Origin: an uncultured Lachnospiraceae bacterium
GTDB taxonomy: Bacteria; Bacillota; Clostridia; Lachnospirales; Lachnospiraceae
Reading direction: 5' to 3'
NCBI GenBank assembly: GCA_947174505.1
Contig: CAMWJF010000012.1
Span: forward strand, 10,607-74,606
DNA: 64,000 bases
Part shown: one piece after another, positions 1 through 64,000 of the stretch
Layout of the letters: each line of letters begins with the position of its first letter
How positions within the stretch are numbered: position 1 is the stretch's first letter
The notes under the pieces: generated by a model
Told to the model about the DNA's origin: nothing
The model's input: only the letters and a program-made list of their open reading frames with translations
The model's database searches: none
Program-made: the position numbers and the translations under genes

Positions 1-1
1 C

Positions 2-346
2 ACTGACAATGCTGTCCTATCCGGGCTTATCGGCATTGCGCGGCTGGGCGGCTATATGGTCTTTTTCAACCTACTGAACATCCTTTTCGTGCCGTTTACG
101 CATCTGCCTGCCGTTCTTCTGCAGGCCTACTACTGCATACTGGAAATCACAGGCGGCATCGCGCGCTGTGGTCAGCTCCATCCGTATCTTGTGCTTGTTA
201 TGCTGCCCTTTGGCGGTTTCTCCTGCATCGCACAGACTTACAGTATGATCCGGGATACCGGTCTGTCCATCCGCACCTACCTGTGCCACAAGCTTGCGCA
301 GACAGCCATTACTGCCCTGGTTTATATGCTGTGGCAGCCGTTCTGA
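2..346 (+). CDS. ylbJ: Sporulation integral membrane protein YlbJ-like, 3' part (5' end outside window)
   Basis: Frame is open from base 2. Hydrophobic, with LEITGG and FGGFSCIAQT motifs typical of the YlbJ C-terminus. ylbJ is usually found near coaD/rsmD. Confidence 0.7.
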   Translation, partial: TDNAVLSGLIGIARLGGYMVFFNLLNILFVPFTHLPAVLLQAYYCILEITGGIARCGQLHPYLVLVMLPFGGFSCIAQTYSMIRDTGLSIRTYLCHKLAQTAITALVYMLWQPF

Positions 347-435
347 GAGACCGGCGGACTGCCCTGGTACGCGAAACGGCTGTCTACCAGAACGGAAACG
401 TCTTCGTATCTTCTGCTTCTGCGTACCGATGTCTG

Positions 436-1908
436 TCAACGCCGCCTTCTCCTTCTGCGCCGTTTCCTGCGTTTTCCGCTCTTTAGAATCAGCGCCATGG
501 ACAGCGCAAGGCCGACCACCAGCAGGGCGCATACCAGACATACTGTCAGAAAATAACTGATCGTAGGCTCCTTGTCTTCCTCTTTTTCATGTGAGCTGAC
601 ATGCTTTTTCGCCTGATTTTCCGCAGAAACGGCATTCTGTTTCGCCTGCTCCTCGGCCTCGGCCTTTGCCGCGGCCGCAATCCGCTCCTGTTCAGCCAGT
701 TCCGCGGCGATTTCCTCCTCCGTTTTATAGTCCATGGAAGGAAGGGAAACGAGATTGCTCTCGGTAAACAGATCATAGCCGTTATAGCCCCGCACCACGA
801 TCTGAGGTATAATATGGGGCGGCACATTCATGGTGAAGGTGATGGTATCCTTCGTTTTATCGCCCCAGGCAAGCCGGGGGAAAAAGGTGTTTCCGCCGTC
901 ATAACTGTAATCATAATACAACATCCCACTGTCATAATCCACAGCGGACAACTCCACCGTCACATTTCCGGTTTCCATTTCCTGATCTGTGACCTCAATC
1001 ATACAGATATCCGGTTCGGTTGTGTCGGGCCGCATAACGCCCGACGGCACCGGAATGTCCAAAACCGGGTAACCGCTGTAATCCACCCCGAGGGTATCTG
1101 ACCGCAGATGAAAATATTTGGCGGCGGATTCCGCATCCAGCCTGCCGAAAGCCTCCCACTGTTCTCTCCCCTCGCAAAAGGGCCTGTCGTTTGCGTGATC
1201 CATGTGACAGTGCTCGATCAGCACACAGGTCAGATCCTGTTCCACGGCATGACGTATGATACCGTAGTAATCCGTTCCCTTTTTTCCGATCCTTGTCTTG
1301 ATGCCCCTCGAGTAAAGGCCCAAATCTTCCAAAGCACTGATCTCAATGTCGGCAAAAGCATACCCTTCGCTGTAATGTCTTCCGAAAGCGGACACCCAGC
1401 ATTCCGCCCCAAAGAGTGTGTTGTGATCCTTGGAGAGATTATAATGGAGGCAGAAGAGAAAATCCGCCTGCACAGACTTGGCATATGCCACGCGCTCCTC
1501 GAGGGACAGCTTCCTGTCGTCCTCCCTTGTCAGATAGACCGTGACATCCTCATACTTTTCCAGCTCCTCCTTCATGGCCCTGGCGGTAATCAGCGTCATG
1601 TCCTTCTCCACAAAGGAATCGTACATGCCGCCCTCCTCCTCACCGCCGTGCCCCGGGTCAATGACGACCACCAGCTTTTCCACCGGCAATTCCTCTATTT
1701 CTTCTCCTGCCGCTGCATCTTCCGGCACGGAAGCAGGCTCCCCATCAGCCGCTGTTTCCGCCGCTTTTACGTTCGGCAGCGTGTCCGCGTAAAGGCAGAC
1801 AGAAAGCACCAAAAGAAGGCAGAAAGAAAACAAGCCGGCTTCATAGGGAAACCGGCCCACCTGTCTTATTTTCCATTTACAACTTACTTTTTCTTTTATT
1901 TTCATCAT
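436..1908 (-). CDS. N-acetylmuramoyl-L-alanine amidase (Amidase_3), membrane-anchored
   Basis: VVIDPGHGG, E, SLEERV, LHYN and LIEHCHM zinc-amidase motifs. N-terminal hydrophobic segment; C-terminal TM helix followed by a poly-basic tail. Confidence 0.85.
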   Translation of the reverse strand: MMKIKEKVSCKWKIRQVGRFPYEAGLFSFCLLLVLSVCLYADTLPNVKAAETAADGEPASVPEDAAAGEEIEELPVEKLVVVIDPGHGGEEEGGMYDSFVEKDMTLITARAMKEELEKYEDVTVYLTREDDRKLSLEERVAYAKSVQADFLFCLHYNLSKDHNTLFGAECWVSAFGRHYSEGYAFADIEISALEDLGLYSRGIKTRIGKKGTDYYGIIRHAVEQDLTCVLIEHCHMDHANDRPFCEGREQWEAFGRLDAESAAKYFHLRSDTLGVDYSGYPVLDIPVPSGVMRPDTTEPDICMIEVTDQEMETGNVTVELSAVDYDSGMLYYDYSYDGGNTFFPRLAWGDKTKDTITFTMNVPPHIIPQIVVRGYNGYDLFTESNLVSLPSMDYKTEEEIAAELAEQERIAAAAKAEAEEQAKQNAVSAENQAKKHVSSHEKEEDKEPTISYFLTVCLVCALLVVGLALSMALILKSGKRRKRRRRRRRR

Positions 1909-2513
1909 TACATCAGATCCAGCTCCGGCCCGGGTTCCGCTTCCCCCTCGGCCTCCTTAAGCATTTTTTCTACCTCCACGGGACGCAGTTCCGCACGGTT
2001 TGCCTTCACAATCTCATTGTAACCGCTGATCGTGTTAAAAAAGCTCTCATAATGTTCCGTAGCCGCCGTGAGTGTGGTCGTCATGGCGTTTTCCAGATTG
2101 GATAGCATCTCATCAAGGTACTGCATGGCGGAAGTCTTGACGCCATTGGCCTCCAAGGTCGCATTATTCAGGATTTCCTGCGCCTGTGTAGTCGCCATGC
2201 GCACCACCTCGTTGGCCTGCGCGTAAGCCTGCTGCATAATTTCGTGTTCGTTAATCAGTTCTGTGGTCTGTACCGTCGCATCCTTAATGAGCGCCTCCGC
2301 TTTCGTGCGGGCATCATTCAGGATCGCCTCCTTATTGGAGATAATTTTCTGGTAGCGCTTGATTTCGTCCGGGGTCTTCATGCGAAGCTCCCGCAGAAGC
2401 TCATCGATTTCTTCTTTATTTACGATAATATTGGTCTTGGAAAGCGGCTGGAATTTGCAGCCGTCAATGTAGTCCTCAATCTCATCGATAAGTTGTTCAA
2501 TTCTACTGCTCAT
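1908..2513 (-). CDS. Conserved coiled-coil protein (DivIVA/ATPase-subunit-like) downstream of coaD
   Basis: 201 aa, heptad-rich. rsmD-coaD-coiled-coil order is typical of Clostridia. Stop codon overlaps the amidase start. Confidence 0.65.
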   Translation of the reverse strand: MSSRIEQLIDEIEDYIDGCKFQPLSKTNIIVNKEEIDELLRELRMKTPDEIKRYQKIISNKEAILNDARTKAEALIKDATVQTTELINEHEIMQQAYAQANEVVRMATTQAQEILNNATLEANGVKTSAMQYLDEMLSNLENAMTTTLTAATEHYESFFNTISGYNEIVKANRAELRPVEVEKMLKEAEGEAEPGPELDLM

Positions 2514-2522
2514 TGCCTGCTC

Positions 2523-3011
2523 CTATCTCTTATATCCGTATTTTTCATAGATTAACCGCCCGACAAAATCAGGCACGCACTCCGAGATATCCCCGTTAAA
2601 GCTTGCAATTTCCTTGACGGTGGAAGAACTTAAGTACGCGTATTCGAGACTGGTCGTCAAAAACACCGTATCCAATTTTCCATCAGAGAATTTACGGTTC
2701 GTCTGCGCGATCTGCAGCTCATATTCGAAATCCGTAATAGCGCGCAGCCCTCTGATCGCCACATGAATATCTTTTCTTGCGGCATAATCAATCAAAAGAC
2801 CGCTAAAAGAATCTATCGTCACATTAGGAAGATCGCGGGTCGCTTCCTCTAACATTCTAACACGTTCTTCCACAGAAAACAATGGAGTCTTTGTTTTATT
2901 GTTTAACACGCTTACCGTTAATTCATCAAATATCTCAGAAGCCCGCCTGATAATATCCAGATGTCCGTAAGTGACCGGGTCAAAGCTGCCCGGGTAGATT
3001 GCTGCCTTCAT
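2523..3011 (-). CDS. coaD: Pantetheine-phosphate adenylyltransferase
   Basis: [30 protein letters not shown] and SSSTVKE motifs. Start placed at MKAAIY behind a GGGGA RBS (ORF track starts at 3026). Confidence 0.97.
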
Positions 3012-3053
3012 AGAAAGTCCCCACATTTAAAACTGATCGAATAACCAAAATCT

Positions 3054-3082
3054 ATGATACCATATTAAAACAATTTTGCCAA
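3054..3082 (-). promoter_or_regulatory. Putative sigma-A promoter of coaD
   Basis: TTGGCA-N17-TATCAT with a TG extension on the minus strand. Confidence 0.5.
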
Positions 3083-3139
3083 AAAGTCTTTACTTATTTT
3101 TAAATTTTTGTAATTTTTTGGAAAAAATATTGCGTGGTA

Positions 3140-3688
3140 TTACATTTTCCGACAAAAAACATGCCGGTTCGTTTTGTACCGCTTCTCCTTTTCCACGGCA
3201 AAGCTTAAGCTTTCCAGCCTGGAAATGTCCGTATGCAGGGAGGTTTCGATCACAATCAGGGTGTTCTCCGTCACCCAGGGCAGCTCCTTGAGGGCCGCCA
3301 GCACACGGTCCTCGTGCCCGCAGTCGTAGGGGGGATCCATAAAGACGATGTCCGCCTCCTTCTCATGGATACCGTAGAGGGCGGAAAGCACATCCGTTTT
3401 TAAGACCGTCGCCTGATCCGCAAGATGGGTGAACTGTAGATTCTCCTGTATACAGGAAAGCGCCTTTTTATCATTTTCCACAAAATAAGCGTGCCTTGCG
3501 CCGCGGCTCAAAGCCTCAATGCCGATGCCGCCGCTGCCGCTGAACAGATCGAAAAACAGCGCGCCGCCAAGATAAGGCTGCAGCATATTAAAAAGGGTCT
3601 CCTTGATCCGGTCCGTGGTGGGCCTGGTATCCATCCCGTCCGGCGTTTTTAGGCGCAGACTTCTCGCCGTTCCCGCTATCACTCGCAT
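3140..3688 (-). CDS. rsmD: 16S rRNA (guanine966-N2)-methyltransferase
   Basis: MRVIAG, TRPTTDRIKETLFN, DLFSGSG and DPPY motifs. Confidence 0.95.
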   Translation of the reverse strand: MRVIAGTARSLRLKTPDGMDTRPTTDRIKETLFNMLQPYLGGALFFDLFSGSGGIGIEALSRGARHAYFVENDKKALSCIQENLQFTHLADQATVLKTDVLSALYGIHEKEADIVFMDPPYDCGHEDRVLAALKELPWVTENTLIVIETSLHTDISRLESLSFAVEKEKRYKTNRHVFCRKM

Positions 3689-3725
3689 TTATGATCCTCA
3701 CTCTCCGATTGGTTCCACACAGATT

Positions 3726-5963
<2,238 letters not shown>

Positions 5964-6000
5964 TTTTTCTCCATTCCGAAGCGCTCTATGCTGAGGAACG

Positions 6001-6100
6001 CGAGCAGAATATCAGATTCTGCTCTGCGATCAAGAGAATTTGTGATGCTTCTTCACAAATCTTGGTTGAATAAATTGCTCATCAGAGAATTTATTCAACC
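6001..6100. repeat. Triple-hairpin intergenic element (family 2)
   Basis: Inverted repeats: GAGCAGAAT/ATTCTGCTC (6002-6024), ATTTGTGA/TCACAAAT (6038-6060), GGTTGAATAAATT/AATTTATTCAACC (6064-6100). Confidence 0.8.
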
Positions 6101-6185
6101 TTATTCTCTTTCTTTTCGGGAAAGTATTCCCGCTCATTTATTCCTGTCTTTTTTCATCCGGGGAGACATCTGACCATCTGCCGGG

Positions 6186-8114
6186 TCAGACATCCAGCTC
6201 CGCCTCCTGCGCATTCTTATAGATAAAGGCTTTTCTCGGCGGCACCTCCGTGCCCATCAGCATCTCCGTCACCTCGCTGGCCATGCGGGCGTCCTCGATC
6301 TCCACCTGCTTTAAGAGCCTTTTTTCGGGGTCAAGGGTGGTCTCCCAGAGCTGTTCGGCGTCCATCTCGCCAAGACCTTTATATCTCTGTAAGGTGAAAG
6401 GCCCTTTGTGTCTCTTGCGGTACTTCTCCAGCGCTTTGTCGTCGTAGAGATACTCTTCCGCCCCCTTGGAGGGCATAGCCTTATACAGCGGCGGCATGGC
6501 GATATAGACATGTCCCTCATAAATCAGCTCTGGCATAAAGCGGTAAAACAGGGTGAGCAGCAATGTGGAAATATGGGCGCCGTCCACGTCCGCATCGGCC
6601 ATGATGATAATTTTGTCGTAGCGCAGCTTCGAGATGTCGAAATCGTTGCCGTACCCTTCCGAGAAACCGCAGCCGAAGGCGTTGATCATGGTCTTGATCT
6701 CAGCGTTTGCCAGCACCTTGTCGATACTCGCCTTCTCCACGTTCAGAATTTTGCCGCGGATCGGCAGAATGGCCTGATACATACGGTTTCTGGCGGTCTT
6801 GGCGCTGCCCCCCGCGGAATCGCCCTCCACGATGAAGATTTCGCACTTGGAGGGGTCTTTTGACTCGCAGTTTGCCAGTTTTCCGTTGGAGTCGAAGGAA
6901 AATTTCTGTTTGGTTAACAGGTTTGTCTTGGCTTTTTCCTCCGTCTTACGGATTTTCGCCGCCTTCTCCGCGCAGCCGATAATGCTCTTAAGGGTATCAA
7001 GATTGCGGTCGAAGAATCGGACAATCTCGTCTCCTGTCACCTTGCTGACAACCTTCGCCGCGTCCTGGTTGTCCAGCTTGGTCTTCGTCTGTCCCTCAAA
7101 GCGGGGATCGGGATGCTTGATGGAAACAACCGCCGTCATGCCGTTTCTCACATCCGCGCCGGTGAAGTTCACATCCTTTTCTTTCAGGATGTTTAACCCC
7201 CTCGCGTAAGTGTTAATCACGTTTGTAAACATGGTCTTAAAGCCTGTCAGATGCGTACCGCCCTCGGCGTTATAAATATTATTACAGAAGCCCAGCACAT
7301 TCTCGTGAAATTCATTCACATACTGGAACGCGCACTCCACGGTAATGCCTTCCGCTTCTCCCTTAAAATAGATCACATCGTGGATGCTCTCCCTGGACTT
7401 GTTCATATCCTTGATAAAGCCCACGATGCCTTCCGGCTCATGGTACTCGATATGCTCAATCTCCGTCCCCCTCTTATCCTCGTAGATAATTGTCAGCTCC
7501 GGGTTCAGGTAAGCAGTCTCGTGGAGGCGGCTTTTCACGTCGTCCTCCTTGAAGCGGGTCTTGTCAAAGATGGTGTCATCCGGCAGGAAGTTAATGGTGG
7601 TGCCGGACTCCTTCGTTTTGCCCACGACAGGGAGAAGTCCGTTCTTCAGGTCCATTGTGGGGATGCCGCGCTCATAATGATCCTCATAGATCTGCCCGCC
7701 GGTCTTAACGGTCACATGGAGATAGGCAGACAGCGCGTTGACCACCGAGGAACCCACACCGTGGAGTCCGCCGCTGGTCTTATAAGCGTCGTTATCAAAT
7801 TTTCCGCCCGCGTGAAGTGTGGTGAACACCAGCCGCTCCGCGCTGATACCTTTTTCGTGCATCCCCACGGGAATGCCGCGGCCATTGTCCGAAACGGTGG
7901 CGGAACCGTCCGCCTCCAGCGTCACCCGGATGGTACTGCAATAGCCCGCCAGATGCTCGTCCACCGCATTGTCCATGATCTCGTAAATCAGATGGTTTAA
8001 GCCTTTGGTGGAAACGCTGCCGATGTACATGCCGGGACGAACCCGGACTGCCTCTAAGCCCTCCAGGACTGTGATGCTGGAGGCGTCGTATGTGTTGTTA
8101 TCTGTCTTTGCCAT
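6186..8114 (-). CDS. parE: Type II topoisomerase subunit B (ParE-like / GyrB paralogue)
   Basis: LEGLEAVRVRPGMY, DNGRGIP, GLHGVGSSVVNALS, VEGDSAGG, DADVDG and RYKGLGEM motifs. Start at MAKTD (ORF track starts at 8171). Confidence 0.85.
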   Translation of the reverse strand: MAKTDNNTYDASSITVLEGLEAVRVRPGMYIGSVSTKGLNHLIYEIMDNAVDEHLAGYCSTIRVTLEADGSATVSDNGRGIPVGMHEKGISAERLVFTTLHAGGKFDNDAYKTSGGLHGVGSSVVNALSAYLHVTVKTGGQIYEDHYERGIPTMDLKNGLLPVVGKTKESGTTINFLPDDTIFDKTRFKEDDVKSRLHETAYLNPELTIIYEDKRGTEIEHIEYHEPEGIVGFIKDMNKSRESIHDVIYFKGEAEGITVECAFQYVNEFHENVLGFCNNIYNAEGGTHLTGFKTMFTNVINTYARGLNILKEKDVNFTGADVRNGMTAVVSIKHPDPRFEGQTKTKLDNQDAAKVVSKVTGDEIVRFFDRNLDTLKSIIGCAEKAAKIRKTEEKAKTNLLTKQKFSFDSNGKLANCESKDPSKCEIFIVEGDSAGGSAKTARNRMYQAILPIRGKILNVEKASIDKVLANAEIKTMINAFGCGFSEGYGNDFDISKLRYDKIIIMADADVDGAHISTLLLTLFYRFMPELIYEGHVYIAMPPLYKAMPSKGAEEYLYDDKALEKYRKRHKGPFTLQRYKGLGEMDAEQLWETTLDPEKRLLKQVEIEDARMASEVTEMLMGTEVPPRKAFIYKNAQEAELDV

Positions 8115-8233
8115 TCTCAGTCTAACCTCATTCCGCAGTACTGCACACGCCCACGGGGATTTCCTGCGCAAACCGCACTATGCAGGATTTCCTTCATAAT
8201 CTTCCCGGTCCGTGTACTGCTGTCGCTATGCGT

Positions 8234-8263
8234 AGCATACCATACATCTGGTATTTTTGTAAA
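8234..8263 (-). promoter_or_regulatory. Putative sigma-A promoter of parE-parC
   Basis: TTTACA-N18-TATGCT with an extended TG. Confidence 0.45.
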
Positions 8264-8444
8264 GAAAAAGTACTATATTGTGTAGCCTGTTATGTGGCTT
8301 TTCAGCTACCCTTCCCGCCATGTATTCCACGGTCAGAGTCGTCCGCCACGCGATTTTGCAAGCCGTGCAGGAATACATTTTCGGTTTTAAACATTGTTTT
8401 GCCCGTCTTGCCGACAACCAAAAGGCTGGTCGCTTGTTCCTGCC

Positions 8445-9182
8445 CTATTCCTCCACCCGGTACAGGTATTCCCGTCCCCGTTTCCCTTCCCTGCGCAGGA
8501 TATCCAGATACATCAGAATCGGCACGGCATCCGCGGCCAGATCCCGTCTGATGCCCGCCGCTTTCGCAAAATCCGAGATCGTAAAGGGTTCCTGCAGATT
8601 AATCGGGACAAACTGCATGAAATCCTCCGTCCGCTCCACCCGGATCTCGTCATGGAGGGAAAGCGGCATCCTGTCATAGCGCGTGGAACCACGTTTTTTA
8701 TTACGGCTCCAGCCGTTTAAGAGCCGGTATTCGTCCATATCAATCAGCGGAAACGCAAAGGACAGATTCGGGTCTTTCAAAAAGGGTTTGATCCGGTATA
8801 ATTCCGCAAAGGCGTGATAGGCGTTTCCGGTCACGGGGGACTTATGCTTTTCGGAAAGCGCCCCGCTCTCCTCATTGATCCAGATCAGCCATTTAAAATG
8901 CGGAATCGGCAGCACCACCGTGACCTGATATAGCGGCAGAAAGGCAGAAAGCTTCGGCCGCAGCCTTCCGAAATTCCCATTCTGTATCTCTATAATGTGT
9001 CCGTTCCTGTAAATATCCGCAATATATCCTTCCACGGGCACCTCATGGCAGTCCTCGTCAGGCTCATAATAAAGCTTCATAACCGCATGCACCGTCTTTT
9101 CCTGCAGCGTGCCAAATCCGTGAGGATCATTCTGCTTTAGCAGCACTTTTCGTTTTGCGCTTTCAAATGCATTCTTATCCAT
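8445..9182 (-). CDS. Hypothetical protein with a PD-(D/E)XK-like core and a C-terminal winged-HTH-like segment
   Basis: E..V.GYIADI...IIEIQ pattern; C-terminal FTISDFAKAAGI...REGKRGREYLY. Start at MDKNAF (ORF track starts at 9218). Confidence 0.55.
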   Translation of the reverse strand: MDKNAFESAKRKVLLKQNDPHGFGTLQEKTVHAVMKLYYEPDEDCHEVPVEGYIADIYRNGHIIEIQNGNFGRLRPKLSAFLPLYQVTVVLPIPHFKWLIWINEESGALSEKHKSPVTGNAYHAFAELYRIKPFLKDPNLSFAFPLIDMDEYRLLNGWSRNKKRGSTRYDRMPLSLHDEIRVERTEDFMQFVPINLQEPFTISDFAKAAGIRRDLAADAVPILMYLDILRREGKRGREYLYRVEE

Positions 9183-9357
9183 AACAGAGAGTATACCAGA
9201 AATTTCGCATTCGAACAAGTGTTTTATTTTCAGTATGCATGAATCGTCCGATTACGGGCGCAGACCGACAGCGCAGGCGGTTTACAAATAAATGGAGTAG
9301 GAGTATAATAAAATAGATTGGTTTATGTATGAAACCTTATAAACAGGAACCTGACTT

Positions 9358-10476
9358 ATGAATACAAAACATTGGAAAATCCGCCTGAAAAAAGGCTTTA
9401 ACAAGTTAAGAGACGTTCTGACAGGCAAAACCCAGATCACGAACCGCCTGAAATTCCATGCACTGATCGGCTCCATCGCATCTGTGCATGTTCTTTTGCT
9501 TGTCATTTTCAGCGTTTTTCAAATCATGCCGTTGTTCTATTTCAATATTTTCAGCGTACTTACCTACGTAGTCTGCTTCTGGCTGATGTGGGGAGAACGG
9601 GAGCATTATCTGACGATTTACTTTATTACCTATATCGAGGTTATACTGCATTCCTTTGCCGCCACCATCTGTCTTGGCTGGAAATTCGGGTTTGCGCAGT
9701 ATATCATCGCCATTGTTCCGGTCGGTTTTTATATCTGCTACACCCTTGATATCAAACGGAAGAAATTTACCATTGCCACTGTTTCAGCCATTTTTTCGGC
9801 TGCCGCGTTTCTGGCCTGCAAATTTCTGTCGTTCTTTGGGGAACCTCTTGTCGGGGTAGACAATATCGTACTGGAGCTGTCGTTCTATGTGTTTAATTCG
9901 CTCTGTGCTTTTGTGTTCCTGATTCTCTTCTCGCTGGTTTTCGTGTTCGAAATGAAGCTTTCCAGCAATCAGCTCAAACACCAGAATGCGATTTTGAATA
10001 AGCTTGCCAGCACCGATCCCCTGACCGGGCTTTACAACCGCCGGAGCATGGATATCTTCCTCAATCAGGCGGTGGAGTCTGCGTCCAGTTTTGCTTTGAT
10101 TATGTGTGATATTGATAATTTCAAGAAGGTAAACGACACCTATGGGCATGACTTCGGTGATGTGGTTTTAAAGGGCATCGCCGGCATCACATCGGATCAG
10201 GTAAAGGGGCATGGTTATGTCTGCCGCTGGGGCGGAGAGGAAATTCTGATTCTGATCAACAACGCTTCGGAAGAAAGTTCCCTGCGCATAGCGGAAAACA
10301 TCCGCAGGAAGGTGGCAAACCGTGTGTTCGAGCTGAACAACAAATGGATTCACTGTTCCCTCACGCTGGGCGTTGCCCTTTATGACGGCAAAGAATCTGT
10401 GGAGGATACGATCACGAGAGCCGATTACAACCTCTACTGCGGAAAGCGAAACGGAAAAAACGCTGTAGTTCTATAA
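9358..10476 (+). CDS. Membrane-bound diguanylate cyclase (GGDEF)
   Basis: Several N-terminal TM helices; DPLTGLYNRR, DIDNFKKVNDTYGH and RWGGEE. No RxxD I-site. Confidence 0.92.
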   Translation: MNTKHWKIRLKKGFNKLRDVLTGKTQITNRLKFHALIGSIASVHVLLLVIFSVFQIMPLFYFNIFSVLTYVVCFWLMWGEREHYLTIYFITYIEVILHSFAATICLGWKFGFAQYIIAIVPVGFYICYTLDIKRKKFTIATVSAIFSAAAFLACKFLSFFGEPLVGVDNIVLELSFYVFNSLCAFVFLILFSLVFVFEMKLSSNQLKHQNAILNKLASTDPLTGLYNRRSMDIFLNQAVESASSFALIMCDIDNFKKVNDTYGHDFGDVVLKGIAGITSDQVKGHGYVCRWGGEEILILINNASEESSLRIAENIRRKVANRVFELNNKWIHCSLTLGVALYDGKESVEDTITRADYNLYCGKRNGKNAVVL

Positions 10477-10505
10477 CAGATTGAGCACAAAGCGCTCAAT
10501 CTGTT
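10475..10505. terminator. Bidirectional hairpin between convergent genes
   Basis: AACAGATTGAGC/GCTCAATCTGTT 12-bp stem. Confidence 0.7.
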
Positions 10506-10508
10506 TCA

Positions 10509-11297
10509 TTAAAGTGTCCGCACATGACGGTCCCCGTGCAGGATACGCTCCCTGTCTGACGCACTTAACTGCGTCAGTTTTCCGTTTTTGTCATAATAAG
10601 TCAGCAATGTGGAGTTTTTGGCAACGGGTCGTCTGCCGTCGTCCGTAAGCAGACTGATCACCTGTTCCAGATTTCCGGACCGCAGATGCTTCCGGATTTT
10701 TTCGTCACGCTCCGCCTGTTTTGCCTCAAAATTTGCCTTTTCTTCCTGCGCGCTTACGCTTTCTGTGACTTTCTCCGCTGCTTTTGAGAGGTCTTCGCCT
10801 GCAGATATTCCCTCTTTTTCTCTCTCCAAAGCAGTTTCCGGCCGGGAAATGCCCTTCATGGCGTAGTATTCCTCGGTATAGCGTTCTGCCTCCTCAGGCG
10901 TCACATCTTCGGAAACCGTTTCTAACGGCGGTTCATTCCAGACCTTATAGAAAAAATCCCCCACCGCCTCAAACAGGCCCTTAAAAATTGACAGTACGGC
11001 ATCGAACAAACCGCCGCCTGCGCTTTCAGATTTCGAAGCTCTTTCTGACGTCTGTTCCCGTTCTGTTACCCGGCTGCCGGATAATTCCAGTTTCACGCCG
11101 CCCTGCGGCCTGACATCGACGCCGGGCTTCTGATGCAGTTTTTTGTCTTCGCCCTTCTCCTCTTTCTTTTTCGGAACATCCTGTTCCTTCTGCCGGTCCA
11201 GGCTGAATTTTTCCTGACTCTCGGCATTTTTGGCGGGCTTTAATTGACTGCTGTAGTCATAGGCGGGATTATCGCCGTCACCAACCCTGTAGATCAT
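10509..11297 (-). CDS. Hypothetical protein
   Basis: 262-aa charged protein. Start at MIYRV behind a GGGGA RBS (ORF track starts at 11330). Confidence 0.7.
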   Translation of the reverse strand: MIYRVGDGDNPAYDYSSQLKPAKNAESQEKFSLDRQKEQDVPKKKEEKGEDKKLHQKPGVDVRPQGGVKLELSGSRVTEREQTSERASKSESAGGGLFDAVLSIFKGLFEAVGDFFYKVWNEPPLETVSEDVTPEEAERYTEEYYAMKGISRPETALEREKEGISAGEDLSKAAEKVTESVSAQEEKANFEAKQAERDEKIRKHLRSGNLEQVISLLTDDGRRPVAKNSTLLTYYDKNGKLTQLSASDRERILHGDRHVRTL

Positions 11298-11436
11298 AAT
11301 TGATTCCCCTGTTAAATCACGCAGAGTCAATTCGCAAAATCGCAGCTACGCTGCTTTTCTTTTGCCCATCATATGACTCTCGTCATATAGATTTAGACTG
11401 AATCATTTCATTGAGAGCAGGCTCCCATGATCTGCT

Positions 11437-11946
11437 TCATCCTAAATCTACATGACTCTGCGTGGTGTTGATATAGTTTACGAGCCCTTCCGCTGCGATA
11501 ATCTTCTGCATGAACGCAGGGAACGCCTGTCCCTGATAGGTCGTCCCTTTGGTCACATCGGTAATGATGCCGGAATCGAAATCCACTTCCACTTCGTCTC
11601 CCGCCTCAATCGCCGCAGCCGCCTCAGGGCACTCCACGATGGGCAGGCCGATGTTGATGGCATTCCTGTAAAAGATGCGGGCAAAGGTCTCTGCGATCAC
11701 ACAGCTTACGCCTGCCGCCTTGATGGCGATGGGCGCGTGCTCTCTCGAAGAGCCGCAGCCGAAATTCTTAGTGGCCACGATGATATCCCCTTTTTGCACC
11801 TTGTCGATAAAACCCTTGTCAATATCCTCCATACAGTGCTGCGCCAGCTCCGCCGGATCGGAGGAATTTAAGTAACGCGCCGGGATAATTACATCCGTAT
11901 CTACATTGTCTCCATATTTAAACACTGTTCCCTTTGCTGCTTTCAT
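11437..11946 (-). CDS. leuD: 3-isopropylmalate dehydratase small subunit
   Basis: [25 protein letters not shown] and [14 protein letters not shown] motifs. Confidence 0.93.
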
Positions 11947-12049
11947 GACCTGTTTTCCTTTCTGTCTTTTCTTTTTTCTCTTTTCCTTTTATTCGATCAA
12001 TCATTTTGGACAATAGTTCTACCGCCATCTGATTCGCAATCTGTCCCAT
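11918..12049 (-). CDS. Unannotated 43-aa small ORF between leuC and leuD
   Basis: Manual translation: [47 protein letters not shown] upstream; fills the spacer and overlaps the leuD start. Confidence 0.5.
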
Positions 12050-12076
12050 AATCCATCCTCTTCCAATCAGCCGAAA

Positions 12077-13342
12077 TCAGGGAAGCTGACAGGGGCAGGA
12101 AATCTTTCCTGTCACCGCGCTGGCCGCCGCTACTGCGGGACTTGCCAGATAAATCTCCGAGTTGACATGACCCATACGGCCCACAAAATTGCGGTTGGTG
12201 GTGGAAACACAGCGCTCACCCTCCGCAAGAATCCCCATGTAACCGCCAAGGCACGGCCCGCAGGTGGGGGTGCTCACAATCGCGCCCGCCTCGATAAAGG
12301 TCTTTAAAAGTCCCTCCTCCATGGCCTGCAGATAGATCGCCTGTGTGGCGGGAATCACAATACAGCGCATACCCTGCGCCACATGTCTGCCCTTCAGGAC
12401 TTTTGCGGCAATCCGCAGATCATCCAGTCTGCCGTTGGTGCAGGAGCCGATCACCACCTGATCCACAGCGATATCGTCCTTAATTTCATCAATGGTCTTT
12501 GTGTTCTCCGGCAGATGGGGAAATGCAACCGTGGGACGCAGCGCACTCAGGTCAATGGTGTATTCCTCGTCATAGACTGCGTCTGCATCCGCCTCATATA
12601 TCTTATACTCTCTCGTACTGTGCTCCCTCATGTATGCAGCGGCAAGCTCATCCACCGGGAAAATGCCGTTCTTGCCGCCCGCCTCAATGGCCATATTGGC
12701 AATGGTGAAGCGGTCGTCCATGGTCAGGTTTGCGATGCCATCCCCGGTAAATTCCATGGATTTGTAGAGCGCGCCGTCCACACCGATCATGCCGATGATG
12801 TGCAGGATCACATCCTTGCCGCTGACCCATTCAGAGGGCTTTCCTGTCAGGTTGAATCTGATGGCGGAGGGCACCTTAAACCAGGCCTTGCCGGTAGCCA
12901 TCCCGGCTGCCATATCCGTGCTGCCAACGCCCGTGGAAAATGCACCCAGCGCGCCGTATGTACAGGTGTGGGAGTCTGCGCCGATAATCACGTCTCCCGC
13001 CACGGTCAGTCCCTGTTCCGGGAGAAGGGCGTGCTCGATGCCCATCTGTCCCACTTCAAAGTAGTTGGTAATCTCGTTTTTCCTCGCAAATTCCCGCACA
13101 CACTTACAGTGCTCCGCTGACTTGATATCCTTATTGGGGACGAAATGATCCGGCACCAGCGCAATCTTATCCTTGTCAAACACACCGTCCACCTTCATTT
13201 TTTCCATTTCCTTAATCGCAACGGGGCTGGTGATATCATTGCCCAGAACCAGATCGAGATCGGCCTCGATGAGCTGTCCCGCCTCCACCTGCTCCAGACC
13301 GGCGTGCGCCGCCAGAATTTTCTGTGTCATTGTCATTCCCAT
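12077..13342 (-). CDS. leuC: 3-isopropylmalate dehydratase large subunit (short, 421-aa type)
   Basis: [15 protein letters not shown] and CGPCLG (4Fe-4S cysteines); [12 protein letters not shown]. Confidence 0.93.
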
Positions 13343-13601
13343 AACTGTTTCCTCCTCTTCTCTCCAGGCTCCATGTTTAGTTTATCATATTTCCGTACAG
13401 ATGCAATCCCCTTTAAAGCGCTGTTTCCAGTCACACCTAATCCAAATTTTGCATTCGTTTTTGATTATTCGGTGTGAGTAAAACAGATAATGTGCGCAAT
13501 ATGTATATGCTTTCTTGTATTATAATATGGCAAATGATATAATTCAAATATATGTAATTTATGAAATATATAAATTGAATTTATAAAGGAGAACTATTTC
13601 T

Positions 13602-14480
13602 ATGGAAATCTCTGACAATCTTTCCCGATATAAGATTTTTCTCGCAGTCGCCGAATGCCAAAGTATTTCCAAGGCTGCTGCACAGTTATATATCTCGCAG
13701 CCCGCGGTCAGCATAACCATCAAAAAACTGGAGGACAGCCTGAATACCACTCTTTTTATCAGAAAATCAAAAGGGGTTACACTTACGGAAAACGGAAGAA
13801 CCTTATACGAAAACATAAAAAAGGCATTTCAGATACTGACAGATACGGAAGACAAACTGAAGCATGAGCAGAGCACCGGATACCTGCGGATCGCCGCCAG
13901 CAACGTGCTGTGTAAACATTATCTCATGCCCTATCTCAAAGAATTTACGGGCCGTTATCCCAATACGGACATATCCATTACCTGTACGTCCTCCTCGGCA
14001 GCCTGCTCCATGGTTGAACAGGGTAATATCGATCTGGCGCTTGCGGCTAAACCGGAAAATCCCGGAACGGCAGTTTACCATTCTCTTGGTGTGATTGAAT
14101 ATATATTTGTCTGTACCCCGGCATACAGGGATAAATTAAACTGTGACAATGACGCGGTATTTGAACACGGAAATATCATGCTGCTCGACCAGGACAATGT
14201 TTCCCGCAGACATTTGAACAGCTATTACGCACAAAATAAAATTACCCCTCTGCATATCCTCGAAGTGAATGAGATGGATCTGCTGATCGAATTTGCGAAA
14301 ATGGGGATAGGGGTATCCTGTGTTGTAAAACAGTTTGTGGAGCAGGAATTGCAGGAAGGCTCCCTGATAGAAATAGAATTATCCGAACCCATATCCCCTC
14401 GCGAAATCGGTTTTTTCTATCACCACATCCAGCCGGTGAATGAAAACATATTAAAATTGATAGAACTGGAAGCAAAATAG
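13602..14480 (+). CDS. LysR-family transcriptional regulator, divergent from leuC
   Basis: SISKAAAQLYISQPAVSITIKKLE HTH and LFIR...LTENG. AT-rich divergent spacer. Confidence 0.95.
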   Translation: MEISDNLSRYKIFLAVAECQSISKAAAQLYISQPAVSITIKKLEDSLNTTLFIRKSKGVTLTENGRTLYENIKKAFQILTDTEDKLKHEQSTGYLRIAASNVLCKHYLMPYLKEFTGRYPNTDISITCTSSSAACSMVEQGNIDLALAAKPENPGTAVYHSLGVIEYIFVCTPAYRDKLNCDNDAVFEHGNIMLLDQDNVSRRHLNSYYAQNKITPLHILEVNEMDLLIEFAKMGIGVSCVVKQFVEQELQEGSLIEIELSEPISPREIGFFYHHIQPVNENILKLIELEAK

Positions 14481-14483
14481 TCC

Positions 14484-16826
14484 TTACATCTCCTTCCAGA
14501 TCAAGAGTACCTTGAACAGATCCCCGTCGATCTCCAGCTCCATCCTTCCGCCCTGCAGCTCCACAAAGCTTCTGGCGATGGCAAGCCCCAGACCGCTGCC
14601 CTCGCTGCTTCTTGCACTGTCGCCCCTGACAAACCGGTCCGTCAGACTCTCGGCTGGAATATTCAGCTCATAGCCCGATATATTTTTCAGCTCAATCCGA
14701 ATCTCATCCTCCATCTGCTCCACACGCACATATACCCGCGTGTCCGGCATGGCGTACTTGATGATGTTCGTATACAAATTGTCAAAAATCCGACTTGTTT
14801 TCTCCCCGTCCAGCATCAGAAATACCTTCTGCTGCGGGAATTGAAAACGAAAGACCAGACCGGCCTCTTTCGCCTTATCCTCATACTCCAGATACATCTG
14901 CCTCACCAGATGACAGATATCAACCTTTTCGGTATGGAAGACCACATTGCCGCTGTTCGCCTTGCTCACCTCGAACAGATCCTCGATCAGCGTCTTTAAG
15001 CGAAGGGATTTTCTCTTAAGCACAGCCAGATATTCCGCCTGCTGTTCCTTCGTGACATTCTTCTCCTGTAGAAGCTCAATATAAGTGATGATGGCGGTAA
15101 GGGGCGTCTTCAAATCATGGGACACATTGGTGATTAGCTCCGTGCGCATGCGCTGGCTTTTCACTTCCTCCTCCACCGCTTTGGAAAAGCCCGTCTGAAT
15201 CTCCGAAAGCTCTTCCTGAAAAGCAGAAAACATCCCCCAATCCCCCTCAATCTCCGTCTGCAGATTCCCCGATGCAACGGAACGGACCGCCATGAGCAGG
15301 CTTGTATACTGCCCCTGAATTATACGAATATACTTTCTCAACAGGCCATAGAGAAAGACCGTGTATGGAATCAGCAGGACCACACCGAACAGCCAAAACA
15401 GACTAATGACCGACAGAACCAGGAAATTAGCCAAAAGCAGCTTAAACAGCGGCATATTCATATTCTGCTCCAGATCCATGTGCAGAAATTCCCGTTTGAT
15501 GCGCGCCCGTTTTCTTCTGGCCGAAGCCCGCGTATACCGGAACAGACGGTAACAGAAACACCGTTTCCGAAAATATCCTCTAATACCAGACACATACACC
15601 TGACCGAGAGCTGTCACCAGCGTAAACCACAGCGTAAACGCCATCGTCAAAAGCAGCAGATTGATCACCCAAACAATGGTTCTTGCTCCCACCGCTGCAG
15701 AAAGCCCCGGAAATGCGGTACGGAGCATATAGGGCAGGCTGTACTCCCAACTGTCCGACATGGAATACCTGACAAGAGTGGCAGCAATTTCTCCGAGTAT
15801 AAGAAACGAGGCAAATAGCAGAACCACCAGCACCTCTATATGCAGCGGCAGCTCATTGCTCTCGTGCAGATGATACTTTTTCCACAGCGGCAGAAGCATT
15901 GCGGCAATCCCCAGAATGATCAGCAGCGCCCGAAAAGCATCCTGAATCCCGCTGTTCAGATAATTTCCCGCAGAACTCATAGCGAGAAACAGACGTGAGG
16001 ATGCTTTCACCTCATTCAACTGCGCCTCCGTCAGCGCGTAACAGACAGTACAGTTTTTCGGCAGATTCAGGACCTGTAGGTCCATCTGCATCGCAGTCCC
16101 GTCCACCATATAATAAATGGTGTCTTCCCAGTTAATGAGCCTGTAAGCGGAATAGGACAGATTCTCATAGAGACTCCGTTCCAGATAACGGCTCCGCATC
16201 ACACGCTGCACATTCTCCACGAGCGTATCCACATCCTCGCCCCGCACCCATACATGCTCCAGAAGTCCCTTTTCGTCAAAGTCCAGCTTGATATAATAGG
16301 GATAATAAGTATCCAGATAAACGGCTTCCTCTTCCGTGCCAAGCTGATGCAATGCATGCTCCGTATTGGCAAGCGACTTTCCGCTTTCACGGTCAATGAT
16401 CACATAGTCTGTCTGCTGCTCCAATCCTTCCAGTAAAGAAAGCTCCCACTGGTCAAGCAGTTCATCCAACTGCTCTCCCACGTAGGAAAGGGGCGTCCCG
16501 CCGTCAAAGTCGTTGTATGATGCAAAGTTCTCCGCTTTTTCGGCTTCTCCGCTCAGAAAAATATCCTGTGCAGATACTTCCTCTCCTGCTCTCGCTTCAT
16601 TAAGCTGTTTGTAGAGCACAATGTTTGCCTGATAGATTTCATGTAAAAACTCGCTGCCGGCAAGAATATTCGGCTCATCCGCCTCCGCCCGTTCCTTAAA
16701 TCCCGGATACTTCGACATAAAGAACAGAGAGGCGGAAAGAATCAGTATCCCCGCAACTATCAGCCCCGGCATCCTCTGCCGTTTCATGATTTTTTCTGTC
16801 TTACTGTTTATCGATTTTATACCCAA
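14484..16826 (-). CDS. Membrane sensor histidine kinase
   Basis: H-box SHDLKTPLT, N-box NLYTNIIKY, GSGLGLAIA. Multiple TM helices. Overlaps the response regulator 3' end. Confidence 0.93.
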   Translation of the reverse strand: MGIKSINSKTEKIMKRQRMPGLIVAGILILSASLFFMSKYPGFKERAEADEPNILAGSEFLHEIYQANIVLYKQLNEARAGEEVSAQDIFLSGEAEKAENFASYNDFDGGTPLSYVGEQLDELLDQWELSLLEGLEQQTDYVIIDRESGKSLANTEHALHQLGTEEEAVYLDTYYPYYIKLDFDEKGLLEHVWVRGEDVDTLVENVQRVMRSRYLERSLYENLSYSAYRLINWEDTIYYMVDGTAMQMDLQVLNLPKNCTVCYALTEAQLNEVKASSRLFLAMSSAGNYLNSGIQDAFRALLIILGIAAMLLPLWKKYHLHESNELPLHIEVLVVLLFASFLILGEIAATLVRYSMSDSWEYSLPYMLRTAFPGLSAAVGARTIVWVINLLLLTMAFTLWFTLVTALGQVYVSGIRGYFRKRCFCYRLFRYTRASARRKRARIKREFLHMDLEQNMNMPLFKLLLANFLVLSVISLFWLFGVVLLIPYTVFLYGLLRKYIRIIQGQYTSLLMAVRSVASGNLQTEIEGDWGMFSAFQEELSEIQTGFSKAVEEEVKSQRMRTELITNVSHDLKTPLTAIITYIELLQEKNVTKEQQAEYLAVLKRKSLRLKTLIEDLFEVSKANSGNVVFHTEKVDICHLVRQMYLEYEDKAKEAGLVFRFQFPQQKVFLMLDGEKTSRIFDNLYTNIIKYAMPDTRVYVRVEQMEDEIRIELKNISGYELNIPAESLTDRFVRGDSARSSEGSGLGLAIARSFVELQGGRMELEIDGDLFKVLLIWKEM

Positions 16827-17511
16827 CGCCCCACACCACCTTCAAATATTTTGGTTCCCGGGGATTCATTTCGATCTTTTCCCGGATTTTTCTGACATGC
16901 ACCATGATCGTGTCCGTGTTAATCGCCTGTTCGTTCCAGACCCGCTCGTAAATTTCTTCCGCGGAATAGACCCGCCCCGGACTTTTGATGAGAAGCAGAA
17001 GGATTTTAAACTCCGTGGGCGTCAGCTTCACGGAATTGCCGTCCAGAAACACCTCGACGGTATCCTCATGCACTTCCAGTCCGCCGATCGTATAGACCCG
17101 CTCCTCGTTTTCTGTTTTACGTCCGTCCTTCATTTCCAGAAAACGGCTGTAACGCCGCAGATGAGAATTAACTCTGGCAAGAAGCTCCATGGTGGTAAAG
17201 GGCTTCGTCACATAGTCGTCCGCCCCCATATTCAGCCCCATGATCTTATCCACTTCCTCCGATTTGGCGGAGAGCATGATAACCGGAAACTCGTACCCCA
17301 GCTCCCGCACCCGCATCATCATGTTGATCCCGTCCATCCGCGGCATCATGACGTCCACAATCGCCAGATGGATGTTCTCCTTCTCGATCACGGAAAGCCC
17401 CTCCACGCCGTCTGCGGCCTGAAAAACGATATAGCCCTGATTTTTCAGGTAGATTTCTATGCCTTCCCTGATATCCCTGTCGTCCTCCACGATCAAAATA
17501 TGGTAATCCAT
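16801..17511 (-). CDS. OmpR-family response regulator
   Basis: ILIVEDD, DVMMPRMDG, GADDYVTKPF and VWGVGYK. Start at MDYH behind GGAGG (ORF track starts at 17574). Confidence 0.95.
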   Translation of the reverse strand: MDYHILIVEDDRDIREGIEIYLKNQGYIVFQAADGVEGLSVIEKENIHLAIVDVMMPRMDGINMMMRVRELGYEFPVIMLSAKSEEVDKIMGLNMGADDYVTKPFTTMELLARVNSHLRRYSRFLEMKDGRKTENEERVYTIGGLEVHEDTVEVFLDGNSVKLTPTEFKILLLLIKSPGRVYSAEEIYERVWNEQAINTDTIMVHVRKIREKIEMNPREPKYLKVVWGVGYKIDKQ

Positions 17512-17607
17512 TGTCTGTTCCTCCACTTGCCCTTTTCCACAGTGCACGCTCTCTGTCTGGCACTGTTCTATCATAACCGAAGAATCTAAACAGAAACCGC
17601 TGTCAGT

Positions 17608-17625
17608 TCTTAAGAAATTCTAAAT
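17608..17625 (-). promoter_or_regulatory. Possible OmpR-type direct-repeat site upstream of the two-component operon
   Basis: Minus strand TTTAG-N6-TTAAG, upstream of a TATGAT -10 with no good -35. Confidence 0.35.
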
Positions 17626-17654
17626 AAAACCCCTAAAAATCCAAAATATTAAAA

Positions 17655-17697
17655 AAGAAGAAAGGCACCCCGGCCGGATGACCGGCGGAATGCCTCT
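17655..17697 (-). terminator. Intrinsic terminator of ilvN-ilvC
   Basis: GC-rich AGGCA...GCCGG/CCGGC...TGCCT hairpin followed by a T-rich tract on the minus strand. Confidence 0.65.
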
Positions 17698-17793
17698 TAT
17701 TATCTTATGTTATCTCAGTCTCCAGGCGGGACTGCACTGTCCGTGCAGGCGCCATACCGTTACTGCATGTGCACGGCTTAACAGTTAACGCGG

Positions 17794-18840
<1,047 letters not shown>

Positions 18841-18889
18841 TTAATGATATATATTTCCTATAACTGAAAGGGAAACTCCCTTGAGCTAA

Positions 18890-19390
18890 CTATAAATAAG
18901 TGACCTGATCGATACCGCGGCTTAAGCCTGCAATACCGGTACGGGCAACCTCCAGAATCTCATAGCCGTCGAGAACCGCGATAAAGGCGTCGATTTTGTC
19001 CTGATCCCCGATCAGTTCAATGGTGATGCTGCCGGGGGAAACATCCACGGGATCCGCACGGTAGGCATTCGCCACCGCAAACACATCGATACGGTCCCTT
19101 GCAGAGGTCACTCTCACCTTAATCAGGGCAAGCTCCCTGTACACGCTTTCGCCGGGCTTCAGCTCCTTGATATCCCGCACATCCACCAGCTTGGCTACCT
19201 GTTTCTCGATCTGCTCCAGAATCTCATCATCCCCGGAGGTAACGATCGTAATGCGGGTATAGCGGGGATCCGCCGTCACGCCCGCGGTAATACTGTCAAT
19301 ATTGTAGCCGCGTCTGGAAAAAAGGCCGGCAATACGGCTTAACACACCCGATGTATTATCAACCAACAACTGAAAAACCTTTTTCTGCAT
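18890..19390 (-). CDS. ilvN: Acetolactate synthase small subunit (copy next to ilvC)
   Basis: GVLSRIAGLFSRRGYNIDS ACT domain, RELALIKV and EVARTG. Confidence 0.92.
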   Translation of the reverse strand: MQKKVFQLLVDNTSGVLSRIAGLFSRRGYNIDSITAGVTADPRYTRITIVTSGDDEILEQIEKQVAKLVDVRDIKELKPGESVYRELALIKVRVTSARDRIDVFAVANAYRADPVDVSPGSITIELIGDQDKIDAFIAVLDGYEILEVARTGIAGLSRGIDQVTYL

Positions 19391-19489
19391 AGTAACATCC
19401 TTTCTTCCGGTTTCCAGTCAGCGCACTTTTGCAATCTGACCTTTCAACATAAACACTGTCAATAATTGTAGCAACATAAGGGCAAAAAG

Positions 19490-19627
19490 TCAACTGCGCC
19501 GTCCTTCCGGCATCGGGAAAATCCGAACATACTTTTTTAATATTTCATCCTTGATTTCCGCTTTCGGACAGTACGCGCTAAAAATAGCAGTCAGTTTATC
19601 GAGGTATTTCCTTTTTATGTCAATCAT
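19490..19627 (-). pseudogene. Internally deleted remnant resembling a minimal nucleotidyltransferase (MNT)
   Basis: Manual translation: MIDIKRKYLDKLTAIFSAYCPKAEI|KDEILKKYVRIFPMPEGRRS, with a GAGGT RBS. Both termini resemble MNT; the GS-x-D-x-D core is absent. Confidence 0.5.
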
Positions 19628-19726
19628 GGTCAATGACCTCTTTCAGCTTTCGCCACGTTACGATACCTGCCACTCATCGTACCAATTTAAGGAAGAAAAG
19701 TCAACATACTGCGAGGGAGCCGACAG

Positions 19727-21427
19727 CTAAACGGTACTTTTCCCAATCAGCACTTTCTTCCCGCAGAAAGCAAACCCGTATTTTCGAATACGCTCTTCTG
19801 AAATCCCCTTTGCAATCAGATTTGCCTGATACTTCTTTTCCTCTATCTGTCTGAGCGCCGCCTCTACTGTATCAGTCAATTCTGTCTCGTCCTCATCCTG
19901 CACTTTAAACTCCAGTATGATTGCGTCATTCTCCACGTTCCTTGGCTCCAGCATGACGTCATACCGTCCGAAACCGCTTTCACGGTTGGAGGTGACTATA
20001 TATCTGTCGGCTATCTCTACCATCAGTCCTAAGACAAAGCCATGATAAAACCGCTCCGGCTGCCTGTCAGAGGGCCTGCTTCCTGTGTCAAAGCTACCAA
20101 ACATTTCCGAAGAAACCTTGTTCATGAAAGTATTCATTGTCTTAAGATCGTCATCTATCAACGCCTTGACAAAAACATGATACTCGGAAGATACGCTGTC
20201 AAACCAGCCTTTCACCATATTAACAAACATAATTCTGGTTTCCAGATTGGTAAGCGCCAGCTCATATTCCTCTTTCCATTCGCCGAACTCTGTCATATAA
20301 GTCTGATAGTTTTTCACCTTCAAATAGCCGCTTGCCAGAAGAAGGCTCCAGACCGCATTCTTTTTCACGGAAAGCTGGTCATATATAATCTGTTCCTCTA
20401 TCTCCATGCAGATACTTTCACCCTGTATCAATTGTTCAAAGATTTTTTTATCCTCCGGGCTGCCCTCCCGAATCAGTTTGCCCACAAGATCATTTGAGCT
20501 TGTATTCGCCCAATATAGCCCTACCTTTTTATCATCCAGAAAATTAATGACAGACCATGGATTATATATATCCGACCGTTTCCCAAATGAAAATCCGTCA
20601 TACCATTCTTTTACCCGCTGTTCCCAATCCGATAAACCATACGCGCTAAGCGCCGCAAACACTTCCTCCCCGGTAAAGCCGAAGCAGTCTGCATATTTAT
20701 CCGAAGTCGTCGTTACCACTTCCAGATTATTCAGGTCAGAAAAAACCGACTCCCTGCTCACTCTGGTAATCCCCGTCATGATGGCCCGTTCCAGATAGGG
20801 ATTTGTCTTAAATGTGGAATTAAACAGATTTCTGATAAAAGAGGCCATTTCCTTCCAATAACCGCCAACATAAGCTTCCTGCATGGGCGTATCGTATTCA
20901 TCCAAAAGCAGAATAACCTTCTTCCCGTAGCATCTGCTGAGGAAATCCGATAGGGACCTGAGTGATGCCGCCGCGATACTGTCTGACATTTCCGCAGTAA
21001 CCTTTTGATAATAATCTTTTTCCTTCTCATTGAGAAGATTATCCTTAAGCAAATAGTCGTGCTTATTATACTGCTCCTCTATCGTCCGACAGATGCTCTC
21101 CCTCGCATTTATGAAAGTATTATCTTTAACATTCGCAAAGCTGAGATAGAGGACGGGATATGTCCCCTGCATATTTCTGTATTTTTCATCCTGCCATATG
21201 GATAACCCGCCAAACAGTTCCCCCCGATTGGCATAATGAACAGAAAAAAATTTCTCCAGCATACTCATATTCAGTGTCTTGCCGAAACGTCTTGGCCGGG
21301 TAATCAGCGTCACCTCGTCATTCGACTCCCACCACTCCCGGATAAACGCTGTTTTGTCTATATAAAAGATATCATTGATCCTGACCTTTTCAAAATCCTG
21401 ATTTCCTATCCCGATTTTCTTTGTCAT
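19727..21427 (-). CDS. AAA-ATPase-like protein with a C-terminal PD-(D/E)XK nuclease domain
   Basis: IGIGNQDF, YIDKT, RPRRFGKT (Walker A), LLDEYD (Walker B), ERFYHGF and NRESGFGRYDV...ILEFK. Start at MTKK (ORF track starts at 21451). Confidence 0.9.
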   Translation of the reverse strand: MTKKIGIGNQDFEKVRINDIFYIDKTAFIREWWESNDEVTLITRPRRFGKTLNMSMLEKFFSVHYANRGELFGGLSIWQDEKYRNMQGTYPVLYLSFANVKDNTFINARESICRTIEEQYNKHDYLLKDNLLNEKEKDYYQKVTAEMSDSIAAASLRSLSDFLSRCYGKKVILLLDEYDTPMQEAYVGGYWKEMASFIRNLFNSTFKTNPYLERAIMTGITRVSRESVFSDLNNLEVVTTTSDKYADCFGFTGEEVFAALSAYGLSDWEQRVKEWYDGFSFGKRSDIYNPWSVINFLDDKKVGLYWANTSSNDLVGKLIREGSPEDKKIFEQLIQGESICMEIEEQIIYDQLSVKKNAVWSLLLASGYLKVKNYQTYMTEFGEWKEEYELALTNLETRIMFVNMVKGWFDSVSSEYHVFVKALIDDDLKTMNTFMNKVSSEMFGSFDTGSRPSDRQPERFYHGFVLGLMVEIADRYIVTSNRESGFGRYDVMLEPRNVENDAIILEFKVQDEDETELTDTVEAALRQIEEKKYQANLIAKGISEERIRKYGFAFCGKKVLIGKSTV

Positions 21428-21486
21428 AACCAGTTTTTCCTTCCCGACCACAACTGCAAAAACACCCTGCCATCCGGCCTGCTTAC

Positions 21487-21515
21487 AGTATAGTCGTTTT
21501 GCTATTAAAATGCAA
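21487..21515 (-). promoter_or_regulatory. Putative sigma-A promoter of the AAA-nuclease gene
   Basis: TTGCAT-N17-TATACT. Confidence 0.6.
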
Positions 21516-21526
21516 TAAACCCAGCA

Positions 21527-21555
21527 TGGACTTTACATTCCAGTTATGATATATT
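21527..21555 (+). promoter_or_regulatory. Putative sigma-A promoter of the 63-aa ORF
   Basis: TGGACT-N17-TATATT with TG upstream of the -10. Confidence 0.5.
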
Positions 21556-21601
21556 GTACATAGATTCACAATGAGTTATTTAATTTGGGAGGTGATACAA
21601 A

Positions 21602-21793
21602 ATGCCAAGTAATGGAGAAATTATTGAAAGAAATATCAACGAATTTCAAAAAATTCAGGCCCATATGATGATTGCCAGAGAGGAAAACGCCACAAAGACA
21701 TATGCCAGTTTGAAAAAGGATTATCGGTCATTAAAAGCTGTATTAACCACACTGGGCGTAAACCTGACAGATATTGATGAGATTAAGGAATAA
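21602..21793 (+). CDS. 63-aa hypothetical helical protein
   Basis: Strong GGAGGTG RBS, own promoter and a downstream terminator. Confidence 0.75.
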   Translation: MPSNGEIIERNINEFQKIQAHMMIAREENATKTYASLKKDYRSLKAVLTTLGVNLTDIDEIKE

Positions 21794-21811
21794 TTCCCGT
21801 GTAAGGGTAAC

Positions 21812-21850
21812 AAAACTATCGGAAGGATATTTTCCTCCCGATAGCTTTTT
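21812..21850. terminator. Bidirectional intrinsic terminator
   Basis: AAAACTATCGG...CCCGATAGCTTTTT hairpin with A/T tracts on both sides. Confidence 0.7.
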
Positions 21851-21895
21851 ATTCATCATAAGATTTAGAACCTTTTTTATCCAAACAGTCCCGTG

Positions 21896-22120
21896 TTATC
21901 TGTCCAGCCGATATTCGATACTGACTACAATATCATTCTGGGTAATTATAATCAGCAAAGTCTCCCCTCTTGTATAAGTGTAAACCGTCTCTTCTGCTTC
22001 ATACTCCTCCCCGTAGAGAGCTTTCATATTATCCACCGTATCGCCAAGACACAGCCCTTCTGTCGTTGGCAGATTGGGATTCAATGCTCCCGCAAACCGT
22101 ATTTCTGAGCCTAAGGCTCT
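21896..22120 (-). pseudogene. 5'-truncated gene remnant (C-terminal part of an exported-type protein)
   Basis: ...TTEGLCLGDTVDNMKALYGEEY...YTYTRG...VVSIEYRLDR reads like a protein C-terminus. In-frame stop 12 codons upstream of the TTG; no RBS. Confidence 0.45.
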
Positions 22121-22125
22121 TTATC

Positions 22126-22635
22126 CTACTCCTCCGCCTCCAGACACTTCTGCAGCGCCAGAGTCCCCGTGCGGGCCATCTCCACAATGCTGATTCCCTT
22201 CATCATACTGATAAAGAGCCGTATCCGCTCGGGCACGTCACAGATCTGGATGATAAACATATTCTGGGACATATCCACGATATCCGCATGCATGATGTCG
22301 CATGTTTCCATGATGTCCTTTCTGTTGTTTTTGTTGTATTTTACCTTCATGAGCATAAGCTCCCTGCTCACGCTGGAAGGTTCATCAAAGGTCTTCACCT
22401 TGATGACGTCGATCTTTTTGTTGAGCTGTTTCTCGATCTGCTCGATGGTGCGCTCGTCCCCGGAGCTGACGATGGTCATGCGGGAAACCGTCGTATCCTC
22501 CGTCTCCCCCACCGCCAGGGATTCAATATTAAAGCATCTTCTGGAAAACAGCCCCGCCACCTTGCACAGCACGCCCGATCTGTTTTCCACCAGTACAGAA
22601 TATATTTTTTTCATTTCATCCTCCATATATGCCAT
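22126..22635 (-). CDS. ilvN: Acetolactate synthase small subunit (copy next to ilvB)
   Basis: SVLVENRSGVLCKVAGLFSRRCFNIESL, RELMLMKV and EMARTG. Confidence 0.92.
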   Translation of the reverse strand: MAYMEDEMKKIYSVLVENRSGVLCKVAGLFSRRCFNIESLAVGETEDTTVSRMTIVSSGDERTIEQIEKQLNKKIDVIKVKTFDEPSSVSRELMLMKVKYNKNNRKDIMETCDIMHADIVDMSQNMFIIQICDVPERIRLFISMMKGISIVEMARTGTLALQKCLEAEE

Positions 22636-22644
22636 TTACAGCCT

Positions 22645-22741
22645 GTGCGGAGAATGCCTCTTTTCGGCATTCTCTCATGTGAGACTTAGAAGTTCTTTGC
22701 GAAACAGCCTTTGCTGTGAGCATTAGAACTTCTTCTCACAT
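22645..22741. repeat. Family-1 palindromic repeat, copy A (ilvB-ilvN)
   Basis: GAGAATGCC/GGCATTCTC hairpin, then ATGTGAGA-AGAAGTTCT-ACAGC/GCTGT-AGAACTTCT-TCTCACAT. Contains the ilvB stop codon. Confidence 0.9.
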
Positions 22742-24361
22742 TTTTACCAAGTCCATGGGGTCAATCAGACACTCCAGAAGCACCGATTCGTCCTTCTCCA
22801 GAAAGGCCCTGATGGTGTCCTCCGCCCCTGTCATGTCCGCCTGCCGCATAAACCGGAGGCCGAAAGCCGCAGAGAGCTTTTCCAGATCCGGGCTGCCCGA
22901 CAGATCCACCACCGAGTAGTTATCCTTGTAGGTGTAATGCTGGTATTCCCGCACCATGCCAAGATAATTGTTTTTCAGGACAATGATTTTAACAGGCACG
23001 TCAAATTGCCGCATGGTAGCCAGCTCCATCATGGACATCTGGAAGGAGCCGTCCCCACAGACCGCCACCACCTGGCGGCTTCTGTCCGCCAGCTTCGCGC
23101 CCATGGCTGCCGGAATGGAATAGCCCATGGTTCCCATACCGCCTGTGGTGAGAAAGCGCCCTTTTTTCACGATATGATAACCGCAGGACCAGATCTGGTT
23201 CTGTCCCACATCCGCCACGTAAACCGCGTTCTCGTCCATCTCCCGTGAGAGCATGGTGATAAAGGCCGCCGGGTCCACATAGGCTGGATTCGGCCTGCGT
23301 ATGGGCTGCATGGTATCGCGGTAGGTGTTTAACGTCTGTATCCACTCCTCATGCTCACAGGTAAACTCCTCCGTCTCGATATCCTCAAATATATGTTTCG
23401 CATCGCCCACCAGAGGAATGGCAGGACCTACGTTTTTCCCAATCTCCGCCGGGTCCACGTCGATGTGGACAAGGACTTTGTTTTCCGTAATCAGATCGGG
23501 CTGGTTCACCGCCCTGTCTGCCACCCGCGCGCCCACCATAAGGAGAAGGTCTGACTCATTCATGGCCCGGTTGGCGAAAGGCTTGCCGTTGTTACCCACC
23601 ATACCGTAATACATGGGATGCTCGGTAGGCATGGCGCCGATTCCCATCATGGTGGAGACCACGGGAATCCGATATTTCTCTGAGAAAGCGCGAAGACTTT
23701 CTTCCGCCTGACTAAGGAGTACGCCGCCCCCCGCACAGATCAAGGGCCGTTTTGATTTAGACAGTTCTTTTATAACCTTCTTGATCTGGGCCATATTGCC
23801 CTTTACCGTCGGTTTATACGTGCGCATATTGACCGCGTCGGGATACTTGAACTTCCCGACAGGCGTATTCTGGATATCAATGGGAATGTCGATCAGCACG
23901 GGGCCTTTACGTCCCGTTGAGGCCAAATGAAAGGCTTCCTTGAATATCCGCGGGATATCCGCCGCGTCTTTCACCAGATAGCTGTATTTGACAAAGGATT
24001 CCACCGCGCCGGTGATGTCCGCCTCCTGAAACACGTCGGAGCCGAGTAACTCGCTGTTCACCTGTCCCGTAATACATACTAACGGGATGCTGTCTGCGAA
24101 GGCTGTGGCAATACCCGTAATCAGATTGGTTGCACCGGGGCCGGAAGTTACGGCACACACGCCGACTTTTCCGGATACTCTGGCAAGGCCGCTGGCCGCA
24201 TGGGCTGCATTCTGCTCTGTGCGGATCAGAATTGTCTGGATATCAGACTCCAATATGCTGTTGTAAAAAGGACATATGGCTACGCCCGGATAACCAAACA
24301 CATACGCAACGCCTTCCGCCTCCAGACATTTTACGATTACATCTGCACCTATCATATACAT
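22736..24361 (-). CDS. ilvB: Acetolactate synthase large subunit
   Basis: FGYPG, EQNAAHAA, TSGPGATN, GGMGTMG and GDGSFQM...NN motifs. Confidence 0.96.
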   Translation of the reverse strand: MYMIGADVIVKCLEAEGVAYVFGYPGVAICPFYNSILESDIQTILIRTEQNAAHAASGLARVSGKVGVCAVTSGPGATNLITGIATAFADSIPLVCITGQVNSELLGSDVFQEADITGAVESFVKYSYLVKDAADIPRIFKEAFHLASTGRKGPVLIDIPIDIQNTPVGKFKYPDAVNMRTYKPTVKGNMAQIKKVIKELSKSKRPLICAGGGVLLSQAEESLRAFSEKYRIPVVSTMMGIGAMPTEHPMYYGMVGNNGKPFANRAMNESDLLLMVGARVADRAVNQPDLITENKVLVHIDVDPAEIGKNVGPAIPLVGDAKHIFEDIETEEFTCEHEEWIQTLNTYRDTMQPIRRPNPAYVDPAAFITMLSREMDENAVYVADVGQNQIWSCGYHIVKKGRFLTTGGMGTMGYSIPAAMGAKLADRSRQVVAVCGDGSFQMSMMELATMRQFDVPVKIIVLKNNYLGMVREYQHYTYKDNYSVVDLSGSPDLEKLSAAFGLRFMRQADMTGAEDTIRAFLEKDESVLLECLIDPMDLVKM

Positions 24362-24432
24362 TTTTCCTCTCTTCTATCGTCTATTCGTAACAGTATTACA
24401 CCTTCAAAGTTACCGATACCGAATCGTTGTAT

Positions 24433-26892
24433 CTAACCGTTTATTCCCAGCAGCTTCTGTGTCAGCTTTACCGCGTCGGCTGCATCCTTGGAATACCCGT
24501 CCGCGCCGATCTCCTGCGCATACTCCTCGGTGATGACCGCACCGCCCACAATGATCTTCGCATCCATCTCCTGCTCCTTCGCATAGTCAATCACATGGCG
24601 CATCTGCTGCATGGTGGTGGTCATAAGGGCCGAGAGCGCGATCACCTGCGCGTTATGTTCTCTGGCCGCCTCAATGATCCTTTCCTTTGGCACATCCTTG
24701 CCGAGATCAACCACATGAAAGCCGTAGTTTTTTAACATCAGCGCCACCAGATTTTTTCCGATATCATGAATATCACCCTCCACCGTGGCAATCACCACGG
24801 TGGGCATGTCCGCCCCTGACTTTGCCTGTAAAAGAACCGGCTCCATGTACTCGATGGAAGCCTTCATCGCCTCCGCGCTGGCAATTAACTGGGGCAGGAA
24901 ATACTTGCCCTTGTCAAACAGCTCGCCCACCTCGTTAATAGCCGGAAGCAGCACCTCATCCAGAAGCGCCTTTGCCGCAATACCTTCCTCCATCGCCTTT
25001 TTCGTATCTTCCACGATGGCATCCCGCTTTCCTTTCAGGACGTCGGCGCGAAGCCTGTCCCTGGGTGATGCGGCGTTTTCCTCCTGCGCCGCCCGGTTCA
25101 GGCGGATTCCCGTCTCTTTGGGCGCGGTCTCCCCGGCCGCCTCCTTCTTCTCCCGCAGGGCGTCCATCAGACGGATATAACGGGTATCCGCCGCCTCCTT
25201 ATTCAGAAGCAGATCAGAGGCAAAAGCACAGCTCATCAACAGCTCCTGGGAGGGATTGGCAATCGCCATGGTAAGCCCCTCGCGGATCGCCATAGTGAGA
25301 AAGGCAGTGTTCACAAACCCTCTCTCCGGCAGGCCAAAGGAAATATTGGACAGGCCGCATATCGTGGCAAGCCCCTTCTCTTTACAGTAGCGGATTGTCT
25401 CAAGCGTCTCCAGAGCCGCGTTCTTATTGGCTCCCACGGTAGCCACCAGACCATCCACCACAATATCTTCTTTTGTCAGGCCAAGCGCAAGCGCTTTTTC
25501 CTGTATGCTTTCTATAATCGCAATCTTTTCCGCCAGATCTTTCGGAAGTCCCGCATCCGACAGTGGCAGGAGAATAAACATGGCGCCATATTTTTTCGCA
25601 ATGGCAAGCAGCGCGTCCTGCTTCGCCTGTTCACCGGAAATGGAATTGATCAGCGCGCGTCCCGGATAGCGGCGGAGCGCCGCCTCCAGCACATCCACAT
25701 GGCTGGAATCGATGGACAAAGGCAGGCTTGTAACGCCACTCACCGTCTCGATGGCTTTTAACATCATCTCCTTTTCGTCGATGCCGCTCATGCCCATATT
25801 CACATCCAGTATACTCGCCCCACAGGCCTCCTGTGCCTCTGCAAAGTCCGTCACCATCTCCATGGAGCCTTCCCGGAGCGCAGCCTGCAGCTTCTTTTTC
25901 CCGGTGGGGTTTATGCGTTCGCCCACCACGATAAAGGGATCTTCCAGACCGAAGGACACCGTCAGCCGCTCGCTTGTCAAAAACCGTTTCCCCGGCTTTT
26001 CCCGATGTATGACGGTCATGTCCCGCACCGCCTCTTTCGCCGCCCGGATATGCTCCGGGGTGGTGCCGCAGCAGCCGCCGATCACGGACGCACCCGCCGA
26101 AATCAGCTCCCTCATATGACGGCCGAACGTTTCCGCATCCATGTCGTAAACGGTATTGCCCTGCTCGTCCAGAGAAGGCAGGCCTGCGTTCGGCTTGGCG
26201 ATAATGGGAATCCCGGTGACCTCCGCCATACGGCGCACCGTATCCACCATCTTATCAGGCCCCGTGGAGCAGTTCGTGCCAACCGCCGCAACACCCAGAC
26301 TCTCCAGAACAATCGCCGCGGTAGTCGCATCGGTGCCGAACAGTGTCCTGCCGTCCGACTCAAAGGTCAGCGTCGCCATCACAGCCAGATCACAGACTTC
26401 CTTCGCAGCAATTACCGCCGCCCTGGTCTCCTGCAGGCTCATCATCGTCTCTACCACCAGCAGGTCTACACCCGATTCAACCAGATATCGGATCTGCTCC
26501 TTATACACCCCGATCAGTTCTTCAAAATCCAGTTTCCCCATGGGGAAAAGCTGTTCTCCCGTCATGGTCAAATCGCCTGCAATATAGGCTTTCCCGCCGA
26601 CCGCTTCTCTGGATAAGGCCACCAGCTCACGGTTCATCTGCCCGATCTGTTCCTCCAGACCGTATTCCTTCAGCTTGATGCGGTTGGCTGTGAAGGTTGG
26701 CGCATAGACGATATTGCTGCCTGCCGATACAAAGTCCCGCTGCAGCTTAATCATAATATCCCTGTGTCCTAAGATCCACTGCTCCGGGCAGACGCCTGCA
26801 GGCATTCCCTGTTTTTGCAGATTCGAGCCGGTGGCGCCGTCCAGAATAAGGGGCGTATTTTTTATGAAAGATTGAAATTCCTGCCTGTTCAT
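24433..26892 (-). CDS. metH: Cobalamin-dependent methionine synthase core (Hcy-MT + pterin-binding + B12-binding; no activation domain)
   Basis: LDGATGS, GTNCS, GGCCGTTPEHI, VGERINPTGKK and DIHDIGKN (B12 His). Ends directly after the B12 domain. Confidence 0.85.
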   Translation of the reverse strand: MNRQEFQSFIKNTPLILDGATGSNLQKQGMPAGVCPEQWILGHRDIMIKLQRDFVSAGSNIVYAPTFTANRIKLKEYGLEEQIGQMNRELVALSREAVGGKAYIAGDLTMTGEQLFPMGKLDFEELIGVYKEQIRYLVESGVDLLVVETMMSLQETRAAVIAAKEVCDLAVMATLTFESDGRTLFGTDATTAAIVLESLGVAAVGTNCSTGPDKMVDTVRRMAEVTGIPIIAKPNAGLPSLDEQGNTVYDMDAETFGRHMRELISAGASVIGGCCGTTPEHIRAAKEAVRDMTVIHREKPGKRFLTSERLTVSFGLEDPFIVVGERINPTGKKKLQAALREGSMEMVTDFAEAQEACGASILDVNMGMSGIDEKEMMLKAIETVSGVTSLPLSIDSSHVDVLEAALRRYPGRALINSISGEQAKQDALLAIAKKYGAMFILLPLSDAGLPKDLAEKIAIIESIQEKALALGLTKEDIVVDGLVATVGANKNAALETLETIRYCKEKGLATICGLSNISFGLPERGFVNTAFLTMAIREGLTMAIANPSQELLMSCAFASDLLLNKEAADTRYIRLMDALREKKEAAGETAPKETGIRLNRAAQEENAASPRDRLRADVLKGKRDAIVEDTKKAMEEGIAAKALLDEVLLPAINEVGELFDKGKYFLPQLIASAEAMKASIEYMEPVLLQAKSGADMPTVVIATVEGDIHDIGKNLVALMLKNYGFHVVDLGKDVPKERIIEAAREHNAQVIALSALMTTTMQQMRHVIDYAKEQEMDAKIIVGGAVITEEYAQEIGADGYSKDAADAVKLTQKLLGING

Positions 26893-26918
26893 ATAGCCTC
26901 CATGTATTACTTCTCACG

Positions 26919-27539
26919 TTATTCTTCGTAGAAAACCGTATCGTCCGTATCGAAATCATCCTCCGGCGCATCTTCGCCGCTGTCTTCCCTCTCTGCATCC
27001 TCCGATTCATCTGAAGACTCTGTTTCTTCGTCCTCATCCTTCCGGTTCAGATAGCCGCCGCCAAGGAGGGGACTCTCCTCCGTGTAGGTGACGCCTTCCC
27101 CCTCGGGAATCTCCCCGTGCAGAATCATGATGATATACTGGATGCGTATATTGGTTCTGTCATAGTATTCCAGAGCCGCCTGCTCAGAACCCTCGTCGTA
27201 AGATTCCCCGTCATAAGCCGCATGGAAAAGGGCTACCGCCTCTTTCATATTCTCGTCCGCCTCATCCGCCAGACTTTCCACCGCCGAAAACTGATCGGGC
27301 ACCGTAAGCTCCGCCATCCATTGAATGTCCTCCGCAAAGGCATCCAGATACCCCAGAAGCTCGATCACGGCGGTATCGGATTCGCGGTCAATGGCATTCA
27401 TTTTGTCATTGTATTCGGCTGCCCGTTCAAAAAAAGTGTTCATATCCTCCTGATAAGCCGTCAGTTCCTCATTCTTCCCGCAGGCCGTGAGTAAAAAAGC
27501 AAAGAGCAGGGTGACGAGTATCATCTTGTATTTTGTCAA
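26919..27539 (-). CDS. Putative lipoprotein
   Basis: LLTAC lipobox after a hydrophobic signal; acidic C-terminal tail. Confidence 0.8.
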   Translation of the reverse strand: MTKYKMILVTLLFAFLLTACGKNEELTAYQEDMNTFFERAAEYNDKMNAIDRESDTAVIELLGYLDAFAEDIQWMAELTVPDQFSAVESLADEADENMKEAVALFHAAYDGESYDEGSEQAALEYYDRTNIRIQYIIMILHGEIPEGEGVTYTEESPLLGGGYLNRKDEDEETESSDESEDAEREDSGEDAPEDDFDTDDTVFYEE

Positions 27540-27587
27540 AACCGTTATCCTCCGAATGCATAAAAAATCCTAATTCCCCTATCTAAA

Positions 27588-27616
27588 CATAGTACTGATT
27601 TCCGCCTATTTCGTCA
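27588..27616 (-). promoter_or_regulatory. Putative sigma-A promoter of the lipoprotein gene
   Basis: TTGACG-N17-TACTAT. Confidence 0.45.
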
Positions 27617-27659
27617 ACCTTTTCTTTTTAATAGAAGTCATGGAAAATAAGTGAAAAAA

Positions 27660-27704
27660 AATCGAGCGCCTGCGCGCTCGATTCAGAGAATGCTCCGCAT
27701 TCTC
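27660..27704. repeat. Tandem hairpins, second one related to family-1 hairpin 1
   Basis: AATCGAGCGC/GCGCTCGATT and GAGAATGC/GCATTCTC; the latter matches 44025-44043. Confidence 0.6.
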
Positions 27705-27727
27705 CTTGAATGGTTTATACTGTTGCA

Positions 27728-27777
27728 ATTTCCTATAGAATGAAAAAGAGCGACAGGCCCCTTCCGGCCGGTCGCCC
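27728..27777 (-). terminator. Intrinsic terminator of arsR-HMA
   Basis: GCGAC...GGCC/GGCC...GTCGC hairpin followed by TTTTTCATTCTATAGGAAAT on the minus strand. Confidence 0.65.
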
Positions 27778-27807
27778 CCTCCAGTTCCGCTATATGAATT
27801 CTGTCCG

Positions 27808-28026
27808 TCAAAACGCGATATCACAGTCCGGCTCCACCTTCCGGCACGCCTTCAGAACCTGCTTCATAACGCTCTTCTCATCCGCCCCCTCCGCGAACTC
27901 CACCTTCATTTTCTGGGTCATAAAGCTCACGACAGCCTCTGCAACGCCATCCGTTTTCGCAGCAGCCTCCTGCATTTTCTCTGCACAGTTTGCACAGTCA
28001 ACCTCAATCTGATACGTTTTTGTCAT
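27808..28026 (-). CDS. Stand-alone heavy-metal-associated (HMA) domain protein
   Basis: 72 aa with a DCANCA metal motif; ATGA overlap with arsR. Confidence 0.88.
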   Translation of the reverse strand: MTKTYQIEVDCANCAEKMQEAAAKTDGVAEAVVSFMTQKMKVEFAEGADEKSVMKQVLKACRKVEPDCDIAF

Positions 28027-28328
28027 TTCCCCGCTCCTTCCATGATGTGTTCCATTCCCATATTGAGGATCGAACGGACATGCTCGTCATCCAGAGAATA
28101 GAAAATCGACTTACCCTCTCTTCGGCTTTTAACCAGCTTGGAGGTCTTCAGAATCCGAAGCTGGTGGCTGACAGAGGACTGGCTCATCTGTAAAAGCCCC
28201 GCAATATCGTTCACGCACCGCTCCGTATCAAGCATCACATACAAAATTCTGATCCGGGTGGGGTCACCGAATATTTTAAAAAGCTCTGCCAGCCCGTAAA
28301 TCGCTTCCTCCTTATATGTTTCCTCCAC
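28023..28328 (-). CDS. ArsR/SmtB-family metal-sensing repressor
   Basis: FKIFGDPTRIRIL and SVSHQLRIL HTH; alpha5-type DDEH...EH. GTG start behind GGAGG (ORF track starts at 28346). Confidence 0.92.
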   Translation of the reverse strand: MEETYKEEAIYGLAELFKIFGDPTRIRILYVMLDTERCVNDIAGLLQMSQSSVSHQLRILKTSKLVKSRREGKSIFYSLDDEHVRSILNMGMEHIMEGAGK

Positions 28329-28357
28329 AGGGTCCTCCTTCCTCAATCCGGGTTTAC

Positions 28358-28405
28358 ATATGTTTATTTGTTCATATTATAATATGAACGTATATGCTTT
28401 GTCAA
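28358..28405 (-). promoter_or_regulatory. Promoter and operator of arsR-HMA
   Basis: TTGACA-N18-TATAAT. Perfect 20-bp palindrome GTTCATATTATAATATGAAC at 28370-28389. Overlapping SmtB/CzrA-like ATATGAACAAATAAACATAT at 28358-28377. Confidence 0.8.
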
Positions 28406-28503
28406 GCCGCTATTTCCAGACAGACACAAAAGTAAAAGGGATAAGGTAACGTAAAGGGAGCCCCTGAAGGACTCCCTGATACCATTCGCTCTTTCATGGA
28501 AAC

Positions 28504-30219
28504 TTACAATTTAAAGAAGGATACATCCTCTTCCAGAGCCTGTGCCATCTCCTTCAATTCGCCCGCCGCTTCTGCAAGCAGATTGATGGTAGCGTTTAAT
28601 TCCTGCATGGACGCTGTCGTCTCCTGCGTAGAAGCCGCGTTCTCCTCAGATACCGCAGACAGATTCTGGATCACATCCACAACCTTGTTTCTCGCGCCGT
28701 TGCATTCCTCCGCCTGGCTGCTGATTACACTGGACTCTTTTCTGGAGTCCTCAATGCCGCTGCTCACGTCGGCAAATTTATCCTTCGTCTGTACCAGCTT
28801 CTGCTGCTGCTGCGCGATAATCTCATTTACCTCGTTCATGATCTGAACGGAAGCCTCGGAATCAGCCGTCAGCTGATGAATGATGTCCTCAATGGTCTTC
28901 GTAGACTGTGCCGAATCCTCTGACAGCTTGGATATCTGGGTCGCCACCACGGCGAATCCGCGCCCGGCTTCTCCCGCTCTCGCTGCCTCTATGCTCGCGT
29001 TCAGGGCAAGCAGGCTTGTCTCGCTGGCAATGGATGCGATCAGATTGACGGCGTCCTGAATTCTGGTAACGGACTCGTTGGTCGTATGTACGGAAACCTC
29101 AATCTTCCTAATCGCCTCCGTCGTTCTGTCGTTGGACTCGCTCAGCTCGTTAATAATTCTGGATGCCTCCACGTCCGACGTGTGCATCTGACCGGAAAGA
29201 TTATCAAGCTCCCTTACACTGTCTGCAATCTTTTCAATGATAGCGCCCATATTGGCAACCTGTCCGGTCGCGGACTCGATATCCTCCGCCATGGAAACGG
29301 CTCCTTTGGAGATATCCTCCACCGCGCTGCTGATCTCATCAGCCGTGTTCGAAGTCTGGGACGCCATGCTCTCCAGATTATTACCCTGATTCATCAGTGT
29401 CTCGGTATTCTTCTTAATGCTGCCGATAATATTCTGCAGCTCCTCCAGCAGTCTCTGTACGGCATGACCCATCACGCCGATTTCGTCGGTTCTCTTTAAG
29501 ATCCTCTCGTTTACACTCAGGTCCAGCTCGCCCTCCGCCAGCGAGGAAAGAAGCGTCTCTGTCTGGACAATCACCCTCGCAATCGCGCTTGCAATCTTTA
29601 GACAGACTAACAGGGCAACAATGAGAATAAACGCGGAGATTCCAAGAATCATCAGCGAACTCCGGTTGATTCTGGCACTGGCCTCGGTAGCAGGCTGTCC
29701 CGCAAACACCATACCCACACATTTCCCGCTGGCATCGATCGCCGGCATATAGAACGCGTAATAGGTCTCCCCGTTTATGACAACGCTGTCCGTCTCATAA
29801 TTTTTTCCTTCGTTGATCACGGCCTGAATAACCGCATCGGAAGCTTTCGTACCAAGGATGCGTTCTCCCGTATCCTTATCGCGCAAAGAGGTGGCGCGTC
29901 TGGTATCCCCATAGAAAAGCGTTACATCCGCGTTGCTCCCGCTCACAAAGCTGTCGATAATATCTACATTTTCAGAGACGCAGTAATCACCCTTATAAAG
30001 CGTGTCACCCTCCAGCCGGTACTCACCCGGATCGAGCGCCTCATAAGCTGCATATACGCTCCGGCAAAGATTTTCCAGCCCTTCCATGGTAGTGTCGTGC
30101 ACCATGTTTCTCATGGTACTGATTGCATATACCGTGACAAACGCAACCATAATCACCAGGGGAATTGCACAGAGCATCACCAGCTGCGCCATTACGCTCA
30201 GTTTCTTTTGTTTTTTCAT
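28504..30219 (-). CDS. Methyl-accepting chemotaxis protein (Cache sensor, HAMP)
   Basis: Two TM helices; [24 protein letters not shown]. Confidence 0.95.
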
Positions 30220-30471
30220 CCTTACCTTCTCCTTATATAATACGTATTTACCCCCTCCTCACGATTTTTACCGAAAAAAGACTGACGGTAAATTGTGAGT
30301 TAAGCAGCCGACCGAAAAATAAGAGAATCGGACAGTGTTTTTTATTTTATCATATATCCGTTTGGTTTTCTATAGAAAATGCTATAAAAAAGTAAATACA
30401 AAGTAAATTTTGCACAAATAGCGTATTTTATTACACAATTGATCTGCAAATGATACAAAACCATTAACCGG

Positions 30472-31749
30472 CTACGGGCGCACCTGTCCGTCCCCCGTCA
30501 CCTGATATTTATAGGAGGTCAGTTCCCTAAGCCCCATGGGCCCCCTGGCGTGAAGCTTCTGGGTGCTGATGCCGATTTCCGCCCCAAAACCAAACTCAAA
30601 GCCATCCGTAAAACGGGTGGAAGCGTTTACATACACACAGGCCGAATCCACCTCCCGCAAAAACTTCTGCGCACGTGCCTGATCCTCTGTCAAAATAGCG
30701 TCAGAATGTCCCGTATTGTACTTGTTGATATGGGCGACTGCCTCCTCCAGGGAGCCGACTGTTTTTACGGAAAGAATCAGATCCAGGTATTCTGTTCCAT
30801 AATCCGCATCCGTAGCCGCCTGTGCCTCCGGTATCTGCGCACACACCGTCTCGTCGCCTCTGATCTCCACCTGTTTTTCCAGAAGGGCTTTCCCCAAAGC
30901 GGGCAGAATCTGTCCTGCAATTTTTTCATGCACAAGCAGAGATTCGCAGGCGTTGCAAACACCGATCCGCTGGGTTTTGGCATTGATAACGATGGGGACC
31001 GCTTTCGTAAGGTCAGCCGCCTCGTCTATGTAAATGTGGCAATTCCCGGTGCCTGTCTCGATTACGGGTATCGTGCTGTTCTCGACAACAGAGCGGATCA
31101 GCCCTGCACCGCCTCTGGGAATCAGCACGTCCACGTATTCCTTCAGCTTCATGAAAGCCGTGGTCACCGCCCTGTCGTTGTTTTCCATTAACTGGATGGC
31201 GTTTTTATCAATGCCCTCTTCTTCCAGCGCCTCCCGAATGACCTCTGTGATGGCCAGATTGGAGTGAAAGGCATCCTTTCCGCCCTTTAAAATTACTGCG
31301 TTTCCCGTTTTAAAGCAGAGGCCGAAGGCATCCGCCGTCACATTGGGCCGGGCTTCGTAAATAATGCCTGTCACTCCCATGGGAACCCGCACCTTCTCTA
31401 TGTGAAGGCCGTTTGGACGGTCAAATGACTCCATCACCTCTCCCACCGGGTCCGGCAGGGAGGCGATCTGCCCAAGCCCTTCCGCCATGGCCTCTATTCT
31501 CGCAGTCGTCAGCTTCAGGCGGTCAAGAAGGCCCTCCGACATATCATTTTCCTTTGCCCGCATGTAATCTTTTTCATTGGCAGAAAGAAGTTTTTCACTC
31601 TCCTGCACAAGCATTTCTGCCGCCCGCCCAAGGGCCCGGTTTTTCTGCGCCGTATCCAGTCCCAGCAATACGGTCTTTGCGGTCTGCGCCCGTCTGCCGA
31701 GTGTCGCCAGATATTCCCTGATTTCCATGTCTGTTTTTTCTTTTTCCAT
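30472..31749 (-). CDS. proA: Gamma-glutamyl phosphate reductase
   Basis: [17 protein letters not shown] and [19 protein letters not shown]. Start at MEKEK (ORF track starts at 31800). Confidence 0.96.
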
Positions 31750-31828
31750 TTTCCAATATCCTTTCCGTCTGTTATCTGTCCGTCTGACACAAACCCGCAT
31801 TTCGGCGTCCCTCTTTAATCAAAGGATG

Positions 31829-32623
31829 TCAAATAATTTCTGTCTCCGTGATAATCCGCGCCGGGCGGATATCGTGCGCCTCCCATGGAATTGTGTCAAA
31901 GAGCTGGCAGCTAAACGCCAGCGCAGCGGTGGTAAGCTTTAGCCGCGGATACGCCGCAGCATCCGTTTCGCTTCCATTCTCTGCAAAACAGTTTAAATAT
32001 CTGTCATAAAAACCGCCGCCGTAGCCGATTCTGTGGCGCGCCCTGTCAAAGGCCGCGCCGGGCATACAGATCAGAACAGACGGCACAGCCCCTTTTTGCC
32101 CTTTTTCCTCCATGTCCGTCATCCGCTTTCCGTGAGTCCGCTTCCCGCATTGACTCATATAGTCATTCACCCATTCGTCAAACGACTGCCCGCCCGCAGG
32201 CTCCAAAATCCCCCGATACCCTGCCGACAGGTCATTCCGGGAAGAAATACGGAAAAAATCCATCTCTTTTCCCAGAACCTTCGGCGCAAACACCGCCTTC
32301 CCATCCGCAAAAGCCCGTTCCATGAAAGGAAAGGTGTCTGCCTCACTTCGAAAGCTGATGTAAACAAGAACCGCGTCCGCCTCCCGATAACAGGGCAGAC
32401 CTGTCAGATTTTGCACAATCCTGTCGCTGTAATCCCGCCGCTGCTCCGCAGACAGGCTGTCCCGTTTTGCAAGAGCCGCAAGGCGGACGCGTTTCTTTTC
32501 CGTCTTCTGTTCTTTTTCCGTGGCAGCGTCCGCACGCTCCCGTTTCTGATCCGCTTCCGGAGTCTCCGGGATTTCATCCGATACGGCAAACGCCGCGTCT
32601 GTCCGCACCCCGGTCCTATTCAT
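31829..32623 (-). CDS. 5-formyltetrahydrofolate cyclo-ligase
   Basis: ICMPGAAFD..RHRIGYGGGFYDRYL and WEAHD..IITE. Start overlaps the DUF896 stop (ORF track starts at 32800). Confidence 0.88.
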   Translation of the reverse strand: MNRTGVRTDAAFAVSDEIPETPEADQKRERADAATEKEQKTEKKRVRLAALAKRDSLSAEQRRDYSDRIVQNLTGLPCYREADAVLVYISFRSEADTFPFMERAFADGKAVFAPKVLGKEMDFFRISSRNDLSAGYRGILEPAGGQSFDEWVNDYMSQCGKRTHGKRMTDMEEKGQKGAVPSVLICMPGAAFDRARHRIGYGGGFYDRYLNCFAENGSETDAAAYPRLKLTTAALAFSCQLFDTIPWEAHDIRPARIITETEII

Positions 32624-32831
32624 GCCGTTTCTTCTCTCCCAGGTTTGTGATACTGCCGTCCTTCTCCACAATGGAGATATTGTCAAGCTGTCCCCTGAGA
32701 TTCGCCCGTACATTCGCCACATAAGCCTGCCGCAGCGCAGCCTGCTCCTCTTTCTCCGCAGGGGTAAGCCCCTCGTTCTGGGATTTGTGGTACAATGCAT
32801 TGATCCGCGCTGTCATCTGTTCTACATTCAT
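32616..32831 (-). CDS. DUF896 (UPF0291) family protein
   Basis: RINALYHKSQNEGLTPAEKEEQAALRQAY. Confidence 0.9.
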   Translation of the reverse strand: MNVEQMTARINALYHKSQNEGLTPAEKEEQAALRQAYVANVRANLRGQLDNISIVEKDGSITNLGEKKRHE

Positions 32832-32948
32832 ATACCGTTTCCCCTTTTTATGGTTCTATTTGTTAAACGTATCCATACAAATCTGTTTTATGATATTCCC
32901 AGAAATACTTTGTCCAAGATAGATCTGCTGCATACCTTTCTGCGCCCG

Positions 32949-32968
32949 GTCTTAGAACTTCTTCTCGC
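32949..32968. repeat. Family-1 repeat, collapsed copy H (proB 3' end)
   Basis: Minus strand GCGAGAAGAAGTTCTAAGAC is the left arm joined at the repeated TTCTAA. It encodes the last proB codons and the stop. Confidence 0.45.
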
Positions 32969-33821
32969 TCGCATGCATCTGCTGCACATAAAGCGGCAGG
33001 TCAAACTGTTCGTCCTTATGCGCCAAAAATAAGGTGCCGATATTCTGTCCGCTCAAAATGCGGTGGATCACCTTAATGTCCTTACTGTTGGCAATCACCA
33101 TATCCACCCCGGTGCTGCTGGCAATTTTGGCGGCCTGCAGCTTGGTTGTCATGCCGCCCGTACCCACGCTGCTCCCGGTGGACGCTTTTCCCATATTCAT
33201 CAGTTCATCTGTCAGCTCCTCCACCACCTCTATATACCTGACGTCGGGATTGGTGCGGGGATCGTCAGTGTAGAGGCCGTCGATATCCGAAAGAAGAAGG
33301 AGCGCGTCCGCCTCCACCAGAGAAGCGACAATGGCCGAAAGGGTATCGTTGTCGCCAATCTCGATCTCATAGGTAGCTATGGTATCGTTCTCGTTCACAA
33401 TCGGAATCACGCCCAGCTTAAACAGCTCCGCGAACGTATTCCGGGCATTGTAACGGTTCAGGTTATCTACAATTGTATTTTTCGTCATCAGAATCTGGGC
33501 CGCCACCTGATTATACTCGGCAAAAATTTTCTGGTAAATCATCATCAGCCGTGCCTGCCCAACCGCGGCGCACGCCTGCTTCACGGCGATAGGGTTATCC
33601 TCCTCCCGGTTCGGCAGGATCGCCTTCTCACCCACGGCTATCGCGCCGGAGGTGACGAGCACCACGTCCTTACCCATGTTTCTTAAATTGCAAAGCTCCC
33701 GCACCAGCACGTCCAGCTTCGTGTAATCCAGATCCCCGGTCTCCCTGTGCTGTAGGGAGGAGGAACCGATCTTTATCACAATCCTCTTTTTATCCGCCAT
33801 CAAGGCTTTTCTGTCTGTCAT
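32952..33821 (-). CDS. proB: Glutamate 5-kinase (no PUA domain)
   Basis: IVIKIGSSSL, VTSGAI, PIVNENDT, GDNDTLSA and GTGGMTTK. Start at MTDRK behind GGAGG. Confidence 0.95.
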   Translation of the reverse strand: MTDRKALMADKKRIVIKIGSSSLQHRETGDLDYTKLDVLVRELCNLRNMGKDVVLVTSGAIAVGEKAILPNREEDNPIAVKQACAAVGQARLMMIYQKIFAEYNQVAAQILMTKNTIVDNLNRYNARNTFAELFKLGVIPIVNENDTIATYEIEIGDNDTLSAIVASLVEADALLLLSDIDGLYTDDPRTNPDVRYIEVVEELTDELMNMGKASTGSSVGTGGMTTKLQAAKIASSTGVDMVIANSKDIKVIHRILSGQNIGTLFLAHKDEQFDLPLYVQQMHASEKKF

Positions 33822-33889
33822 TTTATCCTCCATAAGTAAGTCATCGCAGTGCCAGCTCGAAAAACCTTCGTTTTTCCTCATTACTTTCG

Positions 33890-35749
33890 TCATCTTACCA
33901 CATTCCCGTATGCGGACGCAACCTTCTCCGCGATCAGGATGCCGTCCATCGCCGCAGAAGTGATGCCGCCCGCATAACCGGCGCCCTCGCCGCAGGGGAA
34001 AAGCCCTTTCAGGGCAGACTGTCCCGTCTCGTTCCGCAGAATCCTTACCGGGGAAGAGGTTCTGCTCTCCACGCCAGAGAGATACGCATCCCCGTCGGCA
34101 AAGCCTGACATTCTTTGACCAATCAGGTCAACCCCTTCCACAAGCGCCTCATTCAGAAAACCAGGCAAAATCTCATGCACCGGAGCAAAAGTCCATGCCC
34201 CCTTGATGGCAGGGACAAAGCCCGGATACCGCGCGCATAGCATGCCGTCCCCCCCAGCCGTCCGTGTCACCGGCAGCGCGCTATCCTTCTGCCCATGCAT
34301 CTGCGAAAAAACGCTTTCCCCGCCCTCTGCCTGAAACAGCCTGTCTTCACCCCGCCCGGCGCGGACCGCCTCGTGGAAATCCCCGTAACGCGCCACAGGC
34401 ACCGCGCCACGGCCGATTCTGTATGCCTGCTCTTCCAGATGCCGCTGAAATGCAATACCGGCAAGCGGTCCTGTGCCGCCGTACGGCTCATAATCCGTGG
34501 GAGATACGGTGACGATCATGGCGCTGTTGCTGTTTGCGCCGTCCCGCCCGCTGTAACTCATGCCGTTTACCGCCGTCCGCCCCGGCTCAGAGGAGGCGTT
34601 GACTACATAGCCGCCGGGACACATGCAGAAAGAATAGACGCCCCTGCCGGAGACAGTCTTTGCCGTCACCTTGTAAGGAGCGGCCGGGAGGGAAAGGCCG
34701 CAGTCCCCATACTGCAGTCTGTCGATCATCTCACGGGGATGTTCCATGCGGAGTCCCACCGCAAAAGCCTTTGCCTCCATGGGCACCTGCAGTTCGTGAA
34801 GCATCTGAAAGGTGTCCCGCGCGCTGTGGCCAATGGCGAGAACGACCGCGCCGCCTCGTATCTCTTCCCCGTTTACAGCCACGCCCGCGACCTGGCGATC
34901 CTGCATGGCAGTTCCCGCTGTCCGCCTATCTTCCGTAAGCAGCCCTGTCACCTGCGAGTCAAACCGAACCTCACCGCCCCACTCTATAATCTGTCTGCGC
35001 AGATGCTCCACCACACGGACCAGAATGTCCGTACCGATATGGGGCTTTGCCTCATACAAAATCTCTTCCGGCGCCCCGGCTTCCACGAAAATGCGCAAAA
35101 CCTCCCGCATACGCCCCTTCGGGTCTTTGACCGTGGTAGTCAGTTTACCGTCGGAGAATGTGCCTGCGCCGCCTTCTCCAAACTGCACGTTGGAACCGGG
35201 ATCTAAAACGCCTTCGCGCCAGAACCGTTCCACGTCCTCCTGACGCTTATGTACTTCTTTTCCCCGCTCCAAAATCAGGGGGCGCAGTCCCGCTCTCGCC
35301 AGCATATACCCGCAAAAAAGCCCGGCCGGCCCTGTTCCCACAATGATCGGCCGGTCACCGGGCTGCAGCTCTCCTGCAATCCGTTTTTCGAAAACTGCCA
35401 TTTTGTTTTTCCGGCTCTCATCTGAAACCGCCTTCCTGCCTTCCTGTTTCTCGTCCGGGACGGCTTGCTCCGGCGTCGGAAATCGGTACGGTTCCACTTC
35501 CACAAGCTGAATCTGCCCGTTTTTTCCCCGAAGCTTCCGAAAAACAGCCTGCTCGTCCGCCACCGTCACATCCACCGTATAAACCCGACAGATATCAGGC
35601 TTTTTTCTGGCGTCTATCGCCCTTTTCACAATGGAAAGGGACTGTATGGCGGAAGGTTCCATCCGCAGCAGCTTTGCCGCCTTTTTGAGAAGCGCAGCTT
35701 GCTCGTCCTTACAGTCCGCCGCCAGTTTGATCTGTTGTATCCGAATCAT
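33890..35749 (-). CDS. FAD-dependent oxidoreductase (uncharacterised conserved family)
   Basis: GTGPAGLF, GEGGAGTFSDGKL, SFCMCPGG and GEGAGYAGGITSAA motifs. Confidence 0.88.
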   Translation of the reverse strand: MIRIQQIKLAADCKDEQAALLKKAAKLLRMEPSAIQSLSIVKRAIDARKKPDICRVYTVDVTVADEQAVFRKLRGKNGQIQLVEVEPYRFPTPEQAVPDEKQEGRKAVSDESRKNKMAVFEKRIAGELQPGDRPIIVGTGPAGLFCGYMLARAGLRPLILERGKEVHKRQEDVERFWREGVLDPGSNVQFGEGGAGTFSDGKLTTTVKDPKGRMREVLRIFVEAGAPEEILYEAKPHIGTDILVRVVEHLRRQIIEWGGEVRFDSQVTGLLTEDRRTAGTAMQDRQVAGVAVNGEEIRGGAVVLAIGHSARDTFQMLHELQVPMEAKAFAVGLRMEHPREMIDRLQYGDCGLSLPAAPYKVTAKTVSGRGVYSFCMCPGGYVVNASSEPGRTAVNGMSYSGRDGANSNSAMIVTVSPTDYEPYGGTGPLAGIAFQRHLEEQAYRIGRGAVPVARYGDFHEAVRAGRGEDRLFQAEGGESVFSQMHGQKDSALPVTRTAGGDGMLCARYPGFVPAIKGAWTFAPVHEILPGFLNEALVEGVDLIGQRMSGFADGDAYLSGVESRTSSPVRILRNETGQSALKGLFPCGEGAGYAGGITSAAMDGILIAEKVASAYGNVVR

Positions 35750-35842
35750 AGCTTATATACTCCCGTCTGAAATCTGTCCCTTCACACGATGCGCTGCCTA
35801 TGCCGCCTTTTTCTTCCTCACCCGGCTTCTATGTGGCGTCAG

Positions 35843-37072
35843 TTACGGATTCCGGGCAGCCGCCCTGCCGGCGACCGTTCCGCTGCTCCACGCCCACTGT
35901 AAGTTGTAGCCGCCGCAGAGCCCGTCAATATCCAGAATTTCTCCCGCAAAATAAAGTCCCGGCTGCTTTTTTGACATGAGATTTTCCGTTACCTCCCTGC
36001 AGTCCACACCGCCCGCGCACACCTGTGCCCTGTCAAAGCCGTTCGTTCCCGTAACCACCGTCTCCAGACTGAGATACAGCTCCTGCAGTCGCCTAAATGC
36101 CTCCGGGGAGACCTGCTCTGCCCGCTGCGTCTCCCGGATGCCCGACAGTTTTAAGAGCAGGTGGTTGATTTTCTTATTGACTATACCGGTCAGAAACACA
36201 TCCATCTCGTCCCCACCGTGCGCCGACAGCCTCTCCCGGAAAAAAGAGCCGCAGGACATAGCGTCGAAGTCAGGCAGAAAGGACAGGCGCACCGTGACAG
36301 GCTTTTTATCAAGCAGCGCATAAGCCGCCGTCCGGCAGAGCTGAAAAGCCGGTATACCGGAAAGCCCGTAATCCGTAAGCTGCAGTTCGCCCCGCTCCTT
36401 TCCGGCTTCCTGTCCCTCCACCCGCAGGGTAAGCGCCGCGTCACACCGCACACCCGCCACCTGTTTATAAAAGGACTCCTTACAGACAAGCGCGGCAAGG
36501 GCAGGCACGGGTCTGACAATTCGGTGCCCGAACCGCTCCGCAAGCCGGAAACCGTCCCCGTCGGAGCCGGTATTCGGCGCCGCCATGCCACCGCAGCAAA
36601 GAATCGCCGCATCATAACAGAGGTCCTTTCCCTGACGTCTGATCAAAAATTTTTCCTTGCCTTTATCGAAGGAGAACGCCCGTACCGTCTCCCCCGTATG
36701 TACCGTCACACGCAGCCTGTCAAGCTCATAGCGCAGCAGGTCGAGCACCGTGGAAGCCTGATCGCTGGCCGGATACAGATAGCCGTCCCGCTCCCTGATC
36801 CGCATACCGAGGGACGCAAAAAAGGCCTTTGTCCGCGCCACGCCAAACGCGGAAAGCGCGCCGTCAAGCAAAGCCGTTCCGCTCCCGCGGTAAAATTCCA
36901 CGCCCATCGCTTCATTGGAAAAATTACATCTGCCGTTTCCCGTGGACAAAATCTTTTTTCCCACTCTGTCATTTTTTTCATAGACCGTGACCGCCGCGCC
37001 TTCTCTGGCTGCCTGAATCGCCGCCATCATGCCCGCCGCGCCGCCGCCGATCACCACAATCCGTCTTCCCAT
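35843..37072 (-). CDS. HI0933/YhiN-family flavoprotein
   Basis: GGGAAG, KILSTGNGRCN and GEILDIDG..GGYNLQWAW. Start at MGRRI (ORF track starts at 37120). Confidence 0.92.
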   Translation of the reverse strand: MGRRIVVIGGGAAGMMAAIQAAREGAAVTVYEKNDRVGKKILSTGNGRCNFSNEAMGVEFYRGSGTALLDGALSAFGVARTKAFFASLGMRIRERDGYLYPASDQASTVLDLLRYELDRLRVTVHTGETVRAFSFDKGKEKFLIRRQGKDLCYDAAILCCGGMAAPNTGSDGDGFRLAERFGHRIVRPVPALAALVCKESFYKQVAGVRCDAALTLRVEGQEAGKERGELQLTDYGLSGIPAFQLCRTAAYALLDKKPVTVRLSFLPDFDAMSCGSFFRERLSAHGGDEMDVFLTGIVNKKINHLLLKLSGIRETQRAEQVSPEAFRRLQELYLSLETVVTGTNGFDRAQVCAGGVDCREVTENLMSKKQPGLYFAGEILDIDGLCGGYNLQWAWSSGTVAGRAAARNP

Positions 37073-37096
37073 CACATTTTCCCTTTTCAAATATAC

Positions 37097-37195
37097 CGGA
37101 GAATACCGTTTTTCAGGCATTTCCCTAAGTGAGATTTCGTACTTCTTAGCAAAGCAGCCACTGATGCTGTGCTTTAGAAGTACGAAATCTCACTT
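37097..37195. repeat. Family-1 palindromic repeat, copy B
   Basis: Perfect 20-bp arms AAGTGAGATTTCGTACTTCT/AGAAGTACGAAATCTCACTT plus a GGAGAAT hairpin. Lies 4 nt from the upstream stop. Confidence 0.88.
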
Positions 37196-37199
37196 TTGT

Positions 37200-37940
37200 T
37201 TAGCTGGAGTAGGATTCCAGGAACAGATACAGTTCTTTCTCGCTGGCCACATGCTTTCCCGCCATGATTTCCCTCTGCAGGGCGTCCGGCAGCCGCTCCA
37301 GCAGAATATCCGTATTCATGTAAAGAGTGCTTCTGTCCTCCTCGTACACCACAATAAAATGATCCGCCACCATCAGATAAAACCCCTGTGGCTCCGGCTC
37401 CTTATAATATTTACAGACCGCCACCCTGTCTTTGGAAAAGGCCGTCAGTTCGATCGTCTCAAAGCCCTGTTCCAGCTCCGATAGCGGCGGATTATCCTCA
37501 TAGGAGGACAATGCCTCCAAAAGCTCCTCCCGGTTTAATCCGATGTACATGACGGGAATTGTCTCCTCGCTCTCTGTAACGGTTCCCTTTGACAGATCCA
37601 CCATTTCCAGCAGATACCGCGTGTCCGCCGTCACCACAGGCTCTGGTGCTGCCGCCGCCTCGATTACCTGATCCTCCGCCTCCGTATCAATGAACTGCTC
37701 CTTCGCCGTCTCGTCCGTCTGCCCGCCCTGCGGAACCGGCGTCACATGGGAAACCACATCTGCCAGCTGCGATACCGACTGCCGGAAGCCGTCCGTCTCC
37801 TCCGTGCCGGTCTGCTCTGTGCCATGACGGTATCGGTGCGGATAGAAATATTCCTCCGCCTTCAGTGCGCCCCAGCCGCCGAGGCCCAGCATGACCACAG
37901 ACAATATCATAAAAAGACTGATACGTTTTACAAGCTTCAT
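37200..37940 (-). CDS. BofC C-terminal-domain-like forespore protein
   Basis: N-terminal TM helix; C-terminal YMNTDILLERLPDALQREIMAG..LESYSS resembles the BofC C-terminus. Forespore-type promoter upstream. Confidence 0.6.
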   Translation of the reverse strand: MKLVKRISLFMILSVVMLGLGGWGALKAEEYFYPHRYRHGTEQTGTEETDGFRQSVSQLADVVSHVTPVPQGGQTDETAKEQFIDTEAEDQVIEAAAAPEPVVTADTRYLLEMVDLSKGTVTESEETIPVMYIGLNREELLEALSSYEDNPPLSELEQGFETIELTAFSKDRVAVCKYYKEPEPQGFYLMVADHFIVVYEEDRSTLYMNTDILLERLPDALQREIMAGKHVASEKELYLFLESYSS

Positions 37941-37976
37941 TCCGTTTTAAACCTCTCTTGTCGGATCTCCTGTAAT

Positions 37977-38005
37977 CAGTATCAGCCAATTCCTTTTTTT
38001 TATAC
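37977..38005 (-). promoter_or_regulatory. Putative sigma-F/G promoter
   Basis: GTATA-N17-GATACTG. Confidence 0.5.
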
Positions 38006-38012
38006 AACAATC

Positions 38013-39659
38013 TTACAAAATGCCTGTCGCTCTGCCAAGTGCAATGAACAGGAAGCCGAGCGGCATCTCCTGCAGCTCCGCCTCGTCGATCACCCGGAGG
38101 AGCACAAGGAAAAGGATGTGAAGGAACACTCCCACAAACAGGGATATGATAATACAGAGCGCCGCCCCGGCAACCCCTGAAAGCAGCCGGTTGATCAGAT
38201 ACACAACCAGCCCGGAAGCCGCCGCTGCCGCAAGCGGGAACAAAATTCCCTTAAACCAGTCCGGCTTGTATTTTATGCGTCTGTCCAAAAATACATAGGC
38301 CAGAACCATATAGATGCCAAAGAACAGGATCAGGGCACAGAGCAGTCCGTCCACTCCCATATGCCCCCGCTGCGTCATAAAGTAAGCGGCAGCCAGATGT
38401 ATCATGAAAGAAGCCGCTGCCGCAAGAAACAGCTCCCGTGTCATCCGCATTCTATATAAAATCTGTCCGAACAGAAAACTGAACGCAAACAAAACAGCCA
38501 GAACCGCTCCCTTTGACAGCCATCCCGCTAATACCGCAGACTGTGCTGTCGTTCTCCCGTAGCAGCAGACGGAAAACGGTTTTCCCAAGACAGCCAGATA
38601 TATCGCCGACGGAAAGGCCATCATGGACACGTTTCGTACCGCCCTGCCCATCCGCTCCCGCATACTACGGTATTCCTCTCTCTCGTAAGCATTGGAGATT
38701 TTTCCGATCATTCCGTGCACAAACAGACAGGAAACCGCCGCGCAAATCCCCACAAGCGGCGCAAATTTGCCGTAATAGCACCCCCACTGGGCCGTCCGCA
38801 CATTTCCCTGCTCCGTCACATTCATGCAGTAGTTAAAATAACGCTGGTCTGCGATCATAAACAGATTGGAAAGCACGGCGACCGCCGCAAGCGGCACCAT
38901 ATTAATGGCAAGCATCCGCTGGATCTCAAAGCGGGTTTCGGCGCGCCTGCTGTTGTCCTGTCCCGGCCGGCCTTTAAGCGCCCCCGCATAAATCACATAA
39001 ACCAGAAGCAGATGAAGCAGGGCCACCACCTGCGAAATACATACGCCAATCATTGCACCAAGCGCCCCGTAGGCATAACTGTGCGCCTCCGTCTTCATAA
39101 GAGCCGCCACCTTCTGACCGTATCCGTAAAAAGCCCTGCCGCTAAGAAGCGCCCCAACAAACATGGCAAGCTTTTCGATATATTGGGAATGCGCCGTAAG
39201 CACACCCATTCCGTAACCGCTAAAATATCCCCTGAAAATACCGACAAGTGCCGCCAAAAATACAGAGGGCGCCGCCGCCATCACCGCCATGCGGCTCAGA
39301 CGCTCCAGAACAAGCACCTCTGCAATCCACTTGGAAAAGAATAACACAAATAAGGCCATCACCGTGCCCGTAAAAAGGTTCATGACAAAGGCCGTCCGAA
39401 ACACTTTACCCGCATTCCGATACCGTTCCCGCTTTACCCGGTAGCGTATGATACCGGCCATGGCGTTGGACATGCCGTAAGATATGACCAGTGTAGTCAA
39501 TATAAATAACTCAAAAGCGGGAGCAAAAAGTCCCACACCCGCATCCCCTATGATCCTTGAAAGCGGAACCCGCAGGAGGAGAAGGAGCATATAAGAAACA
39601 ATCCCCGCCGAGAGGACAATCCTGTTTTTCAGATTTTTCGCCATCCATTGTATATTCAT
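38013..39659 (-). CDS. MOP-superfamily flippase (SpoVB/MurJ-like polysaccharide biosynthesis protein)
   Basis: About 14 TM helices; RIIGDAGVGLF and FRGYFSG..PTA-like motifs. Confidence 0.8.
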   Translation of the reverse strand: MNIQWMAKNLKNRIVLSAGIVSYMLLLLLRVPLSRIIGDAGVGLFAPAFELFILTTLVISYGMSNAMAGIIRYRVKRERYRNAGKVFRTAFVMNLFTGTVMALFVLFFSKWIAEVLVLERLSRMAVMAAAPSVFLAALVGIFRGYFSGYGMGVLTAHSQYIEKLAMFVGALLSGRAFYGYGQKVAALMKTEAHSYAYGALGAMIGVCISQVVALLHLLLVYVIYAGALKGRPGQDNSRRAETRFEIQRMLAINMVPLAAVAVLSNLFMIADQRYFNYCMNVTEQGNVRTAQWGCYYGKFAPLVGICAAVSCLFVHGMIGKISNAYEREEYRSMRERMGRAVRNVSMMAFPSAIYLAVLGKPFSVCCYGRTTAQSAVLAGWLSKGAVLAVLFAFSFLFGQILYRMRMTRELFLAAAASFMIHLAAAYFMTQRGHMGVDGLLCALILFFGIYMVLAYVFLDRRIKYKPDWFKGILFPLAAAAASGLVVYLINRLLSGVAGAALCIIISLFVGVFLHILFLVLLRVIDEAELQEMPLGFLFIALGRATGIL

Positions 39660-39687
39660 CGTTATCCTCTAAATAGTATCCGCCGCT

Positions 39688-40188
39688 CTACTCCCTGGTG
39701 ATGGAAAGCGCCTGCAGAACTGTCTCCTGCTTTTTTTCCATCACGGACGCTTCCTCCGGCTCCATATGGTCGTAGCCACACAGATGATACAGGCTGTGCG
39801 CCAGTAGAAAAGCAAATTCCCTGCGCTCACTGTGCCCGTATTCCGCCGCCTGTTCTTTCACCCGCGCCGCATTCAGAATAATATCTCCCAAAACCAGCTC
39901 TCCGCTGTCCGGGTCAAAACAGTCCGCTTCCCGTTCCTCCACACCGGAGAAATCTCCCGGCGTACCAAACTCCAGGTTGGGAAAAGAAAGCACGTCCGTC
40001 TCCGAATCGATGCTCCTGTAATTCCTGTTGTACTCCCGGATACCCGCGCCGTCTGTCAGAAGGAGATTTACCACCGCCTCATAGGGACAGTTCTCACTGT
40101 CAAGAACAGCTTCCGCGACACGGTCAAGCAATGCCTTTTCATCAAAAGAAAAGGACAGTGCCGTCTCACGCTCAACGTAGGAAGTCAT
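39688..40188 (-). CDS. ybeY: rRNA maturation endoribonuclease YbeY
   Basis: TDVLSFP, LGDI and HSLYHLCGYDH motifs. Confidence 0.95.
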   Translation of the reverse strand: MTSYVERETALSFSFDEKALLDRVAEAVLDSENCPYEAVVNLLLTDGAGIREYNRNYRSIDSETDVLSFPNLEFGTPGDFSGVEEREADCFDPDSGELVLGDIILNAARVKEQAAEYGHSERREFAFLLAHSLYHLCGYDHMEPEEASVMEKKQETVLQALSITRE

Positions 40189-41386
40189 AATAAAGCTTCT
40201 CCTTGATAAATATTTTCTTCATTTCACATATCTGCCTTAAGGAAATCTCATTTCCCCAAAGCTCGTCCGTCTCAAATTTCTTTTTGAATACCGTATCGAT
40301 CAGCTGCTCGTAATCCAGCTCCGCCTGGGGATCTTTCGCAAACAGATACAGGATGGATGAAACGATACAGTCCGCAAGCAGGACGACCATCGTCTCCTTG
40401 GAAACAATCTTAACATCCGGATCCACATACTCCTTTAAGATCTGTTTTGTCTTCGGCGGGAAATGGTATTTATCGCAGATAGCAGACACATTTTCCCAAG
40501 TGTTTTCCCCTGTAAGCTTTCCAATCCTGTGGTAATACCCGCATGCCTTTACAGCCGCGTCGTCTATGCCGAGGCTTCTTGCGACCTTGTCTCCCAGATA
40601 GGCCGTATGAATCGCGTGATAATATTCCTCCCTGGAAAACTCTTTGAGCTGCACGAGCAGGGGACACTCCGGATCATTGATCTCCATGTATCTGTCCCGG
40701 TATCTGTGGATTACCATGGAACTTACCATCTTCAGGCCGACTAAAAGCAAAATACAGCAGACCATCAGATTGATGCCCGGTATCATGAACTGGGCGATGG
40801 AAAGCCGCTCCTTCGCAAACAGAATCACGTTCGCCGTCAGACTCAGGGCCAGAACCAGCAGGGAAATCAGCATCGGAATCCCTACATGGAACTCCTCATC
40901 CAAAGTGGCAAATACCAGTATCCCGGCCAGGCCGCTGATAAAATAGAGCCAGAAAATGGCATAATCACAGCCCGCAAAGTTCACGGAAAGAAGCAGGCAC
41001 AGGCTTCCCGCCACAAGTCCTGTCATACCGTTTGAAAAGACACCCAGCAGTACAAAAAACACCAGATACGGCCATCCCGTAACCGGTAAGAAAGGCAGAA
41101 ACACCGCCGCCGCAAGGCAGATCAGATAAGTGAGGGCAAATCTTCCGTACCGTCCCTCATTGCGATAGACAAAAAAACCGTTTATCTCACTCATCACATA
41201 GGAAAAGATAACACTCCCGCTTCCGGCCAGAAGCATAACGACGTTTCGGATCATCTGATCTGTTTCGCAGCGGTAAAATACGCTGCCAAGCCATGCAATC
41301 ACGCCGGCCAGGGCAAACATAAACATAAAAATCACAATTCTCTTAATAATATTGCTGTTTTTCTGAAGATTACTATTATTTTCCAC
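40172..41386 (-). CDS. 7TM-HD protein in the PgpH/YqfF position, with a degenerate HD motif
   Basis: About 8 TM helices then an HD-like domain (YYHRIGK, LLAD). Located between phoH and ybeY. GTG start proposed (ORF track starts at 41443). Confidence 0.75.
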   Translation of the reverse strand: MENNSNLQKNSNIIKRIVIFMFMFALAGVIAWLGSVFYRCETDQMIRNVVMLLAGSGSVIFSYVMSEINGFFVYRNEGRYGRFALTYLICLAAAVFLPFLPVTGWPYLVFFVLLGVFSNGMTGLVAGSLCLLLSVNFAGCDYAIFWLYFISGLAGILVFATLDEEFHVGIPMLISLLVLALSLTANVILFAKERLSIAQFMIPGINLMVCCILLLVGLKMVSSMVIHRYRDRYMEINDPECPLLVQLKEFSREEYYHAIHTAYLGDKVARSLGIDDAAVKACGYYHRIGKLTGENTWENVSAICDKYHFPPKTKQILKEYVDPDVKIVSKETMVVLLADCIVSSILYLFAKDPQAELDYEQLIDTVFKKKFETDELWGNEISLRQICEMKKIFIKEKLYYDFLR

Positions 41387-42386
41387 GCCTGTAATTCCTG
41401 TTCCCTGATTTTTGCTCACTGCGTCGTTTCTCTTTTGCCTCATAATCGTCGTAAGCCTTCACGATCCGCTGCACCAGAGGATGCCTGACCACATCCTTAC
41501 TGCTTAAATTGCAGAAGGAAATATCTTCAATTTTCGACAGCACCCGCACCGCCACGTCAAGCCCGGATTTCATGTCCGGCGCCAGATCCTTCTGCGAAGC
41601 GTCCCCGGTAACCACCACTTTCGAGCCGAAGCCGATTCTCGTAAGAAACATCTTCATCTGTGCCGGTGTGGTGTTCTGCGCCTCATCTAAAATAATATAG
41701 GCATTATCCAGCGTCCGCCCGCGCATATATGCCAGCGGCGCCACCTCGATCAGACCCTTTTCCATATTCCGTGCAAAGCTCTCCGCCCCCATAATCTGGT
41801 AAAGCGCGTCGTAAAGCGGCCGCAGATAAGGGTCTACCTTGCTTTGCAGGTCACCGGGAAGAAAGCCCAGCTTCTCTCCTGCTTCAATGGCCGGCCTCGT
41901 CAGGATAATACGGCTCACCTCATTATTCTTAAAGGCCGTCACCGCCATGGCCATCGCAAGATAAGTTTTTCCCGTACCGGCAGGACCTACCCCGAAAACG
42001 ATCATATTGTCGCGCATGGCGTCCACATACTGCTTCTGTCCCAAGGTCTTTGGTTTGATCGGCTTACCGCTCACGGTATGGCAGATGCAGTCGCTGTCCA
42101 TGGCAAGAAGCATGTCCTCCTTATGCTCCTTACCAAGCTCAATGGCATAATCCACACTCTGTTCCTCCAAAATCGTACCTCTTTTCGACAGGGCAAGAAG
42201 CTCATTTACAATCCGGGCCGCCCTGTCCGTATCTTCCCGCTCCCCGGATATCCGTACCGCACCATCCCGGTCTACGATCATTACGTTCAGATCGTTTTCA
42301 ATTCTTTTGATATGGGAGTCAAACTCCCCGAAAAGATTCCGCATGTGCTCCACCGGCACATCAATACTGACTGTAAACGCGTCCAT
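41376..42386 (-). CDS. phoH: PhoH-family ATPase
   Basis: GPAGTGKT, LGFLPGDL, AYMRGRTL, DEAQN and VVRHPLV. Confidence 0.95.
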   Translation of the reverse strand: MDAFTVSIDVPVEHMRNLFGEFDSHIKRIENDLNVMIVDRDGAVRISGEREDTDRAARIVNELLALSKRGTILEEQSVDYAIELGKEHKEDMLLAMDSDCICHTVSGKPIKPKTLGQKQYVDAMRDNMIVFGVGPAGTGKTYLAMAMAVTAFKNNEVSRIILTRPAIEAGEKLGFLPGDLQSKVDPYLRPLYDALYQIMGAESFARNMEKGLIEVAPLAYMRGRTLDNAYIILDEAQNTTPAQMKMFLTRIGFGSKVVVTGDASQKDLAPDMKSGLDVAVRVLSKIEDISFCNLSSKDVVRHPLVQRIVKAYDDYEAKEKRRSEQKSGNRNYRRGK

Positions 42387-42414
42387 TCCCCGCCTTTCAA
42401 AATCACAGCCTGCA

Positions 42415-43665
42415 TTAGTCCGTCTGTGAGTCCTCCTCCTGATCCGAGTCCTCCACCGGCTCCGTGACGGTTGTCGGCGCCAGTTTCACCGCCGATTCTT
42501 CAAGCTGCATATGGGCATGTAACACCCATTTTTCATCATTCTTTTTTATTGTAACATTTTTTTCTGTAATTTGTACCCCTTTTTCATTTAAAGTTGAGAT
42601 AATTTTTCGAAAGCGCTCCTGCAAAAGCGTTTTCATCTCCTCTTCCGTATGCGTTTTCGGCACGATTTCATATTCCTGCACCGTTCTTTTTCCATAATAC
42701 AAGGGCAGATACAGATGATCCAGAAGCTGTACCTGTTTTTTTTCCTCGCTCGTATCGTAAAAGGCGTAGGGAACCTTTCGAAAACGGAAGGCCACCTCCT
42801 TCTCCCCAGTACCGACTACCGGAATCTCAATGCTCTCACCCGTATAGCATTTCTCATCGTAGGATAACGCTTCCTCCAGAGAAAGATTGCGCGCGTAACT
42901 TAAGGTAATATCTGCATCCGCCTCCACATACTGATATCTGCGGACCGTGGTGTCCTCATTGTAGACGGGGATCGCGCCGCTCACCAGCACATCCCCCTTC
43001 TGCACGCTGTCCCCGCAGGCCACCATGGGAACGCCGCTCCTGGTAATGATATAAGTCACAACGCCGTCCTTTTCGGCTACCAGATCCATGCCCTGGTCTG
43101 CCGCCGCCTTATCCCGGTTGTCGTAGACCGGCATATCGTTTTCCTTGATATGGATCAGGAGTGTCGTGCCGCGAAGCTGCATGGAAGTCCAGGTAATCAG
43201 GTCATAATCCTCCCGGAGCTCCTGCTCAAGCCTTCCGATATCCAGCGCGCTCTTTTTCATGGCGGTATGCACGCCCTTCTCCTCCAGATAATCCATCAGC
43301 ACATCTTCCGTCAGGGCGAAATTCCCCTCTATCTGAATATCCCAGATAAAACGGGAGGCAAGGCACCAGAACAGAATGCAGCAGATAAGCCCCGCCACAA
43401 ACAGCTTCCTTCTCCACATTTTTGATGCAAAAAAGGGCAGGCCGTATTTACCCATAACAGCCACCCTCGTCCCTGTTTTTTTCAGGAGCGGCTTTAGGGC
43501 AAAGAAGCCCGCTATACTGATATGCATGGTATGGTAATCGCCGTGATCCTCGATGTCCCAGACCAGAACATCGTGATTGCCGCAAAGATTTAAAAGACGC
43601 TCCACAGAATAGCCCCACACCTTAACAGTCACATACCCTCTTACATACTGTATCCAATGAAGCAT
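42415..43665 (-). CDS. yqfD: Sporulation protein YqfD
   Basis: ERLLNLC, DLVAEKDGVV and GDVLVSG; yqfC-yqfD-phoH synteny. Confidence 0.9.
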   Translation of the reverse strand: MLHWIQYVRGYVTVKVWGYSVERLLNLCGNHDVLVWDIEDHGDYHTMHISIAGFFALKPLLKKTGTRVAVMGKYGLPFFASKMWRRKLFVAGLICCILFWCLASRFIWDIQIEGNFALTEDVLMDYLEEKGVHTAMKKSALDIGRLEQELREDYDLITWTSMQLRGTTLLIHIKENDMPVYDNRDKAAADQGMDLVAEKDGVVTYIITRSGVPMVACGDSVQKGDVLVSGAIPVYNEDTTVRRYQYVEADADITLSYARNLSLEEALSYDEKCYTGESIEIPVVGTGEKEVAFRFRKVPYAFYDTSEEKKQVQLLDHLYLPLYYGKRTVQEYEIVPKTHTEEEMKTLLQERFRKIISTLNEKGVQITEKNVTIKKNDEKWVLHAHMQLEESAVKLAPTTVTEPVEDSDQEEDSQTD

Positions 43666-43687
43666 AGACCTTCCCCTGCACGCGCGC

Positions 43688-43927
43688 TCAGATATAGCGG
43701 AGCGCGTCGATCTTTCCGCTGATTTTCATGTCTTCATTGGTGTAGTAGTCGATGGACAGGCTGCTTCCCTCAAAACAGATCTTGGCATTCTTGCCCTGCA
43801 GCACAATAGACTCCGTGGTATATTCCAAAATGCCCTTATAATTTTCAATAAAAGCCTCACGGTTTCCCGTAATCGTGACAATAGCTGCTCCCAGCATGGT
43901 ATCCTTGGGAAGTTTTAAGGATTCCAC
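43688..43927 (-). CDS. yqfC: YabP/YqfC-family sporulation protein
   Basis: IENYKGILEYT and ISGKI. GTG start behind AAGGAG (ORF track starts at 43987). Confidence 0.88.
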   Translation of the reverse strand: MESLKLPKDTMLGAAIVTITGNREAFIENYKGILEYTTESIVLQGKNAKICFEGSSLSIDYYTNEDMKISGKIDALRYI

Positions 43928-43992
43928 GATCAGCTCCTTTGATCTGGTAAACGGCGAAAATGATTGGCGTCTGTTCTCTCTTCTCATGTTAC

Positions 43993-44021
43993 ACTATATG
44001 TATCTGCATTTGGATTCATGC
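43993..44021 (-). promoter_or_regulatory. Putative mother-cell sigma (E/K) promoter of yqfC-yqfD
   Basis: GCATG-N16-CATATAGT. yqfCD is sigma-E dependent in Bacillus subtilis. Confidence 0.45.
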
Positions 44022-44127
44022 ACGGAGAATGCGGCGCATTCTCTTGAGTGAAAAAGTCTGCGTAGCAGACTTAGAACTTCTTAGCGAAGCAGCCTCTTCT
44101 GCTGAGCTTTAGAAGTTCTTTTCACTC
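44021..44127. repeat. Family-1 palindromic repeat, copy C (with an extra hairpin)
   Basis: GAGAATGC/GCATTCTC; GAGTGAAA/TTTCACTC; AGAACTTCT/AGAAGTTCT; inserted AAGTCTGC-GTA-GCAGACTT. Abuts the rlmH stop. Confidence 0.88.
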
Positions 44128-44606
44128 TATTTGTGGTAAGGCTCCCCGTTTATAATCCGAAACGCCCGGTAAATCTGCTCCAACAGAACAACCCGCATCA
44201 GCTGGTGCGGGAATGTCATATCCGAAAAGCTGACCGCCAAGTCAGCCCGTCTCTTTATAGAATTATGTAAACCAAGTGAGCCGCCGATCACGAAAACAAT
44301 ATGGCCAACGCCGCTTACGCCAAGCCGCCCGATCTCTCCGGCAAAAGCCTCAGAGGTAAATTTCCGCCCTTCGATCTCCAGCGTCACCACATAAGCGCCA
44401 TCCGGCAGCAGCCTTTCAATGCGCTCACCTTCCTTTTGCAGGATCCGCTCCTTTTCGGTTTCGGAAGCGCCGTCCGGCGTTTTTTCGTCAGCCGTCTCCC
44501 GGATCTCCAGCTTACAGTATCGTCCCAGCCGCTTTTCATACTCGGAAACCGCCTCACGGAAGAACTTCTCCTTCAGTTTACCGACTGTAATCACTGTTAT
44601 CTTCAT
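44127..44606 (-). CDS. rlmH: 23S rRNA (pseudouridine1915-N3)-methyltransferase
   Basis: MKITVITVGKLKEK, FVIGGSLG and TFPHQLMRVVLLEQIYRA..GEPYHK. Confidence 0.96.
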   Translation of the reverse strand: MKITVITVGKLKEKFFREAVSEYEKRLGRYCKLEIRETADEKTPDGASETEKERILQKEGERIERLLPDGAYVVTLEIEGRKFTSEAFAGEIGRLGVSGVGHIVFVIGGSLGLHNSIKRRADLAVSFSDMTFPHQLMRVVLLEQIYRAFRIINGEPYHK

Positions 44607-45084
44607 ACATTTCCTGATAATATCCGTCCACAAAATTGTCCACGAACGCCTCGTCCAGATTCATGAACTTGTCGTCAATGGCCGCCCGCATCCGTTCCGT
44701 GCGCCTGTAGTATCTTTCCTCCTCCGACAGTTCCTCAAGCGTCTCCCCCTCTTCCAGAATCCCAGCGTCTATGGCCGCGCCGTTCAGATTCTCCTGACAC
44801 CATCTGGCGATTTCCGAACGCAGCGAGTTCTCCGATTTCGCCTTCACCAAAAGCAGCTTGGAATCCCGCATGGACACGAAGCCGAACACGATGAAAAGAA
44901 CGAACATCGCGCCCATAACGCCGCAGACCAGATACCTGTTAATGCCGGCATTCCTGTAAACCGGTATCACATTGAAAAAAATCAGCAATACCGCAATAAA
45001 ACCGGCGCCGCCTACCGCCAGAAGTGTGTACGCGGAAGAACGGTTATTCTCCGCCTTTGCTTCGCTGCTTTGATATTGGGGCAT
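44578..45084 (-). CDS. Hypothetical membrane protein (2 TM)
   Basis: 168-aa ORF with two hydrophobic segments; overlaps the rlmH start. Confidence 0.7.
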   Translation of the reverse strand: MPQYQSSEAKAENNRSSAYTLLAVGGAGFIAVLLIFFNVIPVYRNAGINRYLVCGVMGAMFVLFIVFGFVSMRDSKLLLVKAKSENSLRSEIARWCQENLNGAAIDAGILEEGETLEELSEEERYYRRTERMRAAIDDKFMNLDEAFVDNFVDGYYQEMYEDNSDYSR

Positions 45085-45176
45085 AAATTACACCCTCCTT
45101 ATCTTACGAATTGGAAATCCTGCACAAAAAAACATCCGTACGGTTCTATTTTATTATCCTTTTATGCAAATTGCAA

Positions 45177-46241
45177 CTACTTTAGCAGCTCCCTGATACC
45201 CTGGTTCTTATTTTCCGACTGATCGATGTCCAGACAGACGGAAGGATCGTCCTTGTAGCGCCATACAGAGCACTCGCCGATGGCGCTCATATCCCGCCAC
45301 AGTGTAAACACACCTTCCTTTGCAATGCCGTCCCACTCCTGTACATTACCGATGTAATCCACGGTATTGGCGTACATATCCCCATCATAAAGACCATTCT
45401 TGAAAAAGCCGATCACATTCTGCAAAATCCTGCCCTGTGTGGGCGCAAGCTTGGAGATATCCACATCGTAATGCTCTGCGCCTCCACCGTTGGGCAGATT
45501 GTCCGCCCATTCCCCCGAGTAGCTGTGGGACATATAAATACCCATGGCGTTGTCCTTATTTTTCTGGTTGATGTAAAACCGGAACCATGTGCCCCTGCCG
45601 TTTCTTGCCCCGTGGCTCCATTCCCCGAAATAGTAGCTGTTCTTTTCATAGATGGCAAGCCCCGTGCCGTGCGGTTTTCCCTCGCTGTCCACATCCCCCT
45701 GATAATAGTAATCCCCGGTATCCTCAAGCCCCTTGGAGAGCTTCACATAGCGTTTTAAGTGAGCCAGATCCCAGATGGCATCCTGGTTGTTGTCCTCAAA
45801 GAACGGATAAGCTTCCTTTAAAATATATTCCTTCGTGTACGCCTCGTCGTTTTCATCCTCAATATCCACCACAATGGCTGTTTTATCATCATCTGCGGAA
45901 GACGGTTCTTCTTCCGTTTCCTCTTCTTCCTCATCCGTTTCCGTCTCTTCGGCAGCGGGGAGCTCCGCCGTCTGCCTGTTCTCCTCTTCCAGCATCTGCT
46001 CTTCCAGCTCCTGCTGTTTTCTTGCATAGTCCGTGATGCTCTGCTGGAGATCCTGGTCCGCCTTGTCCTGACTGCCCTGCCGGTTACTGACCACTATGGT
46101 AAGCAGAATCAGAATAAAAATCAGAAGAACGGCAATGACACCCAGAAGCACCTTCGTCGTCACCGTCTTCTGCAGCAGGTTCTCCGCCCCTTCCTCCTGT
46201 TCTTCCCATTTCTTATCATTGTCTGAATCAGTCAATTTCAT
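45177..46241 (-). CDS. Single-TM protein with coiled/acidic linker and MORN-like repeats
   Basis: Repeated YxGxW/F..G..xGxG units. Start at MKLTD behind GGAG (ORF track starts at 46373). Confidence 0.65.
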   Translation of the reverse strand: MKLTDSDNDKKWEEQEEGAENLLQKTVTTKVLLGVIAVLLIFILILLTIVVSNRQGSQDKADQDLQQSITDYARKQQELEEQMLEEENRQTAELPAAEETETDEEEEETEEEPSSADDDKTAIVVDIEDENDEAYTKEYILKEAYPFFEDNNQDAIWDLAHLKRYVKLSKGLEDTGDYYYQGDVDSEGKPHGTGLAIYEKNSYYFGEWSHGARNGRGTWFRFYINQKNKDNAMGIYMSHSYSGEWADNLPNGGGAEHYDVDISKLAPTQGRILQNVIGFFKNGLYDGDMYANTVDYIGNVQEWDGIAKEGVFTLWRDMSAIGECSVWRYKDDPSVCLDIDQSENKNQGIRELLK

Positions 46242-46420
46242 AAATTCTCCACACCTTTCTTTCCAATGCCGTCTCCGCCCTGCACCCATATCTTTTCTGT
46301 ATTTTTCCGTATCCTCGCAGTTGACCTGCTTTTTTTCATCATAGCGTACAGATATAAAGATTGTGTCATGCAAATTATTAAGAATTTCTTAGAAAAAATC
46401 GCCGTTCGGCAGCGAACATT

Positions 46421-46466
46421 ATTTCCTATAGAATGAAAAACTGCCCGCCGCTTTCCGGCAGGCAGA
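46421..46466 (-). terminator. Intrinsic terminator of nfnAB
   Basis: CTGCC...GCCG/CGGC...GGCAG hairpin followed by TTTTTCATTCTATAGGAAAT. Confidence 0.7.
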
Positions 46467-46483
46467 TGACTGTCTGTTCTGTC

Positions 46484-47872
46484 CTATCTGGAGAGATATT
46501 CGTCGATGCCCTTTGCGGCCGCCTTTCCGGCTCCCATGGCAAGGATCACGGTGGCCGCTCCCGTCACCGCATCGCCGCCCGCATAGACGCCCTCTTTCGT
46601 GGTTGCGCCGAAGTCCTCCTCGGCCACGATACACTTGTGCTTATTGACCTCAAGCCCCTTTGTAGTAGAAGAAATCAGCGGATTCGGGGAAGTGCCAAGC
46701 GACATGATAACCGTATCCACTTCCATCAAAAACTCCGATCCCTCAATCACCACCGGGCGGCGTCTGCCGGATGCATCAGGCTCGCCAAGCTCCATGCGCA
46801 CGCACTTCATGCCGGACACCCATCCGTTCTCATCCGCAACGATTTCCGTAGGATTGGTCAGAAGGTCGAAAATGATTCCCTCCTCCTTCGCATGATGTAC
46901 CTCCTCCACACGGGCAGGCAGCTCTTCCTCACTCCGGCGGTATACGATATGCACCTCCGCGCCAAGACGGAGCGCGGTTCTCGCGGCGTCCATCGCCACG
47001 TTGCCGCCGCCTACGACGGCTACCTTTTTCCCGCACATAATGGGCGTATTGGAGGACTCGTCAAAGGCCTTCATCAGATTGCTTCTTGTCAGGTACTCGT
47101 TGGCGGAGAACACGCCAAGCGCCTGCTCTCCGGGAATCCCCATAAACTTCGGAAGACCCGCGCCGGAACCGATGAATACGGCGTCAAAGCCCTCGTCCTC
47201 CATCAGCTCGTCAATGGTGACGGATTTTCCCACCACCACGTTGGTCTCTATCTTCACGCCGAGACTCTTTACGTTCTCAATCTCCTTGGCCACCACGTCC
47301 TGCTTTGGCAGACGGAACTCCGGAATACCGTAAACAAGAACGCCGCCCGGCTCATGAAGCGCCTCAAAAATCGTCACATCGTAGCCCGTCTTCGCCAGAT
47401 CGCCCGCACAGGTCAGACCCGCAGGGCCGGAACCGATCACGGCTACCTTTTTGCCCTTCTTTTCCGCCGCGCCTTCGGGCTTTACGCCGTTTTCCCTGGC
47501 CCAGTCAGCCACGAACCGCTCCAGCTTGCCGATGGAGACAGGCTCGCCCTTAATGCCCCGGATGCACTTGCCCTCACACTGGCTTTCCTGCGGGCATACA
47601 CGGCCACAGACAGCCGGAAGCGCAGAAGCCTCGCTGATTACCTGATAAGCGGCGGCGATATCGCCCTCCTTCACCTTCTCAATAAATCCGGGAATATTGA
47701 TAGCGACGGGACATCCCTTGATACACTGTGCATTCTTACAGTTGATGCAGCGGGTTGCCTCGCACATCGCCTCCTCTTTATCATAACCGAGACACACTTC
47801 CCCGAAATTCGCCGCACGGACTTTTGCGTCCTGTTCCCGGACGGGAACTTTCTTTAACACATCTGCTTCCAT
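46484..47872 (-). CDS. nfnB: NfnB / small-subunit glutamate-synthase-like flavoprotein
   Basis: RCINC...CPV, GRVCPQESQC, GSGPAG, YGIPEFRLPK, GGGNVAMD and YRR. Paired with nfnA. Start at MEADV. Confidence 0.8.
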   Translation of the reverse strand: MEADVLKKVPVREQDAKVRAANFGEVCLGYDKEEAMCEATRCINCKNAQCIKGCPVAINIPGFIEKVKEGDIAAAYQVISEASALPAVCGRVCPQESQCEGKCIRGIKGEPVSIGKLERFVADWARENGVKPEGAAEKKGKKVAVIGSGPAGLTCAGDLAKTGYDVTIFEALHEPGGVLVYGIPEFRLPKQDVVAKEIENVKSLGVKIETNVVVGKSVTIDELMEDEGFDAVFIGSGAGLPKFMGIPGEQALGVFSANEYLTRSNLMKAFDESSNTPIMCGKKVAVVGGGNVAMDAARTALRLGAEVHIVYRRSEEELPARVEEVHHAKEEGIIFDLLTNPTEIVADENGWVSGMKCVRMELGEPDASGRRRPVVIEGSEFLMEVDTVIMSLGTSPNPLISSTTKGLEVNKHKCIVAEEDFGATTKEGVYAGGDAVTGAATVILAMGAGKAAAKGIDEYLSR

Positions 47873-47909
47873 TTTTTCCTCATTTCTGCGCTGCCTTTCG
47901 TACTTCACC

Positions 47910-47970
47910 GAGTTTGTGTCAAGCAACGCGCAGACACAAATCTCGCGATTGAAAATTTTAATTTTCAATC
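47910..47970. repeat. Tandem-hairpin element (family 2) overlapping the nfnA stop
   Basis: TTTGTGTC/GACACAAA (47913-47940) and GATTGAAAATT/AATTTTCAATC (47947-47970). Confidence 0.75.
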
Positions 47971-48855
47971 TGACCTACCGCAATTTCCGCACCCGCCATG
48001 ATGGGTGTCTCCCTCTTTGGCCTTTAAGAAGTCCCTGCCTTCCTTCGTCTTATACATCTGCTGGCGCTTCATCGCCTGGTCGAAATCCACCTTATGACCG
48101 TCAAACTCCGGGCCGTCCACACAGGCAAACTTCACTTCCCCGTCCACGGTCAGACGGCAGGCGCCGCACATACCCGTGCCGTCCACCATGATGGGATTCA
48201 TGCTGACAACAGTGGGCAGCTCATATTTTTTCGTGGTCAGGCAGACAAATTTCATCATAATCATAGGCCCGATCGCCACGCATACGTCGTAAGATTTTCC
48301 TTCAGATTCAATCAGATCCTCAATCACCTTCGTCACCATACCGCTTCTTCCGTAGGAGCCGTCGTCGGTGGTAATATAGAGGTTTCCGGCCACTGCCTTC
48401 ATCTCCTCTTCCATAATGAGCAGATCCTTCGTCTTTGCGCCAACGATCACATCCGCGTCAACGCCTCTCTCATGCAGCCATTTTACCTGAGGGTAAACGG
48501 GCGCCGTGCCAAGTCCCCCCGCTACAAAGAGAATCTTTTTCTCCTTAAGCGCCTGTATATCTTCATCCACAAACTCGGAAGGGCAGCCAAGCGGCCCTAC
48601 GAAGTCCTGGAAACTGTCTCCTGCTTTCAGGCTGCGCATCATCTCTGTAGCAGCGCCAACCACCTGAAATACGATGGTGACGGTTCCCTTTTCCCTGTCA
48701 TAGTCACAGATCGTCAGGGGAATCCGCTCTCCCTCCGCATCCATTCTGACAATGACAAACTGTCCCGGCTGGCATGACTTCGCCACGCGGGGCGCTTCCA
48801 CGTCCATGAGATAGATATTCGCTGCAAGTTCTTCTGCTCTTATAATCCTATACAT
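47965..48855 (-). CDS. nfnA: NfnA (PyrK-like FAD/2Fe-2S subunit)
   Basis: PGQFVIVR, ERIPLT, GGLGTAP and MVDGTGMCGACR..CVDGPEF. Confidence 0.85.
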   Translation of the reverse strand: MYRIIRAEELAANIYLMDVEAPRVAKSCQPGQFVIVRMDAEGERIPLTICDYDREKGTVTIVFQVVGAATEMMRSLKAGDSFQDFVGPLGCPSEFVDEDIQALKEKKILFVAGGLGTAPVYPQVKWLHERGVDADVIVGAKTKDLLIMEEEMKAVAGNLYITTDDGSYGRSGMVTKVIEDLIESEGKSYDVCVAIGPMIMMKFVCLTTKKYELPTVVSMNPIMVDGTGMCGACRLTVDGEVKFACVDGPEFDGHKVDFDQAMKRQQMYKTKEGRDFLKAKEGDTHHGGCGNCGRSD

Positions 48856-48988
48856 CTCAACACTCCTTTTCTTTTATCCGAACTATTCCATAATAGCGAA
48901 ACTTACCGAATTTTGCAAGATATATTATTTGGCATCCGCATCTGCCCTGTAAGCGCCTTTTCCAGACGGCACGGGCTGCACTTTTACG

Positions 48989-50422
48989 CTATAGCAGATT
49001 CGCCATAAAATTCCCGGCCTCATCATAGCCTAGCTGCGCCGCCGCCCCGGTGTAAACCTGTACCAGAAAAACCTTGTCCGTGCGGCTTAAAAGTCCCGTA
49101 CCGTCGTCATAATACTCATTGATGGTATAATAATCTTCCCCTCCCACCAGGAGCACGGAACTGAACTGATAGCTTAAGACGCCGGTCTGCCTGGGATTAT
49201 TCCCTGCCGCATCATACAGATACCCGGTCTCCACCAGTCGGTTGACCAGATTGGTCACCGCCGTTTCTGTGGGTATGGCTCCCCGCAGCCTGAGTGTAAA
49301 GGTGCGCGTCGTCACCTCGCTGGCAATTCCCTCGCTGCTGATGTTTACGAACTTAAACAGCGTCTTTCCGAGGGGCATGGGAATCGGACCCGTATAGGGC
49401 ACGCTGTCCGCCGTCGGCTCCGACTCATCCGTTGTGTAAAAAGTCTTACAGTCTTCCGCCGGCTCCACGGCAATCATTGTCGCCTCTGTATATTCACCGC
49501 TGTAAAGTGCAACTACCGGGGCATTCGGCACGGACAGATTGATCACATAGGTTTTCGTGACGATATCGCTCTCAATGCCGTAATCATTTACAAAAAAGGC
49601 GCTGACCGTATATTCCCCCGTTTCCAGAAAGAGGGGCGACGTATAAATCTGGCTGTTCTTGTCAGGCTTTGATCCGTCCATGGTGTAGTAAATCGTCCCC
49701 GCCGTGTTGGAACTCAGCTTCAGCGGAATCACCTCCGCATAGCTCCCCTCCACATAACTGAACTCCGGCTCCATGGCCAGATAGCCCTGGAACATGCTCA
49801 CGATCCGCTCATTCTCACAGGCCCGCAGCAATTCATTAATCAGCCCGTATTCTTTCTGATTGGCGTAAATCGTAACAATCTTCCCATAAGCCTCTTCCAC
49901 GTCCTCGTCCGAATATCTTGGCGCGGTGTCCGTGTCAATGATTTTCATAAGAGCCGACAGCGCGTAATTGTCCATCTGCTGCAGATAATAATAATCTGCC
50001 TCCAGAAAAAGAATCCTTGCCTCCTCTGGATAATCCGCATAGGCTGTCTCCAGACAGGCGATGGCCTCACTGTAAGCGCCCTTTGCCGCATAGTCCAAGG
50101 CTTTGTTGATCTGATAGTCCACCGTATGGATATGGTAGACATAGAGCGCATAAGAAATAAGCGCCACCAGAAGAAGAATCGCAAATGCAAGAATTACCTG
50201 CGGTTTTCGACTCGTCTTCCCTTCCCTGACGGTCTCATTCTCTGCGTCGGCGTTCTCCCCAGTATCCGGCTCCTCCTGCGAGGAGACAAGCGTGGAGAGC
50301 GTTTCCGTTATGCTGTTTTCTATTTCCGGTTCAAAATCCGGAACGATCCGTATCTCCTCTCCGCACTTGTCACAGAGCAGATAACCGTCCGGCATTTCAT
50401 GTCCGCAATGGGGGCACTTCAT
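48989..50422 (-). CDS. Zinc-ribbon / TM / TPR-like / Fn3-associated domain protein
   Basis: CPHCG..CDKCG, a TM helix, and two IYYTxDGSxP repeats. Confidence 0.75.
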   Translation of the reverse strand: MKCPHCGHEMPDGYLLCDKCGEEIRIVPDFEPEIENSITETLSTLVSSQEEPDTGENADAENETVREGKTSRKPQVILAFAILLLVALISYALYVYHIHTVDYQINKALDYAAKGAYSEAIACLETAYADYPEEARILFLEADYYYLQQMDNYALSALMKIIDTDTAPRYSDEDVEEAYGKIVTIYANQKEYGLINELLRACENERIVSMFQGYLAMEPEFSYVEGSYAEVIPLKLSSNTAGTIYYTMDGSKPDKNSQIYTSPLFLETGEYTVSAFFVNDYGIESDIVTKTYVINLSVPNAPVVALYSGEYTEATMIAVEPAEDCKTFYTTDESEPTADSVPYTGPIPMPLGKTLFKFVNISSEGIASEVTTRTFTLRLRGAIPTETAVTNLVNRLVETGYLYDAAGNNPRQTGVLSYQFSSVLLVGGEDYYTINEYYDDGTGLLSRTDKVFLVQVYTGAAAQLGYDEAGNFMANLL

Positions 50423-50546
50423 AGGCCGTTCCCTTCTTCCTATGTTTCCGTTCTCCTGATTCCACCGCTGCATGTCCGCCTGTTGCCATTCACACCCATG
50501 CCAACTTCATATCTGCACGAACCTTTGGTGCGAAAAAGCAGCCTCC

Positions 50547-51386
50547 TTACAGGGACACAGAATTCGCACAGTTATACATGAGCATGGCAATCGTCATGGG
50601 GCCGACGCCTCCGGGCACCGGCGTAATCGCGCCGCACACAGGTGCCACATCCTCATAGTCCACATCGCCGCAGAGCTTATTGTTTTCATTCCGGTGAATG
50701 CCCACGTCGATCACCACAGCGCCTTCCTTCACATATTCTCTCGTGATCATCTTCGGCTTTCCCACCGCCACCACGAGAATGTCGGCGCGCTTCGTCACTT
50801 CCCGCAAATCCCTGGTCCGGGAATGGGCCACCGTCACCGTACCGTTCTCCCGAAGCAGCAAAAGCGCCATGGGCTTTCCGACAATGTTGCTTCTGCCGAT
50901 CACCACACACTCTTTTCCCGCAATCTCTATTCCCGAACGCTTCAAAAGCTGGATGATTCCGGCAGGCGTACAGGACACAAACCCCGGCTGTCCGATGCAG
51001 AGCGCACCCACGCTCTGGGGATGAAAGCCGTCCACGTCCTTTTTCGGGTCAATGGCGCGGATTACCGCATCCTCATCGATCTGTTCCGGCAGAGGAAGCT
51101 GCACCAGAATACCGTTTACATCTTCCCTGGCATTCAATTCCCGGATCAGCTCTAAAAGCTCCTCCTGTGTCGTCTCCGCCGCAAGCTCGTAGGAAAGGGA
51201 CTCGATACCCACATAGGCGCAGGCCTTCTTTTTATTCCCTACATAAACGCTGGAGGCCGGATCGTCTCCTACCTGTATCACCGCGAGGCATACCTTTTTC
51301 CCCTGCGTGTTAAGCGCTGCAATCTGCGCTTTCACCTCGTCCTTAATCTGCGCCGAGATAGCTTTTCCGTCTATAATCTGTGGCAT
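50547..51386 (-). CDS. folD: Methylene-THF dehydrogenase/cyclohydrolase
   Basis: KDVDGFHP, CTPAG, GRSNIVGKP and TPVPGGVGPMT. Confidence 0.97.
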   Translation of the reverse strand: MPQIIDGKAISAQIKDEVKAQIAALNTQGKKVCLAVIQVGDDPASSVYVGNKKKACAYVGIESLSYELAAETTQEELLELIRELNAREDVNGILVQLPLPEQIDEDAVIRAIDPKKDVDGFHPQSVGALCIGQPGFVSCTPAGIIQLLKRSGIEIAGKECVVIGRSNIVGKPMALLLLRENGTVTVAHSRTRDLREVTKRADILVVAVGKPKMITREYVKEGAVVIDVGIHRNENNKLCGDVDYEDVAPVCGAITPVPGGVGPMTIAMLMYNCANSVSL

Positions 51387-51443
51387 TTTTCCTCCTTAAG
51401 GAGCACTTTGTGCATCCCTTTCCTTTTTCCGTATTTCGAATTC

Positions 51444-51539
51444 GTGCGGAGAATCCGTTTTTGGCATTCTCCTATGTGAGACTTAGAATTTCTTCGCGAA
51501 ACAGCCTCTGCTGTGAGCGATTAGAAATTCTTCTCACAT
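51444..51539. repeat. Family-1 palindromic repeat, copy D (fhs-folD)
   Basis: GGAGAAT/ATTCTCC; ATGTGAGA/TCTCACAT; AGAATTTCT/AGAAATTCT; ACAGC/GCTGT. Abuts the fhs stop. Confidence 0.9.
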
Positions 51540-53209
51540 TAAAACAGACCCACTATTTTCCCGTCGTCGTCCACATCAATCCGATAGGCTGCCGGAGTCT
51601 TAGGCAGTCCCGGCATAGTCATAACATCACCCGTCAGCACAACCACAAAACCCGCGCCTGCCGACACATAAACCTCCCGCACATGCATCTCAAAGCCGAC
51701 CGGGCGTCCCAGAAGTTTCGGGTCGTCCGAGAGCGAGTACTGCGTCTTTGCGATACACACAGGCAGTCTTCCGAATCCGGCGTTCTCCAGCTTCTCTATC
51801 TGCTTTTGGGCCGCCGCCGTGTAGGTTACGCCGCCCGCGCCGTAAATCTCGGACGCCACCGTATGGATTTTTTCCGTCAGGGACAGTTCGTTTCCATAGA
51901 GCGGCTCGAAAAAGCTCTTCTTATTTTCCAGCGTGTCAAGCACCTTTCCTGCAAGGGCTGTGCCGCCCTCCCCGCCCTTCTCCCAGACTTTGGCAAGGGC
52001 AAATTCACAGTCCCTGTCCTCGCAGAATTTCTGTACATAGTCGATCTCTTCCTGCGTATCCGAAACAAAAGCATTCAGCGCGACCACAATGGGCACCCCG
52101 TATTTATGGATATTTGATATATGCTTCTCCAGATTCACGATACCCGCCTGCAGCGCCTTCATATCCTTTCTGGACAACTCTTCCTTCGCCACGCCGCCGT
52201 TATATTTCAGCGCCCTCACGGTAGCCACCAGCACCACCGCGTCTGGCTTTAAATCCGCCATCCGGCATTTGATATCAAAAAATTTCTCAGCGCCCAGATC
52301 CGCGCCGAAGCCCGCCTCCGTAATCACATAATCCGCCATCTTAAGGGCGGTCTTTGTGGCCATCACGGAATTACAGCCGTGGGCGATATTGGCAAACGGC
52401 CCGCCGTGCACCAAGGCAGGCGTATGTTCCAGCGTCTGAATCAGGTTCGGTTTCATGGCGTCCTTTAGAAGCGCCGCCATCGCACCCACCGCCTGTAAAT
52501 CCTTCGCCGTCACGGGCTCGCCGGAATAATCATAAGCCACGATAATACGCGAAAGACGTTCCTTCAAGTCCTTAAAATCCGTCGCCAGACAGAGAATCGC
52601 CATGATCTCGGAAGCCACCGTAATGGTGAAATGGTCCTCCCGCACCATGCCGTTGGCCTTACCGCCCATACCGATCACAATATTGCGCAGCGCCCTGTCA
52701 TTCATGTCCAGACATCTCTTCCACACGATCTGCCTCGGATCGATCCGCAGCAGATTCCCCTGCTGGATATGGTTGTCCAGAAGCGCCGCCAGCAGATTAT
52801 TGGCGGATGTAATCGCATGAAAGTCTCCCGTAAAATGAAGATTCAGGTCTTCCATCGGCACCACCTGGGAATAGCCGCCGCCTGCCGCACCGCCCTTGAC
52901 GCCAAAGCACGGCCCCAAAGAGGGTTCCCGCAAAGCAATGACGGCTTTTTTTCCGAGTTTGGCGAACGCCTGCCCCAGCCCCACGGTGATCGTGGTCTTT
53001 CCCTCCCCCGCAGGAGTCGGGTTGATGGCCGTCACCAGAATCAGCCGGCCCTCGGGATTCTTTCTGATTTTCTCTATGTATCCTTCCGAAAGCTTCGCCT
53101 TATATCTGCCGTAAACCTCCAGATCCTCCTGTCCGATGCCGATCCCTTCCGCCACCTCCGTAATCGGGGTAAGCGCCGCCGCCTGGGCGATCTCGATATC
53201 TGTTTTCAT
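51539..53209 (-). CDS. fhs: Formate--tetrahydrofolate ligase
   Basis: [29 protein letters not shown] and [12 protein letters not shown]. Confidence 0.98.
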
Positions 53210-53230
53210 ATGCCTCTCCTTTCAGAAACC

Positions 53231-53329
53231 TGCACGGAGCATACCGCATTTCAGGTATTCTCCCAAGTGAGATTTCGTGTTTCTTAGCGAGGCAGCCTTT
53301 GCTGCTGCGCTTTCGTAACACTTCTCACT
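53231..53329. repeat. Family-1 palindromic repeat, copy E (ftsK-fhs)
   Basis: GGAGCATACC/GGTATTCTCC; AAGTGAGA/TCTCACTT; GCAGC/GCTGC. Contains the ftsK TGA. Confidence 0.85.
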
Positions 53330-55970
53330 TTAGGATCTGTTCAAATTCCTCCGCGCTCATCAGAATCTTTCGCGGTTTTGTCCCTTCTTCCTCGCCCACA
53401 ACCCCGGCTTCGCATAGCTGGTCCATAATGCGTGCCGCACGGTTAAAGCCAATCTTAAACATACGCTGCAGCATCCCGATAGACGCCTTATCCTTTTCAA
53501 TGATAAACCGGCCCGCCTCCGCAAAGTACTCGTCATAGGCCGACTCTGCGTCACCCGCTCCGCCGGACGTCCCCGGCGTGCCCGACTCTACCGCGATACT
53601 GTTAATCTGTTCTTCCACCGCCTCGTCAGCCGTGACCTCAGGCGCATAGTCCTTCAAAAACTCTACCACATTTGAAACTTCGTCATCCGAAACAAAAGGG
53701 CCCTGAATACGGGCAGGCTTCGGATACCCCTGCGGATAAAAAAGCATGTCTCCCTTGCCGAGAAGCTTCTCCGCCCCCACCATATCCAGAATCGTGCGGG
53801 AATCCACACCGCTGGACACCGCAAAGGCCACACGGCTTGGCATATTCGCCTTGATCAGACCCGTGATCACGTCCACGGAAGGACGCTGCGTGGCTATAAT
53901 CAGATGGATGCCGCAGGCTCTCGCAAGCTGCGCCAGACGGCAGATGGATTCCTCCACTTCTCCCGGCGACACCATCATCAGATCCGCCAGCTCGTCCACA
54001 ATAATCAAAATCTGCGGCATCTTTTCCGGCGCATTTGGGTCACCCGAAGTTTGCATACTCTCCACTTTTTTGTTATAGCCCTTCAAATCGCGGACATTGA
54101 AATCCGCAAACTTTTTATAGCGCTCCGTCATTTCCGCCACACCCCAGTGCAGGGCCGCCGCCGCCTTCTTCGGGTCTGTCACCACCGGAATCAGCAGATG
54201 GGGAATGCCGTTATAAACGCTCAGCTCCACGACCTTGGGATCAATCATAATCATCTTCACGTCATTCGGATGGGCCTTAAACAAAATACCCATGATGATC
54301 GTATTGATGCAGACAGACTTACCCGACCCGGTTGCACCCGCAATCAGCAGATGGGGCATCTTCGCAATATCCGCAAGCACAGTCTTGCCGCCGATATCCT
54401 TGCCCACCGCAAAGATCAGGTTTGCCTGGAATTTATCAAACTCCGGCGACTCCACCAGATCCCGGAAAGGCACCGCCGTATTTTCTTTATTCGGCACTTC
54501 AATGCCCACCGCCGCTTTTCCGGGAATGGGCGCTTCGATACGGATATCCGTGGCCGCCAGATTCAGCTTGATATCATCCGCAAGCCCCACAATCTTACTG
54601 ACCTTGACGCCCTGCTCCGGCTGCAGCTCATAGCGGGTGACGGACGGTCCCCTGCTGTACTGTGTGACACTCACCTTTACACCGAAATTACCAAGAATCT
54701 GTTCCAGGCGCTGCGCCGTCTCCTTAAGCTCCCTGTCGGAGTCCGCTCCCTTCTTTTTCTTCTGCGGCGCCAGAAGATCCGGCGTGGGAAAACGGTAGCG
54801 GTCCCGCCCGCCCTTTCCGGCAGAAGCTGCCGCCCGCTCCTCCTGCTGCGCCGGGCTGCTTACCGCCGACACACGCTCCCTTCCGGGCGTTTGGGCCATC
54901 TGATTGCCCGTCATCGGCTGGTAGGAATCCATGGGCTTCTTTGCCTGTGAAGATATCGAAACAGGCTCTGGCTCCTGTACCGGCTCTTCCTCCTCCATAT
55001 AGATCTCACTTAACGCATCGGATTCCTGCTCTATGTAATGATAGGAATGCTGTTCTCTTTCTCTTACCGGCGGCAGCTCTTCCGTATCCTCCTCGTCATA
55101 ATTTAACGTAATCTCATGGATATCGTCCCGCACCTTCTCGGCGGCCGCCCGCTCCGGCTCCCTGCCAAGAGCCGTATCCAGCATGACGCCGGACACCTTT
55201 TTGTCCATGCGGAGAAGCTTTTCATTTTCCAGCTCCTCCTCACGCTGTCTGCGTTCCCTGGCTTCGCGCTCCCGCCTTTCGGACTGTTCCTCCCGGCGTC
55301 TGGCCGCCCGCTCCCTGCGGTAAGCCGCGTCCTCTAAAGATCGTTCGTACACCTTCCGTCCCCCGGCCGCCACGCCCCCGATAAAGGACTTCTCCGTGAC
55401 GATCACCAGACAGATGATGCCCAAAACCAGAATCAGGAGCACCGTGCCCACCGTGCCCAGAAATTTGCAGGACAGATAGGTAAACGACCCGGCAATGATG
55501 CCGCCGCCCGTATGTCCCTCACTGCAGCGGGCGTAAATCTCAGCAATCTGATAACTTTCCGCCCCGGCCGGATTCGCACTGAAAAACTCGAAGCTCATAC
55601 CCAGCAGAATGAAAAACAGAATGCCCGCCGCCAGCTTTCTCGTCGCAATATGATTTCCCGCATTCAACATGCCGAATGCGACCATCAGAAAAATAATGAC
55701 TGGCGCCACATAGGCAAGAAGACCGAAAATGCCAAACATTACGCTGCTGACCGCACTGCCGAACTTACCCACCAGCCCGAAATTGCACAAAAATAAAATA
55801 AGGGCGAGAGCCGCCAGCACAATCAGCAGAATTTCATTTCTGACAGCAGGATCCATTGGCGCATCCTGCCTTGCGCTCCGGTTTTTTGCCCGGGAGCCTG
55901 CCGTATTTGCCCTGCCCGCACTTGTATTCTTTTTCTTCGTGGATGACCCTCTCGTACCCTGAGCCGCCAT
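53325..55970 (-). CDS. ftsK: DNA translocase FtsK/SpoIIIE
   Basis: Four N-terminal TM helices; [29 protein letters not shown] and a gamma domain. Start behind GGAGG. Confidence 0.96.
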
Positions 55971-56076
55971 GACTGCCTCCCACATGTGTCTAAATTTGCA
56001 GCTGTTTTGCGCTTTCTGACACAGCTACCTAAAAATCCTATTCTAGTATAGCATTTTCATTTTGGCTTGTCATCCC

Positions 56077-56820
56077 TTATTTTGTATCCGCTCTTTTCTT
56101 TTCTACCATATCATGGAGCTTTGCGATGGCGTCGCTGATGCCGCCCACCTCGCAGATGATACCTTCCTCCACCGCCTCTCTTCCTACGAGCACCGTTCCC
56201 ACGTCCTTCGTCAGCATCCCGGTCTCCATCATCAGCTCCTCCAGACGAGGTTTCGGGACTTTGCAATGCTCACAGACAAACCCCGTGATACGGTTCTGGA
56301 TCTGTTTAAAATAGTCGAAGGTCTGCTGTACGCCGATCACCATACCGCTTAAGCGAACCGGGTGGATCACCATCGTTCCCGTCGGTACAATATAAGAATA
56401 GTCCGTGCTCACCGCAATCGGCACACCGATGGAATGGCTTCCGCCAAGCACCAGGGACACCGTCGGCTTGCTTAAGGATGCGATCATCTCCGCAATGGCA
56501 AGCCCGGCCTCCACATCCCCGCCCATGGTATTTAGTAAAATCAGCACACCGTCCACCTCGCCGCTGTCCTCAATGGCCGCAAGCTGGGGCAGAATATGCT
56601 CATATTTCGTGGTTTTCGCATTGCTGCTCAGATTGTCATGCCCCTCGATTTCCCCTATGATCGTGAGCAGATGGATTTTATGGTGCAGGGCGTTCTCGTC
56701 CAGTGTCACCTGCCCTACCTTCTCGATCCGTTCGTCCTTCTGTTTTTCGTTCTCCCGCTTTTTTTCCTTTTCTTCCCTGTTCTGGTCATCCTTATTTTTC
56801 GTATTCTTATTATTACCCAT
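56077..56820 (-). CDS. tepA: ClpP-like protease TepA
   Basis: IIGEIEGH, TKYEHILPQL, NTMGGDVEAGLAIAE and GSHSIGVP; upstream of spoIIIE/ftsK. Confidence 0.88.
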   Translation of the reverse strand: MGNNKNTKNKDDQNREEKEKKRENEKQKDERIEKVGQVTLDENALHHKIHLLTIIGEIEGHDNLSSNAKTTKYEHILPQLAAIEDSGEVDGVLILLNTMGGDVEAGLAIAEMIASLSKPTVSLVLGGSHSIGVPIAVSTDYSYIVPTGTMVIHPVRLSGMVIGVQQTFDYFKQIQNRITGFVCEHCKVPKPRLEELMMETGMLTKDVGTVLVGREAVEEGIICEVGGISDAIAKLHDMVEKKRADTK

Positions 56821-56880
56821 ATGCGCTCCCTTCTTTTTTATCTTTTACTCCATTCCGAAGCATTCTGTCCTTACTATACC

Positions 56881-56912
56881 AAAAAAGAGAGAACCCTTTT
56901 TCGGTTCTCTCC
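56881..56912 (-). terminator. Intrinsic terminator
   Basis: AGAGAACC/GGTTCTCT stem followed by a T tract. Confidence 0.75.
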
Positions 56913-56945
56913 TAGTATCGCTTTATTCCATGAAATATATACCTG

Positions 56946-58421
56946 CTATCTGTCGAAATCGTCCCCCTCCGCAATTTCCATCTGATAGTGCATATCCGCC
57001 TCCGCCACCTCGTAATCATAATCCATTTCCCGCTTTACATGCTTTTTCGGAAGCGGCAGGGGATTTTCAAGAAAACGCGGTTTTTCCGCCGCAGCCGCCA
57101 CCGGCGCCTCTTTCACGGGAATAGGCGCAGCCGCCGCATTTATTTTTTCAATCTTTTCCCGCAAAACCTCAATCTGTCCGCCAAACACCACATTCTTCAG
57201 ACCAAGCGCCGCCATCACGCTCCAAAAAAACAGCGCTGCACCGCCTAACCCCACGATGCTGAAATCCATCAGGAAAACCGGGGATAAAAGAATACAGGGC
57301 AGAAACCACAGGGAGAAATCCTGCTCACGTCCTCCCCGTATAAACTCGAATCCCAGAAAGGAAGCAAGCAGAAAGAGAAGCGCAAAAAAGGGATACTCCA
57401 TCCCGATCACGCTGAATACCCTCGCCCCCATCCCAAAATTCAGGTAAGGCCCGATCCAGGACATAAGCCCCTGATAAAAACTGACGCCGCTCAAAGAAGC
57501 ATCCATGCTTATGGCGCAAAGAAATCCCGCCGCGCTGCCTGCCAGTACCAGAAACAGGCTTCCGGCCAGACGTTTCCGCCCGCCGCCCGCGCACAGCTTC
57601 CCGGTAAAGAGACCCGCCAGAAACAAAAACAGCACCGCCATGCTCCAATCCAGATAGCACAGAAGCCCTAAAACAATCCCAAGAAGCGCCGCCTGCGCAA
57701 AACTGCCCAGGCCGCCCTGTCCGGAAAGTGATGCCTTCACAAATGCAAGCACCAGACAAAGTCCCGCAAGCAAAACTGCGAGCAGCATACACTCCGGGTC
57801 AATCACATAAATTTTACAGATAAACGCATCGGAAAATGCCAGCAGCAAAAGCACCGTACAGGCAGCGAACCGGCCGGCCGCTTTCCTCACGGCAAGATAG
57901 GCCAATAGCAGGACAAGCATCTGCAAAAAGATCTGGAACAGCATAGCCGCCATCATACTGTTCCCCAGAAAAGAAAAGACCACCCGGAGCGCACGCACGA
58001 ACAGATCGCTCAACCCATGCGCCAGCGCCGGACTCTCCATCCCTGCCCTCACCATTGCCAGCTCGTAGTATTCTCCCGGTTCAAAAACCGGTGCTTCCTC
58101 ATAGACTGATGCCATGAGAAGCCCCTCTTTCAGCCTTAAAATAAGGCCGAAAACAAAGGATACGGAAACCGCAAGGGACTCTGTCATCGCTGCCGTGTGG
58201 GCGGAAACGTGAACTTTTTTCCGTACCGCCTGCGAGGACAGCCGAATCCCCGGATAGAGAAATAAAAGAATCGGAAACGGCAGAAATGTACCGAGCTTTG
58301 CAAGGGACGCTCCCACATAAAAAGCATAAATGTGATTTCCAACGTAGGCCAAAAGTATTACGCAGATTCCCGCATAAACCGCCCAGAGCACATAATCAAA
58401 CCAGGTTTTCCGATATATCAT
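56946..58421 (-). CDS. Polytopic membrane protein (GT-C/PMT-like architecture)
   Basis: About 11-12 TM helices and an acidic soluble tail. No decisive catalytic motif recognised. Confidence 0.6.
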   Translation of the reverse strand: MIYRKTWFDYVLWAVYAGICVILLAYVGNHIYAFYVGASLAKLGTFLPFPILLFLYPGIRLSSQAVRKKVHVSAHTAAMTESLAVSVSFVFGLILRLKEGLLMASVYEEAPVFEPGEYYELAMVRAGMESPALAHGLSDLFVRALRVVFSFLGNSMMAAMLFQIFLQMLVLLLAYLAVRKAAGRFAACTVLLLLAFSDAFICKIYVIDPECMLLAVLLAGLCLVLAFVKASLSGQGGLGSFAQAALLGIVLGLLCYLDWSMAVLFLFLAGLFTGKLCAGGGRKRLAGSLFLVLAGSAAGFLCAISMDASLSGVSFYQGLMSWIGPYLNFGMGARVFSVIGMEYPFFALLFLLASFLGFEFIRGGREQDFSLWFLPCILLSPVFLMDFSIVGLGGAALFFWSVMAALGLKNVVFGGQIEVLREKIEKINAAAAPIPVKEAPVAAAAEKPRFLENPLPLPKKHVKREMDYDYEVAEADMHYQMEIAEGDDFDR

Positions 58422-58443
58422 ACTTTTATCCTTTTCTTCTAAA

Positions 58444-58490
58444 GCGGAGAATGCCGAATTTCAGTCATTCACCTACGCGAAACTTCGTAC
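58444..58490. repeat. Family-1 repeat, truncated copy F (after metY)
   Basis: GCGGAGAATG...CATTCACC hairpin plus CCTACGCGAAACTTCGTAC, similar to copy B CCTAAGTGAGATTTCGTAC. 3 nt from the stop. Confidence 0.6.
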
Positions 58491-58493
58491 CTA

Positions 58494-59777
58494 TCACACT
58501 GATGCAAGCGCCTGTGCAAGATCCGCAATGATATCGTCGATATGCTCGATCCCCACGGAGAGTCTGATCAGCTCGGGCGCTACCCCCGCCTCTTGCAGCT
58601 GTTCGTCATTCATCTGTCTGTGCGTATGGCTTGCCGGGTGCAGAACGCTTGTCCTCGCGTCCGCCACATGGGTTACAATAGCCGCCAGCTTCAGACGATC
58701 CATCATTTTCGCGGCTGCATCCCTCCCGCCCTTTAAACCGAAGGATATCACGCCGCAGGTACCGTCCGGCATATATTTTTTCGCCAGCTCATAGTATTTG
58801 TTTCCGGAAAGCCCCGGATAATTCACCCAGGCCACCTTCTCATGACCCTGCAGATACTCCGCGCACTTCTGCGCGTTATAACAGTGTCGCTCCATCCGCA
58901 GAGGCAGTGTTTCCAGCCCCACATTCAAAAGAAACGCATTCTGGGGCGACTGGATCGAACCCAGATCACGCATCAGCTGGCTTGTCGCTTTTGTGATATA
59001 AGCCGCCTTCCCAAATTTTTCCGTGTAGACAATCCCGTGATAAGATTCGTCCGGCGTGCACAGTCCGGGGAATTTCTCCGGGTGGGCCGCCCAGTTAAAA
59101 TTGCCGGAATCCACAATACAGCCGCCCACAGACATGGCATGTCCATCCATATATTTCGAGGTGGAATGCGTCACAATATCCGCGCCCCATTTGAACGGAT
59201 TACAGTTGACCGGCGTGGCAAAGGTGTTGTCCACGATCAGCGGCACCTGATGGGCATGGGCGAGCGACGCGAATTTTTCTATGTCGAGCACCACCAGCGC
59301 CGGATTCGCGATGGTCTCCGCAAACACGCATTTGGTATTCTCCCGAAAGGCTTTTTCCAATTCCTCCGCCGGCGCGTCCGGATCTACAACCGTGCACTCG
59401 ATTCCCATTTTCTTCATGGTACAGGTGATGAGATTGAAGCTGCCGCCATAAACCGTAGAACTCATCACCACATGGTCGCCCGCCTCACAGATATTGAAAA
59501 CGGCATAATAATTGGCCGCCTGCCCGGAGGAAGTCAGCATAGCCGCCACGCCCCCCTCCAGCTCGCAGATCTTCTGCGCTACAAAGTCGTTGGTCGGGTT
59601 CTGCAGCCGGGTATAAAAATACCCGCTCTCCTCCAGATCAAAGAGCCGCCCCATCTGCTCGGAGCTGTCATATTTAAAGGTCGTGCTCTGATAGATCGGA
59701 AGCACCCGGGCTTCCCCGTTCTTCGGCTTCCAGCCGGATTGTATACAAATTGTCTCTTTCTTATATGATTTACTCAT
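58494..59777 (-). CDS. metY: O-acetylhomoserine aminocarboxypropyltransferase / sulfhydrylase
   Basis: PIYQSTT, YTRLQNPT, DNTFATP and HSTSKY (PLP Lys). Start at MSKS; the ORF track extension to 59828 lies within repeat G. Confidence 0.9.
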   Translation of the reverse strand: MSKSYKKETICIQSGWKPKNGEARVLPIYQSTTFKYDSSEQMGRLFDLEESGYFYTRLQNPTNDFVAQKICELEGGVAAMLTSSGQAANYYAVFNICEAGDHVVMSSTVYGGSFNLITCTMKKMGIECTVVDPDAPAEELEKAFRENTKCVFAETIANPALVVLDIEKFASLAHAHQVPLIVDNTFATPVNCNPFKWGADIVTHSTSKYMDGHAMSVGGCIVDSGNFNWAAHPEKFPGLCTPDESYHGIVYTEKFGKAAYITKATSQLMRDLGSIQSPQNAFLLNVGLETLPLRMERHCYNAQKCAEYLQGHEKVAWVNYPGLSGNKYYELAKKYMPDGTCGVISFGLKGGRDAAAKMMDRLKLAAIVTHVADARTSVLHPASHTHRQMNDEQLQEAGVAPELIRLSVGIEHIDDIIADLAQALASV

Positions 59778-59794
59778 CTTGTCCTCCACTGCAT

Positions 59795-59892
59795 GCGGAG
59801 AATACCTGTTTTTTAGGTATTCTCCCACGTGAGACTTAGAACTTCTCCGCGAAACAGCCTATGCTGTGAGCGGTTAGAAGTTCTTCTCACGT
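59795..59892. repeat. Family-1 palindromic repeat, copy G (yebC-metY)
   Basis: GGAGAATACCT/AGGTATTCTCC; ACGTGAGA/TCTCACGT; AGAACTTCT/AGAAGTTCT; ACAGC/GCTGT. 2 nt from the yebC stop. Confidence 0.9.
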
Positions 59893-59894
59893 TG

Positions 59895-60623
59895 TTACTC
59901 ATCCCAGTTGTGGTACACCGCCTGCACATCGTCGTCCTCGTCCAGAAGATCCAATGTCTTCTGCAGATTCTTGACCGCGCCTTCATCGGTCAGCTCCACC
60001 CACGTCTGGGGAATCATCGTCACCTCGGAGGAAATCGGCGTCACGCCAGCCTCCTTCAATGCCGCGTCCACCTCGCTCCACTGGTCGGGATCGGTATAGA
60101 TTTCGTAGCTGTCCTCCTCCTCGGAGAAATCCTCCGCGCCTGCGTCCAGCGCCGTCATCATCAGATCGTCCGCATCCATGTCGCACTCTTCCTTGTCGAT
60201 GATGATAAGTCCCTTTTTATCAAACATAAAGGAGACACAGCCCTGTGTGCCGATACTGCCGTTGCCCTTCGTAAAGGCGCTCCTCACATTGGCAGCCGTC
60301 CGATTGATATTGTCCGTCAGGGCGTCCACAATGATAGCCACGCCGCTTGGGCCGTACCCCTCGTAGGTGACAAATTTATAATCCACGTTTCCGCCTTCAC
60401 CGGCGGCCTTCTTGATGCCTCTGTCAATGGTATCGTTCGGCATGTTATTGGCCTTCGCCTTGGCAATCACCTGCGCCAGCTTAAAGTTATTCGCCGGATC
60501 CGGACCGCCCTCCTTCACCGCAACCGCGATTTCCCTGCCGATGATGGTAAAAATTTTCCCTTTCGCCGCGTCATTCTTTTCCTTCTTGTGTTTGATATTC
60601 GCAAATTTTGAATGTCCTGACAT
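59895..60623 (-). CDS. yebC: YebC/PmpR-family protein
   Basis: MSGHSKFANIKHKK, YEGYGPSG and DDDVQAVYHN. Confidence 0.96.
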   Translation of the reverse strand: MSGHSKFANIKHKKEKNDAAKGKIFTIIGREIAVAVKEGGPDPANNFKLAQVIAKAKANNMPNDTIDRGIKKAAGEGGNVDYKFVTYEGYGPSGVAIIVDALTDNINRTAANVRSAFTKGNGSIGTQGCVSFMFDKKGLIIIDKEECDMDADDLMMTALDAGAEDFSEEEDSYEIYTDPDQWSEVDAALKEAGVTPISSEVTMIPQTWVELTDEGAVKNLQKTLDLLDEDDDVQAVYHNWDE

Positions 60624-60730
60624 CCCTCTCCATCCTTTCCAAACGTCCTGTATTTTATTGTTTTTTCTTAACTGCTTCCATCCGCCGCACGACAGATGCC
60701 GTTTTCTCTTGATCCGCTTTTCCTGCCGGA

Positions 60731-62122
60731 TTACGCTTCTGCTTCCTCCGTGTTCTTTCTTGCGGACACACTCTGGATCATGTGATCCTTTACCTCCATA
60801 ATGCGGAATGTATAGCCTCCGTACACAAACTCGAAGTCCTCTCCCACCTCGGGAATATGCTCCAGCCGCGAGATCACAAAACCGTTCACCGTATCAAAAG
60901 GCTCATCCTCAAAGGAAATCTGCAGCTTTTCCTCCAGCTCCTCAAGCGGCATCATGCCCTGAATCACATAATGATCCGTGCCGTTCTCCCTGATATAGGT
61001 TGCGTCCTCGTCATATTCGTCCTGGATATTGCCGACGATCTCCTCCAGAATATCCTCCAGAGCCACCAGACCCGCCGTCTGCCCGTACTCGTCAATGACA
61101 ATGACCATCTGTATTTTTTCTTTCTGCATTACCTGAAAGAGATCGTTGATCTTGCGTTTCTCCGTAATGAAGCGCGGTTCACGCAAAAGCCCTTTGATCT
61201 TTCCGATGGGACGGTTACGCATTTTTTCATTCATCTGCATCCGCATCACGTCCTTCAGATGCAGAATGCCGATGATATGGTCTATGGTCTCGTCGTAGAC
61301 AGGGAAACGGCTGTTGTGCGCCTCCACGATAAAAGCCGCCGCCTCCTGCAGCGTCATGGTGCAGTCTATGGCGATCAGATTGTTGCGGTTGATCATAATA
61401 TCCTTTGCTTCCTTATCCCCGTACTCAAAGATATTCGTAATCATCTCCGCCTCGCTGGCATGAAGAATCCCCTGCTCATGCCCGACGCTCACCATGGACA
61501 GAATTTCTTCCTCCGTCACATCCTCCCTGTCATCCGCATCCCGCACGCCAAACAGGTGTAAAACCGTCCTTGACGTGACAAAGATCAGGCTGCTGAAGGG
61601 GGATACAATCCGCACATAGTAATAAAACGGGCTGACCAGCGCATGAAGCCATTTATCCGGATGCTTTGCCGCCGCCTTTTTCGGCACCATAACGCCGACC
61701 GTCATAATTATGTACAGCAGAAAAACCGTTACAAGGAACGGTACCGCCAACGCCAGCACATGCATCTGCCACCCGGCAGGCACGCCGAAACGGGCGCGCA
61801 CCTGATCCGATACCAGAAACGAGAAATAACTGCTCAGCCGGTACAGGATAAACGCGCCCAGCAGTAAATTGATGGTCACCACGCCAAGCTGCGTCGCCGT
61901 GGCGTAAGCCGCATGCTGCTCCATCATGTAAGCCAGTCTGTCCTGTTTCCTTTTCTGTTTCGCCGTCTGCTCTTCGGTTTCTTCCCCGCCTGCGCCGCCG
62001 TCCTCTCTCTCCATTCCCCTGCGGTTCTGCATTGCCGCGCTGAAGCCGTAAAAAACCATCTCCAGAATAAGCATGAGCACAAACCACAGGATGCTGTTAC
62101 TGCCCGAGCCTCCGTCTTCCAT
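60731..62122 (-). CDS. Hemolysin-family CNNM/CBS/CorC transporter
   Basis: CNNM TM region, CBS pair (HNSRFPV, IDEYGQTAG) and a CorC C-terminal domain. Confidence 0.92.
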   Translation of the reverse strand: MEDGGSGSNSILWFVLMLILEMVFYGFSAAMQNRRGMEREDGGAGGEETEEQTAKQKRKQDRLAYMMEQHAAYATATQLGVVTINLLLGAFILYRLSSYFSFLVSDQVRARFGVPAGWQMHVLALAVPFLVTVFLLYIIMTVGVMVPKKAAAKHPDKWLHALVSPFYYYVRIVSPFSSLIFVTSRTVLHLFGVRDADDREDVTEEEILSMVSVGHEQGILHASEAEMITNIFEYGDKEAKDIMINRNNLIAIDCTMTLQEAAAFIVEAHNSRFPVYDETIDHIIGILHLKDVMRMQMNEKMRNRPIGKIKGLLREPRFITEKRKINDLFQVMQKEKIQMVIVIDEYGQTAGLVALEDILEEIVGNIQDEYDEDATYIRENGTDHYVIQGMMPLEELEEKLQISFEDEPFDTVNGFVISRLEHIPEVGEDFEFVYGGYTFRIMEVKDHMIQSVSARKNTEEAEA

Positions 62123-62190
62123 AGTATTTATTTTTCTCCTTGTTTTAATGTATAAAACAGATGATATCTGTCATGACCTTTCGACCCTGA

Positions 62191-62219
62191 TATCATATCA
62201 ATTATTATCCTGTGTGTCA
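62191..62219 (-). promoter_or_regulatory. Putative sigma-A promoter of the CNNM gene
   Basis: TTGACA-N17-TATGAT. Confidence 0.65.
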
Positions 62220-62235
62220 AATCGCCCGCCTTATC

Positions 62236-62577
62236 CTATGTACCCAGCTCCAGACTGATCATCAGACCCTCGTTTACCGCCCGCATGATATCTGAATCCA
62301 GATGGCAGACTCTGTCCTTGAGACGCTGCTTGTCAATGGTGCGGAGCTGCTCTAAAAGAATCACGGAATCCTTCACCATATCATACTTCCCTGCACTTAA
62401 TTCTATGTGGGTAGGGAGCTTCGCCTTGTTCATCTTCGATGTGATCGCCGCACAGATTACCGTCGGGCTGTGTCTGTTCCCCACATCATTTTGTATAATA
62501 AGCACCGGACGGACGCCGCCCTGCTCAGATCCCACTACCGGGCGCAGGTCCGCATAATAAATATCGCCTCTTCTCAT
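62236..62577 (-). CDS. mazF: MazF/PemK-family endoribonuclease (NdoA-like)
   Basis: [22 protein letters not shown]...SPTVI..AIT...LEQLRTIDK. Start at MRRGD (ORF track starts at 62634). Confidence 0.95.
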
Positions 62578-62630
62578 TACCTTACACTTCCTTTGACCTT
62601 TCGCTATTGCTTGCTGTTTTCCTGTTACCA

Positions 62631-62663
62631 GCAATAGTATTGCCGTCTTTTTCGGTCGTATAC
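62631..62663 (-). promoter_or_regulatory. Putative sigma-F/G promoter of mazF with an overlapping inverted repeat
   Basis: GTATA-N17-AATACTA; GCAATA-N-TATTGC inverted repeat at 62631-62643. Confidence 0.45.
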
Positions 62664-62691
62664 AGAATAATGATACGTTTTCCGCCCGCTT

Positions 62692-63879
62692 CTACAGGAT
62701 CTCCCCGTAATCCTCCTTTGTGCAGACAATCTGTTTCTCCTTCAGATACACCCGTGGAATCCGCCTCCCGAGATCACAGGCCAGCTCATAATTAAATCTG
62801 CCTGAAAGTTCTCCAAGCTCCTCCATGGTAATCTCATCCCCGCCGTCCGCACCGATCAGGGTTGCCTCGTCCCCCTCCGCCACGCCGGGGATATCCGACA
62901 CATCCACCATAAACTGATCCATACATATCCTGCCGAGAATGGGCGCGCGTCTTCCCCGGATCAGCACGCTGCCTCTGCCGGATAAGCTTCTCGGATACCC
63001 GTCCCCGTATCCCACAGGCACGGTGGCAATCCGCATCCTGTCCGGCGCCACAAAGGTGCCCCCGTAACTGACAGGCGTTCCCGCCCCGATTTCCTTCACA
63101 TAAACCAGATGGCTTTTCAGGGTAAGAACGGGGCGCAAAGAGAGAATATCCCTTGTCACCTCCGGGGAAGGCGACAGGCCGTACAGCGTAATGCCTGCCC
63201 GCACCAGCGAAAGATTTGCCTGCGGCAGCGTGAGGATACCCGCACTGTTGGAACAGTGTTTCAGCGGAATTTGTCTGCCCATCCGGCGCTCCGCTTCTTC
63301 GGCAAACGCCGTAAACCGCGTAAGCTGCGCAAGCGCTGCCGTCTGATCCCTCTCATCCGCCCGCGCAAAATGAGTAAATATCCCTTCCACCTCAATATGG
63401 CCAAGGCCGGAAAGCCATTCCATAAAAGCAAGCCCCTCTTCATCCGGCCTGATGCCGATCCGCGACATCCCCGTGTCTACCTTCACATGCACAACCGCCT
63501 TTTTCCCCATCCTTCCGGCACAGGCGTCTAACGTCTCAAGCGCATCCCTTCTGAAAACCGCAGGCCGGATCTCCTGTAATATCAGCTCCTCATAACTGTA
63601 AGGAAACGTATATCCCAAAACCAGTATCGGCTTCGTAAGCCCGGCCCTTCGCAGGATAAAGGCCTCTTCCGCCGTCGCTGTGGCGCAGCCGAACACATAG
63701 GGAAGCTTTTCCAGTTCCCTGCCGATCGGCACGGCGCCGTGGCCGTAACCGTCTGCCTTTATCACGCCGATCATCTTTGTCTGCGGTGAGAGTGCCTTAT
63801 GCATCCGCTCCATGTTCTCCAAAACCGCCGAAAGGTCTACCGCCGCATACACTCTCTCGTATTTCTCTAACATATTCAC
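62692..63879 (-). CDS. alr: Alanine racemase
   Basis: VIKADGYGHG (PLP Lys), KVDTGMSRIG, GYGDGYPR and GRICMDQ. Confidence 0.97.
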   Translation of the reverse strand: MNMLEKYERVYAAVDLSAVLENMERMHKALSPQTKMIGVIKADGYGHGAVPIGRELEKLPYVFGCATATAEEAFILRRAGLTKPILVLGYTFPYSYEELILQEIRPAVFRRDALETLDACAGRMGKKAVVHVKVDTGMSRIGIRPDEEGLAFMEWLSGLGHIEVEGIFTHFARADERDQTAALAQLTRFTAFAEEAERRMGRQIPLKHCSNSAGILTLPQANLSLVRAGITLYGLSPSPEVTRDILSLRPVLTLKSHLVYVKEIGAGTPVSYGGTFVAPDRMRIATVPVGYGDGYPRSLSGRGSVLIRGRRAPILGRICMDQFMVDVSDIPGVAEGDEATLIGADGGDEITMEELGELSGRFNYELACDLGRRIPRVYLKEKQIVCTKEDYGEIL

Positions 63880-64000
63880 TCCTTTTCACACAATCGCAAA
63901 CACACGCTCATTATATCTTATTCACATCCCGCAAAAACGCGATAAAACGCCAAAGCCCTAAGACTTCGGCGTCTATGTATTCTCGCCTTCCGGCTCCGCG

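Follow-up and report, generated by a model that had tools for sequence, protein, structure and literature searches.

In a mouse-gut Lachnospiraceae genome (G000), a double hairpin recurs directly after the stop codons of housekeeping genes, and several copies lie in the stretch of 64,000 nucleotides analysed herein (C12:10607-74606 of G000; hereafter, the window), where nearly all genes are on the - strand. What is this element, how has it come to lie between a stop codon and the ribosome-binding site that follows, and is it DNA or RNA that holds its structure in place? The best reading of the present data is a modular, lineage-restricted family of palindromic repeats of gut Lachnospiraceae, without description in the Rfam, phage, plasmid, and literature sources searched. 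More precisely, it would be a mosaic DNA repeat, similar to BIME and BOX elements, that is fitted to the junctions between stop codons and Shine-Dalgarno (SD) sequences in leading-strand operons. We give this reading a probability of roughly 0.6.

Several observations define the family. First, six full copies in the window were recovered as one family both by repeat finding and by a covariance model (CM), all on the - strand; the CM was built from these six copies and scores them at 84-115 bits (E 1e-16 to 1e-23). The eight copies listed in the initial annotation are all real, six of them full and two collapsed, and a 25-nt footprint and one + strand variant have been found besides (Table 1). 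The single orientation relative to transcription that it had described is also observed, as all eight are sense and the window genes lie nearly all on the - strand. The upstream genes were confirmed using NCBIfam as ilvB, proB, rlmH, fhs, ftsK, an O-acetylhomoserine sulfhydrylase gene, and yebC, and the element indeed supplies the stop codons of ilvB, ftsK, and proB, as had been proposed: a TGA falls within the GTGAGA of the copy in ilvB (22736-22738) and in ftsK, and the proB fragment contributes five codons and the TAA of TTCTAA. In the related genome G004, proB ends in ...MHAH* without this fragment; in addition, contig C11 of G004, orthologous to the window around ~32950, contains ~1 kb of extra coding sequence directly 3' of proB that is missing from G000. 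The TAG of rlmH and the TAA of fhs are the element's own Y-A-R triplet, the copy at 37089..37200 follows a TAA stop that lies 1 nt ahead of its CAAA-GTGAGA start, and the yebC copy reads TAA plus CAAC-GTGAGA ... CTCCGCATGCAGT plus GGAGGACAAGATG.

Table 1. Copies and remnants of the repeat in the window, in order of position.
Position	Strand	Feature	Support
22640..22746	-	Full copy (HP1, HP2, and tail), ilvB/ilvN junction	CM 112 bits
26897..26921	-	Footprint TAACGTGAGAAGTAATACATGGAGG, extreme 5' and 3' unit ends only, between two genes	25 nt
27655..27714	+	Variant copy TAA-GTGAAA, alternative first hairpin, HP2	CM 22.6 bits, E 0.005
32951..32972	-	Collapsed 22-nt 5' fragment GCGAGCGAGAAGAAGTTCTAAG, proB end	Sequence
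37089..37200	-	Full copy, different HP1 subfamily (GTGAGATTTCGTAC...)	CM 98.8 bits
44015..44132	-	Full copy 3' of rlmH	CM 84 bits
51439..51544	-	Full copy 3' of fhs (formate-THF ligase)	CM 109.8 bits
53227..53335	-	Full copy 3' of ftsK	CM 107.8 bits
58437..58504	-	Collapsed copy, HP1 fragment and HP2 variant	nhmmer partial hit; CM 31 bits, E 6e-5
59788..59897	-	Full copy 3' of yebC	CM 114.6 bits

Second, the unit is modular. It measures ~105-137 nt and, read in the sense of the gene, begins with Y-A-R-N, which is very often the host gene's own TAA or TAG stop codon. This start is followed by a long bulged hairpin of 65 nt (HP1; GTGAGA-AGAAsTTCT...AGAAsTTCT-AAG-TCTCAC), of which several subfamilies exist, by a short hairpin of 28 nt on its 3' side (HP2; GGAGAAURCC-loop-GGYAUUCUCC), and by a tail GYAYGRA, after which come the ribosome-binding site and start codon of the next gene. 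HP1 is occasionally doubled or carries an additional mini-hairpin, such as the 16-nt GTCTGCTACGCAGAC within the AAG bulge of the rlmH copy, and an optional third hairpin (HP3) is followed by ATGGAGG in tandem arrays. The combinations observed comprise the HP1 subfamilies, HP1 alone, HP2 alone, doubled HP1, the extra mini-hairpin, HP3 linkers, and tandem arrays of 131-137 nt. The collapsed copy at 58437..58504, 3' of the O-acetylhomoserine sulfhydrylase gene, combines an HP1 fragment with an HP2 variant (GGTGAATGAC...GGCATTCTCC), and G004 keeps only CTCTCCGCTTTA there. The + strand variant pairs ATCGAGCG..CGCTCGAT as its first hairpin and CAGAGAATGC..GCATTCTCC as HP2, and the same alternative hairpin plus HP2 is present in G004 3' of rlmH. 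This variant sits in the spacer of a divergent gene pair, upstream of an ORF of 100 aa (27710-28012), and a 4-codon mini-ORF (ATGGAAAATAAGTGA; window 27620-27714, + strand) precedes it, the TGA of which is the element's GTGA.

A complete unit of 137 nt, from TAG to GGAGG, is presented by the three-unit tandem array L098, in the order TAG-N, HP1, HP2, GCACAGGTTTGA, HP3 (AATTCCGC..GCGGAATC), ATGGAGGT, and the next TAG. Directly 3' of HP3, ATGGnGGT-TAG-n-GTGAGA was found in 14 of 19 cases, and the TAR triplet thus belongs to the repeat itself. A conserved ORF was not found inside the unit, and 137 nt is not a multiple of 3. Arrays of two to three units with a period of 131-137 nt also occur in other genera of Lachnospiraceae (G273 C3:113341-113711 and C48:18015-18258; L098 1573-1972), and array formation is thus a trait of the family. 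A second repeat family, with GATTTGTG...CACAAAT hairpins, lies on the - strand at window positions 6038-6100 and 47910-47970. It starts with GATTTG, a motif common to the tail and third-hairpin region of the stop-docked element, of which some G000 copies read GCACAGATTTGTGCC..., and this second family possibly represents one more module of the mosaic.

Third, the family is abundant in its host and restricted in its distribution. The initial annotation had expected a highly multicopy element, and in G000, a 4.26-Mb draft of 151 contigs from a 94%-complete metagenome-assembled genome (MAG) in which repeated genes are possibly missing, 143 copies were detected using nhmmer (117 of full length) and 133 using the CM. 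These copies are spread over at least 60 contigs amid ilvB, ftsK, fhs, proB, and other housekeeping genes with no cassette array, a context on which integron attC sites were rejected. The CM matched 21 of 24 congeners, with 0-133 copies per species, and about 12 of 250 Lachnospiraceae genera, each represented by one genome; no match was obtained in any of 16 other families of the order. The carriers identified by pattern scan are mouse- and rodent-gut Lachnospiraceae, including MGBC MAGs, Acetatifactor sp., Parablautia muri, and strain 1xD42-87. The family had not been recognised as a named one, and Rfam agrees: no hits were obtained at the gathering threshold for the window, nor at E<=1 for the six copies (Rfam 15). 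The phage and plasmid collections searched contained no match to the element, and the searched literature contained no description of this repeat family. Four G000 copies (C30:31135, C68:12179, C32:20359, and C85:3618) have a longer upstream flank, GGAGCnGTCAAAGGnTAR, in common and are probably either paralogous gene ends that each carry a copy or a longer composite repeat.

Fourth, the position of the element relative to genes is precise. In 100 of the 117 full copies, the 5' end coincides with the end of a same-sense ORF that spans 80 codons or more, compared with 17% at random positions, and the pattern greatly exceeds what chance would give. On a crude gene map of G000, 89 copies between co-directional genes are sense and 1 is antisense, 15 further copies lie 3' of the upstream gene in convergent pairs, and ~10 appear divergent, part of them through gene-call errors. 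The location at 3' gene ends and the orientation bias noticed in the window therefore hold genome-wide. Relative to GTGAGA, the stop codon occurs at register -4 (TAR-N-GTGAGA) in 39 copies, at -7 (TAA-CAR-N-GTGAGA) in 19, at +1 (TGA inside GTGAGA) in 20, and at +14 (TAA of TTCTAA) in 7, and these registers recur at about 78 loci of other species. Of about 100 genes, at least 27-66 have a stop codon encoded by the repeat. In the 5' context, position -3 is A in 94% of copies, position -2 is always a purine, and position -4 is C or T; the last codon before the stop shows a weak excess of GAA/GAG, and no stronger extended target motif was found upstream. On the other side, an SD sequence and start codon lie no more than 95 nt from ATTCTCC in 75 of 110 copies (median 33 nt). 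More than half of the copies are located in co-directional spacers of no more than 40 nt, which make up 2.4% of intergenic bases, an enrichment exceeding 20-fold. This enrichment may in part be a survival effect, in which imprecise deletion at tight junctions is lethal and copies in long spacers are simply lost. The spacers of convergent pairs that hold copies are likewise tight, so these pairs do not separate targeting from survival.

The element is also biased toward one replication strand: 90 of 97 elements lie on the G-rich strand, compared with 78% of genes, and tight junctions on the lagging strand represent ~11% of the background and only 1-2 of the 65 junctions that carry an element (p 0.006-0.03, varying with window choice). 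This evidence is modest, and leading and lagging strands were assigned by local GC skew in a draft assembly. The element thus tracks transcription and the leading-strand sequence, i.e. the lagging-strand template, in agreement with single-strand (HUH-type) insertion, the link of which to the lagging-strand template is established for IS200/IS605. A preference for core operons with high expression would produce the same bias just as well.

Fifth, the hairpins are maintained by compensatory change. The covariation of the arms between copies had been pointed out in the window, and this observation was correct and strong: in an alignment of 107 copies drawn from many species, 97% of cells are paired, compensatory double changes occur in 27 of 32 pairs, and none of 500 shuffles matched the observed pairing, which drops to 37-51% in slid registers. 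The hairpins begin 1-4 nt past the stop and reach -42 to -52 kcal/mol (z -5 to -9); the ilvB copy, for example, folds as RNA at -45.6 kcal/mol (z -7.3). Is this structure selected as RNA? A host-selected intercistronic RNA element, kept as useful because it acts as an exonuclease barrier, a processing site, or a de-coupler setting cistron ratios, would account for the strict sense orientation and the site right at the stop, for the very stable folds, for the conserved unpaired bases and asymmetric AAG bulge within the element, and for the better conservation of some orthologous copies compared with their flanks or spacer; effects of REPs near stops and of 3'-end stem-loops are known (background cited in PMC3049150). 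The counts of stem mismatches speak against it, with 50 G·U and 59 A·C, and folding is no less favourable on the antisense strand than on the sense strand (-47.1 vs -45.6 and -55.0 vs -52.4 kcal/mol). Selection on a fold in mRNA would be expected to let G·U stand and to remove A·C, and the near equality of the two points to a DNA palindrome, a propagation hairpin, or templated correction or conversion. Judging from these counts, the constraint on the stems looks to be at the DNA or propagation level rather than selection on the sense RNA. Moreover, there are 0-133 copies among the species of one genus, no site is deeply conserved, the same operons show a bare stop-SD junction in most congeners, and copies collapse without evident harm. 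We therefore consider a host-selected RNA element rather unlikely. The structured-RNA system suggested in the initial annotation is thus weakened as a reading.

The stems also bear on whether the element is a chromosomal DNA site with a host function, either a polar, leading-strand-biased protein-binding site or a terminator or attenuator lacking a U-tract. BIMEs serve as binding sites of gyrase and IHF, and Watson-Crick-only palindromes, conserved unpaired positions, and a leading-strand bias exceeding that of the genes themselves would all suit a DNA site of this kind; we know of no candidate binding protein. The distribution is patchy among close species, where empty orthologous sites are common. 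Termination is at odds with the context, as no U-tract was found 3' of the hairpins and the next genes lie within about 30 nt, so that it would be polar on housekeeping operons. The initial annotation had already argued from the lack of a U-tract that these are not intrinsic terminators; HP2 is followed by GYAYGRA and then by the SD sequence and start codon, and an intrinsic terminator was rejected on these grounds. A real terminator in the window looks different: at 56877-56927 (- strand), a genuine intrinsic-terminator-like hairpin, GGAGAGAACC-GAAAAA-GGTTCTCTC, is followed by TTTTTT. The stem of this hairpin resembles HP2, which hints that HP2 may be derived from a terminator stem. Taken as a whole, a DNA site with a host function appears very unlikely.

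Sixth, orthologous junctions compared in four sister species were found to be empty (TAA|GGGAGAG..ATG), filled, swapped, or collapsed. The yebC junction is empty in G003 (TAA|GGGAGAGAAATGATG), G044 (TAA|AGGAGAG..), and G045 (TAG|GAGACGG..), and comparison with the filled site indicates a clean insertion between stop and SD without duplication; at the same site, G004 has two long hairpins of different subfamilies. The ilvB junction is empty in G045 (GTATAA|AGGAGGATAACGTG), as are the sites orthologous to 37089..37200 in G045, G003, and G044. At fhs, G000 and G044 carry the element, G045 and G003 lack it, and G004 retains a remnant, and the rlmH site in G004 has a different first hairpin and the same HP2. 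At the 26897..26921 footprint, the orthologous G004 junction holds a full copy of 109 nt. In the ftsK/fhs region, no element is present in G045, G003, and G044, where the two genes overlap (ATGAAAACTGA) and the SD lies inside ftsK (L197-L205 compared with window 53209-53335); this overlap is the ancestral state. In both G000 and G004, insertion has separated ftsK from fhs and shortened or altered the FtsK C-terminus, and a GGAGAGG SD is now located 3' of the element. Both hairpins are present at this site in G000, HP2 alone in G004, and HP1 alone in G021, and the G004 junction (AGTGAGAATAC) is that expected from deletion between GAGAA direct repeats.

Both empty and filled sites thus exist in sister species, and a systematic comparison of left and right flanks, in which flank matches equalled the control, revealed no target-site duplication (TSD). 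A MITE of the DDE type was rejected, as there is no TSD, the insertion is clean between TAA and GGAG, and the ends GnGAGAA...TTCTCC are internal hairpin arms rather than clear terminal inverted repeats (TIRs). In metagenome contigs of strains 93-97% identical, no insertion event within one species was seen: copies were present at both sites examined, including fhs, and the single change was a 44-nt internal deletion in the ftsK copy of strain X4. Between G000 and G044, the fhs copies share 90.6% identity, compared with ~80% for the coding flanks, with one pair changed on both sides, and indels abound in the adjacent spacer of the most diverged strain, in which the element is almost intact. This conservation relative to the flanks and spacer suggests constraint in place, and homogenisation among the ~130 copies could explain it too. 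The element behaves as a DNA palindrome of the REP/BIME/BOX kind that is gained and lost, and it is probably mobile.

What might have moved it? The initial annotation had linked the repeat to HUH (RAYT) transposases, and this link has not been borne out. No Y1_Tnp/RAYT domain (PF01797) was detected in the G000 MAG, with the control positive in 6 of 14 reference genomes, and among the draft MAGs of relatives Y1 was present in 7 of 23, with no relation to copy number. It is absent from G000 (133 copies), G003 (32), G024 (38), G130, and G294, yet G023 and G018 (0 copies) and G006 (1) possess it. The 1.5 kb on either side of every Y1 or TnpB gene contain no copy, and no multicopy transposase was found among the multicopy proteins assembled in G000. 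The arrays are direct, with no inverted doublets of the REPIN type, and the 5' context is Y-A-R-N-GTGAGA, with no GTAG-type tag. The REP/REPIN-like part of the earlier proposal therefore holds for the REP/BIME-type life style and fails for the REPIN-type inverted doublets, which were never seen. Three TnpB-like ORFs (PF07282) were observed in G000 (C1:43935, C17:25052-26356, and C3:133914-135614), with no TnpA in the assembly; two of these are ~77% identical over 2 kb and have right ends structured in the way typical of omega-RNA regions. A TnpB-only IS as the parent was rejected, as its ends are unrelated to the element.

A REP/RAYT system or an IS200/IS605-derived (PATE) system would need its Y1 HUH transposase to be missing from the incomplete assembly or to have been lost after a burst of insertion. 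Subterminal hairpins, a short 5' context, and a lagging-strand-template bias are hallmarks of single-strand HUH transposition, and the element indeed has subterminal hairpins, a short conserved 5' context, and its top strand on the lagging-strand template, with no target-site duplication. In addition, Y1 genes are present in the relatives G004, G044, G273, and G280, and the TnpB-only IS copies indicate that the lineage has hosted IS200/IS605 elements. Against these points stand the distribution of Y1 relative to copy number, the distance of the copies from Y1 and TnpB genes, the lack of REPIN doublets and GTAG-type tags, and the unrelated ends of the TnpB IS, and we consider such a system quite improbable.

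The preferred reading, a mosaic DNA repeat of the BIME/BOX kind, rests in part on comparison with known families. BOX repeats of Streptococcus pneumoniae (boxA-boxB(n)-boxC) are also modular, with ~100-200 nt, ~100 copies, and a variable number of hairpin modules, are co-transcribed with their neighbours, and are without an established mobilising enzyme. In pneumococcus, 36 CDSs take their stop codon from a BOX repeat (PMC3049150), and the present element provides that of at least 27-66 genes out of about 100. The two have no apparent sequence relationship, and the element described herein belongs to Lachnospiraceae and differs in its 89:1 polarity, fixed stop register, tight operon junctions, immediately following SD sequence, and lack of evidence for TIRs or TSDs. 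REP/BIME and REPIN-RAYT elements of Enterobacteria and Pseudomonas are likewise extragenic palindromes 3' of genes or inside operons that form mosaics and tandem arrays without target-site duplication, and both systems apparently need a DNA-level hairpin; however, the present family has no RAYT and no GTAG-type tag, its pairs are direct rather than inverted, its units are longer (105-137 nt vs palindromes of 20-40 nt), and its docking to stop codons is much tighter.

Mycobacterial MIRUs are intercistronic in operons, with ends arranged to preserve flanking translation, and insert with minimal effect on expression (PMC12548453). A MIRU preserves translation through an ORF of its own that overlaps the start and stop codons on either side, whereas the element herein brings stops, hairpins, and SD context; a MIRU-type repeat was rejected, as there is no conserved frame and no such internal ORF. 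The PATE likeness extends to subterminal hairpins, the lack of TSDs, insertion beside a short specific stretch, and a link between orientation and replication strand. PATEs insert 3' of a fixed target of 4-5 nt; here the target would be TAR/stop with a weak extended motif, the strand bias is modest, no TnpA is present in G000 or in most copy-rich genomes, and the ends of the resident TnpB IS are dissimilar. As far as our searches tell, the kind of repeat is known and the family itself is without description in the sources searched, and what distinguishes it is the set of near-absolute polarity, fixed stop register, stop-to-SD cassette, Watson-Crick-only stems, no TSD, and no RAYT.

Herein, we propose a scheme to describe how such a repeat might spread and persist. 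The 5' end offers stop codons in two frames (TAR, TGA, TAA), and an SD sequence would be abutted or brought at the 3' end; upstream termination and downstream initiation would thus be left intact, and the element would be tolerated in housekeeping operons. Spread would follow a hairpin-dependent route without target duplication, in which a DNA-level hairpin, single-stranded on the lagging-strand template, would be recognised by a putative trans-acting enzyme. Alternatively, the stems might be kept up by intrastrand templated correction or conversion. Decay would occur by internal deletion between the element's own GAGAA repeats. Once co-transcribed, the hairpins would be expected to affect termination, decay by 3' exonucleases, and coupling; their start 1-4 nt past the stop makes such effects on termination, mRNA decay, and coupling likely, and the effects on ribosome stalling and mRNA stability that had been suggested are plausible for this element. 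A bolder version of this scheme, which we regard as rather doubtful, is a new route of stop-codon installation. In other words, a cassette with its own stops and SD context would be copied between the stop and the next ribosome-binding site on the lagging-strand template and in gene orientation, either by a new hairpin-specific enzyme or by transposase-free template switching at TAR...GGAGG microhomology, and the copies would adjust how strongly adjacent cistrons are expressed relative to one another.

The Lachnospiraceae hold a dominant place among gut commensals, and their genomes, known for the most part as MAGs, have a repeat content that is essentially undescribed. In these genomes, the repeat breaks assemblies and distorts gene calls, as seen in ilvB, ftsK, and proB, where stops or C-termini are supplied by the repeat, and it rewires operon junctions, for example by separating the once-overlapping ftsK and fhs. 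It could serve as a marker for strain typing, and it offers a clean system for studying how palindromic repeats arrive at such exact sites when no RAYT is at hand. Should the docking mechanism prove new, a stop-codon-targeted class would be added to bacterial mobile DNA.
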